A DNA stretch of 64,000 nt from the human T2T-CHM13v2.0 reference genome, Homo sapiens: assembly GCF_009914755.1 (NCBI RefSeq), contig NC_060925.1; one strand, given 5' to 3'. The position numbers were made by a program, and so were the translations under genes. Numbering within the stretch: the first letter of the stretch is position 1; each line of letters starts with the position of its first letter. The notes beneath the pieces are model-generated. The model was not told the DNA's origin. It saw only the letters and a program-made list of their open reading frames with translations, and made no database searches. Below are positions 1 to 64,000 of this stretch, in pieces.

Positions 1-307
1 TGCAATGTTTTCTAGTTGTTACAAAACCATAGATTTTGAAAAGAAGATAAATATATTTCCTGATTTTCTTTTTCAATGTAAAATTAACAAGGTTAAGATT
101 GATATATACTTATTTTCTAAGTGGATGGGGGTATTTATGCTTGTACATGAATATGTACATACACAACTCAACATACTGTTTATCCAGTTCTAAATTATTT
201 TATTCATTTTTAATATAGGAGGGCTATTAGGGGAGGTGGAAATGGCCAAGTAAGAAAACAATGACATATAAAGACATGAGATAAGCGGTAAAAAATAAGC
301 ATGCTCA

Positions 308-622
<315 letters not shown>

Positions 623-872
623 AAGCATGCTCATTTTTAAGTAAACAAAGATGACATAAGTGAATGTTCTTTCTAATCTAGGCCACCTCTGGATTTACAA
701 CTAAATAGAAAAGGAAAGACGGGATGATTAGATGGTTGCGAACTAGGTATTGGAAGAACAAATAAGGAGTTTATTTTCATAAGATGGATATGAGGTTTAT
801 CCCTTTCTTTCAGAGTTTAAACCCATGGCAAAATAAATATGTATATTAATAGTTTATAAAGAGAAAACATAT

Positions 873-1260
873 TGTGTATCTTAGGTTGTATTTTCTAGAA
901 ACTGAGACTAAAATAGGAATTTAGATTCCTAAATTTATTGAAATAATGCTCTTTAAGGAAAATCTGGGCATGAATGAGGGGAAAAAAAATGAGGAAGAGG
1001 AAAGAGCTGACCAGAATACAATTAGGTAAATTGTGTCCTTAGCCTTATCCTGGGAGTATTATGGGGAGTGAATTGCATTGTATAGGAATTCTGCCTTGGA
1101 GCCAGGGGGATGTAGACTTTCAGACCTGTGGAGAGGAGTTGACCCCGTCAGTCCAGGGCAAGGCTTCAGAAAAGGTTGTATGTGCACTCAACAGGGGTTG
1201 AGAGTTTCAGCCAGTAAAGGGGATTCAAGTGGGGCATACACCAAGATGGCTCCATTATGT
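873..1260 (-). mobile_element. Ancient ERVL-type LTR remnant (LTR16/LTR33/LTR79-like)
   Basis: Begins tgtgtatcttaggttgtattttctagaaactgagactaaaatagg...tttattgaaat, resembling the reverse 3' end of old ERVL LTRs. Very diverged, boundaries approximate. Confidence 0.4.
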
Positions 1261-2020
1261 TAAACAAACATACAAAATAATAGGGGTGGAAGAGTCTAAT
1301 TTCAGCTGGGAGATTTGTCAATGTCTTTATGACATGTGGCTCTGTCACATGTCACATGTCCCTACCTAACTAGAGCTTGCAATGGTGGTTCTCCTATGTC
1401 ATTATTCTCCAGAATTCCTTGTGGGAAATGTCAGAATTCCTTTAGCAGTGATTTTTAAGCTGTTTCCAGTAAAATAAATTCAAATAACTCACTTTCGGTT
1501 TTTACAGGCATATTACCAGTGAAGGTTGCAGGTTATCTCAAAGAAATATGAAACATGAAACCAGGATATTTTATGGTCCAAACCTTTATAGTTTCTGTCA
1601 TTTTTTACAACTGCACTTTTATGCAGCTTTGAGTTTACGTGTGGTGTGTTTTGAGGGGATGCATTTTTCTATTTTGTATTTCTGAAGCTAGTGTTTGAAA
1701 GATCATATTTAGGAGCGTCTGTTTTTTTCTTCTATTTACATTGTGGTTTTGTGATTTAATGACAATAGAAGGAGTTATAGTGTGTTGGGGGTTTATAAAA
1801 TTCATATGGTTAAGAGCGGTAAGTATGTGTGCATTGGAGAAGTCACAATCCACCTATCAATTACACCCAGGGGCTAAAGTAGATGTGGAAGTTGAATCAA
1901 CCTGAGTCTGGAATGTGTTCATACTCTGCTCAGTTGCAGAGTATGAATCTTTCAGACCGTAATACAATTTTATTTCCAGTCTTATAATCCTATGCTTGCA
2001 TTAAACCTAGGCTTCTTAGA

Positions 2021-2330
2021 GGACGGTTGTGGTGGCTCACATCTGTAATCCCAACACTTTAGGATGGCTGAGGTAGGCAGATCACTCGAGCCCAGGAGTT
2101 TGAGACCAGCCTAAGCAACCTGGTGAAACCAAGTATCTACTAAAAATAAAAAATAATAATAATGGTGTGGTGGCGCATGCCTGTAGTCCCAGCTACTCAA
2201 GAGGCTCATGTGGGAAGATTGCTTGAGCCTGGGAAGCAGACATTGCGCTGAGATCATGCTACTGCATTCCAGCCTGGGTGACAGAGCAAAATTCCATGTC
2301 TGAATAAATAAATAAATAAACAAATAAATA
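2021..2330 (+). mobile_element. Alu SINE, AluJ-like, (TAAA)n tail
   Basis: ggacggttgtggtggctcacatctgtaatccc...gagcccaggagtttgagaccagcc...cagcctgggtgacagagc followed by an aataaataaat tail. Confidence 0.93.
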
Positions 2331-3249
2331 GAGGCTTATTTAATGTCCACACTCATTCTCGTAACATGCATTAAAAATTTAAAAACAATCATAGGCAAAA
2401 TTCATATTTCTAGTCTACTGAGGAAAAAGTAAGCCATTCAACTATTTGGAAATTTATTAAATTTTAACTGACCAACACTGTCCTCAGAATAGCTTATTTT
2501 ATTAATGATGTTATCAGTTTTGGGAAGGATTATGTCTTAATTTTTCAAACATATGCTATGGAATGTTGGAAGTGATCTTCGGGGAATTGTGTGAAATATT
2601 TTTTGCCTAAAAGAGGGAAATTAATCTCTAGACATAGAAATTATACTTTTTTATTACATAGAAGAATGTTTGCCATGAAGATCATAAATGAGATTTTTAG
2701 GGGCAGTGATCTCCCATTATCACACTGAGTCTTGTTACTTCTCACTGTCTTATAGCTTTCCTAGCACTCCTCAGAAGTATGATGAAAGGGAGGTTTCAGA
2801 TATAAGAGAGGAGACCTAATTGCTTTAGCAAACCAGTCTGAATAGGTGGTCTTTATATAGGGAAAAAGAAAGTGATTGAATGGGTATCATAGAGGTTGAT
2901 TTGGAAAGAGGTAGACTAGTGTAGAGACAAACATTTCAGTAAGTTTCAGGACTCAGAATGGTCAATTGTGAAAAATTATAGAAATATAAGTGAGATCAAG
3001 GGACCTGGGACTCCCACCTTGTCTTCTCTGAACCTCAAATTTAAGCTCTAGCTTGAAGATTCCTTTCTGAAAACTTGGAGCCTCCTGTAGTGGTCTAATA
3101 CAGATCAAAGAACATCACTGCATCCAATTTTAAAGGCAGCATGGTCTTAATACAAAGACTGGGAGTCAAAAATTAGAGTACAGCCTCATCTTGCATCTTC
3201 TGCAAAATCATCAAATGTTATCTTGTATACACGAAAGACCAGACTCATC

Positions 3250-3430
3250 ATTTAGCATGGGGATAAAATGATATGCTTCAGAACATGACCGATTCACATT
3301 CTAGTTTACCACTTAATGGTGGTCTAATACAGATCAAATTGCTATGTTAATTTGGCCAAGTTCTTAATTTTTCTAAATTTTAATTTCTAAATAATCAATT
3401 TTCCTCAAATTTGGAATGAGAAGCTTTGCT
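3250..3430 (+). mobile_element. MIR SINE fragment (diverged)
   Basis: ttcacattctagtttaccacttaat...gctatgttaatttggccaagttcttaatttttct follows the MIR core pattern. Confidence 0.45.
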
Positions 3431-3919
3431 AAACTTGATTAAAACAAATATTTAATGTTTAAATTTCTATGTTGAATATAATAATTATAATATAATCATA
3501 TTTCTGTATATGGGCATGAAGAGTAGTCTTCTTTGACATGCTACCAATACTTACTAAATAACTCATTTTTTACTGAAAGGCAATGTTATATTTGTATTAC
3601 ATTATATAATTTGTGTAACATTGTTATATTTGTATATTTTCTTATGTACAGAAATTTTTATTTCTGTATGTTCTTTAATACAGATACAACTTTGTTCCTT
3701 TGACAATACCATATAATTTTTATTATATTGAGCTTATATTAAGTTTTGCTATCTGGTAAGGCAAATATCTCTGTACAGTCTTTCTTACAATATTCCTATA
3801 TTTTTTCACAGACATTTTTGTTTCACCTGAAATTTTAAATTAATTAAAATCAATTTTATGGAGGTTCCAAAATATCCCTCATTTGAATGATAATTGGATT
3901 ATATAGTAACAGCATTGGA

Positions 3920-4780
3920 TCTTTTCCCCTAAGCTCCCGACTCAAGTATAACCGGCTATATTTTCATCTGGATATTTCAAATACACAGCCCACATTTAAC
4001 ATGCCCAACACTGAGTTTTTGCTGCAACCCTTCCTTTCTCAGTTAATGGTAATATCCTATGTGTACACGAGCAAAAAATCTTGATCTCATCCTTAATTTC
4101 ACTCTTTCCTTCACACCAAACAGCCAGTATCAGGGCTTTAGCTTTCATACATATCCAGGATATGATCACATCTCACAAAATCTGGCTACCACCTGGCCTG
4201 TGCCACCTTTATTTCTCACGGGGACCACTGCAGTAGCCTCACAACTGTTCTTCCTGTTCTGCCTTGGCTCTCCTTAGTATGGTGAATTGGGCAACAAGAG
4301 TTTTCCTGTCAAAAACTCAGAGCATGTTTCTGTCTGCTTAAGGCCCTCCAGTGACTTTCTATCCTACTCAGAGTGAAAAAAAATACTTACAATGATATGA
4401 GCTGGTTTTCCCTCACTACCTTACCCTTTGCTTACTCCACTTCAGCTGTATTAGTGTCTTACATATTCTCAACTCAGAGACATTGTACTTTCTTCCTCTG
4501 CCTGGGAGGGTCTTTAATCAGATGCCACATGGCTTGCTGTCCTATCCCCTTTAGGTCTGCATTCAAATGTCATGTTCTCACTGAAGCCTTTTCTGACTAC
4601 GCTGTGAGAAACTTCTATTTCTACAACAGTTTCAGTTTGCTTTTACTGCTTTATTTTTCTTCATAGCATTTTACTCTGTTTAGCATATAATGTGTTTATT
4701 TTCTGCATCCCACTTCTATCATTGCATTCTCAATATACAAAGTAACAAAAATTAATATTCATTGAATTAATGAATGATAA
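3920..4780 (+). mobile_element. L2 LINE 3' remnant
   Basis: L2-type motifs (ctccagtgactttctatcctactcagagtgaaaa; ggtctgcattcaaatgtcatgttctcactgaagccttttctgac), ending in a degenerate attgaattaatgaatga tail. Confidence 0.65.
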
Positions 4781-5146
4781 CACACACACACATACAAGAA
4801 ATGACATTTACATGATACTGAGTTTTGCCATGCAGGAATACAACATGTTTTTCCCTTTACTTAGGATCTATTTCATGCCCTTATGCATTTAAAGCTCTCT
4901 CTAAAGGGACTCTACCCTTCTACTGTATAGTTCACTCCAATATTTTTTATAGTTTCAATGTAATTTAAATGGACTATTTTCAGTTTTAAGTAGCTATATC
5001 TATTCTAGAAAAGCCTATTAATATGTATTATTGATCTTGTATCTAGCCATTATACCAAATTATTTTATTAATTCTATTAGTTTTTTACCTGATCAGATGC
5101 AAGATCATGGAATTATAGCATCTCTGCTCAATAGTCTTTAGTTTTT

Positions 5147-5384
5147 TGTGTTTTATTTTATATATATGTATTTTTATTATACTTTAAGTTCTAGGGTACA
5201 TGTGCACAACATGCAGTTTTGTTACATATATATACATGTGCCGTGTTGGTGTGCTGTACCCATTAACTCATCATTTACATTAGGTATATCTCCTAATGCT
5301 TTCCCTCCCCCCTCCCCCCGCCCCACAACAGGCCCCGGTGTATGATGTTCCCCTTCCTGTGTCCAAGTGTTTTCATTGTTCAAT
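5147..5384 (-). mobile_element. 5'-truncated L1PA (about L1PA4/5), 3' UTR only
   Basis: ttattatactttaagttctagggtacatgtgcacaac...cctaatgctttccctcccccctccccc...ccaagtgttttcattgttcaat. 19-bp TSD TCAATAGTCTTTAGTTTTT at 5128-5146 and 5380-5398. Confidence 0.95.
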
Positions 5385-5730
5385 AGTCTTTAGTTTTTAT
5401 GTCATAGCTTCCTAATGCTTCAGATGAAAATTGTAGCACTAATCTGATTCACGTATTGTAATATGGAACCTCTTTCCCCTCATCTTAGGGGATAAGGTTT
5501 TATCTTTTAATGTGGAATTTAGAAATTTGTGTTAATTCTGGCTGAAAGTTTGTGAGTCTTTTCCACATGCAATTTCAAACTTCAGCTCAGAAGGTTTTTT
5601 TTTCTTTTATTGTGCAGTTATTAGTTTTCCACTCGTTTCTCTTTTTTCTCCTTTTGGCATTCCTATTGTAAGTCCGTAGATATACCTTTCTTACCTTTTA
5701 GCTTTTCCTTCAAGACTTACATTCCTTTTT

Positions 5731-6041
5731 ATTTATTTATTTTTTGAGACAGGGTCTCACTCTGTTGCCCAGGCTGGAGTGCAGAGGTGCAATCATGATC
5801 ACAGGTCACTCTAAAACCTCATACTCCTGGGCTCAAGTGGCTCTTCAACGTCAGCCTGCTGAGGAATGAGGACTACAGGCAAGTGTCACTATGCCTGGCT
5901 AATTAACTTTTTTTTTCTTTTGTAGAGACGAAGGTCTCACTATGTTTCCCAGGCTAGTCTCAAACCCCTGGCCTCAAGTGATCCTCCTACCTGGGCCTCC
6001 CAAAGTGCTGGGATTACATGCATGAGTCATTGTGCTCAGCT
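5731..6041 (-). mobile_element. Alu SINE, AluJ-like
   Basis: gagacagggtctcactctgttgcccaggctggagtgcag...ctcctgggctcaagtg...cccaaagtgctgggattaca. TSD CATTCCTTTTT at 5720-5730 and 6043-6053. Confidence 0.93.
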
Positions 6042-8589
6042 GCATTCCTTTTTGTCAGTGTTGTAAAATTATTTTTTATTAGTGTTATAAAATTTTATTT
6101 TCTACTTGATCTTCAAGATTAAAAGATCTCACCTTGACAGTGATCCTTCTAATTTCCAATTTCTGTCTTGAGTTTTTACACTCAAAAATTATATAATATG
6201 TGTTGTTGAATACATTTTGTGCTCTAATTGCTTCTCCATGTGTATTTTCATTTCTACTACTTAAAATTAAACTTGATTTTCCCTCAGTCTTTTAAAATAA
6301 TATATTATTTTACCTTTTAATGTTTCATCAGCAACCATATAGTTCTATAAAACAGCAGGTAAATTTTGGAATAAAGGCATAGAAATTTCTGTTCTTGCGA
6401 TTTAGTTGATAACAAACTGGAGAAAATTACCCTTCTGCTGAAGAATGGGAAAGAATCCTGATGTGGCCTGATTTTCTTGTGTGTAAATCAAAGCCCTTTC
6501 CCAACCGGGAAACTGAGATGTAGCTTAACCCTGAAGTTATCCTGCAGGTCAGGGGTGGTTCTCCCTTTATCATAAACAGCAAACAGGCTGTTCTTTTTTT
6601 TTTCTAGGGATTTCACTGTTTTCTGCTATCTGGATTTTCCCAAAGATCCGCTAAATCCTAAACTTCATCTTGGTCTGAAGAAGGGCAAGTCCTCTCTCCA
6701 GCTCTTCATTTGCTGACTCTCACTGATGCAAGAAGAATGAAGTCTCTTACCTGCCTTCTCCTAGGACATCCTGGGAGAAACTGTGACTGCTGGTGTGTTC
6801 TCAAAACTCACCAACATGATTCTCCTTGTGGCTATATGACTCTAGAAAGGGAATTTAAATAAAATGATAACAATTAACAGATACTTTTATGTAAACAACC
6901 GGTAGTGACCACTATACTAGTTGGTTTGTATTTACCAAATTCCATGTCTGAGGCCAAGAATTTATCTCTAAATCCTCTGGGATAAAAATCCAGCATCTCA
7001 TCTTTTTTTCTGCCAGCTGTAAAAACATTGCAGGAAGGTACTGAGTACTTTTTGTTGTTGTTTTCTCCTTTCTTTGAATCTTTGGCTTTGACAAGCATGG
7101 AATGAAAATCATATAGAGCATGGAGCTTATAGCAAAGGAGAATGTAGAGGCAAAGAGAATAAAAATGCTGGGATAATTTCTTGAAAAATTACTTAGAGGA
7201 AGATGTCTTATTTTTGTGTCATATAACCTCTCACATGGTTCTTGAATGTTGCTAACTATGGCTAGCAGTGCGATTTCCAACAAGTAAACTGTAATCTAGC
7301 CAATGCTGTGAGAGTTGTACATGTCAACCAAGGGTCAAATATGGCTATACCTGTCAAGAGTTGCAAAGTAAATGTAGAATCTTACTTTCCCGAGGTACAT
7401 ATAATTTAAGTTTCTTGTTCTGTTCTTTACTGTGGCATTATTAAAACTTAAACCCACGCCATTTTCCTACTGAGTCACTTTCAATGCATAAGAATATGCT
7501 TTCAAGCTATAACTGCATCAATACCTGTGATTGTACTTTCTATTGAGAATACAAATGCTTTTTCCCCCCTTCAGAGCTGTCAAAGCTTCTGATGCTGAAG
7601 AGTTGATCTTGGAAAATGCAGGTTCAGTCCTGCTACCAGCAGAAAGTGAAGAAAGTCCTTAATTTCACAATCGATGTCATCCTAACGATGCCAGTATAAT
7701 AATGGTGCAGAAAACATACTTCATTGATTTTATCTTTTTCTATTTGGGAAGGCAAAATTAATCATTCATCTGATCTGTGATGTGACAAGTTAGATATCAT
7801 ATTCTGTTAAAATCAGTTAGTTGTCGATCAAAATCAACAGTGCTTTTTCTTCAGATTGATTGGCACTAAATTCTTCATAGCTTAAGAAATTTGACATTTT
7901 ATATAAGAACTCAAACAGCATGGAGCCACAATTTTATTGTCGATTATAACATGCCTGTAATTGACAAGTAAGTAAGTAAACACCTGTTTGGTGTGATCCA
8001 TTCATCTTAATTCCATTGTGGTCCCATGCTTTTGCTTTAATTTTATGCTTGCTATATTTGGACCTGAAATAACTCCCCACAAGCCTTTCTGTAAGCAATA
8101 TTAAAAACAAACTTCTTTGGTTAACTTTCTGTATTTCTCAGTCAGATGCTAGGATCAGATGCACAGCCACAAACTTAGTTTCTCACACTATACATGTAAT
8201 ATATTAATTACATAATTTACCCTATGTATATTTGGTTGCTACCAAATGTTGATGAATCTTTGTTAGTGGATTGTGTGCTTTTTCCATATGTAATGAGAGT
8301 TTGCGACACTGCTTCTGCTTGGAAAGTATGCTATAGTTAATGCATTTATTTTATTAAACACCAACAGAACTACATCTAGTTATTTCTAATCACTTGGTAG
8401 CTAATAAACATTAGCCTAATTTAATAAACCTAATTTGACATCATGATTTTTTCCCTTTGTATTAAATTTGAGCTCTAGAATTTAGGTGGCCAGACCTTCA
8501 TTAGGTTGTGCCCCTATTTTCCACAGTACTTCCATAGTATTGATTTGGTCTTGTTCAAAAAAGGCAAGTCAATATACTTAATAAAGAAA

Positions 8590-9647
8590 CAAAAATCCTC
8601 ACTATTCACAGGTTCTATATTCTGAATTTGTAATTTTGTCTACTCGTTAAAATGTCTTTGCAGCCCCAAAATTAATACTTGTGGGCTTTTGGGTCATTTG
8701 CAGACATGTGCAGATTAGCCAAAAATTTGAGTCTCTTGGGCATGTTCCCAGCTGAGGTTGAACAAAGTGAATCTGCCTTCTTGTTTCAGGTCTTGGTCAC
8801 ATGGCAAACAAGTGTTTGTTTTGAGGGCTACTTAATGGCACATTTTTTGTATTTTTGTGATTTTTTTAGGTGATTTTTGCTGTTAAAATAGCCCCCAAGC
8901 ATAGTGCTGAAGTGCTGTCTGATGATGCTAAATGCAAGAAGGCAGTTCTGTGCCACATGGGGAGAATTTGTTTTAGGTAAGTTTTATTCAGGCATGAGTT
9001 ATAGTGTGGTTGGCTGTGAGTTCAATGTTAGTTCAATGTGAGTTCAATGAATCGACAATATAGTACATCCATAAAAAGGAAGAAGAAATTTACCAATCTG
9101 TACATGAGAATGCTCTGGAAAACGCTAAAGTAACTTCTACAGTATGTGATGAAGCTATGGTAAAGATTTAAAAAGACTTAATTTTTCAATTCAACTGATT
9201 AAAAAAAAAACAGTGGGTAGCATTATGACGCTGAAAGCCAAATAAATTTATGATCATGTTATCCAGTATCAGGAAAATATTAAACCTTTCTCTGGTAGTG
9301 CCAACTGGCTCTCATGTTTCAAAAGGTGCTAAGGTATGAAAACTGCTAAAATTATGGGTAATGTAGATTCTATGAATCAGGAGGCTGAAAAGGAATTTAG
9401 AAAATACTATTATATAGAAAAAGCATTCTGTGGAAGAGCAGGTTTTCAAAGCTGATGAGATTGGCTTGTTTAACATTAGTGAATGACCCATACAACTCAA
9501 ATGGTGTTTTGGTTGAAGTGTTGTGACCATTGTCTTCCAGGCATCTAATTCTGTAGTGCTCCTTGGAGCAATAGTTCCGTACTCACTAATTCAGTGTTTG
9601 TGGTGACTTTATAAAGCATATCTACATTGAATAAAGAGAATTGACTG
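8590..9647 (+). mobile_element. TcMar-Tigger DNA transposon, MER82-related, with extra transposase-derived internal sequence (possibly Tigger17-type)
   Basis: Both ends match my recall of MER82 (cccagctgaggttgaacaaa; gcccccaagcatagtgctgaagtgctgtct; right end gagaattgactg followed by TA). Internal remnant reads EEQVFKADEIGLF at 9433-9471. Confidence 0.8.
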
Positions 9648-10205
9648 TAAATGAATAAATATATTCCATTGTATTCAAGTGTTCCGTAGAAATATAGAAC
9701 ACAAATCAATTTCTCATCATCATAAATAACAATGTAACTGATGGCAAAAATCTCATTTGTCTTTAATAGCTACTCTCTATATCATTTAGCTTATTTGAGA
9801 GAAGCAACATAACATAGACTATATTGCTATCTGATTAGTGAGATCAAGTAGGCTACTAAAAAATTCCCAACCTGAAAGGAAGCAGCACCACAATGACATA
9901 ACCTCCTATATCAGTCAGGATTTCCTAGATTGCTGCAGTCTGTAACAAACAATCCAAACACCTCAGCAATTTACCATCACATTGCCATTTATGGTAAAGG
10001 AGAATGAGATTAGGTACGTCACATATTAATTCTTAAAATTTATGTTCTGTGTCTGGAAGTTCATTATTTCTTTTCTTTTTTCTTTTTCTTTTTTTTAGCC
10101 AAAGAAAGTCACATAATTATTCCCGTGAACCACAGAGTAGGATTTTTGGTGAACAGTAAAATAATGCTTCATATTCCCTTAATAATCATGAATTTAAAAA
10201 TAACA

Positions 10206-10531
<326 letters not shown>

Positions 10532-11779
10532 CTAGCAATGGAAAAGGATTGCAATATGTATACCACATGCGAGCAGTTGTGTTAACTCAGATTCATAAAT
10601 ATCAATATTTTCTACTATGGAAATCTAATTATTATAACTTTTCTACTTAGGCCTATCCTGCAGCTATTTGTTGCCATCAGGGTAATTACCAGTTCCCTAG
10701 CCTGCCATTTCATTGACTTCGTAATGTGGACTTTACCATCTATATCTTTCCATTTTTTGCCTTCCTTTTATGCAACTGCAATCTTGATAAGAACCAAAAT
10801 ATGTCATGACTTTGTGTTTTGATAATACTGTCTATTCTTCCCGGAATGCAGTTTCTATCATTCCCCCTTGGTTTGGTTAATATTTTCTAATCCTTTAAAA
10901 ATTCCCTCACTCTTGGCGCTAACCCATTGCAAGACAGATTATCTCCTCTTCTTTGTTCTGAGAATAAACTATCATTATTGCATATTACAACACATTCCAT
11001 TAAACATATATATATATATGTCCACCAGACTGCGAGCTTATTAATGGCACAAGAACGGTGTCTTAATTATATTTGCATGCTACTGTCTCATAAGGTACCA
11101 GAACATTTTAGATTATAAATACTGTGTTGAATAAATAAGTCAGCATTGAGTTCAGATCAAATAGCAATTATTTGTGTGTAATTTTATGTATCAATTCAAA
11201 ATCATAAATCCAATAATATTCAAGCCCAATATTATGATAAAATTCAAGATACCTGTGTATTCACAGAACTTGTATATCTGGAGAACTCTATAAACTTTAT
11301 AAATTAATCTTTTCAGCTACAGGATGAATGCTTTGTGATTTTGTTCCTGAAGCACTTCCATAAGAAACCACAAAAATAACTTTCAAAACATCCTATAAAA
11401 TTAGCTTAAGGGTGAGTACTTGATAAATTTGGAAAAGCCTCTGACTTGTTCATGCATTATGCTCAGGAAATGCTACGCAAAGATGATTTTTAAGTAAGAA
11501 ATTAGGACCTGAATGCAGGTACTGTTGTGACACTTACACAACACTTTGTCCTGATTTCTTGATTAATGAAAAAGTAAGAAAATAATGCAAATGACCAATT
11601 TTTCCCTTGAAGAATGAAGGAAGAAGAATCAAATCAGAAATTAGATCTTGCCTTGCTCCTATGACACTTTACAAAGACCTTCAAACACATTAGCCCGGTA
11701 TGTTGTATTAAAATTTAAAACTATAAAACCTTAAGATTTATTTAAAATTTCAATACATTTCTTGTCTTCCATCCTGTCA

Positions 11780-12270
11780 TTTAATGTTGCAGTTTTTCAA
11801 GACTTAGTCCTAGCTTCTTTTTCTCTATATTATGTATTTTCATCTATGTTCACTTTTTCAATTACCACTTATAAAAAGATTCTCAAATTTATGTGTAGTC
11901 TAAATCTTCATTGTTATCTAGACTTTATATGGAGACACTAACATACCATTTTTGGATCTATCAAAAACATATTACTCGATGTGTTCAAACTTATTCCTAC
12001 TTTCCAAACTAGTTCTCTTCCAGGGCGATACCAGTCAGTGATCAGCACTATCATGCATCTAGATGGGGAAGTCAGAAATTCAGGAGTCTGTTTTGTCCTT
12101 CTCTTATGGCTGTAATATACAGTGCAACACCAAGCCCTGCATATTTTGGTTCTTAATTGGCTCTTCAATCCACTTCCCTCAACCTTCACTGCTATTCCAC
12201 TAAAGCAAGACATTGTGAACCCACACCTGAAATACTATAATAGCCAACATTCTTCTTGACCCACAAACAA
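11780..12270 (+). mobile_element. L2 LINE remnant
   Basis: Diverged L2 ORF2-like text (gattctcaaatttatgtgtagtc; caccaagccctgcatattttgg; cacacctgaaatactataatagcc). Confidence 0.5.
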
Positions 12271-12281
12271 ATATTCAAATT

Positions 12282-12795
12282 TGTATTAGGCTTCCCCAGA
12301 AAAACAGAATCAATAAGATAGTTATAGATACGTATATATATATATACACACATATAGAGTTATATATAGATATATGTATGTTTGTTTTAAAATATAATAT
12401 AAATAGTACATTAATAACTATATTTTAATTATAAACATAAATATATTTATCTTAAGGTGTTGTCTCATGTGATTATGAAGGTAGGCAAGTCCAAAATCTC
12501 CATAGTGGGCTGGAGACTCAAAAAAGAGCTGATGTGCAATTCAAGTCAGAAGACTGCCTGTTGGTAGAATTTCTTCTTGCTCAAGGGAGGTCAGGCTTTT
12601 TGTTCTATTCAAACCTTCAGTTAAGTAGATGAGGCTCACTTATATTATAGAGGTCAGTCTACTTTACTTGAGGTCCACCACCTTAAATGTTACTTTCACC
12701 CAAAGACACCTGCACAGAAACATTCGGAATACTGTCTGGCCAAAATATCTGGGCCTATGGCCCAGCCAAGTTGACACATAAAATAAACTTTCACA
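12282..12795 (-). mobile_element. ERVL solo LTR, MLT2 family (MLT2C/D-like), with internal (TA)-rich tract
   Basis: TG...CA ends: tgtattaggcttccccagaaaaacagaatcaata ... ggcccagccaagttgacacataaaataaactttcaca. Imperfect 5-bp TSD aaatt/atatt. Confidence 0.85.
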
Positions 12796-13642
12796 ATATT
12801 GTAGGCAGGTTTACACTTTTTTATTACAACTCCAGTCATGCTACCCTTTTCTCTATGAGGGCAGAAATAATATATAATTTTGTCTATATTTGCATTTTCT
12901 TCATCATACTATTTCAAGCACAGAGCACATCAAATGTAATAAATGTTGTTGAACAAATGGTGAGAAGCAAAAGAATGACCAAATACCCGGGTAAATTTCT
13001 GTGATTACCTGCCATATTTTAATACCAGCCACAAGAAAGAAGAACATTCACTGAAAAAACTATATAAGGACTACAGAATAATCTCATTAACACTCAGTAG
13101 GTATCTCCTTTTATTTATCACCTAAATTCTCTACATTCTCTTTGATACTAGCCTTCAAGATATTGAATATCTTGGTTCCTTTTTCTAAATATTTTTCACT
13201 CTTATTCTTTTAATGCATCCTCACATATGACCTCTGTAAGAGGCATTATCATTCATTTTCTAGATAAGCAAAATCAACTCGCATTAGTACACAGGACTTG
13301 ATCAGAGTCTCATTGCTATTCAAACCTGGGAAACTACTGCCATCCAAGTTTTCCCAACATCTCAGCTCTCTCTTTTTACCTAGAAATTTTCGATAAATGG
13401 GTTTTTACAGTTTGTAACTTATTGAGTATGCAGAGAGTACACAGAATCACAGGCAGGAGGACTCTAGTAAGAAACTTGGCTAGTAAATGTCAGAAAGAAA
13501 ACTCTTCTGTAGATTTTAAAACTAACGCAATCTGAGCAGCAGGAAGCTGTAGCATGAATTCTAGTAAGGGAGAATGGGAGCCAAGGAAACAAGATGAAGA
13601 GAAAGTTAAACAGCAGGAGGGTTTAAAAAGAAAACACAACTA

Positions 13643-13975
13643 CAGTAGTCCCCCCTTTATCCCTGATGATAAGTTCCAAGACTCCCAGTGGATGCCTGAA
13701 ACTGCAGATAGTACTTAACCCTATAATATATACTACATTTTTCCCATATGTACCTATGATAAAGCTTATAAATTAGGCACAGGAAGAGACTAAAAACAAT
13801 AATTAATAATGAATTAAAACAATTATAACAATACACTTTAATAAAAATTATGTGAGTGTGGTTCTCTCTCTTTCAAAAGATCTTACTATACTGTATTCAC
13901 ATACTTTGGAACTGTGATTGACTGTGGGTAACTGAAACTGCAGAATGCGAAACTGCGGATGAGATGGGACTATTC
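13643..13975 (-). mobile_element. MER44A-like non-autonomous Tigger DNA transposon
   Basis: TA|cagtagtcccccctttatcc...ccccagtggatgcctgaaactgc...gcggatgagatgggactattc|TA: degenerate TIRs flanked by TA. Confidence 0.85.
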
Positions 13976-14399
13976 TACCTTGCTCCAGAAACCAAAATAA
14001 GGTAAAAGAACAAAAGATAGAGAAGGGAAGGGTAATCTAAATAGCAGCAATAAAGAAAAGCAATGAATGTTAAGGAGACTATCAAGGTGAAGTTAGGTAC
14101 ATGTTGCCTTACAATAGAAAACACAGGGTCATGAAACAAAATGAGGTGACTCATGAAGCAAAGGCAGAAGAAATTAAGGACAAGTATTGAGACTTTTCAG
14201 GAAGGAAAGTGAGATCCCTGTCTCAGATTAGAAGAAAGACAGGAATTACTTTTACAATATAACATTGCAAATGAGAAGGGAAGATGGATGGTAGTCACAA
14301 AGCTGTTGATAATGATGCTATTAATAGAAGATTATTTTATATTATTACAAGTTCCCACCACTGTTACTTAGAGATGATAATAAATGGATATATCAAGTC

Positions 14400-14960
14400 T
14401 TGAGGAGAAAAATATATTTTTTCTCAAACCTCATAAATTCTTGGTTGGAATAAACCCCTTTAACAAAACACTTAACAAAATTAAAAACAACAGCTTTTTC
14501 ATATACACATGGGAAATACCCAGAAAATGAGTACTTGTCAAGGAGGTGGCTTTAAATTCCAGTTAATGTAGCATTTTCAACAAAGAACAGTAAATTTTTA
14601 GAGAATTGACAAGACACAGGACAAGGACTTTGAGTCTCTAGGGGTGGCAACTTGTAGGAAGACAAATAACTGGCAGATAAAGGCTAATGCATAAGTCAGT
14701 GACTGTCAATTCCTCTGGTGCCATCTCTGGACTGTTCAGGGCTAAAGTCTTCAGTGGTCAGCCTTTGCTGTCCCTGATAGAAAGACGATGAGGGAAGCAG
14801 GATACTTCTCCCTTTGTATTAATAAATCTATGTCCTGATTTTTAGGCAAATAGAGGAAGGGCAGAGCACTTCCTTGCACTTGCTTCTTCTTAATTGCCTT
14901 CAGCTCAACAATCCTTATGCTGAAGAAGCATATTTTTGGGGGGCATGTTCTGTTCTTCCA
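14400..14960 (-). mobile_element. ERV1-class LTR (MER34/MER39-like)
   Basis: Ends with aattgccttcagctcaacaatccttatgctgaagaagcatatttttggggggcatgttctg, typical of the reverse 5' end of MER34-group LTRs. Confidence 0.6.
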
Positions 14961-15284
14961 AGCATCCCAATCTCACAAACATGCCAATATGGGGTTGGGA
15001 TTATCAAGAATAGAACAGGACCACTTCTATCTCATAAATATTCTGTAGTTCCAGGAATTACATTTCTTGGGATGAGGAATATATTTTTTAATGTAAACAA
15101 TATATTAAGTAGTATTTAGGTTCCCTGATAAAATTCTAAAAATATATTTTTCTTAAAATGAAACTAAATATTAGTTTTAGTTTATTAGTTTAGCATGCCC
15201 TCATTAGACACTTACACAATTAGATATGGTGTCATGACATGACTTGGACTCTGACACCACTGGACCCTGAGTTACTGTCTATTG

Positions 15285-15317
<33 letters not shown>

Positions 15318-15655
15318 TACTCATATGGATCACTGGTGTTTGAGGACACACATTGAATTTGAAGAGGATGAGGAGATAGATGAAAATATCTTGGCAAATC
15401 TAAGTAGAGTTTAAGTTTGAAGCATTTTCAACTCAAGACTTCAGAGGTTGAAATCATTGATGTTTCATTTTTACCTAACTTGAGAAGTTATTAATTAAAA
15501 ATATTTATTAAACAATACATGTGTTTGTATTTACGCTAGATGTGAGTGATCTCAGGTTGACAATACAATACTGAGTCCCTGACTTTAAGGAATCTAAATC
15601 TAGTTATAACTTCTGTTTTCTCCATAGATATATTATGAATAGTTCTCTTTGGTTC

Positions 15656-15834
15656 TCCCTGATAGAAACAGGGTGGCAGGAGCAGGATACCTTCTCTCTT
15701 TGTAAATCCGTATCTTGATTTTTAGACAAATAGAGGGAAAGCAAAGCACTTTCTTGCACTTGATTCTTCTTAATTGCCTTCAGCTCAATGATACTTATGC
15801 TAAAGAAGCATATTTTTGGGGTCATATTCTGTTC
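15656..15834 (-). mobile_element. Second, partial copy of the same MER34-like LTR segment
   Basis: Direct repeat of 14771-14955 (tccctgatagaaa...ttcttcttaattgccttcagctcaa...gaagcatatttttgggg...ttctgttc). Confidence 0.7.
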
Positions 15835-15950
15835 ATAGTATACAAATATCTGAAGAGAGGACAAAGAAGAAACATAGTGAAAGGCAGAAAAACTTTTTTT
15901 AATGTGTGAAATAGGTGAAAATTGGGCTAGATGGGTAAAGAAGAAAGGGC

Positions 15951-16403
15951 TGATTCTGTTTCCTAGCACTGCCCTAATAAATTACCACAAATATAGCAGC
16001 TTAAAACAACAGAAATTAATTATCTCACAGTTCTGGGAATTAGAAGTCTGAAATCAAGGTGTGTGCAGTGCCTTATTCCCTCTAAAAGCTCTAGGAGAGA
16101 CTCCTTCTTTGCTTTTCCCATGTTCTGAGGGCTCTAGGTATTCCTTGGTTTGCGATTGTATTACTCCACTCTCTGCCTGCATCTTCCCATGGCTTTCTCC
16201 TATCTGTCTCTGTGTCTTCTCCTCTTATAAGAACAATTGTCATTAGATTTAGGGCTAGCCTAGATTGCCTAAGATGATCTCCTTTCAAGAGCCTTAACTT
16301 AATTGCATCTTCAAAGACTTTTTCCAGTTAAGATGACATTCACAGATTCTAGGGATAGAGGTATGGAAACATCTTTTAGGAGGGCCCCATTCAACCCACT
16401 ACA
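15951..16403 (-). mobile_element. MaLR solo LTR, MLT1C-like
   Basis: aattaccacaaa...gcttaaaacaacagaaatt...ctcacagttctgg...ccttaacttaattgcatct...attcaacccactaca. Confidence 0.85.
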
Positions 16404-17061
16404 GGAATTAAAATAGGAACACTTTGTATTTGAGAGGACAGTTGTCGTGGAGTGATAAGTTTAAGAAAGAAAAACATCAAGAGAAAAAGCAAAACAAGCA
16501 GAATAATTCTGGAAAATAAGAGAGCTGTGAGGGAAGGATGAGGCAAATTCTTTTCTGTAGCTTTTACTTAGTATTATAATTGGGCACGGATATTGGTTGA
16601 CCTTCAGAGGAAATAAGTAGAGGTTTTATGGGACATTAGTGCCATGTAATGACTATAGAAAATGTGAACCTATATCTAATAGGCTCTTCCTTTGTATTGG
16701 ACTGTATGTTTACAAATCAGAAGTTTACTCTTCATGCCTTGAGGTAAAACAAAGGTTTTCACAATTATCTTATTATCAACCAGAATCATCAATCATCTGC
16801 AGAGCTTAAAAATAAAAAGGGGAGGTTCCAAGATGGCCAAATAAGAACAGCTCCAGTATACAGCTCCCAGCGTGAGCGACGCAAAAGAAGGCTGATTTCT
16901 GCATTTCCAACTGAGGTACCAGGTTCGTCTCACTGGGGCTTGTCAGACAGTGGGTGCAGCCCACAGAGCAGGGTGGGGCAACGCCTCACCCAGGAAGTGC
17001 AAGGGGTCAGGGAATTCCCTCTCCTAGCCAGGGGAAACCGTGACAGACGGTACCTGGAAAA

Positions 17062-17244
17062 TCAGGACACACCCACCCTAATACCGTGCTTTTCCAACGG
17101 TCTTAGAAAATAGCACACCAGGAGATTATATCCTGCGCATGGCTCAGAGGGTCCCACACCCACAGAGCCTAGCTCACTGCTAGCACAGCAGTCAGAGAAT
17201 GAACTACAAGGTGGCAGAGAGGTTGGGGGAGGGGCATCCACCAT
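17062..17244 (-). pseudogene. L1 antisense ORF0, 60 codons, truncated by a premature TGA
   Basis: MVDAPPPTSLPPCSSFSDCCASSELGSVGVGPSEP...IRVGVS* aligns to L1HS ORF0 (MAGAPPPASLPPCSLISDCCASNQRDSVGVGPSEP...IRVGVTRFSR...). Confidence 0.85.
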
Positions 17245-17813
17245 CGCTGAGGCTTGAGTAGGTAAACAAAGCCACCAGGGGAGTCTAACTGGGTGGAGCC
17301 CACCACAGCTCAAGGAGGCCTGTCTGTCTCTGTAGACTCCACCTCTGGGGGCAGGGCATAGCTGAACAAAAGGCAGCAGAAACTTCTGCAGACTTAAACA
17401 TCCCTGTCTGATAGCTTTGAAGAGAGTAGTGATTCTCCCAGCATGGAGTTTGAGAGCTGAGAATGGACAGACTGCCTCCTCAAGTGGGTCCCTGACCCCC
17501 GAGTAGCCTAACTGGTAGACACCTCCCAGTAGGGGCCGACTGACACCTCATACAGCTGGGTGCCCCTCTGAGATGAAGCATTCAGAGGAAGGATCAGGTA
17601 GCAACATTTGCCATTCTGCAATATTTGCTGTTCTGTAGCCTCCACTCGTGATACCCAGGAAAGCAGGGTCTGGAGTGGACCTCCAGCAAACTCCAACAGA
17701 CCTGCAGCTGAGGGTCCTGACTGTTAGAAGGAAAACTAACAAACAGAAAGGACATCCACACCAAAACCCCATCTGTACATCATCAAAGACCAAAGGTAGA
17801 TAAAACCACAAAG

Positions 17814-18836
17814 ATGGGGAGAAACCAGGGCAGAAAAGCTGAAAATTCTAAGAATTAGAGCACCTTTTCTCCTCCAAAGGAACGCAGCTCCTCACCAGCA
17901 GGGGAACAAAGCTGGACTGAGAATAACTTTGACAAGTTGAGAGAAGAAGTCTTCAGACGATCAGTAATAACAAACTTCTCCGAGCTAAAGGAAGATGTTC
18001 AAACCCATTGCAAAAAAGCTAAAAAAACTTGAAAAAAGATTAGATGAATGGCTAACTAGAATAAACAGTGTAGAGAAAACCTTAAATGACCTGATGGAGC
18101 TGAAAAGCATGGCATGAAAACTACGTGATGCATGCACAAGCTTCAGTAGCCGATTCAATCAAGTGGAAGAAAGGGTATCAGTGATGGAAGATCAAATGAA
18201 TAAAATGAAGCGAGAAGAGAAGTTTAGAGAAAAAAGAGTAAAAATAAATGAACAAAGCCTCCAAGAAATATGGGACTATGTGAAAAGACCAAATATACAT
18301 CAGATTGGTGTACCTGAAAGTGACAGGGAGAATGGAACCAAGTTGGAAAACACTCTTCAGGATACTATCCAGGAGAACTTCCCCAATCTAGCAAGGCAGG
18401 CCAACATTCAAATTCAGGAAATACAGAGAATGCCACAAAGATACTCCTCGAGAAGAGCAACTCCAAGAAACATAATTGTCAGATTCACCAAAGTTGAAAT
18501 GAAGGAAAAAATGTCAAGGGCAGCCAGAAAGGTCGGGTTACCAACAAAGGGAAGCCCATCAGACTAACAGCAGATCTCTTGGCAGAAACTTTACAAGCCA
18601 GAAGAGAGTGGGGGCCAATATTCAACATTCTTAAAGAAAAGAATTTTCAACCCAGAATTTCATCTCCAGCCAAACTAAGCTTCAAAAGTGAAGGAGAAAT
18701 AAAATCCTTTACAGACAAGCAAATGCTGAGAGATTTTGTCACCACCAGGCCTGCCTTACAAGAGCTCCTGAAGGGAGCACTAAACATGGAAAGGAACAAC
18801 CAGTACCAGCCACTGCAAAAACATGCCATATTGTAA
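17814..18836 (+). pseudogene. L1 ORF1p (RNA-binding chaperone) remnant, disrupted
   Basis: ATG GGG AGA AAC at 17814 with an in-frame TAG at 17856-17858. Later fragments read SLQEIWDYVKRPN, IIVRF and ARREWGPIFNILKEKNFQPRIS. Confidence 0.95.
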
Positions 18837-18899
18837 ACACCATCGATGCTAGGAAGAAACTGCATGAACTAAAGAGCAAAATAACCAGCTAACATCATA

Positions 18900-22720
<3,821 letters not shown>

Positions 22721-24984
22721 ACAATGAGAACACTTGGACACAGGGTGAGGAATATCACACACTGAGGCCTGTCGTGGGGTGCCGGAAGGGGGAAGGGATA
22801 GTATTAGGAGATATACCTAATGTAAATGACGAGTTAATGGGTGCAGCACACTAACATGGCACATGTATACATATGTAATAAACCTGCACATTGTGCACAT
22901 GTACCCTAGAACTCTAAGTATAATAAATAAATAAGAATCCTGTGATACTTCCCCAACTCTCTTGGGTCAAGTTAATTTGGAAGCTACCGTCCAACTCTAC
23001 AGGTAGGAGAATCCAATAAATATTATAAAATGTAGCCAAAATTATCCTTTAGAGGTGTTTAGCCCTGCTTATTGCCTAAGAGTAAATGAAAATTTAGTTA
23101 CATTGCCACAACGGTATTTGAAGGTTCTGAGCCCCATATTTCATAGAAGTGAAAAATGTAAGTGCCTATAATAGTTATATACAGAGAAGCACTAACCCAA
23201 CCCAGTCAAGTGTTTTGAACAAAAGGCAGCTGTATGGTAGCTATATGGTATGCCTCAACTAAAACAACTCAGAGATTTTCAGGAAAATAAATATTTTTGT
23301 GGGGAGACCTTATATTATAAGGAAACTTGGAGTTTGTATCAGCTTTGAAGACATGCTACACTAAAGTCACAGGGAGAAAGGCATAAGCTAAAGAAACATG
23401 TATCCTTGCTGTGACCCTTTCTTTCCTCTAACATTGACATTAGACTCACCCAGAGTCGAAGCATGTGCAACTACCCAGCAGGGACCTGCCTCAGTTTCCA
23501 CTGCACTTGACTCAGCATTGCACAAAACCTACGTGTTTTTATTTTTTCCCTCATATAGTGGCCATCAGCTTTCAAATATGTACAATCTGTAGGCAAATAA
23601 TATGTGCTTGATTTTAATTAAAACAAATTAAATATTAGTTTTATAAAAATAAACATGTGTACCTAAGATGATATTAGCATTTGCCTCAATTTGTAATGTG
23701 GCATGTGAAGTACTTTCTTCTTTAGAATTTGACAAAGCACTCAGGGCTACATTGTGAAACTTCAAGGTAGTGCTAACCCTCTACAGGTACAGACCTCAGC
23801 GCGAGAGCTGTCTTCAAAAGCAAGATTTGGAAGAGGACACAGAATAGGTTGCTGAAAGTAGGTTGGAATGTAATTCTTAATAGTATCCTTCTGTGGCCTC
23901 TTTAAAAAGACTAGATCTGTCTCTCTAATTAATAAACATCGGTATATTTGGTTGCATTGGTAATGTGTGCATCCTCCAAAGGCTTCCACTCTGTATTATA
24001 AATCTTCTTGCTTCAAGTTATCACGGGAAGACTGAGGTGAACATATCTCTGTAACAACCTTACCACTTGCTTGTCTTATAGAGATTATACATCAATATCA
24101 ACTGACTCAAAGAAAAAATTTGAAAAAACGTTTGGCAGTCAACTTAACTACGTCTGCAATGAGGAAAACCTGAGGATCAGAGACAGGAAAAAGGATGGAA
24201 GTGACACTTATTAGGAGCACTATGTATGGAATGGGATTCCCTCCATTGAAATTCATATGAAAGACACTGAAACTGAACATCTTTGAACTCTAATTCTTCT
24301 AGGTTTAGTAGCCATGGAGTATCACATATAAAAGGAGGTAAGATGTTCTGTTGAGTTACTACTGCCTTAGCCAAACATTAAGACACATTGCATGGCATAC
24401 ATAGAGTTGTATGTGTGTATACATGCATGAATGTGGGTAATTATTTTATAAGAAGGTAATGAAAGTTTAAGTGAGAAAACAAACTACATGTAGAAAAGAG
24501 ATAAAAATATTTTAAAAAAGAAGCATAAGTGAAAAAAAAGAAAACTTGAATATTTGCCTATTTCTCTCTTCTTGCCACAAAAAATCGAACCTAAATTCCA
24601 GTGTCCAATGTCCTCCTGACAACTGAATCCTGGAAGAGGTGCTTTGAAAGACTTGGATGTTAATCTGAAACTAATTCAAGCCTTTTGAGTTCAAAAATTG
24701 GATTGGAAATCTTTTAAGAGCAGGCTTTCTCATGAGATTTCCATTACTTCTATTCTTACTGATAAGCCACAGGTATCAGAGAAACATCCATTTGTGTGCT
24801 ATCTTTGGATCCTTCACTACAAGAGAAGAGGTACAGAAAAAAAAGGATGGGGCTTGCTTTGATTCAGGTTTCAGAGGAAAGTTTCAATCAATTCGAATTT
24901 TGTCTGAAACCACTCTACTATAATAGCTTAAAGTCTTTATTAGATACTCCTATGATGTTACCTTCAGTGTAATATGCCAGCTTT

Positions 24985-25120
24985 AAGAGAGGGAGTTGAT
25001 CTGGTCTCATGGATAAGATCTAGTACTGGCTCTGTTCCTGACCTATGAAATAGACCTTGGATAAGTAATTCATTTACTTTGTTCCTCAGTTTCCTTACCT
25101 CCGTAGTGAAGCTAGTTACT
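24985..25120 (+). mobile_element. MIR SINE fragment
   Basis: ctggctctgttcctgacctatg...gaccttggataagtaattcatttactttgttcctcagtttccttacct matches the MIR core. Confidence 0.6.
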
Positions 25121-27075
25121 TAAAAAAGCATTCTCTGTAACATGATTTGAGTTACTTGGTCAAAGTTGACATTTATATATGTGATGTTGTTATTAATACT
25201 TAAAAGCATTTTCGTATACGCTGGCTTTGCACATTTCAAGTGGAGTAGCTTGTGAGGAGAGCTAGCTATATGATAAGGGAATATGCCTGGGCTGTATATG
25301 GGTGTTTGGTTCCACATGTCCTCTAGTACATTTGCATAAGCTAATTTTAATGAACACATATGGACTTTTTCCCATGAAAAGTTTAAGAAATGTATATTCT
25401 TCTTCTTCTTCTTTCCTCCCTCACCCTGAACATGGCTCTGTCACTGATAAGTAATTTTTTATCAGCAGGAGAGCTTTCTTCTACTGCTGGTGTGATATAT
25501 AAACCCTTGGGGCCAAATTGTGTCAAGCGTCTACCTTTTTCCCACTCCATGACTCAATGTCACACCTGCTCTGTGAAATTACAATGTCAAGGAAGCAGTG
25601 TTTTTCTTTTGTCCACTGACATAAAAACAGTCAGCAATACCGGAAATACTAGAGACTCACAGTAGCTTTTTGTTTTAACCTCATTGAGTCCTCTTAGAGA
25701 CTTCAATTAATAGGATTATATATACTTTCTGAGAATTATCAATATACTTTAAATATAAATTTATGCTGCCAAGTCAACCCTAGAGGGGAAAATGAAAAAC
25801 AATTGCAAAAATTTCTATTTCTGTAATAAGATGGAACATTTCCCCCAGTCGATTCCTGCATTATAGGTCATAAATAAAAATATCACTAAGGAAATGTCTT
25901 TCTCAGAATGATGTACTCCCTGTGGCATGGCATAATGAGCTTGGATATGCTACAGACACTGAATAAGCAACAAGCTAATTGAAGATTCAAGTTTATTAAA
26001 CTTGAATAGCATGATTTTAAGGACTTCTTTATATGGAAATAATGCACGGTTATAGTTTACTTCATTTATATTTTCTTTGTACAAACTAAAACTTAAAGTG
26101 CAGTCAGCTTTTATGTATGGTGTCTGCTTTATTTCAAAGACTGCTTTGCTCCTCTAACCTGATGTTCTGTAGACATAAATGAAAATAGAGTATATGATTT
26201 TAAGTTTTACTTAAGGTCAAAATCTAAGGCATTGACATTCTACTATGATGCTTAAGAGGTGATATGTTCTTTTGTAATAGTTATGGTATATTTGAGGCTA
26301 TGTGCTAGTGGTAAAGTGCTATGGTCATGTGCTAAGAGTAATGAATATATATAGAAAGTGAAAGAGGCATTGGATTTTCTTTACTATATTGTTTACCCTT
26401 TCTAAGAAGTAATATATTAAAATAAAAAGCGATGCCATCTATCCCTAATTGTTGTCATTGTTTTACTATTATTTATGTTGTTTTAATTAAAAACATCACA
26501 GACAACTTTATTCATTTCCAATGCAGAAATAAGCAGCCATGAGATGGGAAATGCTTGATCTGGTCATGTCAATCCTATTGATTACACATTAAGATCACAA
26601 TATGATCCCATGCATGTATCATGCCATTTCCAGTTACATATAAAGATGCTACTGTATTGTGCATACACACTCTCACACACACATACACACACTCACATTT
26701 GCTTTTAGAGCACATTATACTATGCCAGAAGATTAATGAGCACTATTGTAGAATGAATAAAAATCACTGATTAGAGAGAAACAAAAGTCCAAGCTTATTT
26801 ATTTATTCATTTTTTTAGCAAATATTTATTGAACACCTAATGTGCCCCTGGCATGTTCTAGGTACTACAAATAGGGCATTGAATAAAAAGCAGGCCCCAA
26901 ATTCTGTACTTGTGGAACTCATATTTCAGTGGAAGGAATTGACTACATAGTAGTACTTAAATAAAATCAGCTGGATGTTGTACAGTATGAGGCATATAGG
27001 ATAAGGGTAAGAATAAAGATAAATAGGAGGACTAAAATTTAGACAAGATGGTCAGTGTAGACTTCATTGAGAAGA

Positions 27076-27527
27076 TGTATTGGTTTTCTATTGATTTATA
27101 ATAAATGAGCACAAACTTAGTGGCTTAAAACAATACAAATGTATGAATATTGTTCTAGAGGGGAAAAGTCTAAAATCAATGTGTTGGCAAGGCTGTGTTC
27201 CATCTTAGGACAATTAGTTTGTCGTTTCCAGCTTCTAGAAGCTGCCTGCTTGGCTTATGATTTCTTCCTTAAGTCATTCTACCTTGTTGCTTTCGTTGCC
27301 TCATCTTCTACTACTCACTGTGACCCTTCTGGCTCCTTCTTATAAGAATACCTGTGAGTAGATTGGGCCTGCCTGGGTAATCCAGAATAAAATCCCATCT
27401 GGATCTTTAACTTAATCACATCCGCAAAAATTCTATTGCCAAATAAGGTAAAATGATCATAGGTTCTAGTGATTAGGATGTTGCCAACATATTTTGGGGG
27501 TGGGTGGTACTTATTCAATCTGCCACT
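27076..27527 (-). mobile_element. MaLR solo LTR, MLT1D-like, nested in L2
   Basis: tgtattggttttctattg...aaacttagtggcttaaaacaa...ccagcttctagaagctgcc...tttaacttaatcacatc...attcaatctgccact. Flanks gaaga/gaagg (4/5 TSD). Confidence 0.85.
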
Positions 27528-28379
27528 GAAGGTAAAATTTGGGTAAAGACCTGAGAGAACAAGGGGCCTAGCTATGCAATATATCCAGGGGAAGACCTTT
27601 CTAGGGAAAGGAAAAAATAAACACGAAGTTATTGATTAGGAGTATTCCTAATATGTTTCAGGGACAAGAAGAAAGCTGCAAGAGAGAGTAGTGAGGTCAC
27701 ATGGGTGACAATTTTTGTGGGAGTTACATAGAATATCTAGGATATGACAATAAATCACATAGAAAGAGCTTTGTCTTACATGCTGAATGACATAGGGACT
27801 TGTTGGATGGTTTTGAGGAAAAAGTGATGTTATCTGTCTAATGTTTAATGGGGATCACTCTGGATGAAAGGTTGAGAATAGTCTGAAAGAGGTCAGTAGT
27901 AGAAGCAGGAGATAAACAAGAAGGGTATTGCCATAATGCACATGAGAAATTATGATAGACTATATTAGATGATGGCAGTGGTTGTTCAGATAAGTTATCA
28001 TATTCTGGATAGATTTTGAAGGTAGAATTGGCCGAAAATGAGAAGCATCAAGGATGACGCCATGCTTTGAAACTAAGAAATGAAAGGAATAGAGCTTTCA
28101 TTAACCGAATTGGAGAAGGCTATGAGTACAGCCAGTTTTGAAAGGAAGATCCAGGGCATAGTTTGGGGTGCATTGAGTTTGGAATTCCTATTAGTCATAC
28201 AAATGGAAATCAGATTAGAGTTACAGTATGAAGACATAAATTCAGAAATCATCAGCATATAATGATTTAAATCCCAGAGATTGGATGAGGTCACCTAGGG
28301 ATTAGATGTAAAGAGAAAAGAGAACATTGCTAATGTTTCATATTTAGGGCCTTTAGGCACTCTAAATTTAGAGGTTGGG

Positions 28380-28552
28380 CAAGGCTGGCTTCCTGGACTT
28401 AATATCTGTATAGTCGCATTAGGCCTCACACACAGAAGGGCCTCAAGTTTGTTTTAAGTTTCTGTTCTTTGCCTTGAAATTCTTGATTTTTGACGAAGGA
28501 GCCCCACATCTTCATTTTGCACTGTGCTCCACAAATCATGTAGCTGATTCTG
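28380..28552 (+). mobile_element. MER45A (hAT-Tip100) DNA transposon
   Basis: caaggctggcttcc...cagaagggcc...ttgaaattcttga...gccccacatcttcattttgcactgtgctccacaaatcatgtagctgattctg. Confidence 0.8.
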
Positions 28553-30329
28553 GTTGAGGAGTAATAAAGGAACCAGGAAAAGAAACTAGGAAGTGGCCAG
28601 AGAAGTAAAATAAAAATCAGGGAAAAATGGAATCTTGGAAGCAAGATAAATAAAGAATTGTTGGGAACAGAGAGCGATACATCTTGTCAACAGCTGCTGA
28701 CAGGTCAAGTAAGGTAAAGACTGAAAAATGACTACTAGAGATAGCAATGGGCAAGTCTTTGATGTTTGAGAGGAACAATTTTATTATAGTGGTAGAAGGA
28801 AATTCTGATTGGAGTGAATTTATTTAAAATTTCCAAGAGAAATTGCCAAAGAACTTTGCTCTAGAGCAAATAAAGAATGAACTAGGTGAGAGAAAGAGAG
28901 AATAGAGGGGTAACAGCATGACTGTATATTAGTTACACTGATAAGAATAGAGGAGAAAGGCGATGAGGCAGGAGAGGAAGAGGGAATAGTTGCTGGAAGA
29001 ATGTTTTCCGTAGAAATGGTCTCAGAGCCGGTATACAGTAGAAGCACTGGCCTTAACTAGCAGCACAGAAGGATCAGTCATAGTAACATCCTAAAAGTTG
29101 CAGTATGTTGGTCCTGACATTGAAAGTGCCGTAAGACTTCTGACACTATCTGTCTGGATTCACCACAAGAGAAAAAAAATGTACTGTGAGAGTTAACAAA
29201 CACATCCACATTGTCCCTTTATTTATGAAGTAGGAAGGAAGATAGTCAGCTGAGAGTGAGGATAAAGAAAGACGTTAGAGATCTGAGGGGAGAAAGATAA
29301 GCATAAAATAGTTTTTTTAGGACAATAGAAGAGAGGAGCTGCAAGGAAAATATAGTGTGATTCGCAGGTAGTACTAAGGGTCTACATGTGTTAAATGATC
29401 ATCAATTTAAAGTTTGTCTACTGTGTGTTTTCTTCTTCCAACCTCAGCTGGCTGCATCAGTACAGACATAAAGAAATACAGTCAGATGTAATAAGAGTTG
29501 TTTTATCAAGGGAATGTATTAAAACAATAGATAAAGTAAAAAGAGGTGAGGTTAAAAGCAAGGTACAGTAATAATGATGTTTATGAAATGTGAGTTACAT
29601 AAGAAAAAAAAGAGGACATAAATGGATTGAGAAACAGTGAAAGTATGGTGGAATCAAGGGATTTAAGGTACACATGGGAGTGGAGCATTGTTGGAGTTGA
29701 AATAACAGAGGAAATAAACACAGAAGAGACTAGGAGACGGCATAGGGCAGGATGTTTGAAATTGTACTGTGGAAGGGTTGCCACTCTTGATAATAATAAG
29801 GTAACAGGATGACTGTGGGACTGAGGGGGCTGAAATTGTGTAGAGAGCAAGTTAATTGAAGGAGACAGGGATCTAAGGGGCTACTGATGAAGAAATAGTC
29901 TATGTAAATACTATGATCACCAAAACCAAAGAATAGTGTTGGAGAGAGTTATCAACCAGCCTGGTGTTAAAATATTTGGGAAGTGAGTCTTGTTATTACG
30001 TGGGAGATTGACAGATGGCTACAGCATAGAAGACAGTGGGTGATCTGGTCTATAATGAGATTGAAAACAGAGACTTTTCTTTTTTAATACATGAGGAAAA
30101 TGATCTGGAAGTGGAAACATGGAGTATGAAAGAAATATACCCTATCTCCAGAAAACATGTTCTAAGAGATTTGAACGAGAAAACAGCTACCATTTAAGAG
30201 GGATCTACAGACAATTGTATCATTAGAGAAGAACAAAACATCAGTTAGGGAACAAAGGTGAAGAGAATATTCACAGAAAAGTTTGAGATTAATGATGATT
30301 TTAGTAATGATGAAGCCACTTAAAATATC

Positions 30330-31750
30330 TTTTCCTTAAAGTGTAAAAGGCTTTAATGAATTTAAAAAGATAGGAATCATACAGAATATATTCTCCAGGA
30401 ATTAAATATAAAATCAATTACTTCAAAATATCTAAAAATTTCTAAATAGGTAAAAATACACCAACATATTTATAAATAATTGCAAGAGAAATTAGAAAAT
30501 ATTTCAGCATTGAATAGAAATAAAAGCAAAAAATATCAAAATTTGTGTGATGAAGATAAGCAGAGCTTGGGGGAAGTTTGTGACTTTGAATACTTATATT
30601 AAAATAAAGAAAAATTTCACATCAATGATTTTAATTCTCAATATTGGAAGCTAGGAAAAGAAAAATAAATCAAAATAAGTAGAATGAAGGTATTAAAGAA
30701 GATCATAAAGCAATGAAATAGAGAATAGATAAGCAGTAGAGAAAAATAACAAAAAGAAATAGATAAATTAAACTTTTTTTTTTTCTCTTCAACAAACGTC
30801 ACTAAGAAACCGTTGGTAAGTTACTTTCTGGGAGAGAATTTTTTGGTATGTATATCTCAGTACTTTTATATTTAGAATAAACAAAGAAGTACAAAAATTT
30901 TTAAATAAGAAGACAAAAAATACAATGAACAATAAGCCAAAGGTTAAGAAAACACTTCACAAAAGAAGATATATGGATGACTGGTAAGCATATGCAATAT
31001 TTTCAACAAATTTAGTAAATTCAAATCACAGTGAGAGACCACTACATATCCACTGGAATAATCAAAAAGATGAACCGTGTTCAATCAGTATCAAGTGTTG
31101 GCAAAAATGAATTATCGGAACTCATTGTTGAAGGCGGTATAAAATTTTACAACTACTCTATAGAGTTGTTTGGCTGTAGTTTATAAAGTTCAACCTATGC
31201 ATACCATAGGACCAAGAAATTATACAAGTAGTTATTTACCCAAGAGAAAGAAAAACATTTATCCATAAAAAAAAAACCCTTGTATACAAATGTTCATAGA
31301 GGTTTGGGGAAAAAGGAACCCACATGTCAACAAGATAAGCTTTAGTATGGATAAACTAGTATGTTCATATGATGGGTCACTATTTATCTATGAAATAATA
31401 TCAGTTACCAAGATATACAACAACATGGAAGAATCACAAAAACATTCCAAGTGAAAGCAGCCAGATACATAAGATTATCTACTGTAAATTTCATTATATG
31501 AATTACTAAACAAGTACAATTAATTTAAAATGATGGAAATCAAATCAATGTTTGCTTGGAGAGAGGAATAGGAGTCATTTGGATTGAGAGGGGGCATGAA
31601 GGAACTTTTTGGGATGACAGAAATATTCTGTATATGGATTAGGACAATGTTTACACAGCAGATACATTTGTACAATTTGTCAAACGTTAATGTTAATGTA
31701 CATAAATGAAGTTAAAAAATGAAAGTTAATGCATATGAAGTTACTGCATA
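30330..31750 (+). mobile_element. Old L1M (L1MC/L1ME-like) fragments of ORF2 and 3' UTR
   Basis: A-rich L1-like text (cacttcacaaaagaagatatatggatg; tacaaatgttcatag; ggcatgaaggaactttttgggatgacagaaatattctgtat). Confidence 0.65.
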
Positions 31751-32987
31751 TCATGGAAATCAGCAAGAAAAAAATATTGTTTTAAGAAGATAAAAACATT
31801 GTTTTTTGTTTAGTACTTTTTGTAATTCTTGGGTTTGGGTAATTTCAGATGATGACCAGCTTTGTTTAATATCTTATGGCATTTTCACAAACAATGCAAC
31901 ATTATTTTTAAAGACATTTCTATTAACTTGATAAAGCAGATTAGTTTTTAATGAAAATATGTCCTTTGGTTCTAAAATATGTCTAAAGAAAATTTTATAT
32001 TTTGTAAACTTATTTCTTACTCTCTCTTGGTGGCTAATGAGATTTAATTAAGTTTAATTACAAAGTTTATCATAATGACAGAAAAGTATATAATCTTTTT
32101 CATCTCTATACCTCATCCTAATTCTCTCAGGAAAAAATAAAATTGGTTTCTGTTCTAAGGAGTAGGGAGTAGAGGTACAGATGATGATTGAATAAAGCAA
32201 CATCTTCTATATACATTTCTTCGTATATATTTAAATTAAGGGGCTTTCATTATCCTTGGACCAGCAACATAATATAACTACAAATAATTATTTTTTGTTT
32301 CCAGAATCATTTCTGCTTTTAAAAAGTTTGTGCTCTCATAGCTTACTTTTTATTTTTATTTTTAAACTTTCTGTTGGTTGCACAAGATTATCTTATTCTG
32401 AAAGACTTCCTTTTCTTTCTCACCAACCAATCCCACATGCGTAGTGGGTCTGGTATTGGAAACGAACTTCGTAATTTTTCTGGATATACTCAGTGTATAA
32501 GATGTCCTGTTTCCTCTGCTTGTATTCCACAAACTATTTTCCTCATCTTATTTATTGAAGCTAATCTGTCCTTAAGTGGATGAGATCATGTTTATGCTTC
32601 AGAAAGCTCTTTCTGCTCTGACTGGATGTTTGCGCTCTCATTTTAATCTTTACCCTTTACTCTCTCAATGTAGCTCACCCTACAAAATATTTCCCTCCTA
32701 CCTTGGGGGAAAAAAACACCAGATAAGAAAAGATGTTTTTTACTCTGCATATAGCATTTTGTCTAATATAGTATAATTGTGTAATAACTATTCATGGGAC
32801 TAAAGAAAAATTAATGTTGGAAATTTTCTTCCTAAGAAAACAATTATTATGTTACCTATATTGAAATGAATTTCAATATATGGGAATAGTGAGGTCTGGA
32901 AAATTGATACTTTCAAAGAGCATCATGAAAATGACTTTTTGAAACAGGGAACAAATCCATAAAGAAATCTAGCAAGATTTGAGATAG

Positions 32988-33403
32988 CGATGCAGGATTT
33001 TTTGCTCCTTAGTTCAGCTAAAATTCAGGTTCTTTTCACACGACCAGGAAAAATTAGGCAGGCACCCGGAAATATTGAAAGGTAAGAAGAGTGGAATTTA
33101 TTGTTAAGAAAGCTCTCAGCCAACAGAAAGGGGTCCTACCAACAGGCTCCCACCTCCCAGATTGAATACCAGGCTACCACACACAGCTGAAGAGTCCAGG
33201 CTCCTCCCTGCTATACTAGGTGAGAATTCCCCGTGGCTCCACCAACTATCCCAGCGCGCAGGCGGGCCGCCAGTCCTTTGTGGGCGCTCAGAAACAAGGT
33301 CCTAGGCAGGTTCCCTTATCCGCACAAAAGCATCTGATGTAAACACTTGGGCGGATCGGAGATTCTCCGGGGACCTTCGCTTATCTGCCTCCTGCATCTA
33401 TCA
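32988..33403 (-). mobile_element. ERV1 solo LTR (MER61-like)
   Basis: About 416 bp with (c/t)gatgcagg...cctgcatctatca termini and a perfect 4-bp TSD ATAG (32984-32987, 33404-33407). Reverse poly(A) signal tttatt near 33097. Confidence 0.8.
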
Positions 33404-36400
33404 ATAGGATGACCCTAGGAAAGAGAAATTTGTATTTCCTCCATAAACACAATGAAAAGTTTTGTAAAATGGATGAATGGTATTTTTTGCTTTTGGTTGT
33501 GTCATTTACGAGTTTGAAGAACTAACTAAAATATCTGCTTTTTTCTTTAGAGCTCGAGCAAAGAGAGATAGGAACTTCATCCCTCAGTGGACTCAATTTC
33601 GGCATGACATCAGAATCAGAGTAACATTTCATTAAAAAGAAGAAAAGAGGTAGGAGACTCTAACAACAAAACAGGTCATAGCGTTCCTTTATATTCGAAC
33701 AACAAAAAAACGCTTTTGAAATGTTGTTGTTTTCTTCTTTATTTTCATAGGAATATAGAAATCTCCTTTTTGGTTAAAGCTCATTTTGTAGACTTGGTAG
33801 AAAATCTGGACCTATTAATTTCAATAGCTCTGGTCATTGGGGTTCTAATTATAACCAGTTAAAAACAAGCATATATCTGTTTTATTTATTTATTTATTTT
33901 TTCCTGCTGGATGCTACAGATGGATTGTGCCTCTGGCAGTTTATAACTCTCTTTTAAGAAAATACTTTTCAGTATCATTTATAGCAATCAGAATAGATAT
34001 TCTTTAGCAGAATGGATAATCTGTATTTATGCTTGAATTAGACAATGATTATGTGTGTTTTCATTATTGCTCTTGCTCCATGTCCTGGTGAGATTACTGA
34101 AAGAAGGTTCGTTTCACCAAGTAGGAGAGCATGACATCACTGATCAGTGGAAACATCTGACTTCCGGCTGACTGTCACAACCTCTCTGGGGAATTCTGAC
34201 ATGTTTCCAGGGACATTCAAAGCCCTCCTTTGTGTGCAATCAGCCAACCTGTAAACTTCCATGTGGAGGAACTGCACCATTAAACCATATAATATGAGAA
34301 GCAAACATGATTAAACTAGAATAAGGCTAAGATATGTAGTCCACAACCTGCCTCACATCCTGAAGGTGGCACACCAGGTCATGTAAAAATTGGGAAATCT
34401 GTGAAAAAATTTTCAGCATAGTGTTCTTTCTCATTATATTTTACAATACTAGTAATACTCATTATCTTCACTATATTAACTAATATCAGTTGAATGTTCA
34501 CTATGGGCCAAGCACTATACTAAGCACTTTCTACGAATTATCTTAAGTAATACTGGCAAGAATGCTGTGTCAGCTTCCCATAAGGCTTAAAGTTATTATT
34601 TCTCTCTCCTAGTCTGCACCTCATTTCATCATCCCTAAGAAAAGCTTCCAGTCAGGGTGAGGTACAAGATGAACACTTGTTCCCTCCTGGATTGCAGTCA
34701 TAGTGATTATCACCATGGCTGAATTCTCCTGTGGAACAGTGCTCATGCATGCATCTCTTTCACAGAAATGGAAAAGTAAACTCAAGGGAATTGAGTTTAC
34801 CACCAACTAGTGTATGACCTCTTTCTTAACCTTTTTCACACTCCTACTTCCTTACCTGTAAAGGGAAATACTATTTTTTATCTTATAGGCCTAAACTTTT
34901 ATATATTAGGAATTGAGGAATGCAAGTTAGTGCCTTCAGCTCAGAACATTTCTTCCATTACCCAAATAAAAACATAATAAAAGAATAATTTTTGTTTAAA
35001 AATATTTTCCTTTGCAAAATCTTCTAATAAACACATATTACCATATTTATTTGCCCTCAGATAATTATGAGACTTTAATTTATAACTCTCTGTGAACACA
35101 GAGTTTCCTGGGGGTGATAGCATTAGAGAGGCAGATAGAAGAACCAAAAAAGGCTCAAGTAGTACTGAAGAGGGAAAATACACACACACACACACATTTT
35201 ATCTATGTCAAAAAACATTGGTGCAATGTCTATAGCACAACTTTCTGGGTTATCTGATCCTAATTATATGGTAGCTATTTTATAACTCTGAAAGTTATAG
35301 ATGGCTGATAGCAATGCAAAATAATGTGTGTATGTATATATGTAAATGAATACTGGCTGGTGGAGAGAAGAAACCCTCACCCCAGGAACTACCATCTTTG
35401 TCTCCATTTGTACACTCATTTTAGTACTCCTGTCTATAAGTGTGTCTGTCCTTGGAGTCTCCTTTGAACTGGTTATAACACCTCACCAGTTGCCTCATTA
35501 GTGAGTTATTTAAATATCTTTAACATATGATTATTTTTATATCTGTAAGAAAGTCATGACTTTTACCTTGTTTGAAAATTTTCTTTTTAACACTCAAGTC
35601 TCAGTTCTGGTTTTATCTATCTTTGGACATGTTCGATGCACACATCTTTAATGAGCTGAGCCTCTACATGAGCTTGCACATGCCAAGCACTGTGGTAGAC
35701 AATAGAAACAGCAAACACACTATCCTACACAGAGAAAGAAAAATGGCTGACTCAGAAAAATAATTCCTGTTTCCTGTAAGCCTCTCAGCCTCTTTTGTTC
35801 TTTCTTCTTTGCTTGCTTTCTTTCTGTCTTATGAAGTAAAACAAATGAGATGATTATTTCATTACGATGAATGATACGAGCATAGGTAAATTGCCTCCAT
35901 TTATAATAAAATTGATAAAGTATTTAAGCTAAAAAGATTATTTTTCAATGCTACAAAGATTAAATATCAGTCCTTATCAAAAAGGGAGAAAAGTGACACA
36001 CCACTTTGTTCTGATCGAGATTTTTACTCTAAAAATCTCAAAAAGAATTCCAAGGGGACAGAGTGGAGTGATTTGGTGACTTATTCTATGTAGGCAGGAA
36101 GAGAGTAAGAATCTGAAAGTAACTGTGGTACAAGACTGCCAATAATTGGTTCACTCACCATTGCCTGGGCTGACAGGTGAATTAAACTGAAAGATATGCC
36201 TGCCAGGTATTTGGAAGACTTTCTTCTTCTCACCCCATTATATGCTTTGAACTTTATGTTGTGTCATTGTGATAAAATAAAGACTCGCAGAGTAAAAAGC
36301 TAGCCTTTAGCTCGACAATTTAAACCATTTCTTACTTTACTGTAACACTCTATGTATTTTCTAACTATAAAGAGGGATAAAAACCATCACAGGGTGGACA

Positions 36401-37195
36401 CATTCAATAATTTCTATTAAAAGTGGACATGACCCATTACTTTCACTGTGGCCTTTATTTTTCTGCATCTAGAGATTTAATTTTACGGGAATTGTAGAAT
36501 AACTATGGTGCCATTATACATATAAAACTCAAGTATGAAAGCTATGGCTACAAAAGCAAAGTGTAAAATTTGATACTATTATCTGAATGTTTTCACTCCA
36601 TTTATTCACACTTTCTCACTGGTATAATTAATCAAATTCAAAAAATATTTATCAAACATTTGACTCTGAGGGTATGGCAATAAATAAAAGACACATAGTC
36701 TTTGCATTCATTATTTTACACTGTAATTGAGGATTTAAGTTTAAATCTAAATATAATAGTTTTTAAGTTAAAAATAAATTTGAAATAGGCAAACAAAATT
36801 CATATATATGAATACTTACTTAAACAAAATTCTGACAGTAGGTCAGTGTTCTGCAGATAATTAAGATAAGGTGATGTTTAAAAAGTTATTGTTGTATATT
36901 ACACCAAGCAGGAAAGGTCTCTTCAGGAGAGTCTTTCATTTAAGCTGTGATGAAAATGACAGAAAAGGACACAGTCCAGCAAACTGAGACGAAAGCTTCC
37001 CCCAAGCAAAGAGACAGCTAGGTAAAAGATAATTGAAATATGTTCAATATATTGTTCAAACTAATTATATGTTTAATATATTTTTAGATCTATATATAAA
37101 AAATTGAGAACGCTACCTCCTACTCAGAATGACTACTAACAATAAAAAAGAAAATAATGTGTTGAAAAGAATAGAAAGAGGTTTGAACCTTTGTA

Positions 37196-37780
37196 CAGTA
37201 AGTCTTCACTTACCATCCTAGATTGTTCTTGGAAACTGCGACTTGACACAAAACGAGATAATGAAACCAATTTTACCATGGGCTAACAGATATAAACAAG
37301 GGGTGACTTTCCTACAGCATATTTCTGGTCACAGAAACATCACGAAACTTCTAAATAAAGCCCCCAAACACTTCTCATATTAAACACTGGAATAAATGTG
37401 GCCTATACATACATTTAAGACATTAGTACAAACAAGTAAGGTCATTATTTACCCATTTATTTCAGTTCAGTGTCGTGGGTTCAGTTCAGTATCATGAGTC
37501 CCCAAGGCTCAGAGACCAAGGCAGGAGCGCGCCCTCGACAGGAGGCCATTGCGTGGTAGGGTGCACTCTCACACACACCCACACTCACTCACACTGGGAC
37601 GACGTAGACACCCCAGTGAACCTAATGTTCATAGCTTTGGGATGTGAGAGGAACCCAGAGTACGTGGAAAAAACCCATGCAGACATGGAGGGAACGTGCA
37701 AACTCCACATGGCCCTGGCAAGGAATAGATTTTTTTATTCTCATCTACATTATAATAAAACGACACTGGACGAAATGCCG
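37196..37780 (-). mobile_element. MER6A-like Tigger DNA transposon carrying a V-SINE-like segment
   Basis: TA|cagtaagtcttcactt left end. Internal ctttgggatgtgagaggaacccagagtacgtggaaaaaacccatgcagacatggagggaacgtgcaaactccaca. Right TIR truncated. Confidence 0.85.
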
Positions 37781-38850
37781 AGATTGATCACACTACAAAG
37801 GGACTATCTTAGCACTGTGGAACTGTGCATTTAAAAAATAGGTAAGATGGTAAATTTTATGCCATGTATATTTTACTACAATTTAAAATATATGGAAATG
37901 TCTAAAAGAGCCGTTTTTTAAGAGAAGAACATGCTATTTAATATGTACCCATTTTTTGTTTTTTCAGCTTTTAATTTAGAGAGAAACAGCTAACACAAGA
38001 GTCTTAGGAGACACAGCAATGAAAAGGGAGCCATTCCCGAGAAGCTGCCTTATCACAAGGTGGATAGGGAGAACAATGTTCAGGGTCTATGTATCCGTTC
38101 TCCTTCCCAAGAATGTCCACTACCTGAAGGCAAAGCTCTGGTTTGATTTATTCACTGTTGTTTTCCAACACCTAGCACAGAACCTGACAAATCATAGACA
38201 CTCACGAAATATTTGTTCAGTTAATTAGTTTGTTAATAAAGAGAAGATACTGCCATTGGCTCAAATAGTAATCTGTTCACCTTTTTTACTTTTTCCATTT
38301 TGAGGAATATAGCTCAGGGTTATATATATATATAAAATGCACACAAATCAAAGGGACAAGACTTTTTTCTTTGTTTTCTTTATCTTTTTTATCTATGAGG
38401 AGGGAGGAAAAGTGATCATAGAGGGCTAGATGATGATAACAAGTTAGATCAAAATGTCAAAGTGTTTTAAAAAGTGGTAAGCAATAGTACTAAGAACTCA
38501 AATGAAGATAACGTCTAGAGAAAATAAATAAAGTTTAATGTTGGAACTTTTCAGCTGAGAGTATGCAGAACTTTAAGAGGACTTCTCATTGTCTAAGACT
38601 CAGCATTGAGGCCACTCCCTATTTCAGAGCTGACAGTAAGGACTCAGATTTGGAAACCTGGAGCCTCAGCACTGAAGAGAAGAGGGTGTGGGGAAGAAGA
38701 ATGGTGGATATTAACCCTGAGGATTTTTTGAAAACTGGGATATTTCGATAGTAGCAGATATTTAGTTAGAGATAACTGATACTTCATTGAAGAACAACAA
38801 GGAAGGCTCCATTTGGTACAAAAATACAACATTTCCCTAATCTGGATTAA

Positions 38851-39159
<309 letters not shown>

Positions 39160-39286
39160 TAGCATGACCACAATGCTTTAATTCCCATTTGTAGACAGGT
39201 AGATTATTTCCACATTCATCTGTAGCAAAAATATTAGATTAAAATATTTGTAATAATACTTGCGGCATAAAACTATACTGCATATA

Positions 39287-39739
39287 GCACAATTTATAAT
39301 TGATAAGATGCGGAACCAACTAAAGTGCCCATCAACCAACGAGTGACTAAAGAAACTGTGGTATGTATACATCATGGGATACTACTCAGCCATTAAAAAA
39401 AACCAAAGTAATGTATTTTGCAGCAACTTGGGTGGAGCTGGAGACCTTAAGTGAAGTAACTCAGGAATGGAAAACCAAATATTTATGTTCTCACTTATAA
39501 GTGGGAGCTAAGCTATGAGGATTCAAAGGAATAAGACTAATATAATGGGCTTTGGGGACTCAGAGATAAAGGTTGGCAAGTGTGTGAGGGATAAAGGACA
39601 ACATACTGGGTATAGGGTATACTGCTTGGGTGATGAGTGCACCAAAATCTCAGAAATCATCACTAAAGGACTTATTCATGTAACCAAACATCATCTGTTC
39701 CACAAAAGCTACTGAAATAAAAATAAAAAATAAAAAATA
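39287..39739 (+). mobile_element. 5'-truncated L1PB (about L1PB2) 3' end
   Basis: gttctcacttataagtgggagctaagctatgagg...gcaccaaaatctcagaaatcatcactaaag...actgaaataaaa. TSD TATACTGCATATA at 39274-39286 and 39740-39752. Confidence 0.88.
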
Positions 39740-40261
39740 TATACTGCATATATTATTAATATTATATATTATATACCTACCAATATATGAAGTATAGTTG
39801 TGAATGTATGTTGTATGGCTATATGTTACATATATATTTACAAATGTGCATATATACATATGTACATATATACGCCTATGTATATCTATCATCTACCTAT
39901 TTCCAACAGTGTTGTACTGTGAAAATATACTAGGTGCCATGTACTATGGAAAGAGGAATGAAATAATAAATAAACAGACATGGAATTGACATTTTAGTGG
40001 TTTCAAAAGTCAGTAAACAGGTTTATGCTTAAATAATATGCCTGCATTAAGTGCTATAAAGAAAAAAAAAGTGCAGTAAGAAAAAGAAAATTGAGGATGG
40101 TACTATTTTTAGATAAAGACATTTTTAAATAAAATTTATTTAAGATAAATCTTGATAAATTCTGTCAAATTTTTCTTAATAATGCTCTAGTTTAATGTCT
40201 TCTCATTGTCACTGAAGTTCTTTAATATTACTATGAGCTGTCCAAATATAAACTCCGGCCG

Positions 40262-40430
40262 TCTTTCCCTTCCTTTCTTCCTTCCTTCCTTCCTTCCTTC
40301 CTTCCTTCCTTCCTTCCTTCCTTCCTTCCTTCCCTCCTTCCTCCTTCACTCTCTCTCTCCCTTCCTCCCTCCCTTCTTCCTTCCCTTCCTTCCTTCCTTT
40401 TTTCTTTCTTACTTTTCTTTTTTTTTGCTT
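40262..40430. repeat. (CCTT)n microsatellite and polypyrimidine tract
   Basis: Run of ccttccttcctt... degenerating into a C/T-rich tract. Confidence 0.97.
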
Positions 40431-41729
40431 CCCCATTATAGTCTCTCTTTTTTCACCTTAATGATGCATTCCAAAAAATTAGTAGATAAGCTAGATATAA
40501 ATTTGGATTGTAAACTTGTATTTATTGGGCTTTCTCTGAAGTCATCCAATGAGACCTGAGAAGAGATATGCTTTGCTTTTACTGTATATCCCTGGTTCCT
40601 GGGTACTACCTATCAAAGAAGGCTTTATGGTAATTTCCTTAGCATGGACTGTTGTGTATGTCATTGTATGTGTGTATTCTGGAAAACTTAGACTCCGAAC
40701 TCATATGAAGACAGAGTTGATATTACAGATTTGCAAACAAATCATTTTTTTTTCCTACTCAGAGCAAAGGCTAAAACAGATTAGGTTCCTTGTTATCTCT
40801 TTTGCTGGACTGCTTAGTTCTTCTGCACATCTGTCTCTGATGGTGTAGTCATTAGACTATTTGAAATTCATGCTTGAATCTGTTCCATATCTAAACTGCA
40901 GGAGCCAAAGCTTACATCCTTTCCTCATGTCTAATTCAATTCTAGCTCTGGATTGGCAGGATTAGTTCAGCCATAGCATCAATGATGGTATTACTTTGTT
41001 TTGATCTCCCTTTTTGGTTTCGACCTTTTGTTTTCATATGAGCTCAGCTATACACTTAAGACATATCACCATTATTAGAGATTTTGTATTAGGATGGTTT
41101 TCAGGATATCTAGTCTGATAATATTTGTAAGAATTGAAGTGCTAGACACTTTTCAGTATATTATAAATTTTCAAAAATAGAAATAAAGTGTTGTTAGCTA
41201 TGCCCATTTGTTTTACCTAAAAAATACAGTGCTTTGAAATGAAAGGCTAATTTATACTAACAAGGTATCTAGACTGTCTGTTTTATTGACAGAAAGAAAA
41301 GACAAAACTGCTAATACTAAACTGTAAAATCAGCTGAGGAACTGTGGTCCTATTTACTATTCTTATCTATTTCTCCTCGATTTTATGGTACAAAAGTCAA
41401 CCAGTCTCTCATATTTTTTCAACAAATTCAGGTACATGTAAGAGATTTCAAATATAGCTTAACTAGTGTCTCATCCAGGAAAGTCAACGTTGATATGAAA
41501 TTCTGATTCTGCAAACAAGGATCTACCTCTGTTGGGAATACAGGAGATTTCTGGATGACACCATCTGCTCAAGTTTTTCAGTGGGGACCAATGTGCCAGG
41601 AAAGGACACAGAAATGTAGCTTCTGTGTGTTTGTGTGTGTGTTTGTGTGTGAGATTGCATCTCTGGAAAATCAGAGTCATAACTAAATTAACTCTTTCAA
41701 AATGTTCTTATCCTATCAATCACATATTT

Positions 41730-42235
41730 AAAATCCTCTGATGTCTTTTCACAGAAATTAGAATAAATCCCAAATTTCTCACATGGTCTGGCTCCTGTCT
41801 GCCTCATCAAGTTCATTTCTTATCATTGTGTCCCTCATTTACTAGTCTCCAGCCACATTAAAAACACATCAGGGATTTTGCCATTGTAGTTCTGTTTTCC
41901 TGGAATGGTCTTTTTTCAGATCTTCACGTGGCTACCCACATCTCAACACCGAGTTTCAGTTCAGTTGTTGCCTCTTCAAAAACTCCCTCCAAGGTTACGC
42001 TATCTAAAATACAGACAGAATATTTCCAGCTCCACTCATGGGTTTTGGTGGGGTTTATTATTTATTTATATGCTGGCAAATTTTATATATGACCCTCTTT
42101 AGAGGATTTAAGTTCTGTGAAGTCAAGAACTTTGTCTTTCTTTTTTTTTTTCAACTCTGTATTTTCAATTCCTAGAATGTTATCTATCACATAGCAGATG
42201 TCCAATAAATATTTGCTGAATAAATAAGTGAGTGG
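41730..42235 (+). mobile_element. L2 3' remnant
   Basis: ttagaataaatcccaaatttctcacatgg...; ends caataaatatttgctgaataaataagtgagtggatg. Confidence 0.65.
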
Positions 42236-42312
42236 ATGTTCCGGAGACATTATCCCAAGTGTTTCTGATACCCTTTTAGTGCAAAGCCTGCTGAGGTCAG
42301 GAAGAATTACTA

Positions 42313-42624
42313 GCTTTTTTTTCTTTCTCTTTTTCTTTTTTTTTGAGACGGAGTCTCGCTCTTTCGCTCAGGCTGGAGTGCAATAGCATGATCTGGGCTC
42401 ATAGCAACCTCCACCTCCCTGGTTCAAGCAGTTCTCTGCCTCAGCCTCCCGAGTAGCTGGGATTACACGCACCTGCCAGTACGCCCAGCTAATTTTTTGT
42501 ATTTTTAGTAGAGATCGGGTTTCACTATCTTGGCCAGGCTGGTCTTAAACTCCTGACCTCATGATCCACCTGCCTTGGCCTCCCAAAGTGCTGGGATCAC
42601 AGGCGTAAGCCACCACACCTGGCC
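42313..42624 (-). mobile_element. Alu SINE, AluSg-group (AluSg7-like)
   Basis: Full dimer with variants 'ttctctgcctc' and 'atcttggccagg'. TSD AAGAATTACTA at 42302-42312 and 42625-42635. Confidence 0.95.
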
Positions 42625-42719
42625 AAGAATTACTATTTATAGATCCCCTGCATGGTTCTACTTTCACATCTTTTATTTACTAGAAAAAAATTATTTTCTC
42701 TTATTTTTTATTTCTTTAT

Positions 42720-42982
42720 TATTATTATTAATTTTTTTTTAGAAAGGGTCTTGTTCTTTCACCCAGCCTGGAGTACAGTGGTGCAACTTCTCTGGCTCAG
42801 ACAATCTTCCCACCTCAGCCTCCGAGCAGTTGGGACTACAAAATATTAAAAAATACATACAAATTAGCTGTGCATGATCTTACTATGTTGCTCAGGCTAG
42901 TCTTGAACTCCTGGGCTCAAGGGATTCTCCTGCCTTGGACCCCAAAGTTCTAGGATTACAGGTGTGAATCACTACCTGTGGC
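42720..42982 (-). mobile_element. Degenerate AluJ with internal deletion and inverted central linker
   Basis: cccagcctggagtacagtggtgc...gggactaca [aaatattaaaaaatacatacaaattagctgtgcatg] ...tatgttgctcaggctagtcttgaactcctgggctcaag. Confidence 0.85.
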
Positions 42983-43619
42983 ACCTTACTTTTTAATGCA
43001 TATGTTCTATCTTATAAGCTGGAGAATTTTAGAACCTGTTTCATCCAAAGAAGTTAATCTAATTTCTTTGCAGCCATTCAGGCAGAGCCAAAAGGTGAAT
43101 AAGATAGTCCAGTTGGAGCAATATGCAAATGCCCATTGATTAAGTTGTACAACTATACGTGTAAGAGATCTAGAGCCTTTAGAAATAGCCTTGGAGAGTA
43201 TGGAATACAGATTTAGTGTTCACTATTACAAGAACTCTCTGTATATGTGCCTGTGGGTCTCCATGGAAGTGATGGTTGAATGAAAGTTTTCCCAGCCTAA
43301 TTATGAAAAGGTGAAAAATCAAAAGCAGAAGAACATATAGAGCTAAAGCATAAAGCAGGGAATCAAGTATAAGAAGTATCAAGGAAGGGTCTGTGGGCTC
43401 ATTGTTTTGAGAGGACTGTCGATAGAGAAGGCAACCAGCAAAACTGAATGAATATACGGTTTGCAACTGACAGTGTTTTGAGTTCCATGGCTTTGAATGA
43501 GCTCAATAAGGAGCCTTCAACTTTGCAGCATAATGAATTAAAGAAAAAAACACCAGAAGGAGATGTGACTGGAGTCTTCCATGGTCACTGTTAGTTAGCA
43601 TTAGGCTTATCCTTTAGTC

Positions 43620-43849
43620 CAGTGATTCTCAACTGGGGTCAATTTTGGCCCCCTGAGGGGTAGAAGGTCTTTCTGGTAATGTCTGGAGGGTTTCTTTGAT
43701 TGTCACAACTCAGAGGTGCTTCTGGTACTGGGAAGGTGGGGGCCAGAGGTGCTGCTAAAGATCCTACAATGCACAGGTCACAGCCCTTTACAACAAATAA
43801 TTATGCAGCCCACAGTGTCAATAATATTAGCTGAAGTTGAGAACCCCTA
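43620..43849 (+). mobile_element. MER20 (hAT-Charlie) DNA transposon
   Basis: cagtgattctcaactggggtcaattttggcccc...aatgtctggag...gctgctaaagatcctacaatgcacagg...gttgagaaccc. Confidence 0.88.
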
Positions 43850-44577
43850 CTGTAGGCAGTGATCACTTCTTGAAGGTTTTGAGAATGGAGTGACACATGG
43901 AAAGTATTATTTTAGTCAAGGTTCCTTCATTGCCTGTGACAGAAACCATCTTATGCCAAAAGGAGGCTTTATTATTAGAATGGAGGCATGTCTCATGAAC
44001 CTCCAGAGAAGGAATTCAGACAAGCCTTAAGAAGAAACTGAAACCACAAAAACAGAGAGCTGTCGGAGAAGTTGCCTTCTATTTTTCTCTCTGTCAGGCA
44101 GTCTTCATTTTTGTCACTCTCTCGACTGTCTTTACTGAAAGCTGTTTCATAAAGATGTCAGAATCTAACTGCCTCATACCTCCCAGAATTAAATGCTACT
44201 TTGTTATCCACATTGATAATTTACCATTATCACTATTCCCTCTCTTGGTATGTTAAGAATAAAGATTTTTGCAGCCTAATCTGGGCTTTGAAAATCCAGC
44301 TCTCTACAGGGTCTTTCTCTTATTATGCAGACAGGAGTTGAGAGCTCCTATTTTCTCTTTCTGGCAGGAAACTGGAAATGAATCCTGCAAAACAGCCTCT
44401 GTCCGTATGCAAATTTTTCAACTAAAAACTTTTGCATACACACTGTTTAGTCACTTGTGTAAGTTTGTTCAGTATTTTCTGCTGTAAGCTACTTGAGGGC
44501 CACTGTATAACCAGGGAACTATCACCTTTGATTAACCTGACATAAGCAGGCTATCTAGGGTAACTATGTACTAATAG

Positions 44578-44901
<324 letters not shown>

Positions 44902-45133
44902 TGGACACATTTTTATAAAAGTTTATAAAATGCTTAATCTCAATTTCTGAATTTATCTTATTCAGAAAAGATTAAATTGTGGATTGTGGATGAGCGAAAT
45001 CGTTCAGGAACAGGCACCAGTCTATGAATCAGTTTGAAAGACACTGACCCAGTCTGGCAATTTCAAAGGTATGATCTGTGGAACATAGGGCTCAGTATAG
45101 TCTTCGAAAATAAGTATTTTATGGTTGAATAGG

Positions 45134-45633
45134 TGTTATGGGTTGAACTGTGTTCCCCCAAAAGATATGTTGAAGTTTTAGCTCCAGGTACCTGTGAATG
45201 TGACTTTATTTGAAAATAAGATGTTTGGATATATTCACAGGTACCTGTGAATGTGACTTTATTTGAAAATCAAGTTCAAATGATGTCATTAGGGTGAGTC
45301 CTAATCCAACATGACTGGTGTTCTCACAAGAGAAGAGAAATTTGGACAAAGACAAATAGAGGAGAATGCCATGACACAGACGCAGAGGGAAGATGGTCAT
45401 GGAAAGATGGAGACAGAGACTGGAGTTACGCCGCCACAGCTAAGGAATACCTAGTGCTACCAGAAGCCAGAAGAAGCAAAGCCACACCCTCCCCTAGAGG
45501 GTATGGAAGGAGAATGGCCCTGCCAATACCTTCATTTTAGACTTCTGGCCTCCTTGACTGTGGGATAAGTTTCTGTTGTTTTAGGCAACCAGTTTGTCGT
45601 ATTTTGTTACAGCAGCCCTAGGAAACGAATACA
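45134..45633 (+). mobile_element. MaLR solo LTR, MLT1B/C-like, with internal duplication
   Basis: tgttatgggttgaactgtgttcccccc...ttttgttacagcagccctaggaaacgaataca. Flanks atagg/atacg (4/5 TSD). Confidence 0.88.
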
Positions 45634-47469
45634 ATACGTTTAAAAAATTCTGCATGCTATTGCATCCTCATCTCAGAGATTTCTGATTCATATTAGCATA
45701 AGGATTCTAAGACTTTCTACTTTATTTTTTTAAAAAATTAACTTTAATTCTAAATCTGAGATTTATTTCACCATGAAACACATTTGTACACAATGTTTAT
45801 ATTCCAAAAAGCAAGAGTTCCTTGGATTACTGTTGGGGATTTTTAATTTTTCTGTTTATTTTATAAATGAACAAAAATTAGGGGCTATAGTGGTGATAAC
45901 TGTTGGTCCTAACTCTCTTTTACCCGGGTTTTACCCTGGTTTTTTTACCATAACATTTTTACTGTAGTATAGCATAGAGATGTAGAGAACAGACAAACAA
46001 TAACAAATCCTAATTTTCTTTTGAATGAATTGTTAAAATTGTGCAATTTTCTTCCCAGGACTATATCTCATATATATTTGGGATAAAAAGGTAGATGGGC
46101 ACTGAGAGATTAAGTCTTTTCATTCTTATTTTCAAACACCCTTAAAATAGCTAAGAAAAACATAATATAAAATAAAATACATATAAGGAATGAATTCCAG
46201 GTGTTTTAGTTTATACAATACTATTTGAATAAAATACACAACTATGGAAATACAACAAAGTCATAAAGCAGCTATTTATTCAATACCTCCATATGATACC
46301 GAAAATAATTTTACATGTTTGAAAAATCTGGATAAATATTAAATAATTGTTAAAAATCCATAGCAGCATGTATTTTTTAAGAGCTAAAGTAGAATTTAGC
46401 ACAGCACCAAAGCAATTATTTTATTTCCTTTCTGAATATGGAACCACTCAATATTAATAATAAGAAAATAGTAATCCAGAGCATTAGGCTAGATGATTGT
46501 TAATTACTAAGTAAAATTAAAATCTGAAAGCACTATAATATTACTTTACCAAATGACATTATTTAAAACACTATCATTATAGTCAAGGGAAAACAGCACT
46601 GAAATGTTAAACTCTGTTAATTTTATTTCAAATGATCAATGTCTTTTATGATCAGAGAGTTTATGTTAATACCGGGCTTCACATTTTCTTTTTCAGTGTA
46701 TTAGCCAAAAGGCTTCCAACTCCTTTTTAAGCAGTAATGCTTCTTAGGGGAAATTTATACAGCCTGTACTGGCAATCCAACACAGAAAAACTACAAAGGC
46801 GATGACACTTATCCTGAGAACCACAAAACTATTTGAATTAAAATAAAAATAAGATGAACCTGGGTCCTTTCTCCAAATAAGCCTAACTCAGGTTTTAAAT
46901 TGGCAAAACAACTTTGAGCTACATCAAAGTTAATTGGGAGAAATTTTGCCTTTCCAGCACAGTCGTGTATTCTCTTCCATTTAAGAGTTTAAGAGCTCAT
47001 GCTGAGTTCTAACACCCTTCTGGAGCTACATTAAATTGAATGTTTTTTTCTTAATTTCTGACTAATAAAGAAATGATTATTGACCTACAGATTCTCCCTC
47101 TCTACTGCAATATTTAGACTTATGATTTTGCACAAATAGAGATTCTTGCAATATATAGAATTTTTAGGAAGCAGAGACCACATAGTAAACAATATGTATT
47201 TGTTTAATGGACAATTTGCTGAGTTCTATATGCTCTTGCATTACAGATAAGAAATCTGAGATCAAGAAAATTTCATGAAATATGTTCAAGGTCTCTTGAG
47301 TCCCCATAAGTGTGCTACAACATTCTTTTCAATATGCAATACTGCTTGAGACTAGATTAGACTCATTGGATAGTGTTTTCCAAAACCTCTTGGTCCAGTA
47401 TTGTTCAACGATAAGTTTGCATCAGTTCCAAAATGGAAAAGAGCAATTTTTAATATAAATCTTTCTTTA

Positions 47470-47830
47470 TTCATTAGTGATGGAATCCCAGTTTTATTTG
47501 GGCACTAGTCTATCCATAAAGATTACATTTCTTAATTTTTCATACAGATAGATGTGGTCATGTGACTAAATTCTAGCCAATGATGTGATACTGGAAGTAA
47601 TATCCTGTTCCTGGGTATACAGCAAGATAGAAGAAAACTGAATAAGTAATGAATATGGTTCTCCATGCCAAATATGGACTGTCTCCAGTCATTTTTTTAC
47701 ATGCAATGAAAGTGCATTTCCACCATGTTAAATCGCTACTCTGTATATGTGTATGGGTTTGAGTTTCAGAGTGGGCAGTGGTTTTTTTTTTCTTTTTTAT
47801 GCAGAAGGATCTAATATTATCTCATTCAGC
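47470..47830 (+). mobile_element. Ancient ERVL LTR remnant (LTR33-like)
   Basis: gatgtggtcatgtgactaaattctagccaatgatgtgatactggaagt is a motif typical of LTR33/LTR16. Confidence 0.45.
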
Positions 47831-47944
47831 AATGTGAGTTTCTCCTAAAACTCTATATATTCAATACAAAAACTCAGTCTTGGTTAGGCAATTATATCTT
47901 CTTTATCCTTTTCATATTTTGGAATTTAAAATATCTTTGTTTAT

Positions 47945-48720
47945 CATATGAAAAAAAAGCTCAACATCTCTGATCGTTAGAGAAATGCAAATCAAAACTA
48001 CAATGAGATACCACCTCACATCAGTCAGAATGGCTATTAGTAAAAAGTCAAAAAATAACAGATGCTAGCAAGGTTGGGGAGAAAAAGGAATGCTTTTACA
48101 CTGTTGGTAGTGTTAATTAGTTCAACCATGTGGAAGACAGTGTGGCCATTCCTTAAAGACCTAGAGACAGAAATACCATTTGACCCAGCAATCCCATTAC
48201 TAGGTATATACCCAAAGGAATACAAATCATTCTATTATAAAGATACACGCACATGTATGTTCATTGCAGCACTATTAACAATAGCAAAGACATGGAGTTA
48301 ACCTAAATGACCAATAATGATAGAATAAAGAAGATGTGGTACATATATACCATGGAATACTATGCAGCCACAAAAAAGAACAAGATCATGTCCTTCACAG
48401 GGACATGGATGGAGCTGGAGGCCATTATCCTCAGCAAACTAATGCAGGAATAGAAAACCAAATACTATATGTTCTCATTTATAAGTGGGAACTAAATGAT
48501 AAGAACACATGGATACATAGGAACAACCCACACTGGGGCCTCTTGGAGGGTGGGAGGAGGGAGAGGATCAGAAAAATAACTAATGGATACTCGGCTTCAT
48601 ACCTAGGTGATGAAATAATCTGTACAACAAACCCCCATGACACACATTTACCTAGGTAGCAAACATACACACCCTGCACAAGTGTCCCTGAACATAAAAG
48701 TTAAAAAATAATAAAAATAT
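47945..48720 (+). mobile_element. 5'-truncated L1PA15/16-like 3' end
   Basis: ORF2 C-terminal text (DPAIPLLGIYPKEYK) and 3' UTR gggaggagggagaggatcagaaaaataactaatgg...acaaacccccatgacac. Near-TSD atctttgttt(t)at at 47933-47944 and 48727-48739. Confidence 0.92.
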
Positions 48721-51137
48721 TTTAAAATCTTTGTTTTATGAAATAATTTTAAATAACTGTTAAGTTTTTGTTTACATAATTTGAAAAATTAAAAGTTGGC
48801 AAACCTATGAAATTCCAAAAATTTCCATTTTTATATTTTACTAAATGAAAAAATGTGGAGACAACCAATTTCGGTCATTTTTCATTTGCCAGCTTCACCA
48901 GATCAAAGAGAAATTTGAAACCTGCAGTTGAATTCATTAAGATTCTAAATAAAAGTCATTTGAACCAATGTTTATTAATTTTTGCATATATATACTGTTA
49001 ATATGATTTCCTCAATAATGCAGAATTTTTTAATTTTATTTTACTCAAGATTTAAATGCCTGACCTCTTCTTATTAATGTTGATGATATTAATTGTGCTT
49101 AAAAGTCATACCATGAAATATAGGTCAATGGTTTATTAATTAGTGGCAATTTAGAATATAACAGTAAACAAAGCAAATAGAGTGAAAATGGCCTAGATAT
49201 TTGTAATTAGGCAATATATATCCCTTCAAATGTTATTAGACAAAGCAATTCCATTTGCTTTTGAGGAAAATTAAGTTGCCATTGCAAAAATATAAACTCT
49301 ATTTGAACCAAATAGTGGTGGTTTTGTTCTCTATTGCTAAGCCTGGCATTCTGGGACATCTGTTTTTTACTCTGACCACTGGTCATTAAGTACCTTTAAA
49401 TACATTGATTGTATTTGCTGAAGGAACCAAACACATGTTATATAAATGTAATTTTTAAAAACTAATTTCCTTGGTCAAATTGTTTTAGTTTTATTATAGT
49501 TTTGGCTTTTAGAGAAACATTCAAAATTGCAGATTTAAAGTAACATGCCATTAAACAGGCCTGTGTATTCATCTACTTAAATAATATATATTTAATAAAT
49601 TTATAGTTAGATTTCTTCCTGAGAAAAATGAAGAAACTGATGGAAATAAATTCAGAATCTTAATTAAAATTTTATTCTAGACAGTATTTTCTAATGTCAT
49701 TTCATTTATTTGTTTATGTATTTGTTTATAATTTATGAAAATAATAAAAATGTTCTATCAACATTGATTATGTTAGGATTATGAGTACTTTAATTGACAA
49801 TACTATTAAATATAACTGATCATACCTTTTAAAAATAAATTTATTATCTATCTATATTTATTATCTGCTTTAAATGTTTACCAAACTTAACTTCCTATTG
49901 GACTACTCACATTAAAGAGAATCTTGACTTCATTAATGTGCACATTATCCAATTCATGCTGAATCCAAGAGTTATGATATTGAACAATATGCCTGGGGGT
50001 TCTTATAATACAAAATTTAAGTATGTCTATAATTATGACATTTTGTGAACTTTATGCGGTTATGCCACCCCATGATGTTTAATGTTGTTCTTTTTAATCC
50101 GGTGCATTTGCTTATTTAGCTACTGGCATTTAATGTAAAGGATATGTCTTCTCATATGGCTATAAATGTCTTTTATGTGTTTAATGCAAAGCTTGCTAAG
50201 CTTTAGCAATATATATTTTGGTATCTTTATGTTTACACCTGTAAAATCTTTTCTAATAGCTATAATTATGTAGGTGTCTCTTGTAACTCTTACTTTAGAA
50301 AGAATGCCATACTATATTTAGTAGATACCATAAATGACTTCAATATAATTTTTCTATTATTCTTATGATCAGCTCAACTCACTTTTCAGACATATGCCTA
50401 GTATTTTTCAATCTTCAAATGACCATTGTACTTTTCTAGGGGCAAAAGAGCAGGCTATTTCTAAACAACTACAGTTCCCATTATACCAAAAGAATATCTT
50501 CTTAGGGGATTATAAAAGCTGTAATTTCATCTCAGCGTTCCTGCAACTAAACTGCTTGAGTTTCCTCCTGCAATTTATGGCATTACGTGCATCCTCGAAG
50601 GAATTATAGACTTATAATACTCCCTTGAGATATATTCTTTATGTTTTCCATGTTTATGTCTAAAAAGGTTCTGCAACTGGCACTTGATGGAAGAGCAGAT
50701 TGTGTAGTTACCTCTTCAATTATTTTTAGCAATTTAAAAGACAGCAACTGTAACTTAACACAAATGCCTTTCTACAGTAGTTCACTTGGGCTAAAATCTG
50801 CAAAATCTGCAAAGTTCTAACTTCCAATAGACATCTCAGGGTTATTGACTCTGCCCTCCAAACTTATGTCTTAATTGAATGTAATCACTGGCTGTTTTAT
50901 GTAAAACTATATACTGTAGTTTGTAATGAAATATGTTCCTTTTACCAGTTATGCTAAGTGTATGTATACATATAGATACATAATTATGTTTTAGATTTTT
51001 GTCTCTGAATATGTGGCCTCATTTTCTTCCTATTAAATTTTAAATCCATATCAGTAATGTCAGTTACTTTTATTATTATTTTCACAAAAGAGTTAAGTAG
51101 TCATTTCAGAGCCTGAAAGCTGAGTAACACAATAAAC

Positions 51138-51355
51138 CAGGGTTTCTTAATTTAAACACTAATGGCATTTTGGACTATATAACTACTTGTTGCAGGAGGA
51201 TCGTCTTAGACATTATAGAGTGTTTGGCAACATCCTTGGCTACTGCCAATTGGAATTAGTCATACACTCCAATTGTGGCAACCCAATATTTCTCCAGACA
51301 TTGCCAAATGTCTCCCACGGACATCATAATAATGATGTCCAGTGAGAAACATCAA
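51138..51355 (-). mobile_element. MER20 DNA transposon
   Basis: cagggtttcttaatttaaacact...gtgtttggcaacatccttggc...tctccagacattgccaaatgtc. Confidence 0.8.
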
Positions 51356-53637
51356 TATAATGCATTGAACTTTATTGAACAGATTGGCATCAATTGCTTA
51401 TTTCAACCTTGAAAATGAATCTTCTCAGAATTCTACCCTATTGAGTCCATATCAAGTATGGTAGTGATAATAACATAGAGAAATAAGACTCTTGACAGTA
51501 ATCACAGTAATCACACAATATGTCTCAAATACCAGCTATTGATATATTGGTAAGGGTCATATGAGGCCTTGAGTGTGGAACATATGCTACTCTGAGGGTG
51601 AAAAAAAAAGCTCACAGTATTGCAGTCTACTAAAATGGATAGGTCAAATATACAGAAAGATTAAGAGTTAAAAGTACCCATGAAAAAGTAGATAGTTCTA
51701 GCTCTATTTGATACAATAAATATTTTAATGTACCTGAACTTTTGCCCTAGTTCAGTCAAAATAATAACCAAATTTTTCATTTTATGTTTCATATAAATAT
51801 TTAAGAGTGTAAATATACTTGTCTGTACTTTTATAAATCAGAAATTGTATCACTCTAGATGTGTTCATATATGGATCTGTTTTTAGATGAATATCAAGAT
51901 ATTACAGGTGTACTTGCAAGTTCACAAGTAGCTAAAATGAAAAGGATTTTGGACAGTGATTTCCTGTCCTTTGATTACAAGCATCACTTATTACATTGCA
52001 TTAAAAGAAGTATGAAAATTTCTATTCTGTCCAGTCATTTTTGGCTAATTAATATACCTTTCATACAGACACAGGTTTCAAATTTTGGAAACCAGAAGTT
52101 ATAAACATGTCTGCAACTAAAGGACATGTTTTTGTATAATGCATATCACTGTTATCTATCTGCATATATAATATATGCCAAAATACATACATACATATGC
52201 AGACATTAATGAGCATAACTTTGACATAAGACAAATTAACAACTTGTAAATTCTGCTATGATTATTAAGTGCACACATTATCTTAAAAAGCGTTATTGAA
52301 AACATTATTATTTTTTGTCTTGCATATTCTCAAAGATGTTAAAACTACATCTCATTATGTAACTAGACATGATTAATATTTTTTACATTTCAAAATTCTA
52401 AAATTGGAACTCACTATCTTTGGATAAGTACACTTAGGTTTAGCCTCAGATTTGCTATTTAAATATGTTATATTGAGAAAATAGCTTAATATTTCTGAAA
52501 CACAATGTCCTTCTATGTAAATTCAGAAGAAACCATTATTTGTAAATTTTGTGGCTTATATTATAGGTTCTTTATCCATTTAATTCTCATTAAATAACTT
52601 TTTCATTTACCAGATTTTTATTGAATGTGTGTTATATACTAGTTTCTATATTAGGTGTTGTAAAATTGAAGAAGACAGACATGATCCTTGGAATGATCTT
52701 TTGAATCAGTTAGGTGAAGTAAACATGTATTGATGCCCATATATTCAGCATTTTGTGCTTCTTTTTCATTCCTAAAAACACTTAGATTTTTTATCAGAGA
52801 ACATTGCCTCCAACTTTGTAATTTGAGATTGACCTTCACACTCCTTAGGCCCCCAAACTTGAGATTTTTGGTCAATGGTTAACAAAAAGATGCGCCCTCT
52901 CATTCACTTTCTCTTTCTGAGTCTTAACTAAGAATAATGTGGTTGGTCTAAAAATTGTTGATGACTGACTTTTGATACTAAAAGATACTGAAAGATAAAG
53001 CAAGGAAATGTAATAAAACCAGTCCTTGGTGACATTGTTGAACCAGTGAATCAACCAACTCTGAATTTGGCCTTACTTCTGATATTTTCTTTTACATAAA
53101 CCAATATATTCCCTTATTTTTAATGGCAAGTTATCTTGATTTTCTAATACATGCTATAATAAAAGTCTAAACGTATATACAAAGCTTTATCCAGAATGCA
53201 TAGGAATAAATAAAGAAAATAAAGCTTATCCGTAGCATATTTAGTAAGTGACTGAGCTGAGATTAACATCCAAGTCTGTTTGACTTTAAAATTTCAGAAT
53301 TAAAGATATGATTTCTATAAAAGTGCAAAACACTATAAAATTTGAAGTGGTAAGATAATCCCAAACATTTAGTCTCTGAGTCTGAGACATGGCTACAAGA
53401 TTTATTCACATTGCCTTTTTATTTGGCTGGCAAGTGACTAGTAGGTCCTAAAGTTGTGAGTACTATGGAAATGAGATTCTCTTTGAATTGGAGTTTGGCA
53501 AATATATTTTGATAGAAGTGAAGACTTGACCATAATTGATGCTGAATACATTGCTTTATGGGGCATTGAGGATTTTGTTGTTTTAACTTGCCTTCACTAT
53601 GTTTCATAAATGATGACTGCTAGTGTTAAAAATAAAT

Positions 53638-53930
53638 GTTCTGGCATGGTGGCTCATGCCTGTAATCTCAGCACTTTGAAAGGCTGAGGTGGATGGATCA
53701 CTTGAGTCCAGGAGTTTGAGACTAGCTTGGGCAACATGGCAAAACCCTGCTCTACTAAAAACACAAAAATTAGCCAGGTATGATGGCGCATGCCTGTAAT
53801 CCTAGCCACTTGGGAAGCTGAGGCACGGGATTCACTTGAGCCCAGGAGGTTGAGCTTGCAGTGAGCTGAGATCACACCACTGCCGTCCAGCCTGGGTGAC
53901 AGAGTAAGACTCTGTCTCAAAAAAGAAAAA
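53638..53930 (+). mobile_element. Alu SINE, AluJb-like
   Basis: ggcatggtggctcatgcctgtaatctcagcactttg...cttgagcccaggaggttgag...gggtgacagagtaagactctgtctcaaaaaag. Confidence 0.94.
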
Positions 53931-54971
53931 CGTGTTATGACACTGTAACAATGAAATATGATTAAGCAAAAAATGCAAATAAAAACGTACAATGACTTCT
54001 GTGACTATTTCCCCTTCTTTTTTACCCTCTTGTCTTCTTCCAGTACTTTCTCTTCTTTCATTTCAGACACATAGGCAATGACATGCAGGCAATGGCATGT
54101 GCAAATACCTGGACACCCCAAAAGGATGTGACAAGGTTGGTTGCAAAGGATATTGTGTCATCACCGAGTGATATTGTAAAGGCCTGTAGATATTTTAGAT
54201 TTCCTGGTTTCTAGAAATTACTTTGAAATTTAACCTTTGGGCTGATGGTTCCACCATACAACAGCTTAATTTAAACTTTTTTGAAGTGTAGAGTTTCACT
54301 TTCTTTTGGGAACCCATTTTAGCACCACTTCCAGGCGTGTCATTTTTTTTATCAGAATATTTTGAAATATAAATTTTTCCTCTTCCTAACCCACCTAACT
54401 TTGCATTATCCCACACTCTCACAAGGATCATTACACTTCCTCTTCAATTTTATTAAGATCTTCAGGGTTTCACTCCCTTCCTGGAGTATCTTTTTTTCTT
54501 AATTCTGTCTATACCAACCACTTAAAATCCAATTTCTCAAGTATTCTGATAATTTGCCATCTTGATATTTCACTTAATTCTTCACTAAGTTACAATTTTG
54601 GAAAAGGCTATGCATCCACTATTTCTCTTTTTGCTCCTCTGTTTTAGATGGTTAACTGTTATAGCCTCTGACTTCGGCTTTTCTACTGATTTTTAGGGAG
54701 CTTTTAAGATTATGTCTGTTCTTATGTATGACTTATTTTCCCTTTTCAGACTTTTCCACATTCTCTAATAGCTGTTTCTTCATTCAGAGTTTATGAATAG
54801 CTGTTTTTTGTGCCTTGAACTGAAAATGTTCATCTATCTGTATATCAAAACAGTAGTATGCGTTGAGATGATGTGAAGTTGCATCCTCAAATGCTGAAGT
54901 ATTTATTAACTAAACTCATTGTAATAATTACTAATAAATTTTTCTACAAAATTTAATCATTTTGGCACTAA

Positions 54972-55181
54972 TTGTGGACAGGTAGAACATTTATCTGCTG
55001 AAGTATCTCATTATAGGATGTTAACAGAAAAATTAATATATCAGAAGGGCACATTGATGTCTCAACTCTTCCGGGCTTTTAAAAAATCTGTAAGTTTTAG
55101 TACAGTCAGTGTGATAGGACTAAAAGCATTTTGGACATGAATGTAATGCTGTAAACAGTGATTAAATGGTCACTTGGAGTT
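54972..55181 (+). repeat. Inverted repeat arm A (partner A' at 56284-56493)
   Basis: Its reverse complement aligns ungapped to 56284-56493 over 210 bp with 7 mismatches (manual alignment). Confidence 0.97.
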
Positions 55182-55389
55182 TAACATCCTGTTCTACATG
55201 GAGACCAAGGTAGGAGTGAAGTGGTCGCTAAAAGTGGGATAGCTTATATTAAAACTGCCCTTGTATTAAAAAATGGTATTCTTGGCCAGACATGGACATC
55301 AGCAATTAGCACTGATTTTTCACACAAGGACAGATTCATTTCCACGAATGCTCTAAACCAAGAAAAGCCAAGTCTGGTGGAAAAATGTG

Positions 55390-55625
55390 GTAGAGGATTT
55401 TCTCAGCACAAAACATTGGTAGATCTGGAGTCAAGAGATCTAGATTCAAAATTTGAGCTCCCTTTACATCAACTATATAACTTTGAACAAAGTAATTTCT
55501 CTGTGCCTCCCTTTTCTCCTATGATAGATGAAAATTATGGTTCTCTTCCTCCCAGAGTTAGAGGTATTAAAAAATAACATATAGAGGATTCTACTACAAT
55601 GAACGTCATGAATGGTAGATTCATG
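55390..55625 (+). mobile_element. MIR SINE
   Basis: tctggagtcaagagatctagattcaaaatttgagctcc...taactttgaacaaagtaatttctctgtgcctcccttttctc...gttagaggtattaaaaaataac. Confidence 0.7.
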
Positions 55626-55864
55626 ATTTTTATTATGTGTTAATTTTATTTCCCACCCACCCTTCCTCCACTACTGATTCAAATCTATAATAATGTGTTT
55701 TCTTCACCATTAATGTTTTGTGTGACTTTCATGAACACAACTTACTGGGTATCTCTATAAACATCCATTTACAAACTTTTTGTCTAACACTTGATATGTG
55801 TATATACATTGATTGATTGACTTTCACAAATCAAATATACATTGATTGATTGACTTTTTTCATC

Positions 55865-56143
55865 TCCCTCTTCATAATTTCCCTGAGAAGTTTTACCCAA
55901 CATTGCTGCTTAGTTCTCATCCAACAGATAGAAAATGGAGACCAGATTCTACGCCTGGATTCCATGACATTAAAGTGGACTGCTGTTCTGATCTATGGAA
56001 GCCTGTCTGAGCTACAATCTGGTAGATGTATCATCATTCCCTCCTGGCCATGCTAACATCCTAAAATTGAACTATTTGAATGTTAATAATAGAGTAAATT
56101 TTTCTATACCCTATGGAAAGTAGAGATTTGAGCACCTGGCCTA
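55865..56143 (+). repeat. Inverted repeat arm B (partner B' at 57372-57651)
   Basis: Aligns to the reverse complement of 57372-57651. Perfect shared blocks tgacattaaagtggactgctgttct and tatcatcattccctcctggccatgc; roughly 80% identity by eye. Confidence 0.95.
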
Positions 56144-56283
56144 CCATCATGCTCTACCTCCCCCACTTCCTTTTCAGAACATTCAGCATGATTTATGTGT
56201 GGGGTTATACTGGCAATGTCTGACAAATGTGATTGAATTATTCTTTTCTTCTTTATATTTGTTTCAAACGGAAATGGTTTTGG

Positions 56284-56493
56284 AACTCCAAGTGACCATT
56301 TAATCACTGTTTACAGCATTACATTCATGTCCAAAGTGCTTTTAGTCCTATTACACTGACTGTACTGAAACTTACAGATTTTTTAAAAGCACAGAAGAGT
56401 TGAGACATCAATGTGCCCTTCTGATACATTAATTTTTCTGTTAACATCCTATAATGAGATACTTCAACAGATAAATGTTCTACCTGTCCACAA
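56284..56493 (-). repeat. Inverted repeat arm A'
   Basis: aactccaagtgaccatttaatcactg...gttctacctgtccacaa is the reverse complement of 54972-55181. Confidence 0.97.
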
Positions 56494-57371
56494 GCAAAAT
56501 TGCTTCTCAACTATTTACCTCTCTTTAACTCATCTTCAATAAAAGTTTGATATCACAGATTGGTCATATGTCGTCTTCATCCAGTTAACACAAATTGTAT
56601 ATACACTTCAGATAGGAAACATAATGAAAGCTTACACTTTTCCAAAAACATCTCCAGAAATCCTTTGACTCTAGTAATAATGTCTTGATTGTTTCTAAGG
56701 CCATTTTCTGGTTCTATAATATATCCCTGCCACTGCTCTGTGGATTTTTGAAAATAGTATACTTGATCTAAACATTTTTAAAACAACCGAACAGTAAGTT
56801 TAGATTCAAAGCTGCAGAGTGACTATTTTTGTGTCCATCTGTACTTGTCATTTCACATCAAAGCAGAAATCTGTGAAAATATTCTATTTTGTTTCTATTA
56901 TTGTCACACATAATGATTGCTCAAAAGTGTTCCTCAAAGCCATTTTATTTTAGACCATCCCTGGTTTCCTCAGTGAAATAGCACAATGGAAATTCTGCTA
57001 TATTTTAACAACCTTTTTTTTCAAAACCCACACTTAAACATGAAGCCTAAGAATTTAAATTTCTGTTTAAACATTCTCTCTTGAGCCATAAGCTGCTGTG
57101 CTGTTTTCCTATTCATTCTCAGTATTTCCTCTCTTTTTGTCCTTCTCTACACATCTAGTACTGCATTTTCTACCTCACCTCCCATGCCTCCTTTCCAAGC
57201 CTAGACTCCAGGGCTAGTCATTCCAATCATAATTTTCTTCATAGCAGAGACTCTTTCATGCTAAGAAATTCTTATCAACCTTACTGTGACAGATATTTAT
57301 GAAATTCTTTAACTACTGTTTCTCCTACTGAGGCTGGGTTTGTGGATGGACATCATGAAACTGGATGAATT

Positions 57372-57651
57372 TAGGCCAGGAGCTCAAATCTCTATTTTCA
57401 ATAGATTATAGAAAAAAAATTATCCCAATATTGATACTCAATACATTCAATTTCAGGAGTCTGGCATGGCCAGGAGGGAATGATGATAAATCTGCTAGAT
57501 TGTCAGCAGACAGGCTTTCATATATGAGAACAGCAGTCCACTTTAATGTCAGGGAATCCAGGTATATGATCTGGTCTTCAGTTCCTATCTGTTCAATAGG
57601 AACTAGACAGCAATATAGCGTCGAATTTCTCAGGGAAATTGGGAAGAGGGA
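57372..57651 (-). repeat. Inverted repeat arm B'
   Basis: taggccaggagctcaaatctcta...ctcagggaaattgggaagaggga is a diverged reverse complement of 55865-56143. Confidence 0.95.
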
Positions 57652-57859
57652 ACTAGGAAGAAACAACACAGACTGTATTATTCAGCTTTAAATCTTTGGT
57701 ATCTAAATTAATGTCATGAATTGAATGTGTTCAATAATGTCATGAATTTTATGCGTTCAATAAAGTTAGTGAATAAAATTAGACAAGTTTATTCTATTTA
57801 ATATCCATGCCATACAACCCAATTTCATCTTCTGCTGCTCATCAATGCTTTTATTAATC

Positions 57860-59225
57860 TCTAGTTGATTACTGAACATATTCCAAAGAACTGCTACTAC
57901 AAATGGCTCCTACTCTCTCTAAGTGCTCCTATTCAGCTCGTTTTAAATAGTCTTTCTTTCCATTACTCCAATGAAGCAATTCTGGTCAAGGTCAGTCAAT
58001 AACTTCTATATTCCCCAATTTAATGGTTTTTCCTCCACAATATTAGCTCTGTTGCAGACTCCACTTCAGACTGTATGCTGCTCCTCTTCAAACAAATCTC
58101 CCAATATTTGGTTTTATGCAAAGTTTTGGTCACAAGACACCTTCTCCTCTCTATTTGTATTATTGACTTCGTTAATCTCAGCCAGTGCCCTGGTTAATGC
58201 ATTTATAAACTAGTATCTATCAAACTTCTCTATCTAGTTCTTATTGTTCCCCTGAGCCCCAACCTTATATACGTAACTAGCAATTTGACATCACCACTCA
58301 GATTTTAACAGAAATATCAAAATAATCCAAACCCCAACATGACATTTAAATATCCTTTAAAGCTATCTCATCACCATCTCCTCCTTCCTATAACCGTTAT
58401 CCACCCAGTTTGTTTAAGCAAAACTCCTTGATTTCTCCCTTTGTATCATTTCTCAAGTTCAACCTCAAATATATTTCTCCAACTTTTCTACTTCTCTGCA
58501 ATGCCACTGCCTCCAACCAAGTTCAAACCACATTATTATATTTTGTCTGTAATTTCCTTCTAAATAATCTTCTTGTTTTTATTTTTCCCCCTTTAAAGCT
58601 GGTCTTCTACACAGCATCCTGATCAACTGTTTAAGGACATGATCATGTTACTTGGCTACTTCAACCTTTGAATGACTTTCGTTTACATTTAGAGGAAAAA
58701 TCCAAACTCTCTATTCAGACCTCTAAGGTCTTAAATGAGGTGGCCCATCCCTACTTCTCTGATCTCATATCAAAATCTTCTCTGCCTTCTCTCACTATCC
58801 TAAACTAGTATCACCCTTTTCCTTTAAACATACTCAACTAGTCCACCTATAAGCCTTTGCACTGGGTATTTTCTCTTCCTGTATATGTTTTTCATTGATT
58901 CTTTTTATGCCTTAGTCTCTAAATGTCTTAGCTAATCATCGCCTGTGAACCAGAATACATACTTTACTCAAGGGCTTGAACTTATACTCGAGGGCTTGAA
59001 CTTGTATTATTAGATGAACATCCATTACCAAATGAAATTATAGTTTTATTTGTTTGACTTTTAAAAAAGCCTCTATGCCAGCCATTATCAGCCTGAAGCT
59101 CCAATAGTATGAAAAGCTAATTGAACCAAGAATTTTATCTCTCTCTCTTATTGCTCTAAGTCTAGTATCTAAAAGAATAGTAACTGGCTCACAGTGAGAA
59201 CTCAATACTGTTTACCTTGTCAATG
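57860..59225 (+). mobile_element. L2 LINE remnant
   Basis: Pyrimidine-rich L2-like text (cttctctgcaatgccactgcc; gatcatgttacttggctacttcaacctttgaatgac; gcctttgcactgg). Confidence 0.6.
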
Positions 59226-59263
59226 ACTGAAAGAGTCCTTGTAATATTTTTGTACCTACCTAT

Positions 59264-59624
59264 TGATATGGTTTGGCTGTGTCCCCACCCAAATCTTATC
59301 CTGAATTGTAGCTCCCATAATCCCCATGTGTCATGGGAGATACCTGGTGGGAGGTTATTGAATCATGGGAGTGGGCTTTCCTGTGCTGTTCTTGTGATAG
59401 TGAATAAGTCTCACAAGATCTGATGGTTTCATAAAGGGCAGTTCCCCTACACACTCTCTTGCCTGCCACCACGTAAGACGTGCCTTTGCTCCTCCTTCAC
59501 CTTCTGCCATGATTGTGAGGTCTTCCCAGCCATGTGGAACTGTGAGTCCATTAAGCCTCTTTTTCTATATAAATTATCCAGTCTCAGGTATTTCTTCACA
59601 GCACTATGAAAATGGACTAATATA
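59264..59624 (+). mobile_element. MaLR solo LTR, THE1C-like
   Basis: tgatatggtttggctgtgtccccacccaaatc...ccagccatgtggaactgtgagtccatta...aaaatggactaata. Flanks cctat/tctat. Confidence 0.93.
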
Positions 59625-59732
59625 TCTATCTTCTTCAGTAGACAAAAAAACTACTTGTGAATAAGGACTAAGTACTATTTTTACAATGGCACCTGATATA
59701 TATTAGATATTCAAACAAGTTTCAAAACATCA

Positions 59733-60136
59733 ATGCCCAAGTGCTTGGGAGCCCACCCCTTGCATCAGTGTGCCCTAGATGTGGGACATGGAGTCAAAGG
59801 AGATTATTTTGGAGCTTTAAGATTTAATTACTGCCATACTAGGCTTTGAACTTGTATGGGGCTTGTTGCCCCTTTCTTTGGGCTGATTTCTCCCCCTTTG
59901 AATGTGGTATTTACTCAATGCCTATACTCCCATTGTGTCTTGGAAGTAACTAACTTGCTTTTAATTTTACAGGCTCATAGGTGGAAGGAACTTGCCTTGT
60001 CTCAGATGACACTTTGGACTTTGGACTTCTGAATTAATGCTGGAATGAGTTAAGACTTTGTGGGGGCCTATTGGGAAAGGATGATTGCATTTTGCAATGT
60101 GAGAAAAACATGAGATTTGGGGGGCCAGGGGTAGGA
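59733..60136 (+). mobile_element. MST-int (MaLR internal) 3' portion with polypurine tract
   Basis: ttgggagcccaccccttgcatcagtgtgccc...ttttacaggctcataggtggaagg...gagatttggggggccaggggtagga directly upstream of the LTR. Confidence 0.88.
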
Positions 60137-60554
60137 TGATATGGTTTGGATCTGTCTCCCCACTCAAATCTCATTTTCAATTGTCATCCCCAGTTTTGGA
60201 GTGAGGCCTGGTGGAAGGTGATTGCATCATGGGGATGGATCCCTCATGAATGGTTTAGCACCATCCTCTCGGTGCTGTCTCATGATAATGAGTTCTCATG
60301 AGATCTGGTTGTTTAAGAGTGTATGGCACCTCCATCCCCCACCCCTCCCATCTTGGTCCTGCTCCTGCCATTTAAGATGCTGGCTCTCGCTTCTCCTTCT
60401 GCTATGAGTAAAAGCTCGTGAGGCCTTCCCAGTAGCAGATGCTGTCATGCTTCCTATACAGCCTGCTGAACCGTGAGCCAACTAAACTTATTTTCTTTAT
60501 AAATTTACCAGTCTCAGGTATTTCTTTATAGCAGCATGAGAATAAACTAATACA
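60137..60554 (+). mobile_element. MaLR 3' LTR, MSTA-like
   Basis: tgatatggtttggatctgtctccccac...gaatggtttagcaccatcc...cagtctcaggtatttctttatagcag...aactaataca. Confidence 0.92.
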
Positions 60555-60805
60555 ATAAATAAATGCAATAATTATATAGTCATGGAAATCTTTGAAAAGG
60601 GAGAAATGTTTGGATTGTTTCTCAGAAAATTAGTAGAATTTCACCAAAAGAGGAAGTGGAAAAAGACGTTTCAGGAAGAAGAAATGGCAAATAAAAAAGG
60701 CCTGAGGATATGAAAGAACATGGCTTTGTGGGGATAATTAAGGCATTTAGAATGCCTGAGGAATTGCAATAAATACCTCATATTTCTTTTAACCAAGTCC
60801 TTATT

Positions 60806-61095
60806 TGTTATAGACTGTTTCTGTCCCCCCAAAATTTATAGTTTAAATTCTAATCACCATTGTGATGGTATTAGGAGGTGGAACTTTTGGGAAGTAATTA
60901 GGTCATGAGCGTTGGAGGCCTCATGAAATGAACTAGTGCCCCTACAAAAAAGACCCCAGAGAGGTGTGTCTGTGTTTCCCCTATGGAAGGATAACTGTTC
61001 TTGGAATTCAAACCTTCAGAACCATGACAAATTGTTGTTGCTTATAACCAACCCAGTCTATGATACTTTGTTATAACGACCTGAACTAAGATACA
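60806..61095 (+). mobile_element. MaLR LTR, MLT1A-like, internally deleted
   Basis: gtgatggtattaggaggtgg...aattaggtcatgag...cccagtctatgatactttgttata...aactaagata. Confidence 0.8.
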
Positions 61096-61149
61096 TTTTT
61101 TTCTCTTAAAATCTCTTTCTTATTTGTTGTTATATTGCCTGTCTTTTTA

Positions 61150-61815
61150 AAATTATCTTTATTTTAAATTGGCACATAATAGTTGTACACATGTATAGGG
61201 TAAAGAGTGATATCTTGATACATATAGATAATGTGTAAGGATCAAATCAGGCTAATTAGCATATTCATCACCTCATTTTTTTTTTTGTATTAGAAACATT
61301 TAAAATCCTCTCTTCTAGTGATTTTAAAAATATACAATGAATTAGTGTTAAGTACAGTCACCCTACAGTGCTACAGAACAGGGGTCCCCAACCCTCGGGC
61401 TGTGGACCAGTACTGCTTCATGGCTTGTGAGGAATCGGGCCATACAGCAGGTGATGAGTGACAGATGAGCGAGCATTATTGTCTGTGAGATCGGCAGTGA
61501 CATTAGATTCTCACAGGAGAACAAACCCTATTGTAAACTGCACGTGCAAGGGGATCGAGGTTGTGTGCTCCTTATAAGAATCTAATGCCTAACAGTTTCA
61601 TCCCAAAACCATCTCCCCAACCCCTACCCACCCTGCCGTAGAAAAATTGTCTTCCACAAAACCAGTCCCTGGTACCAAAAACGTTGGGGATGCTATTATA
61701 GAACACTAGAAGCTATTACTCTTATCTAGCTGCAATTTTGTAGCTGTTAACCAACTCTTCCCTATTGTTTCCTGCCCCCTACCCTTCCTACCCTCTAATA
61801 CCTACAATTCTTCTC
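61150..61815 (-). mobile_element. L1MA 3' UTR fragment split by MER1B
   Basis: atcaaatcaggctaattagcatattcatcacctca...cagtcaccctacagtgcta|MER1B|...gaacactagaagctattactcttatctagctg. Confidence 0.8.
61379..61695 (+). mobile_element. MER1B (hAT-Charlie) DNA transposon
   Basis: caggggtccccaaccc...ccagtccctggtaccaaaaacgttgggga. 8-bp TSD ctacagaa/ttatagaa (6/8). Confidence 0.92.
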
Positions 61816-61829
61816 TGTTTGGTAAGCAG

Positions 61830-62400
61830 GAGATCCCCAGCAGTCCTCATTCCCTCCACGGACACCTGCAATTCTACCTAAATGAGATGCCATTGCTAAT
61901 TTCACTGCTCAAGCGTATGGACTCATTATTGTCTACTCTAACTGACAAATGCACATTTTAAAATGTTTCGCAGCCTCTAGTCTGTTTCTGCTCCAATCTA
62001 CATAACTTGATGTTGCCAGATAGATAATCTGAACACAAAACTCTGATCAGGCACTTCCCTACCCTCAACTGAAAAATCTTCGATGATTCCCCATTGCTAA
62101 CTGAAAACATTTCCAACTCCCTTAATTGAATAAAAGCTCTTTAAAAGCTCTCGCCGAGCTGTTTTTCCAGACTTACCTCCCACTCTTCTTTTTCTTGTAC
62201 TCTATACTATAGCCAGAATGGAGTATTTGCATATCCTTGTGCATTTCTAGCTACATTATTTCCAAACTTGGTGATTCTACTATACTTTTCCCTGTGTACA
62301 ATGCCCTTTCCACTATCTCCACAATCAACACAACTTCCAAGTTTCATATGCCACATCAAGATGTGCCTGAACTTTCCAGGCAGAAATATCTCGCTTTTCA
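61830..62400 (+). mobile_element. L2 LINE remnant
   Basis: ctctgatcaggcacttcc...aaaatcttcgatgattccccattgc...tgtgtacaatgccctttcc is L2-like. Confidence 0.5.
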
Positions 62401-64000
62401 CTTAACTCTCCTAAATGGGCAAGTGGTTATTTCTAACTTACATTGTAATTTCAGAAAACCATTCTTAGGTTTTCTACTTTATGTGAGTCCCCTATCCTAT
62501 TGCCTGTAACTTCTTATTACTCACAATGCACTTTTTTCTCTTCTCATAATTACTTAATTAATATTTCATAATAAAAAGTAAATTATATAGGGATGTAAAT
62601 ATACGTGAATACCACTATTGCTAAGTCTAAAAAAAAGTAGTAACACCATACATAAATGTAAAAGTAGTAACACCATACATACAGACTTTGGTCAAAGATG
62701 CTGTGGGAGAGAAGGAATTAAAAGGAGGAGAAAGAAGAATTGGAACCTTTGTCCTCAAGCTCTTGCTATGTGCTATTACCACAATCACGGCTTTATCTAC
62801 TGTTTTCAGAAAAACTCAGTCAGGTATGAAAAATAAGACTCCAAGTGGCTACAGAACATAAAACAGGTGACTGCCATAGCCAAGAATTAGACCAATTGCC
62901 ACTTACCTTCAAAACTAGTTTTCTTGCCCAAAATACTGAAAAACTGACTGAGATTCCCTAGACAGTGGGGATTAACATATCTGAGGACCAGTTATTTCAA
63001 TATAATATTGTTAATAAAGCACAATCTTGACAAGCTGAGTCTCCAAAATTTCAGTACTCGGTGACTTCCATTTTAGTTAACAGACTTATTTTACATTTAA
63101 ACTACAATAAAATGAAAGCAGTGTTCAGGATTCAATGCAACATCCATTGACTATTGTACAAAACTTTTTTAACCTAAAAAATACAGTTGTATCTGAAAAC
63201 AACAGCAATGGTCCAGCAATTATATATTTTTTCAATAATAGATTTTATGTTTAGAGTAGACATTAGGTGTCCTGCACCCATCTAAGAAATACCTGAGTAT
63301 TATTCAACAAACATCTGTTATGCTTACAGCTTGAGAAATGACAGTTGATATTGAAAATATGTCAACTCTCTTAACATCATCAAGAGCAGAATTCTTAACC
63401 AGTGGATGTTATCAATAACATGGAATGCTTCTTCTTTGAGAATGAAAGTTATATGGTCAGCTTTGGCTGTTTCACTGTTGATGAAACTCTGGGCAGCCAA
63501 TGTGTCACTGAGGGGATGACAGTACTCTTAAGAAGGAAGTTACCAAAAGTGAACTGATTCCCCTTGTGACAAATACAGTGATGGAGCAGATGAGGTAAAC
63601 TTACAACTTTTATGGTTTCTCTGTTTCTATTTCAGGTGCTTAAGTGTCCGAGAAGCTGAAGCCCATGCTTGCCCTTGAATCTCTTCTGTGTTTTTCTCTG
63701 TTCCTCAGTGGTCTCTAAAATAAAACTAATCTCAGTGCTGGTTTTAGAAAACCTGATATTGAGGTTCAGCAGGGACTGCTAGATGGTTTCCTGTTCAACA
63801 TTTTCAATAAGGAATACATACATAGGGTAAAAGTTAAAAACAAAAATCAAAATTTTTCCAGTACATTAAGCTATGCTATGACAGGTGAAAGTTTCTCTCT
63901 ACCTCCAAAACCTCAGTCCCTTTTGCCTTAGACTGTTTCTCGTTAACTGTATTGAGGATTTGATGTTTTAGTGTTGTTCTACCTGCAGTTATCAACAATG

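What the first reader, a model, noticed from the sequence alone, without database searches (positions are those of the whole stretch)
54972..57651. Interleaved double inverted-repeat system A-B-A'-B' (overlapping invertible segments / pseudoknot topology)
Seen directly: A (54972-55181) pairs with A' (56284-56493) and B (55865-56143) pairs with B' (57372-57651), and the pairs cross rather than nest. I do not recognise either unit as an interspersed repeat. Inference at DNA level: recombination between A and A' flips the 1.1-kb spacer and turns B/B' into direct repeats, while B/B' recombination would do the same to A/A', so several orientations and deletion products are reachable. B/B' could be an old direct duplication later inverted by the event that created A/A'. 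Inference at RNA level: a read-through transcript could form either of two competing 200-280 bp duplexes (ADAR, Dicer or MDA5 substrates). This is the best candidate for an undescribed element here, but no function is shown.
Basis: partly seen in the sequence, partly recalled or inferred. Interest (0 to 1): 0.8.

Follow-up and report, generated by a model that had tools for sequence, protein, structure and literature searches.

The report
Two interleaved local inverted duplications
Two short stretches of a human chromosome 1 gene desert were each copied backwards about a kilobase away, at very different times, leaving two crossing inverted-repeat pairs that look like a mutational relic and not a working element.

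Summary
The structure is real. A (54972-55181) and A' (56284-56493) are 210 nt, 7 mismatches, no indels. B (55865-56150) and B' (57365-57651) are about 285 nt and 80% identical. The order is A-B-A'-B'.

Neither unit is a dispersed repeat. In the whole 3.1-Gb assembly each matches only itself and its partner. A 25-nt core of B with up to 3 mismatches hits only B and B'. A same-length L1-like control gave 4643 candidates.

The pairs differ about seven-fold in divergence (K2P 0.034 against 0.23, Fisher p=1.6e-8), so they come from two events. Single-event models that give crossing repeats predict A next to B and A' next to B'. Here 683 and 871 nt lie between them.

Local GC skew marks A and B' as the inverted, derived copies and the spacers as not flipped. 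This is weak evidence.

Best reading: two successive local reverse-complement copy events with no shown function. Identical tracts are short (52 and 25 nt at most), so flipping by homologous recombination should be rare. There is no Rfam hit, no Pfam hit and no annotated transcript. Outgroup and pangenome checks could not be run.

The parts
54972..55181 (+). Arm A, 210 nt. It is the younger pair's left copy and probably the derived (inverted) copy.
   Evidence: 203 of 210 bases identical to the reverse complement of 56284-56493, with no indels. GC skew is +0.25, while 0 of 338 flanking 210-nt windows reach +0.25.
55182..55864 (.). Spacer s1, 683 nt. It holds a MIR-like stretch at about 55427-55600 (recognised from a recalled consensus, not tested). 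It also holds a 23-nt exact direct repeat (55802-55824 and 55835-55857) that ends 8 nt before B.
   Evidence: Sequence. for the 23-nt repeat; the MIR-like stretch finds only itself in the own-genome search. GC skew -0.08.
55865..56150 (+). Arm B, 286 nt. It is the older pair's left copy and probably the source copy.
   Evidence: 80% identical to the reverse complement of 57365-57651. GC skew -0.13, like its surroundings; only B and B' in the genome.
56151..56283 (.). Spacer s2, 133 nt, between B and A'.
   Evidence: No match to anything else in the locus.
56284..56493 (-). Arm A', 210 nt. It is the younger pair's right copy and probably the source copy.
   Evidence: GC skew -0.24, like its surroundings.
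56494..57364 (.). Spacer s3, 871 nt. Positions 56685-56914 match one chromosome 6 place at 68-76%, which suggests an old low-copy repeat lying wholly inside the spacer.
   Evidence: GC skew -0.25 (z -4.3).
57365..57651 (-). Arm B', 287 nt. It is the older pair's right copy and probably the derived (inverted) copy.
   Evidence: GC skew is +0.13, while 0 of 307 flanking 287-nt windows reach +0.13.

Best explanation
This is a non-functional structural relic of two separate local reverse-complement copy events in a gene desert. The original sequence read L - s1 - B - s2 - A' - s3 - R.

In the older event (pair divergence K about 0.23), the 286-nt stretch B was copied backwards and placed about 1.0 kb to its right, giving B'. 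In the much younger event (K about 0.034, roughly the human-orangutan level of divergence, a recalled figure), the 210-nt stretch A' was copied backwards and placed about 1.1 kb to its left, giving A. A' lies only 133 nt from B. Because the two copies were thrown in opposite directions across each other's source, the pairs cross.

The most likely mechanism for each event is a replication or repair template switch: the type '1-4-3-2 / 3-2-1-4' of the four-point model, which creates an inverted repeat without flipping the spacer, acting here at roughly ten times the usual length and distance.

Shown: the arms, their uniqueness in the genome, their unequal ages, and the misfit to single-event geometry.

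Inferred: which copy is derived, that the spacers were not inverted, and the molecular mechanism.
For: Both pairs are real and statistically strong.

Uniqueness. A and B each find only self and partner in 3.1 Gb, with 2 first-look candidates each. The whole of 54400-58200 adds only one 133-nt chromosome 6 match, inside s3. The 25-nt core shared by B and B', searched with up to 3 mismatches, hits 1 forward and 1 reverse site, namely B and B'; the reversed-pattern control gives 0 and 0. As a positive control, a 286-nt stretch of a masked repeat at 22300-22585 gives 4643 candidates.

Two ages. There are 7 mismatches in 210 bases against 56 in 285, Fisher p=1.6e-8, K2P 0.034 against 0.23.

Direction of copying. 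All 10 non-arm segments between 53935 and 59256 have negative GC skew, as do B and A'. Only A (+0.25) and B' (+0.13) are positive. None of 338 (210-nt) or 307 (287-nt) overlapping context windows reach those values. The B-pair spacer s2+A'+s3 has skew -0.22, like its context.

Precedent. The four-point model holds an event type that creates an inverted repeat only, making up 31% of its high-confidence human-chimp events (PMC5453318, passages).

No sign of function. There is no Rfam hit in the arms, 0 of 38 open frames above a Pfam cut-off, and no annotated gene or element here (hub table).
Against: No outgroup or population data could be consulted, so the order of events, the derived copies and the orientation of the spacers are not observed.

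The skew argument assumes a uniform, old strand bias. The windows overlap, so there are only about 20 independent ones. The A-pair spacer has a skew of only -0.086 against about -0.4 in flank windows of the same size, so its orientation is poorly determined.

I read the four junctions in the alignment and saw no convincing microhomology or target-site duplication. That does not favour a microhomology-primed switch over end joining.

Known short-range template switches involve tens of bases, not 210-286 nt copied over 1.1-1.2 kb.

Two independent events overlapping within 2.7 kb is a coincidence that I could not put a number on.

Gene conversion could have kept A/A' young-looking, which would make the age difference partly apparent.
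Confidence: 0.6

Rival explanations
1. The younger event was a 1.3-kb inversion made by a staggered break at one end and a clean break at the other (the one-sided case in Ranz et al.). The 210-nt overhang was filled in on both sides, leaving A and A' flanking an inverted 55182-56283. Before that event B and B' were direct repeats.
For: The staggered-break model gives inverted duplications flanking an inverted segment. [quoted passage not shown] This matches a 210-nt pair with sharp, indel-free edges. The lack of microhomology at the junctions (my reading) fits end joining. The skew of the 1102-nt spacer is weak (-0.086), so inversion is not excluded.
Against: If the spacer had been flipped, B would have had positive skew before the event, like B', and neither B copy would have matched its context. 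In the present orientation B and s1 carry the sign of the context. A direct 286-nt duplication placed about 1.5-1.75 kb away would itself need a non-tandem copy mechanism, so nothing is saved. No outgroup was available.
Confidence: 0.2
2. One event made both pairs. This would be an inversion with staggered breaks at both ends, or a '3-1-4-2' template switch, both of which give a - rc(b) - rc(mid) - rc(a) - b, a crossing pattern. Later insertions separated the arms, and gene conversion kept A/A' alike.
For: The crossing order is exactly what these models predict. Six Drosophila inversions carry duplications of both breakpoint regions (PMC1885836). [quoted passage not shown]
Against: The models put A directly against B and A' directly against B'. 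Here 683 and 871 nt lie between them, and s1 holds a MIR-like element (recalled identification) of a very old family, so it is unlikely to be a later insertion. The divergences differ about seven-fold (p=1.6e-8). The inner segments share the skew of the outer flanks and do not oppose it.
Confidence: 0.04
3. A and B are ordinary dispersed repeats (transposable element fragments, or the terminal inverted repeats of an old DNA transposon) that landed here independently.
For: The own-genome DNA search cannot see very old families: the MIR-like stretch 55420-55600 found only itself. An ancient, highly decayed family therefore cannot be excluded by BLAST-type calls alone. No Dfam or RepeatMasker library was available.
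Against: Two copies at 80% or 97% identity imply a family young enough for the search to see other members, yet it saw none. A real repeat of the same length gave 4643 candidates. The 25-nt B core with up to 3 mismatches occurs nowhere else in 3.1 Gb. There is no transposase or reverse-transcriptase remnant: 0 of 38 open frames above a Pfam cut-off.
Confidence: 0.03
4. The arrangement is functional. Either it is a natural two-pair 'flip then delete' DNA switch, or it is a locus whose transcript folds into alternative long double-stranded RNAs (ADAR, Dicer or MDA5 substrates).
For: The topology equals that of the engineered FLEX/DIO switch, with two heterotypic antiparallel site pairs giving inversion and then excision (PMC9099413, passages). 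Both RNA duplexes are predicted to be very stable and about equal.
Against: There is no annotated transcript or regulatory element (hub table) and no Rfam family. Any inverted repeat gives such a fold, so the energies carry no evidence of function. Identical tracts of at most 52 and 25 nt and arms of 210-286 bp are far below the repeats of known human NAHR inversions. B/B' has decayed to 80%, as expected for neutral sequence. No site-specific recombinase is known to act on such arms.
Confidence: 0.05
5. The structure is an assembly artefact, or a rearrangement private to the CHM13 cell line.
For: None found. Only one assembly was examined.
Against: Fold-back chimeras give perfect palindromes. 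These arms differ at 7 of 210 and 56 of 285 positions with ordinary substitution patterns, which needs millions of years. The region is unique euchromatin with no other copies that could be confused with it.
Confidence: 0.01

Closest known systems
Template-switch mutations of the four-point model, type 1-4-3-2 / 3-2-1-4 (Loytynoja and Goldman 2017, PMC5453318; passages read)
   Same: [quoted passage not shown] This matches the inferred history of both pairs.
   Different: Described events are short, with copied fragments of 14 bp and up, typically tens of bases and very local. Here the copies are 210 and 286 nt, placed 1.1-1.2 kb away, and there are two events of different age. No ancestral sequence was available to show the switch.
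Inversions with inverted duplications from staggered breaks (Ranz et al. 2007, PMC1885836; passages read), and the equivalent '3-1-4-2' template switch
   Same: They give crossing pairs of inverted duplications of unique, non-repetitive sequence, of similar size (median 321 bp).
   Different: They predict that the two pairs are of equal age and abut each other at the breakpoints. Here K is 0.034 against 0.23, and 683 and 871 nt separate the arms.
Inverted repeats that mediate recurrent human inversions by NAHR (Giner-Delgado et al. 2019, PMC6748972, passages; Aguado et al. 2014, PMC3961182, search listing only)
   Same: An inverted pair of over 90% identity (A/A', 96.7%) flanks a kilobase-scale segment.
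   Different: The arms are 210 bp with a longest identical tract of 52 nt, against 654 bp to 24.2 kb in that set. No evidence of two orientations was obtainable.
Genome-wide catalogue of intrachromosomal repeat pairs of at least 200 bp and at least 80% identity in GRCh37, GRCh38 and T2T-CHM13 (Fernandez-Luna et al. 2024, PMC11794170; abstract and sections 6, 7 and 12 read)
   Same: Both pairs meet its thresholds. T2T-CHM13 has 627,791 inverted pairs, and 4,418 rows fall in the class 'Other', outside SINE, LINE, LTR, segmental duplication and satellite.
   Different: The catalogue does not describe interleaving. Its held supplement does not list this locus: 0 occurrences of the four coordinate prefixes.
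FLEX / DIO switch (described in PMC9099413, passages)
   Same: The topology is identical: two different antiparallel site pairs are interleaved, so that inversion across one pair makes the other pair direct and allows excision.
   Different: It is engineered, with 34-bp sites and a dedicated recombinase. Here there is no recombinase, no sites, and arms that diverge by 3% and 20%.

Membership tests
Dispersed repeat / transposable element copies | Further copies elsewhere in the genome | tested here: not met
   only self and partner; the 25-nt B core with up to 3 mismatches hits B and B' only, and the control gives 0 and 0; a real repeat gives 4643 candidates. Caveat: very old families are invisible to the BLAST-type search.
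Dispersed repeat / transposable element copies | Coding remnants (transposase, reverse transcriptase) or terminal structure with target-site duplication | tested here: not met
   0 of 38 open frames of at least 45 aa in 53900-59300 reach a Pfam cut-off. The four weak hits have E 0.04-0.09. Reading the flanks, I saw only a 3-nt TAA on both sides of A.
Single-event double inverted duplication (staggered-break inversion, or 3-1-4-2 template switch) | Crossing order a - rc(b) ... rc(a) - b | tested here: met
   A < B < A' < B'.
Single-event double inverted duplication (staggered-break inversion, or 3-1-4-2 template switch) | The two pairs abut at both junctions | tested here: not met
   683 nt lie between A and B, and 871 nt between A' and B'.
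Single-event double inverted duplication (staggered-break inversion, or 3-1-4-2 template switch) | Both pairs are of the same age | tested here: not met
   K2P 0.034 against 0.23, Fisher p=1.6e-8.
Single-event double inverted duplication (staggered-break inversion, or 3-1-4-2 template switch) | The middle segment is inverted relative to the ancestral state | not testable with these tools
   No primate or other mammalian genomes are held. The skew proxy argues against inversion.
Template-switch inverted copy (four-point type 1-4-3-2 / 3-2-1-4) | A reverse-complement copy of nearby sequence, with the spacer not inverted | tested here: inconclusive
   The copies are shown. The spacer orientation is inferred only from GC skew.
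Template-switch inverted copy (four-point type 1-4-3-2 / 3-2-1-4) | Short range, with copied fragments of tens of bases | tested here: not met
   The copies are 210 and 286 nt, placed 1103 and 1214 nt from their sources. The described events are short.
NAHR-competent inverted repeats of polymorphic human inversions | Identity above 90% over at least about 650 bp | tested here: not met
   A/A' is 96.7% identical but only 210 bp, with a longest identical tract of 52 nt. B/B' is 80% identical with a longest tract of 25 nt.
NAHR-competent inverted repeats of polymorphic human inversions | Both orientations seen among haplotypes or species | not testable with these tools
   One held supplement was searched by coordinate prefix. 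None of the 10 passages shown, out of 30 occurrences, lies on chromosome 1 at this place. The file was cut when stored and is not a full inversion list.
FLEX-like two-pair recombination switch | Two heterotypic antiparallel pairs, interleaved | tested here: met
   A and B do not match each other in the sensitive BLAST.
FLEX-like two-pair recombination switch | A dedicated recombinase and its recognition sites | not tested
   No search for sites was made, and no candidate recombinase is known. There is no coding remnant in the locus.
Long-hairpin double-stranded RNA locus | A stable long duplex in a single transcript | tested here: met
   This follows trivially from the inverted repeats.
Long-hairpin double-stranded RNA locus | Transcription across both arms, with editing or small RNAs | not testable with these tools
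   The hub table lists no transcript here. Rfam gives nothing in the arms.

The most novel reading that the evidence does not exclude
The locus is a small recurrent rearrangement hotspot. The old B/B' inverted repeat stalled replication and provoked a second kilobase-range template switch that threw A' across it. That produced a natural FLEX-like pair of crossing repeats which may still toggle or delete in some human or ape haplotypes, or give alternative long double-stranded RNAs if transcribed. It would be a mid-scale class of template-switch mutation, between the tens-of-bases events and FoSTeS/MMBIR.
Probability: 0.07. Interest if true: 0.55.

Novelty: new member of a known kind. Interest (0 to 1): 0.22.

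Why it matters
As it stands, this is a tidy example of how unique sequence acquires inverted repeats by local reverse-complement copying, and of how two such events can overlap to give a crossing topology. Such low-copy inverted pairs are already catalogued by the hundred thousand in human assemblies. These arms are short, and one pair has already decayed. If outgroup genomes confirmed two 200-300-nt copies thrown about 1 kb in opposite directions from one 629-nt core, the locus would document template switching at a scale between the described short-range events and kilobase-to-megabase rearrangements. It would also hint that an old inverted repeat can seed a new one. No bearing on a gene or a phenotype is visible.

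Tried and rejected

2. L1 twin priming. The start of the abstract of preprint 10.1101/2021.12.20.472354, seen in a search listing, says about 85% of human inversions under 2 kbp form this way. I rejected it here because twin priming does not duplicate sequence, and nothing in 54400-58200 behaves as L1 or any young repeat.

3. Extending the chromosome 6 paralogue to see whether it bridges a breakpoint. The match is confined to 56685-56914 inside s3, so it says nothing about the junctions.

4. Looking for microhomology, fold-back priming sites or target-site duplications at the four junctions, by reading the alignment. I saw only a 3-nt TAA around A and an imperfect 'ATTTTG' motif offset by 5 nt. 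I treat these as chance.

5. Pfam scan of open frames, including a 130-aa open frame at 55185-55577 and a 110-aa one over B'. Nothing was found.

6. Rfam. The only hit is one chance-level match outside the arms (58270-58324, E 0.9).

7. Locus look-ups in supplements. For PMC12350169, the exact prefix 7929 (T2T) and five guessed GRCh38 prefixes gave 30 occurrences, and none of the 10 passages shown is on chromosome 1 here. The GRCh38 offset was my recalled estimate, so that part is weak. For PMC11794170 there were 0 occurrences. The 14 supplement files of PMC6748972 were listed but not read. They cover only 45 inversions and could in principle bear on polymorphism.

8. PMC4777119 was opened for the FLEX description and gave only a reference-list entry.
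Full report
OBSERVATION

The repeat finder on 54000-58600 gives four inverted pairs and no direct family. One pair is 54972-55194 against 56271-56493 (223 nt, 94%). The other three pieces together tile 55865-56150 against 57365-57651.

A sensitive self-BLAST of 52000-61000 finds the same two pairs (E=2.7e-78 and 2.2e-65). It finds nothing else inside the structure.

The base-by-base alignment and the counts refine them:
- A/A' is 54972-55181 against 56284-56493: 210 nt, 7 mismatches (6 transitions, 1 transversion), no indel, sharp edges.
- B/B' is 285 aligned bases with 56 mismatches (30 transitions, 26 transversions) and two gap events, with fuzzy edges.
- The order is A, B, A', B', so the pairs cross.

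Within the whole 64-kb window, A/A' is the most similar of the 33 repeat pairs of at least 100 aligned bases listed from the self-BLAST (35 rows in all). Most of the others are about 300-nt multi-copy elements.

ARE THE UNITS DISPERSED REPEATS?

Searched against the whole 3.1-Gb assembly, A finds only A and A', and B finds only B and B', with two first-look candidates each. The whole of 54400-58200 adds a single 133-nt match on contig C6, at 76%, to 56685-56817 inside the third spacer.

I ran two controls because this tool warns that it skips common words:
- A MIR-like stretch between A and B (55420-55600; the identification rests on my recall of the MIR consensus) found only itself. So the search is blind to very old families.
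- A 286-nt piece of a masked repeat at 22300-22585 gave 4643 candidates, and the 40 that were scored are all at 93% or more. So it does see young and middle-aged families.

Two copies that are 80% or 97% alike would belong to a family of that visible kind, and none was seen.

To reach older relatives of B, I searched the 25-nt tract that is identical in B and B', allowing up to 3 mismatches. It occurs once forward and once in reverse, which are B and B', and the reversed-pattern control gives 0 and 0.

No open frame of at least 45 aa in 53900-59300 reaches a Pfam cut-off (0 of 38; four hits at E 0.04-0.09).

Both pairs are therefore local duplications of unique sequence. No Dfam library was available, so an extremely decayed family cannot be formally excluded.

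ONE EVENT OR TWO?

The pairs differ about seven-fold in divergence: K2P 0.034 for A/A' (7 of 210; 95% interval of the raw difference 1.3-6.9%) against 0.23 for B/B' (Fisher p=1.6e-8). By recalled primate divergence figures, A/A' is about as diverged as human and orangutan, and B/B' is several times older.

Two published single-event mechanisms do give crossing inverted pairs:
- Inversions from staggered breaks at both ends. [quoted passage not shown]
- The '3-1-4-2' template switch of the four-point model, which makes up 1% of events (PMC5453318, passages).

Both predict the layout a - rc(b) - rc(middle) - rc(a) - b, with A against B and A' against B', and equal ages. Here 683 nt (including the MIR-like element) separate A from B, and 871 nt separate A' from B'. 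The ages are unequal as well. I reject a single event unless later insertions and selective gene conversion are added.

WHICH COPIES ARE DERIVED, AND WERE THE SPACERS FLIPPED?

Without outgroup genomes, the only internal clue I found is strand composition.

From 53935 to 59256 every non-arm segment (10 of 10) has more C than G on the plus strand, and so do B (-0.13) and A' (-0.24). Only A (+0.25) and B' (+0.13) have the opposite sign.

Among overlapping windows of the same lengths outside the arms, 0 of 338 reach +0.25 and 0 of 307 reach +0.13, while 54% and 76% lie at or below the negative values. These windows overlap, so there are only about 20 independent ones.

The spacer of the old pair (s2+A'+s3) has skew -0.22, like its context. 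The spacer of the young pair has -0.086, which is the sign of the context but weak.

If the bias is older than the events, then B and A' are the originals. They lie 133 nt apart in one 629-nt core. A and B' are the reverse copies, thrown about 1.1 kb to the left and about 1.0 kb to the right, and neither spacer was inverted. This is an inference, not an observation.

MECHANISM

Each event then has the form of the four-point type '1-4-3-2 / 3-2-1-4', which creates an inverted repeat and leaves the spacer alone. That type makes up 31% of the high-confidence human-chimp events in PMC5453318. The scale here is larger: described events copy tens of bases over very short distances.

Reading the four junctions, I saw no convincing microhomology or target-site duplication. 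Capture of a copied fragment by end joining, or the one-sided staggered-break inversion, remains open. I give the latter 0.2 for the younger event.

Whether the old repeat provoked the second event, or the overlap is chance, cannot be settled. I could not count how many such local non-repeat pairs the genome holds. The catalogue of PMC11794170 gives 627,791 inverted pairs of at least 200 bp and 80% identity in T2T-CHM13, with 4,418 rows in the class 'Other' at any distance.

DOES IT DO ANYTHING?

A flip across one pair would make the other pair direct, which is the topology of the engineered FLEX/DIO switch (PMC9099413, passages).

However, the longest perfectly identical tracts are 52 nt (A/A') and 25 nt (B/B'), and the arms are 210-286 bp. 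The inverted repeats behind 24 human NAHR inversions range from 654 bp to 24.2 kb at over 90% identity (PMC6748972, passages). Homologous flipping should therefore be rare.

As RNA, each pair would form a very stable duplex of nearly the same energy: -350.1 kcal/mol with 205 of 210 bases paired, and -350.2 with 245 of 286. A nested fold of 54972-57651 forms A:A' (205 pairs on the plus strand, 204 on the minus strand) and no B:B' pair. Any inverted repeat would behave this way.

The hub's table lists no transcript or functional element in the locus. Rfam gives only one chance-level hit, outside the arms. B/B' has decayed as neutral sequence would.

WHAT COULD NOT BE CHECKED

These items were out of reach:
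- orientation in other primates and in human haplotypes;
- Dfam annotation;
- expression, editing and small RNAs.

The look-ups of the locus in two held supplements were negative. One file was cut when stored, and part of that search relied on a guessed GRCh38 offset. The supplement files of PMC6748972 were listed but not read.

VERDICT

The feature is real and locus-specific. It is best read as two successive local reverse-complement copy events of very different age, whose products happen to interleave. It is a new example of a known kind of mutational product, with no evidence of function. Interest is low to modest, and would rise if outgroups or pangenomes showed toggling or a shared hotspot mechanism.

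Noticed in passing
window 57709-57763: A tandem duplication of a 26-nt unit, 2.1 copies, 89% matches. It starts 58 nt outside the outer edge of B'.
   Followed up: no
window 55802-55824 and 55835-55857: A 23-nt exact direct repeat with 10 nt between the copies, ending 8 nt before the outer edge of B. Together with the item above, both outer flanks of the old B/B' pair carry a small local duplication. The two are not in register with each other.
   Followed up: partly
window 53935-59256: There is a persistent excess of C over G (and of T over A) on the plus strand across about 5 kb. GC skew runs from -0.02 to -0.49 in every non-arm segment. The cause is unknown: an old element in one orientation, or a mutational strand bias.
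   Followed up: partly
window 56685-56914; L005 2872-3107: The only outside relative of the locus is a single place on contig C6 (9854472-9854606 at 76%; extended match of 238 aligned columns at 68%). This suggests an old low-copy repeat lying wholly inside spacer s3.
   Followed up: yes
window 14771-14955 and 15656-15834: Another local pair, this one direct: 186 aligned bases, 82% identical, 701 nt apart. I did not check whether it is a dispersed repeat.
   Followed up: no
window 55185-55577 (+): A 130-aa stop-free frame in AT-rich spacer s1. It has no Pfam match. By my rough estimate, about 0.2 frames of this length are expected by chance in the region.
   Followed up: partly
window 55427-55600: A MIR-like sequence in minus orientation between A and B. 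I recognised it from my recall of the MIR consensus and confirmed it with no tool. It found no relatives in the own-genome search, which served as the negative sensitivity control.
   Followed up: partly
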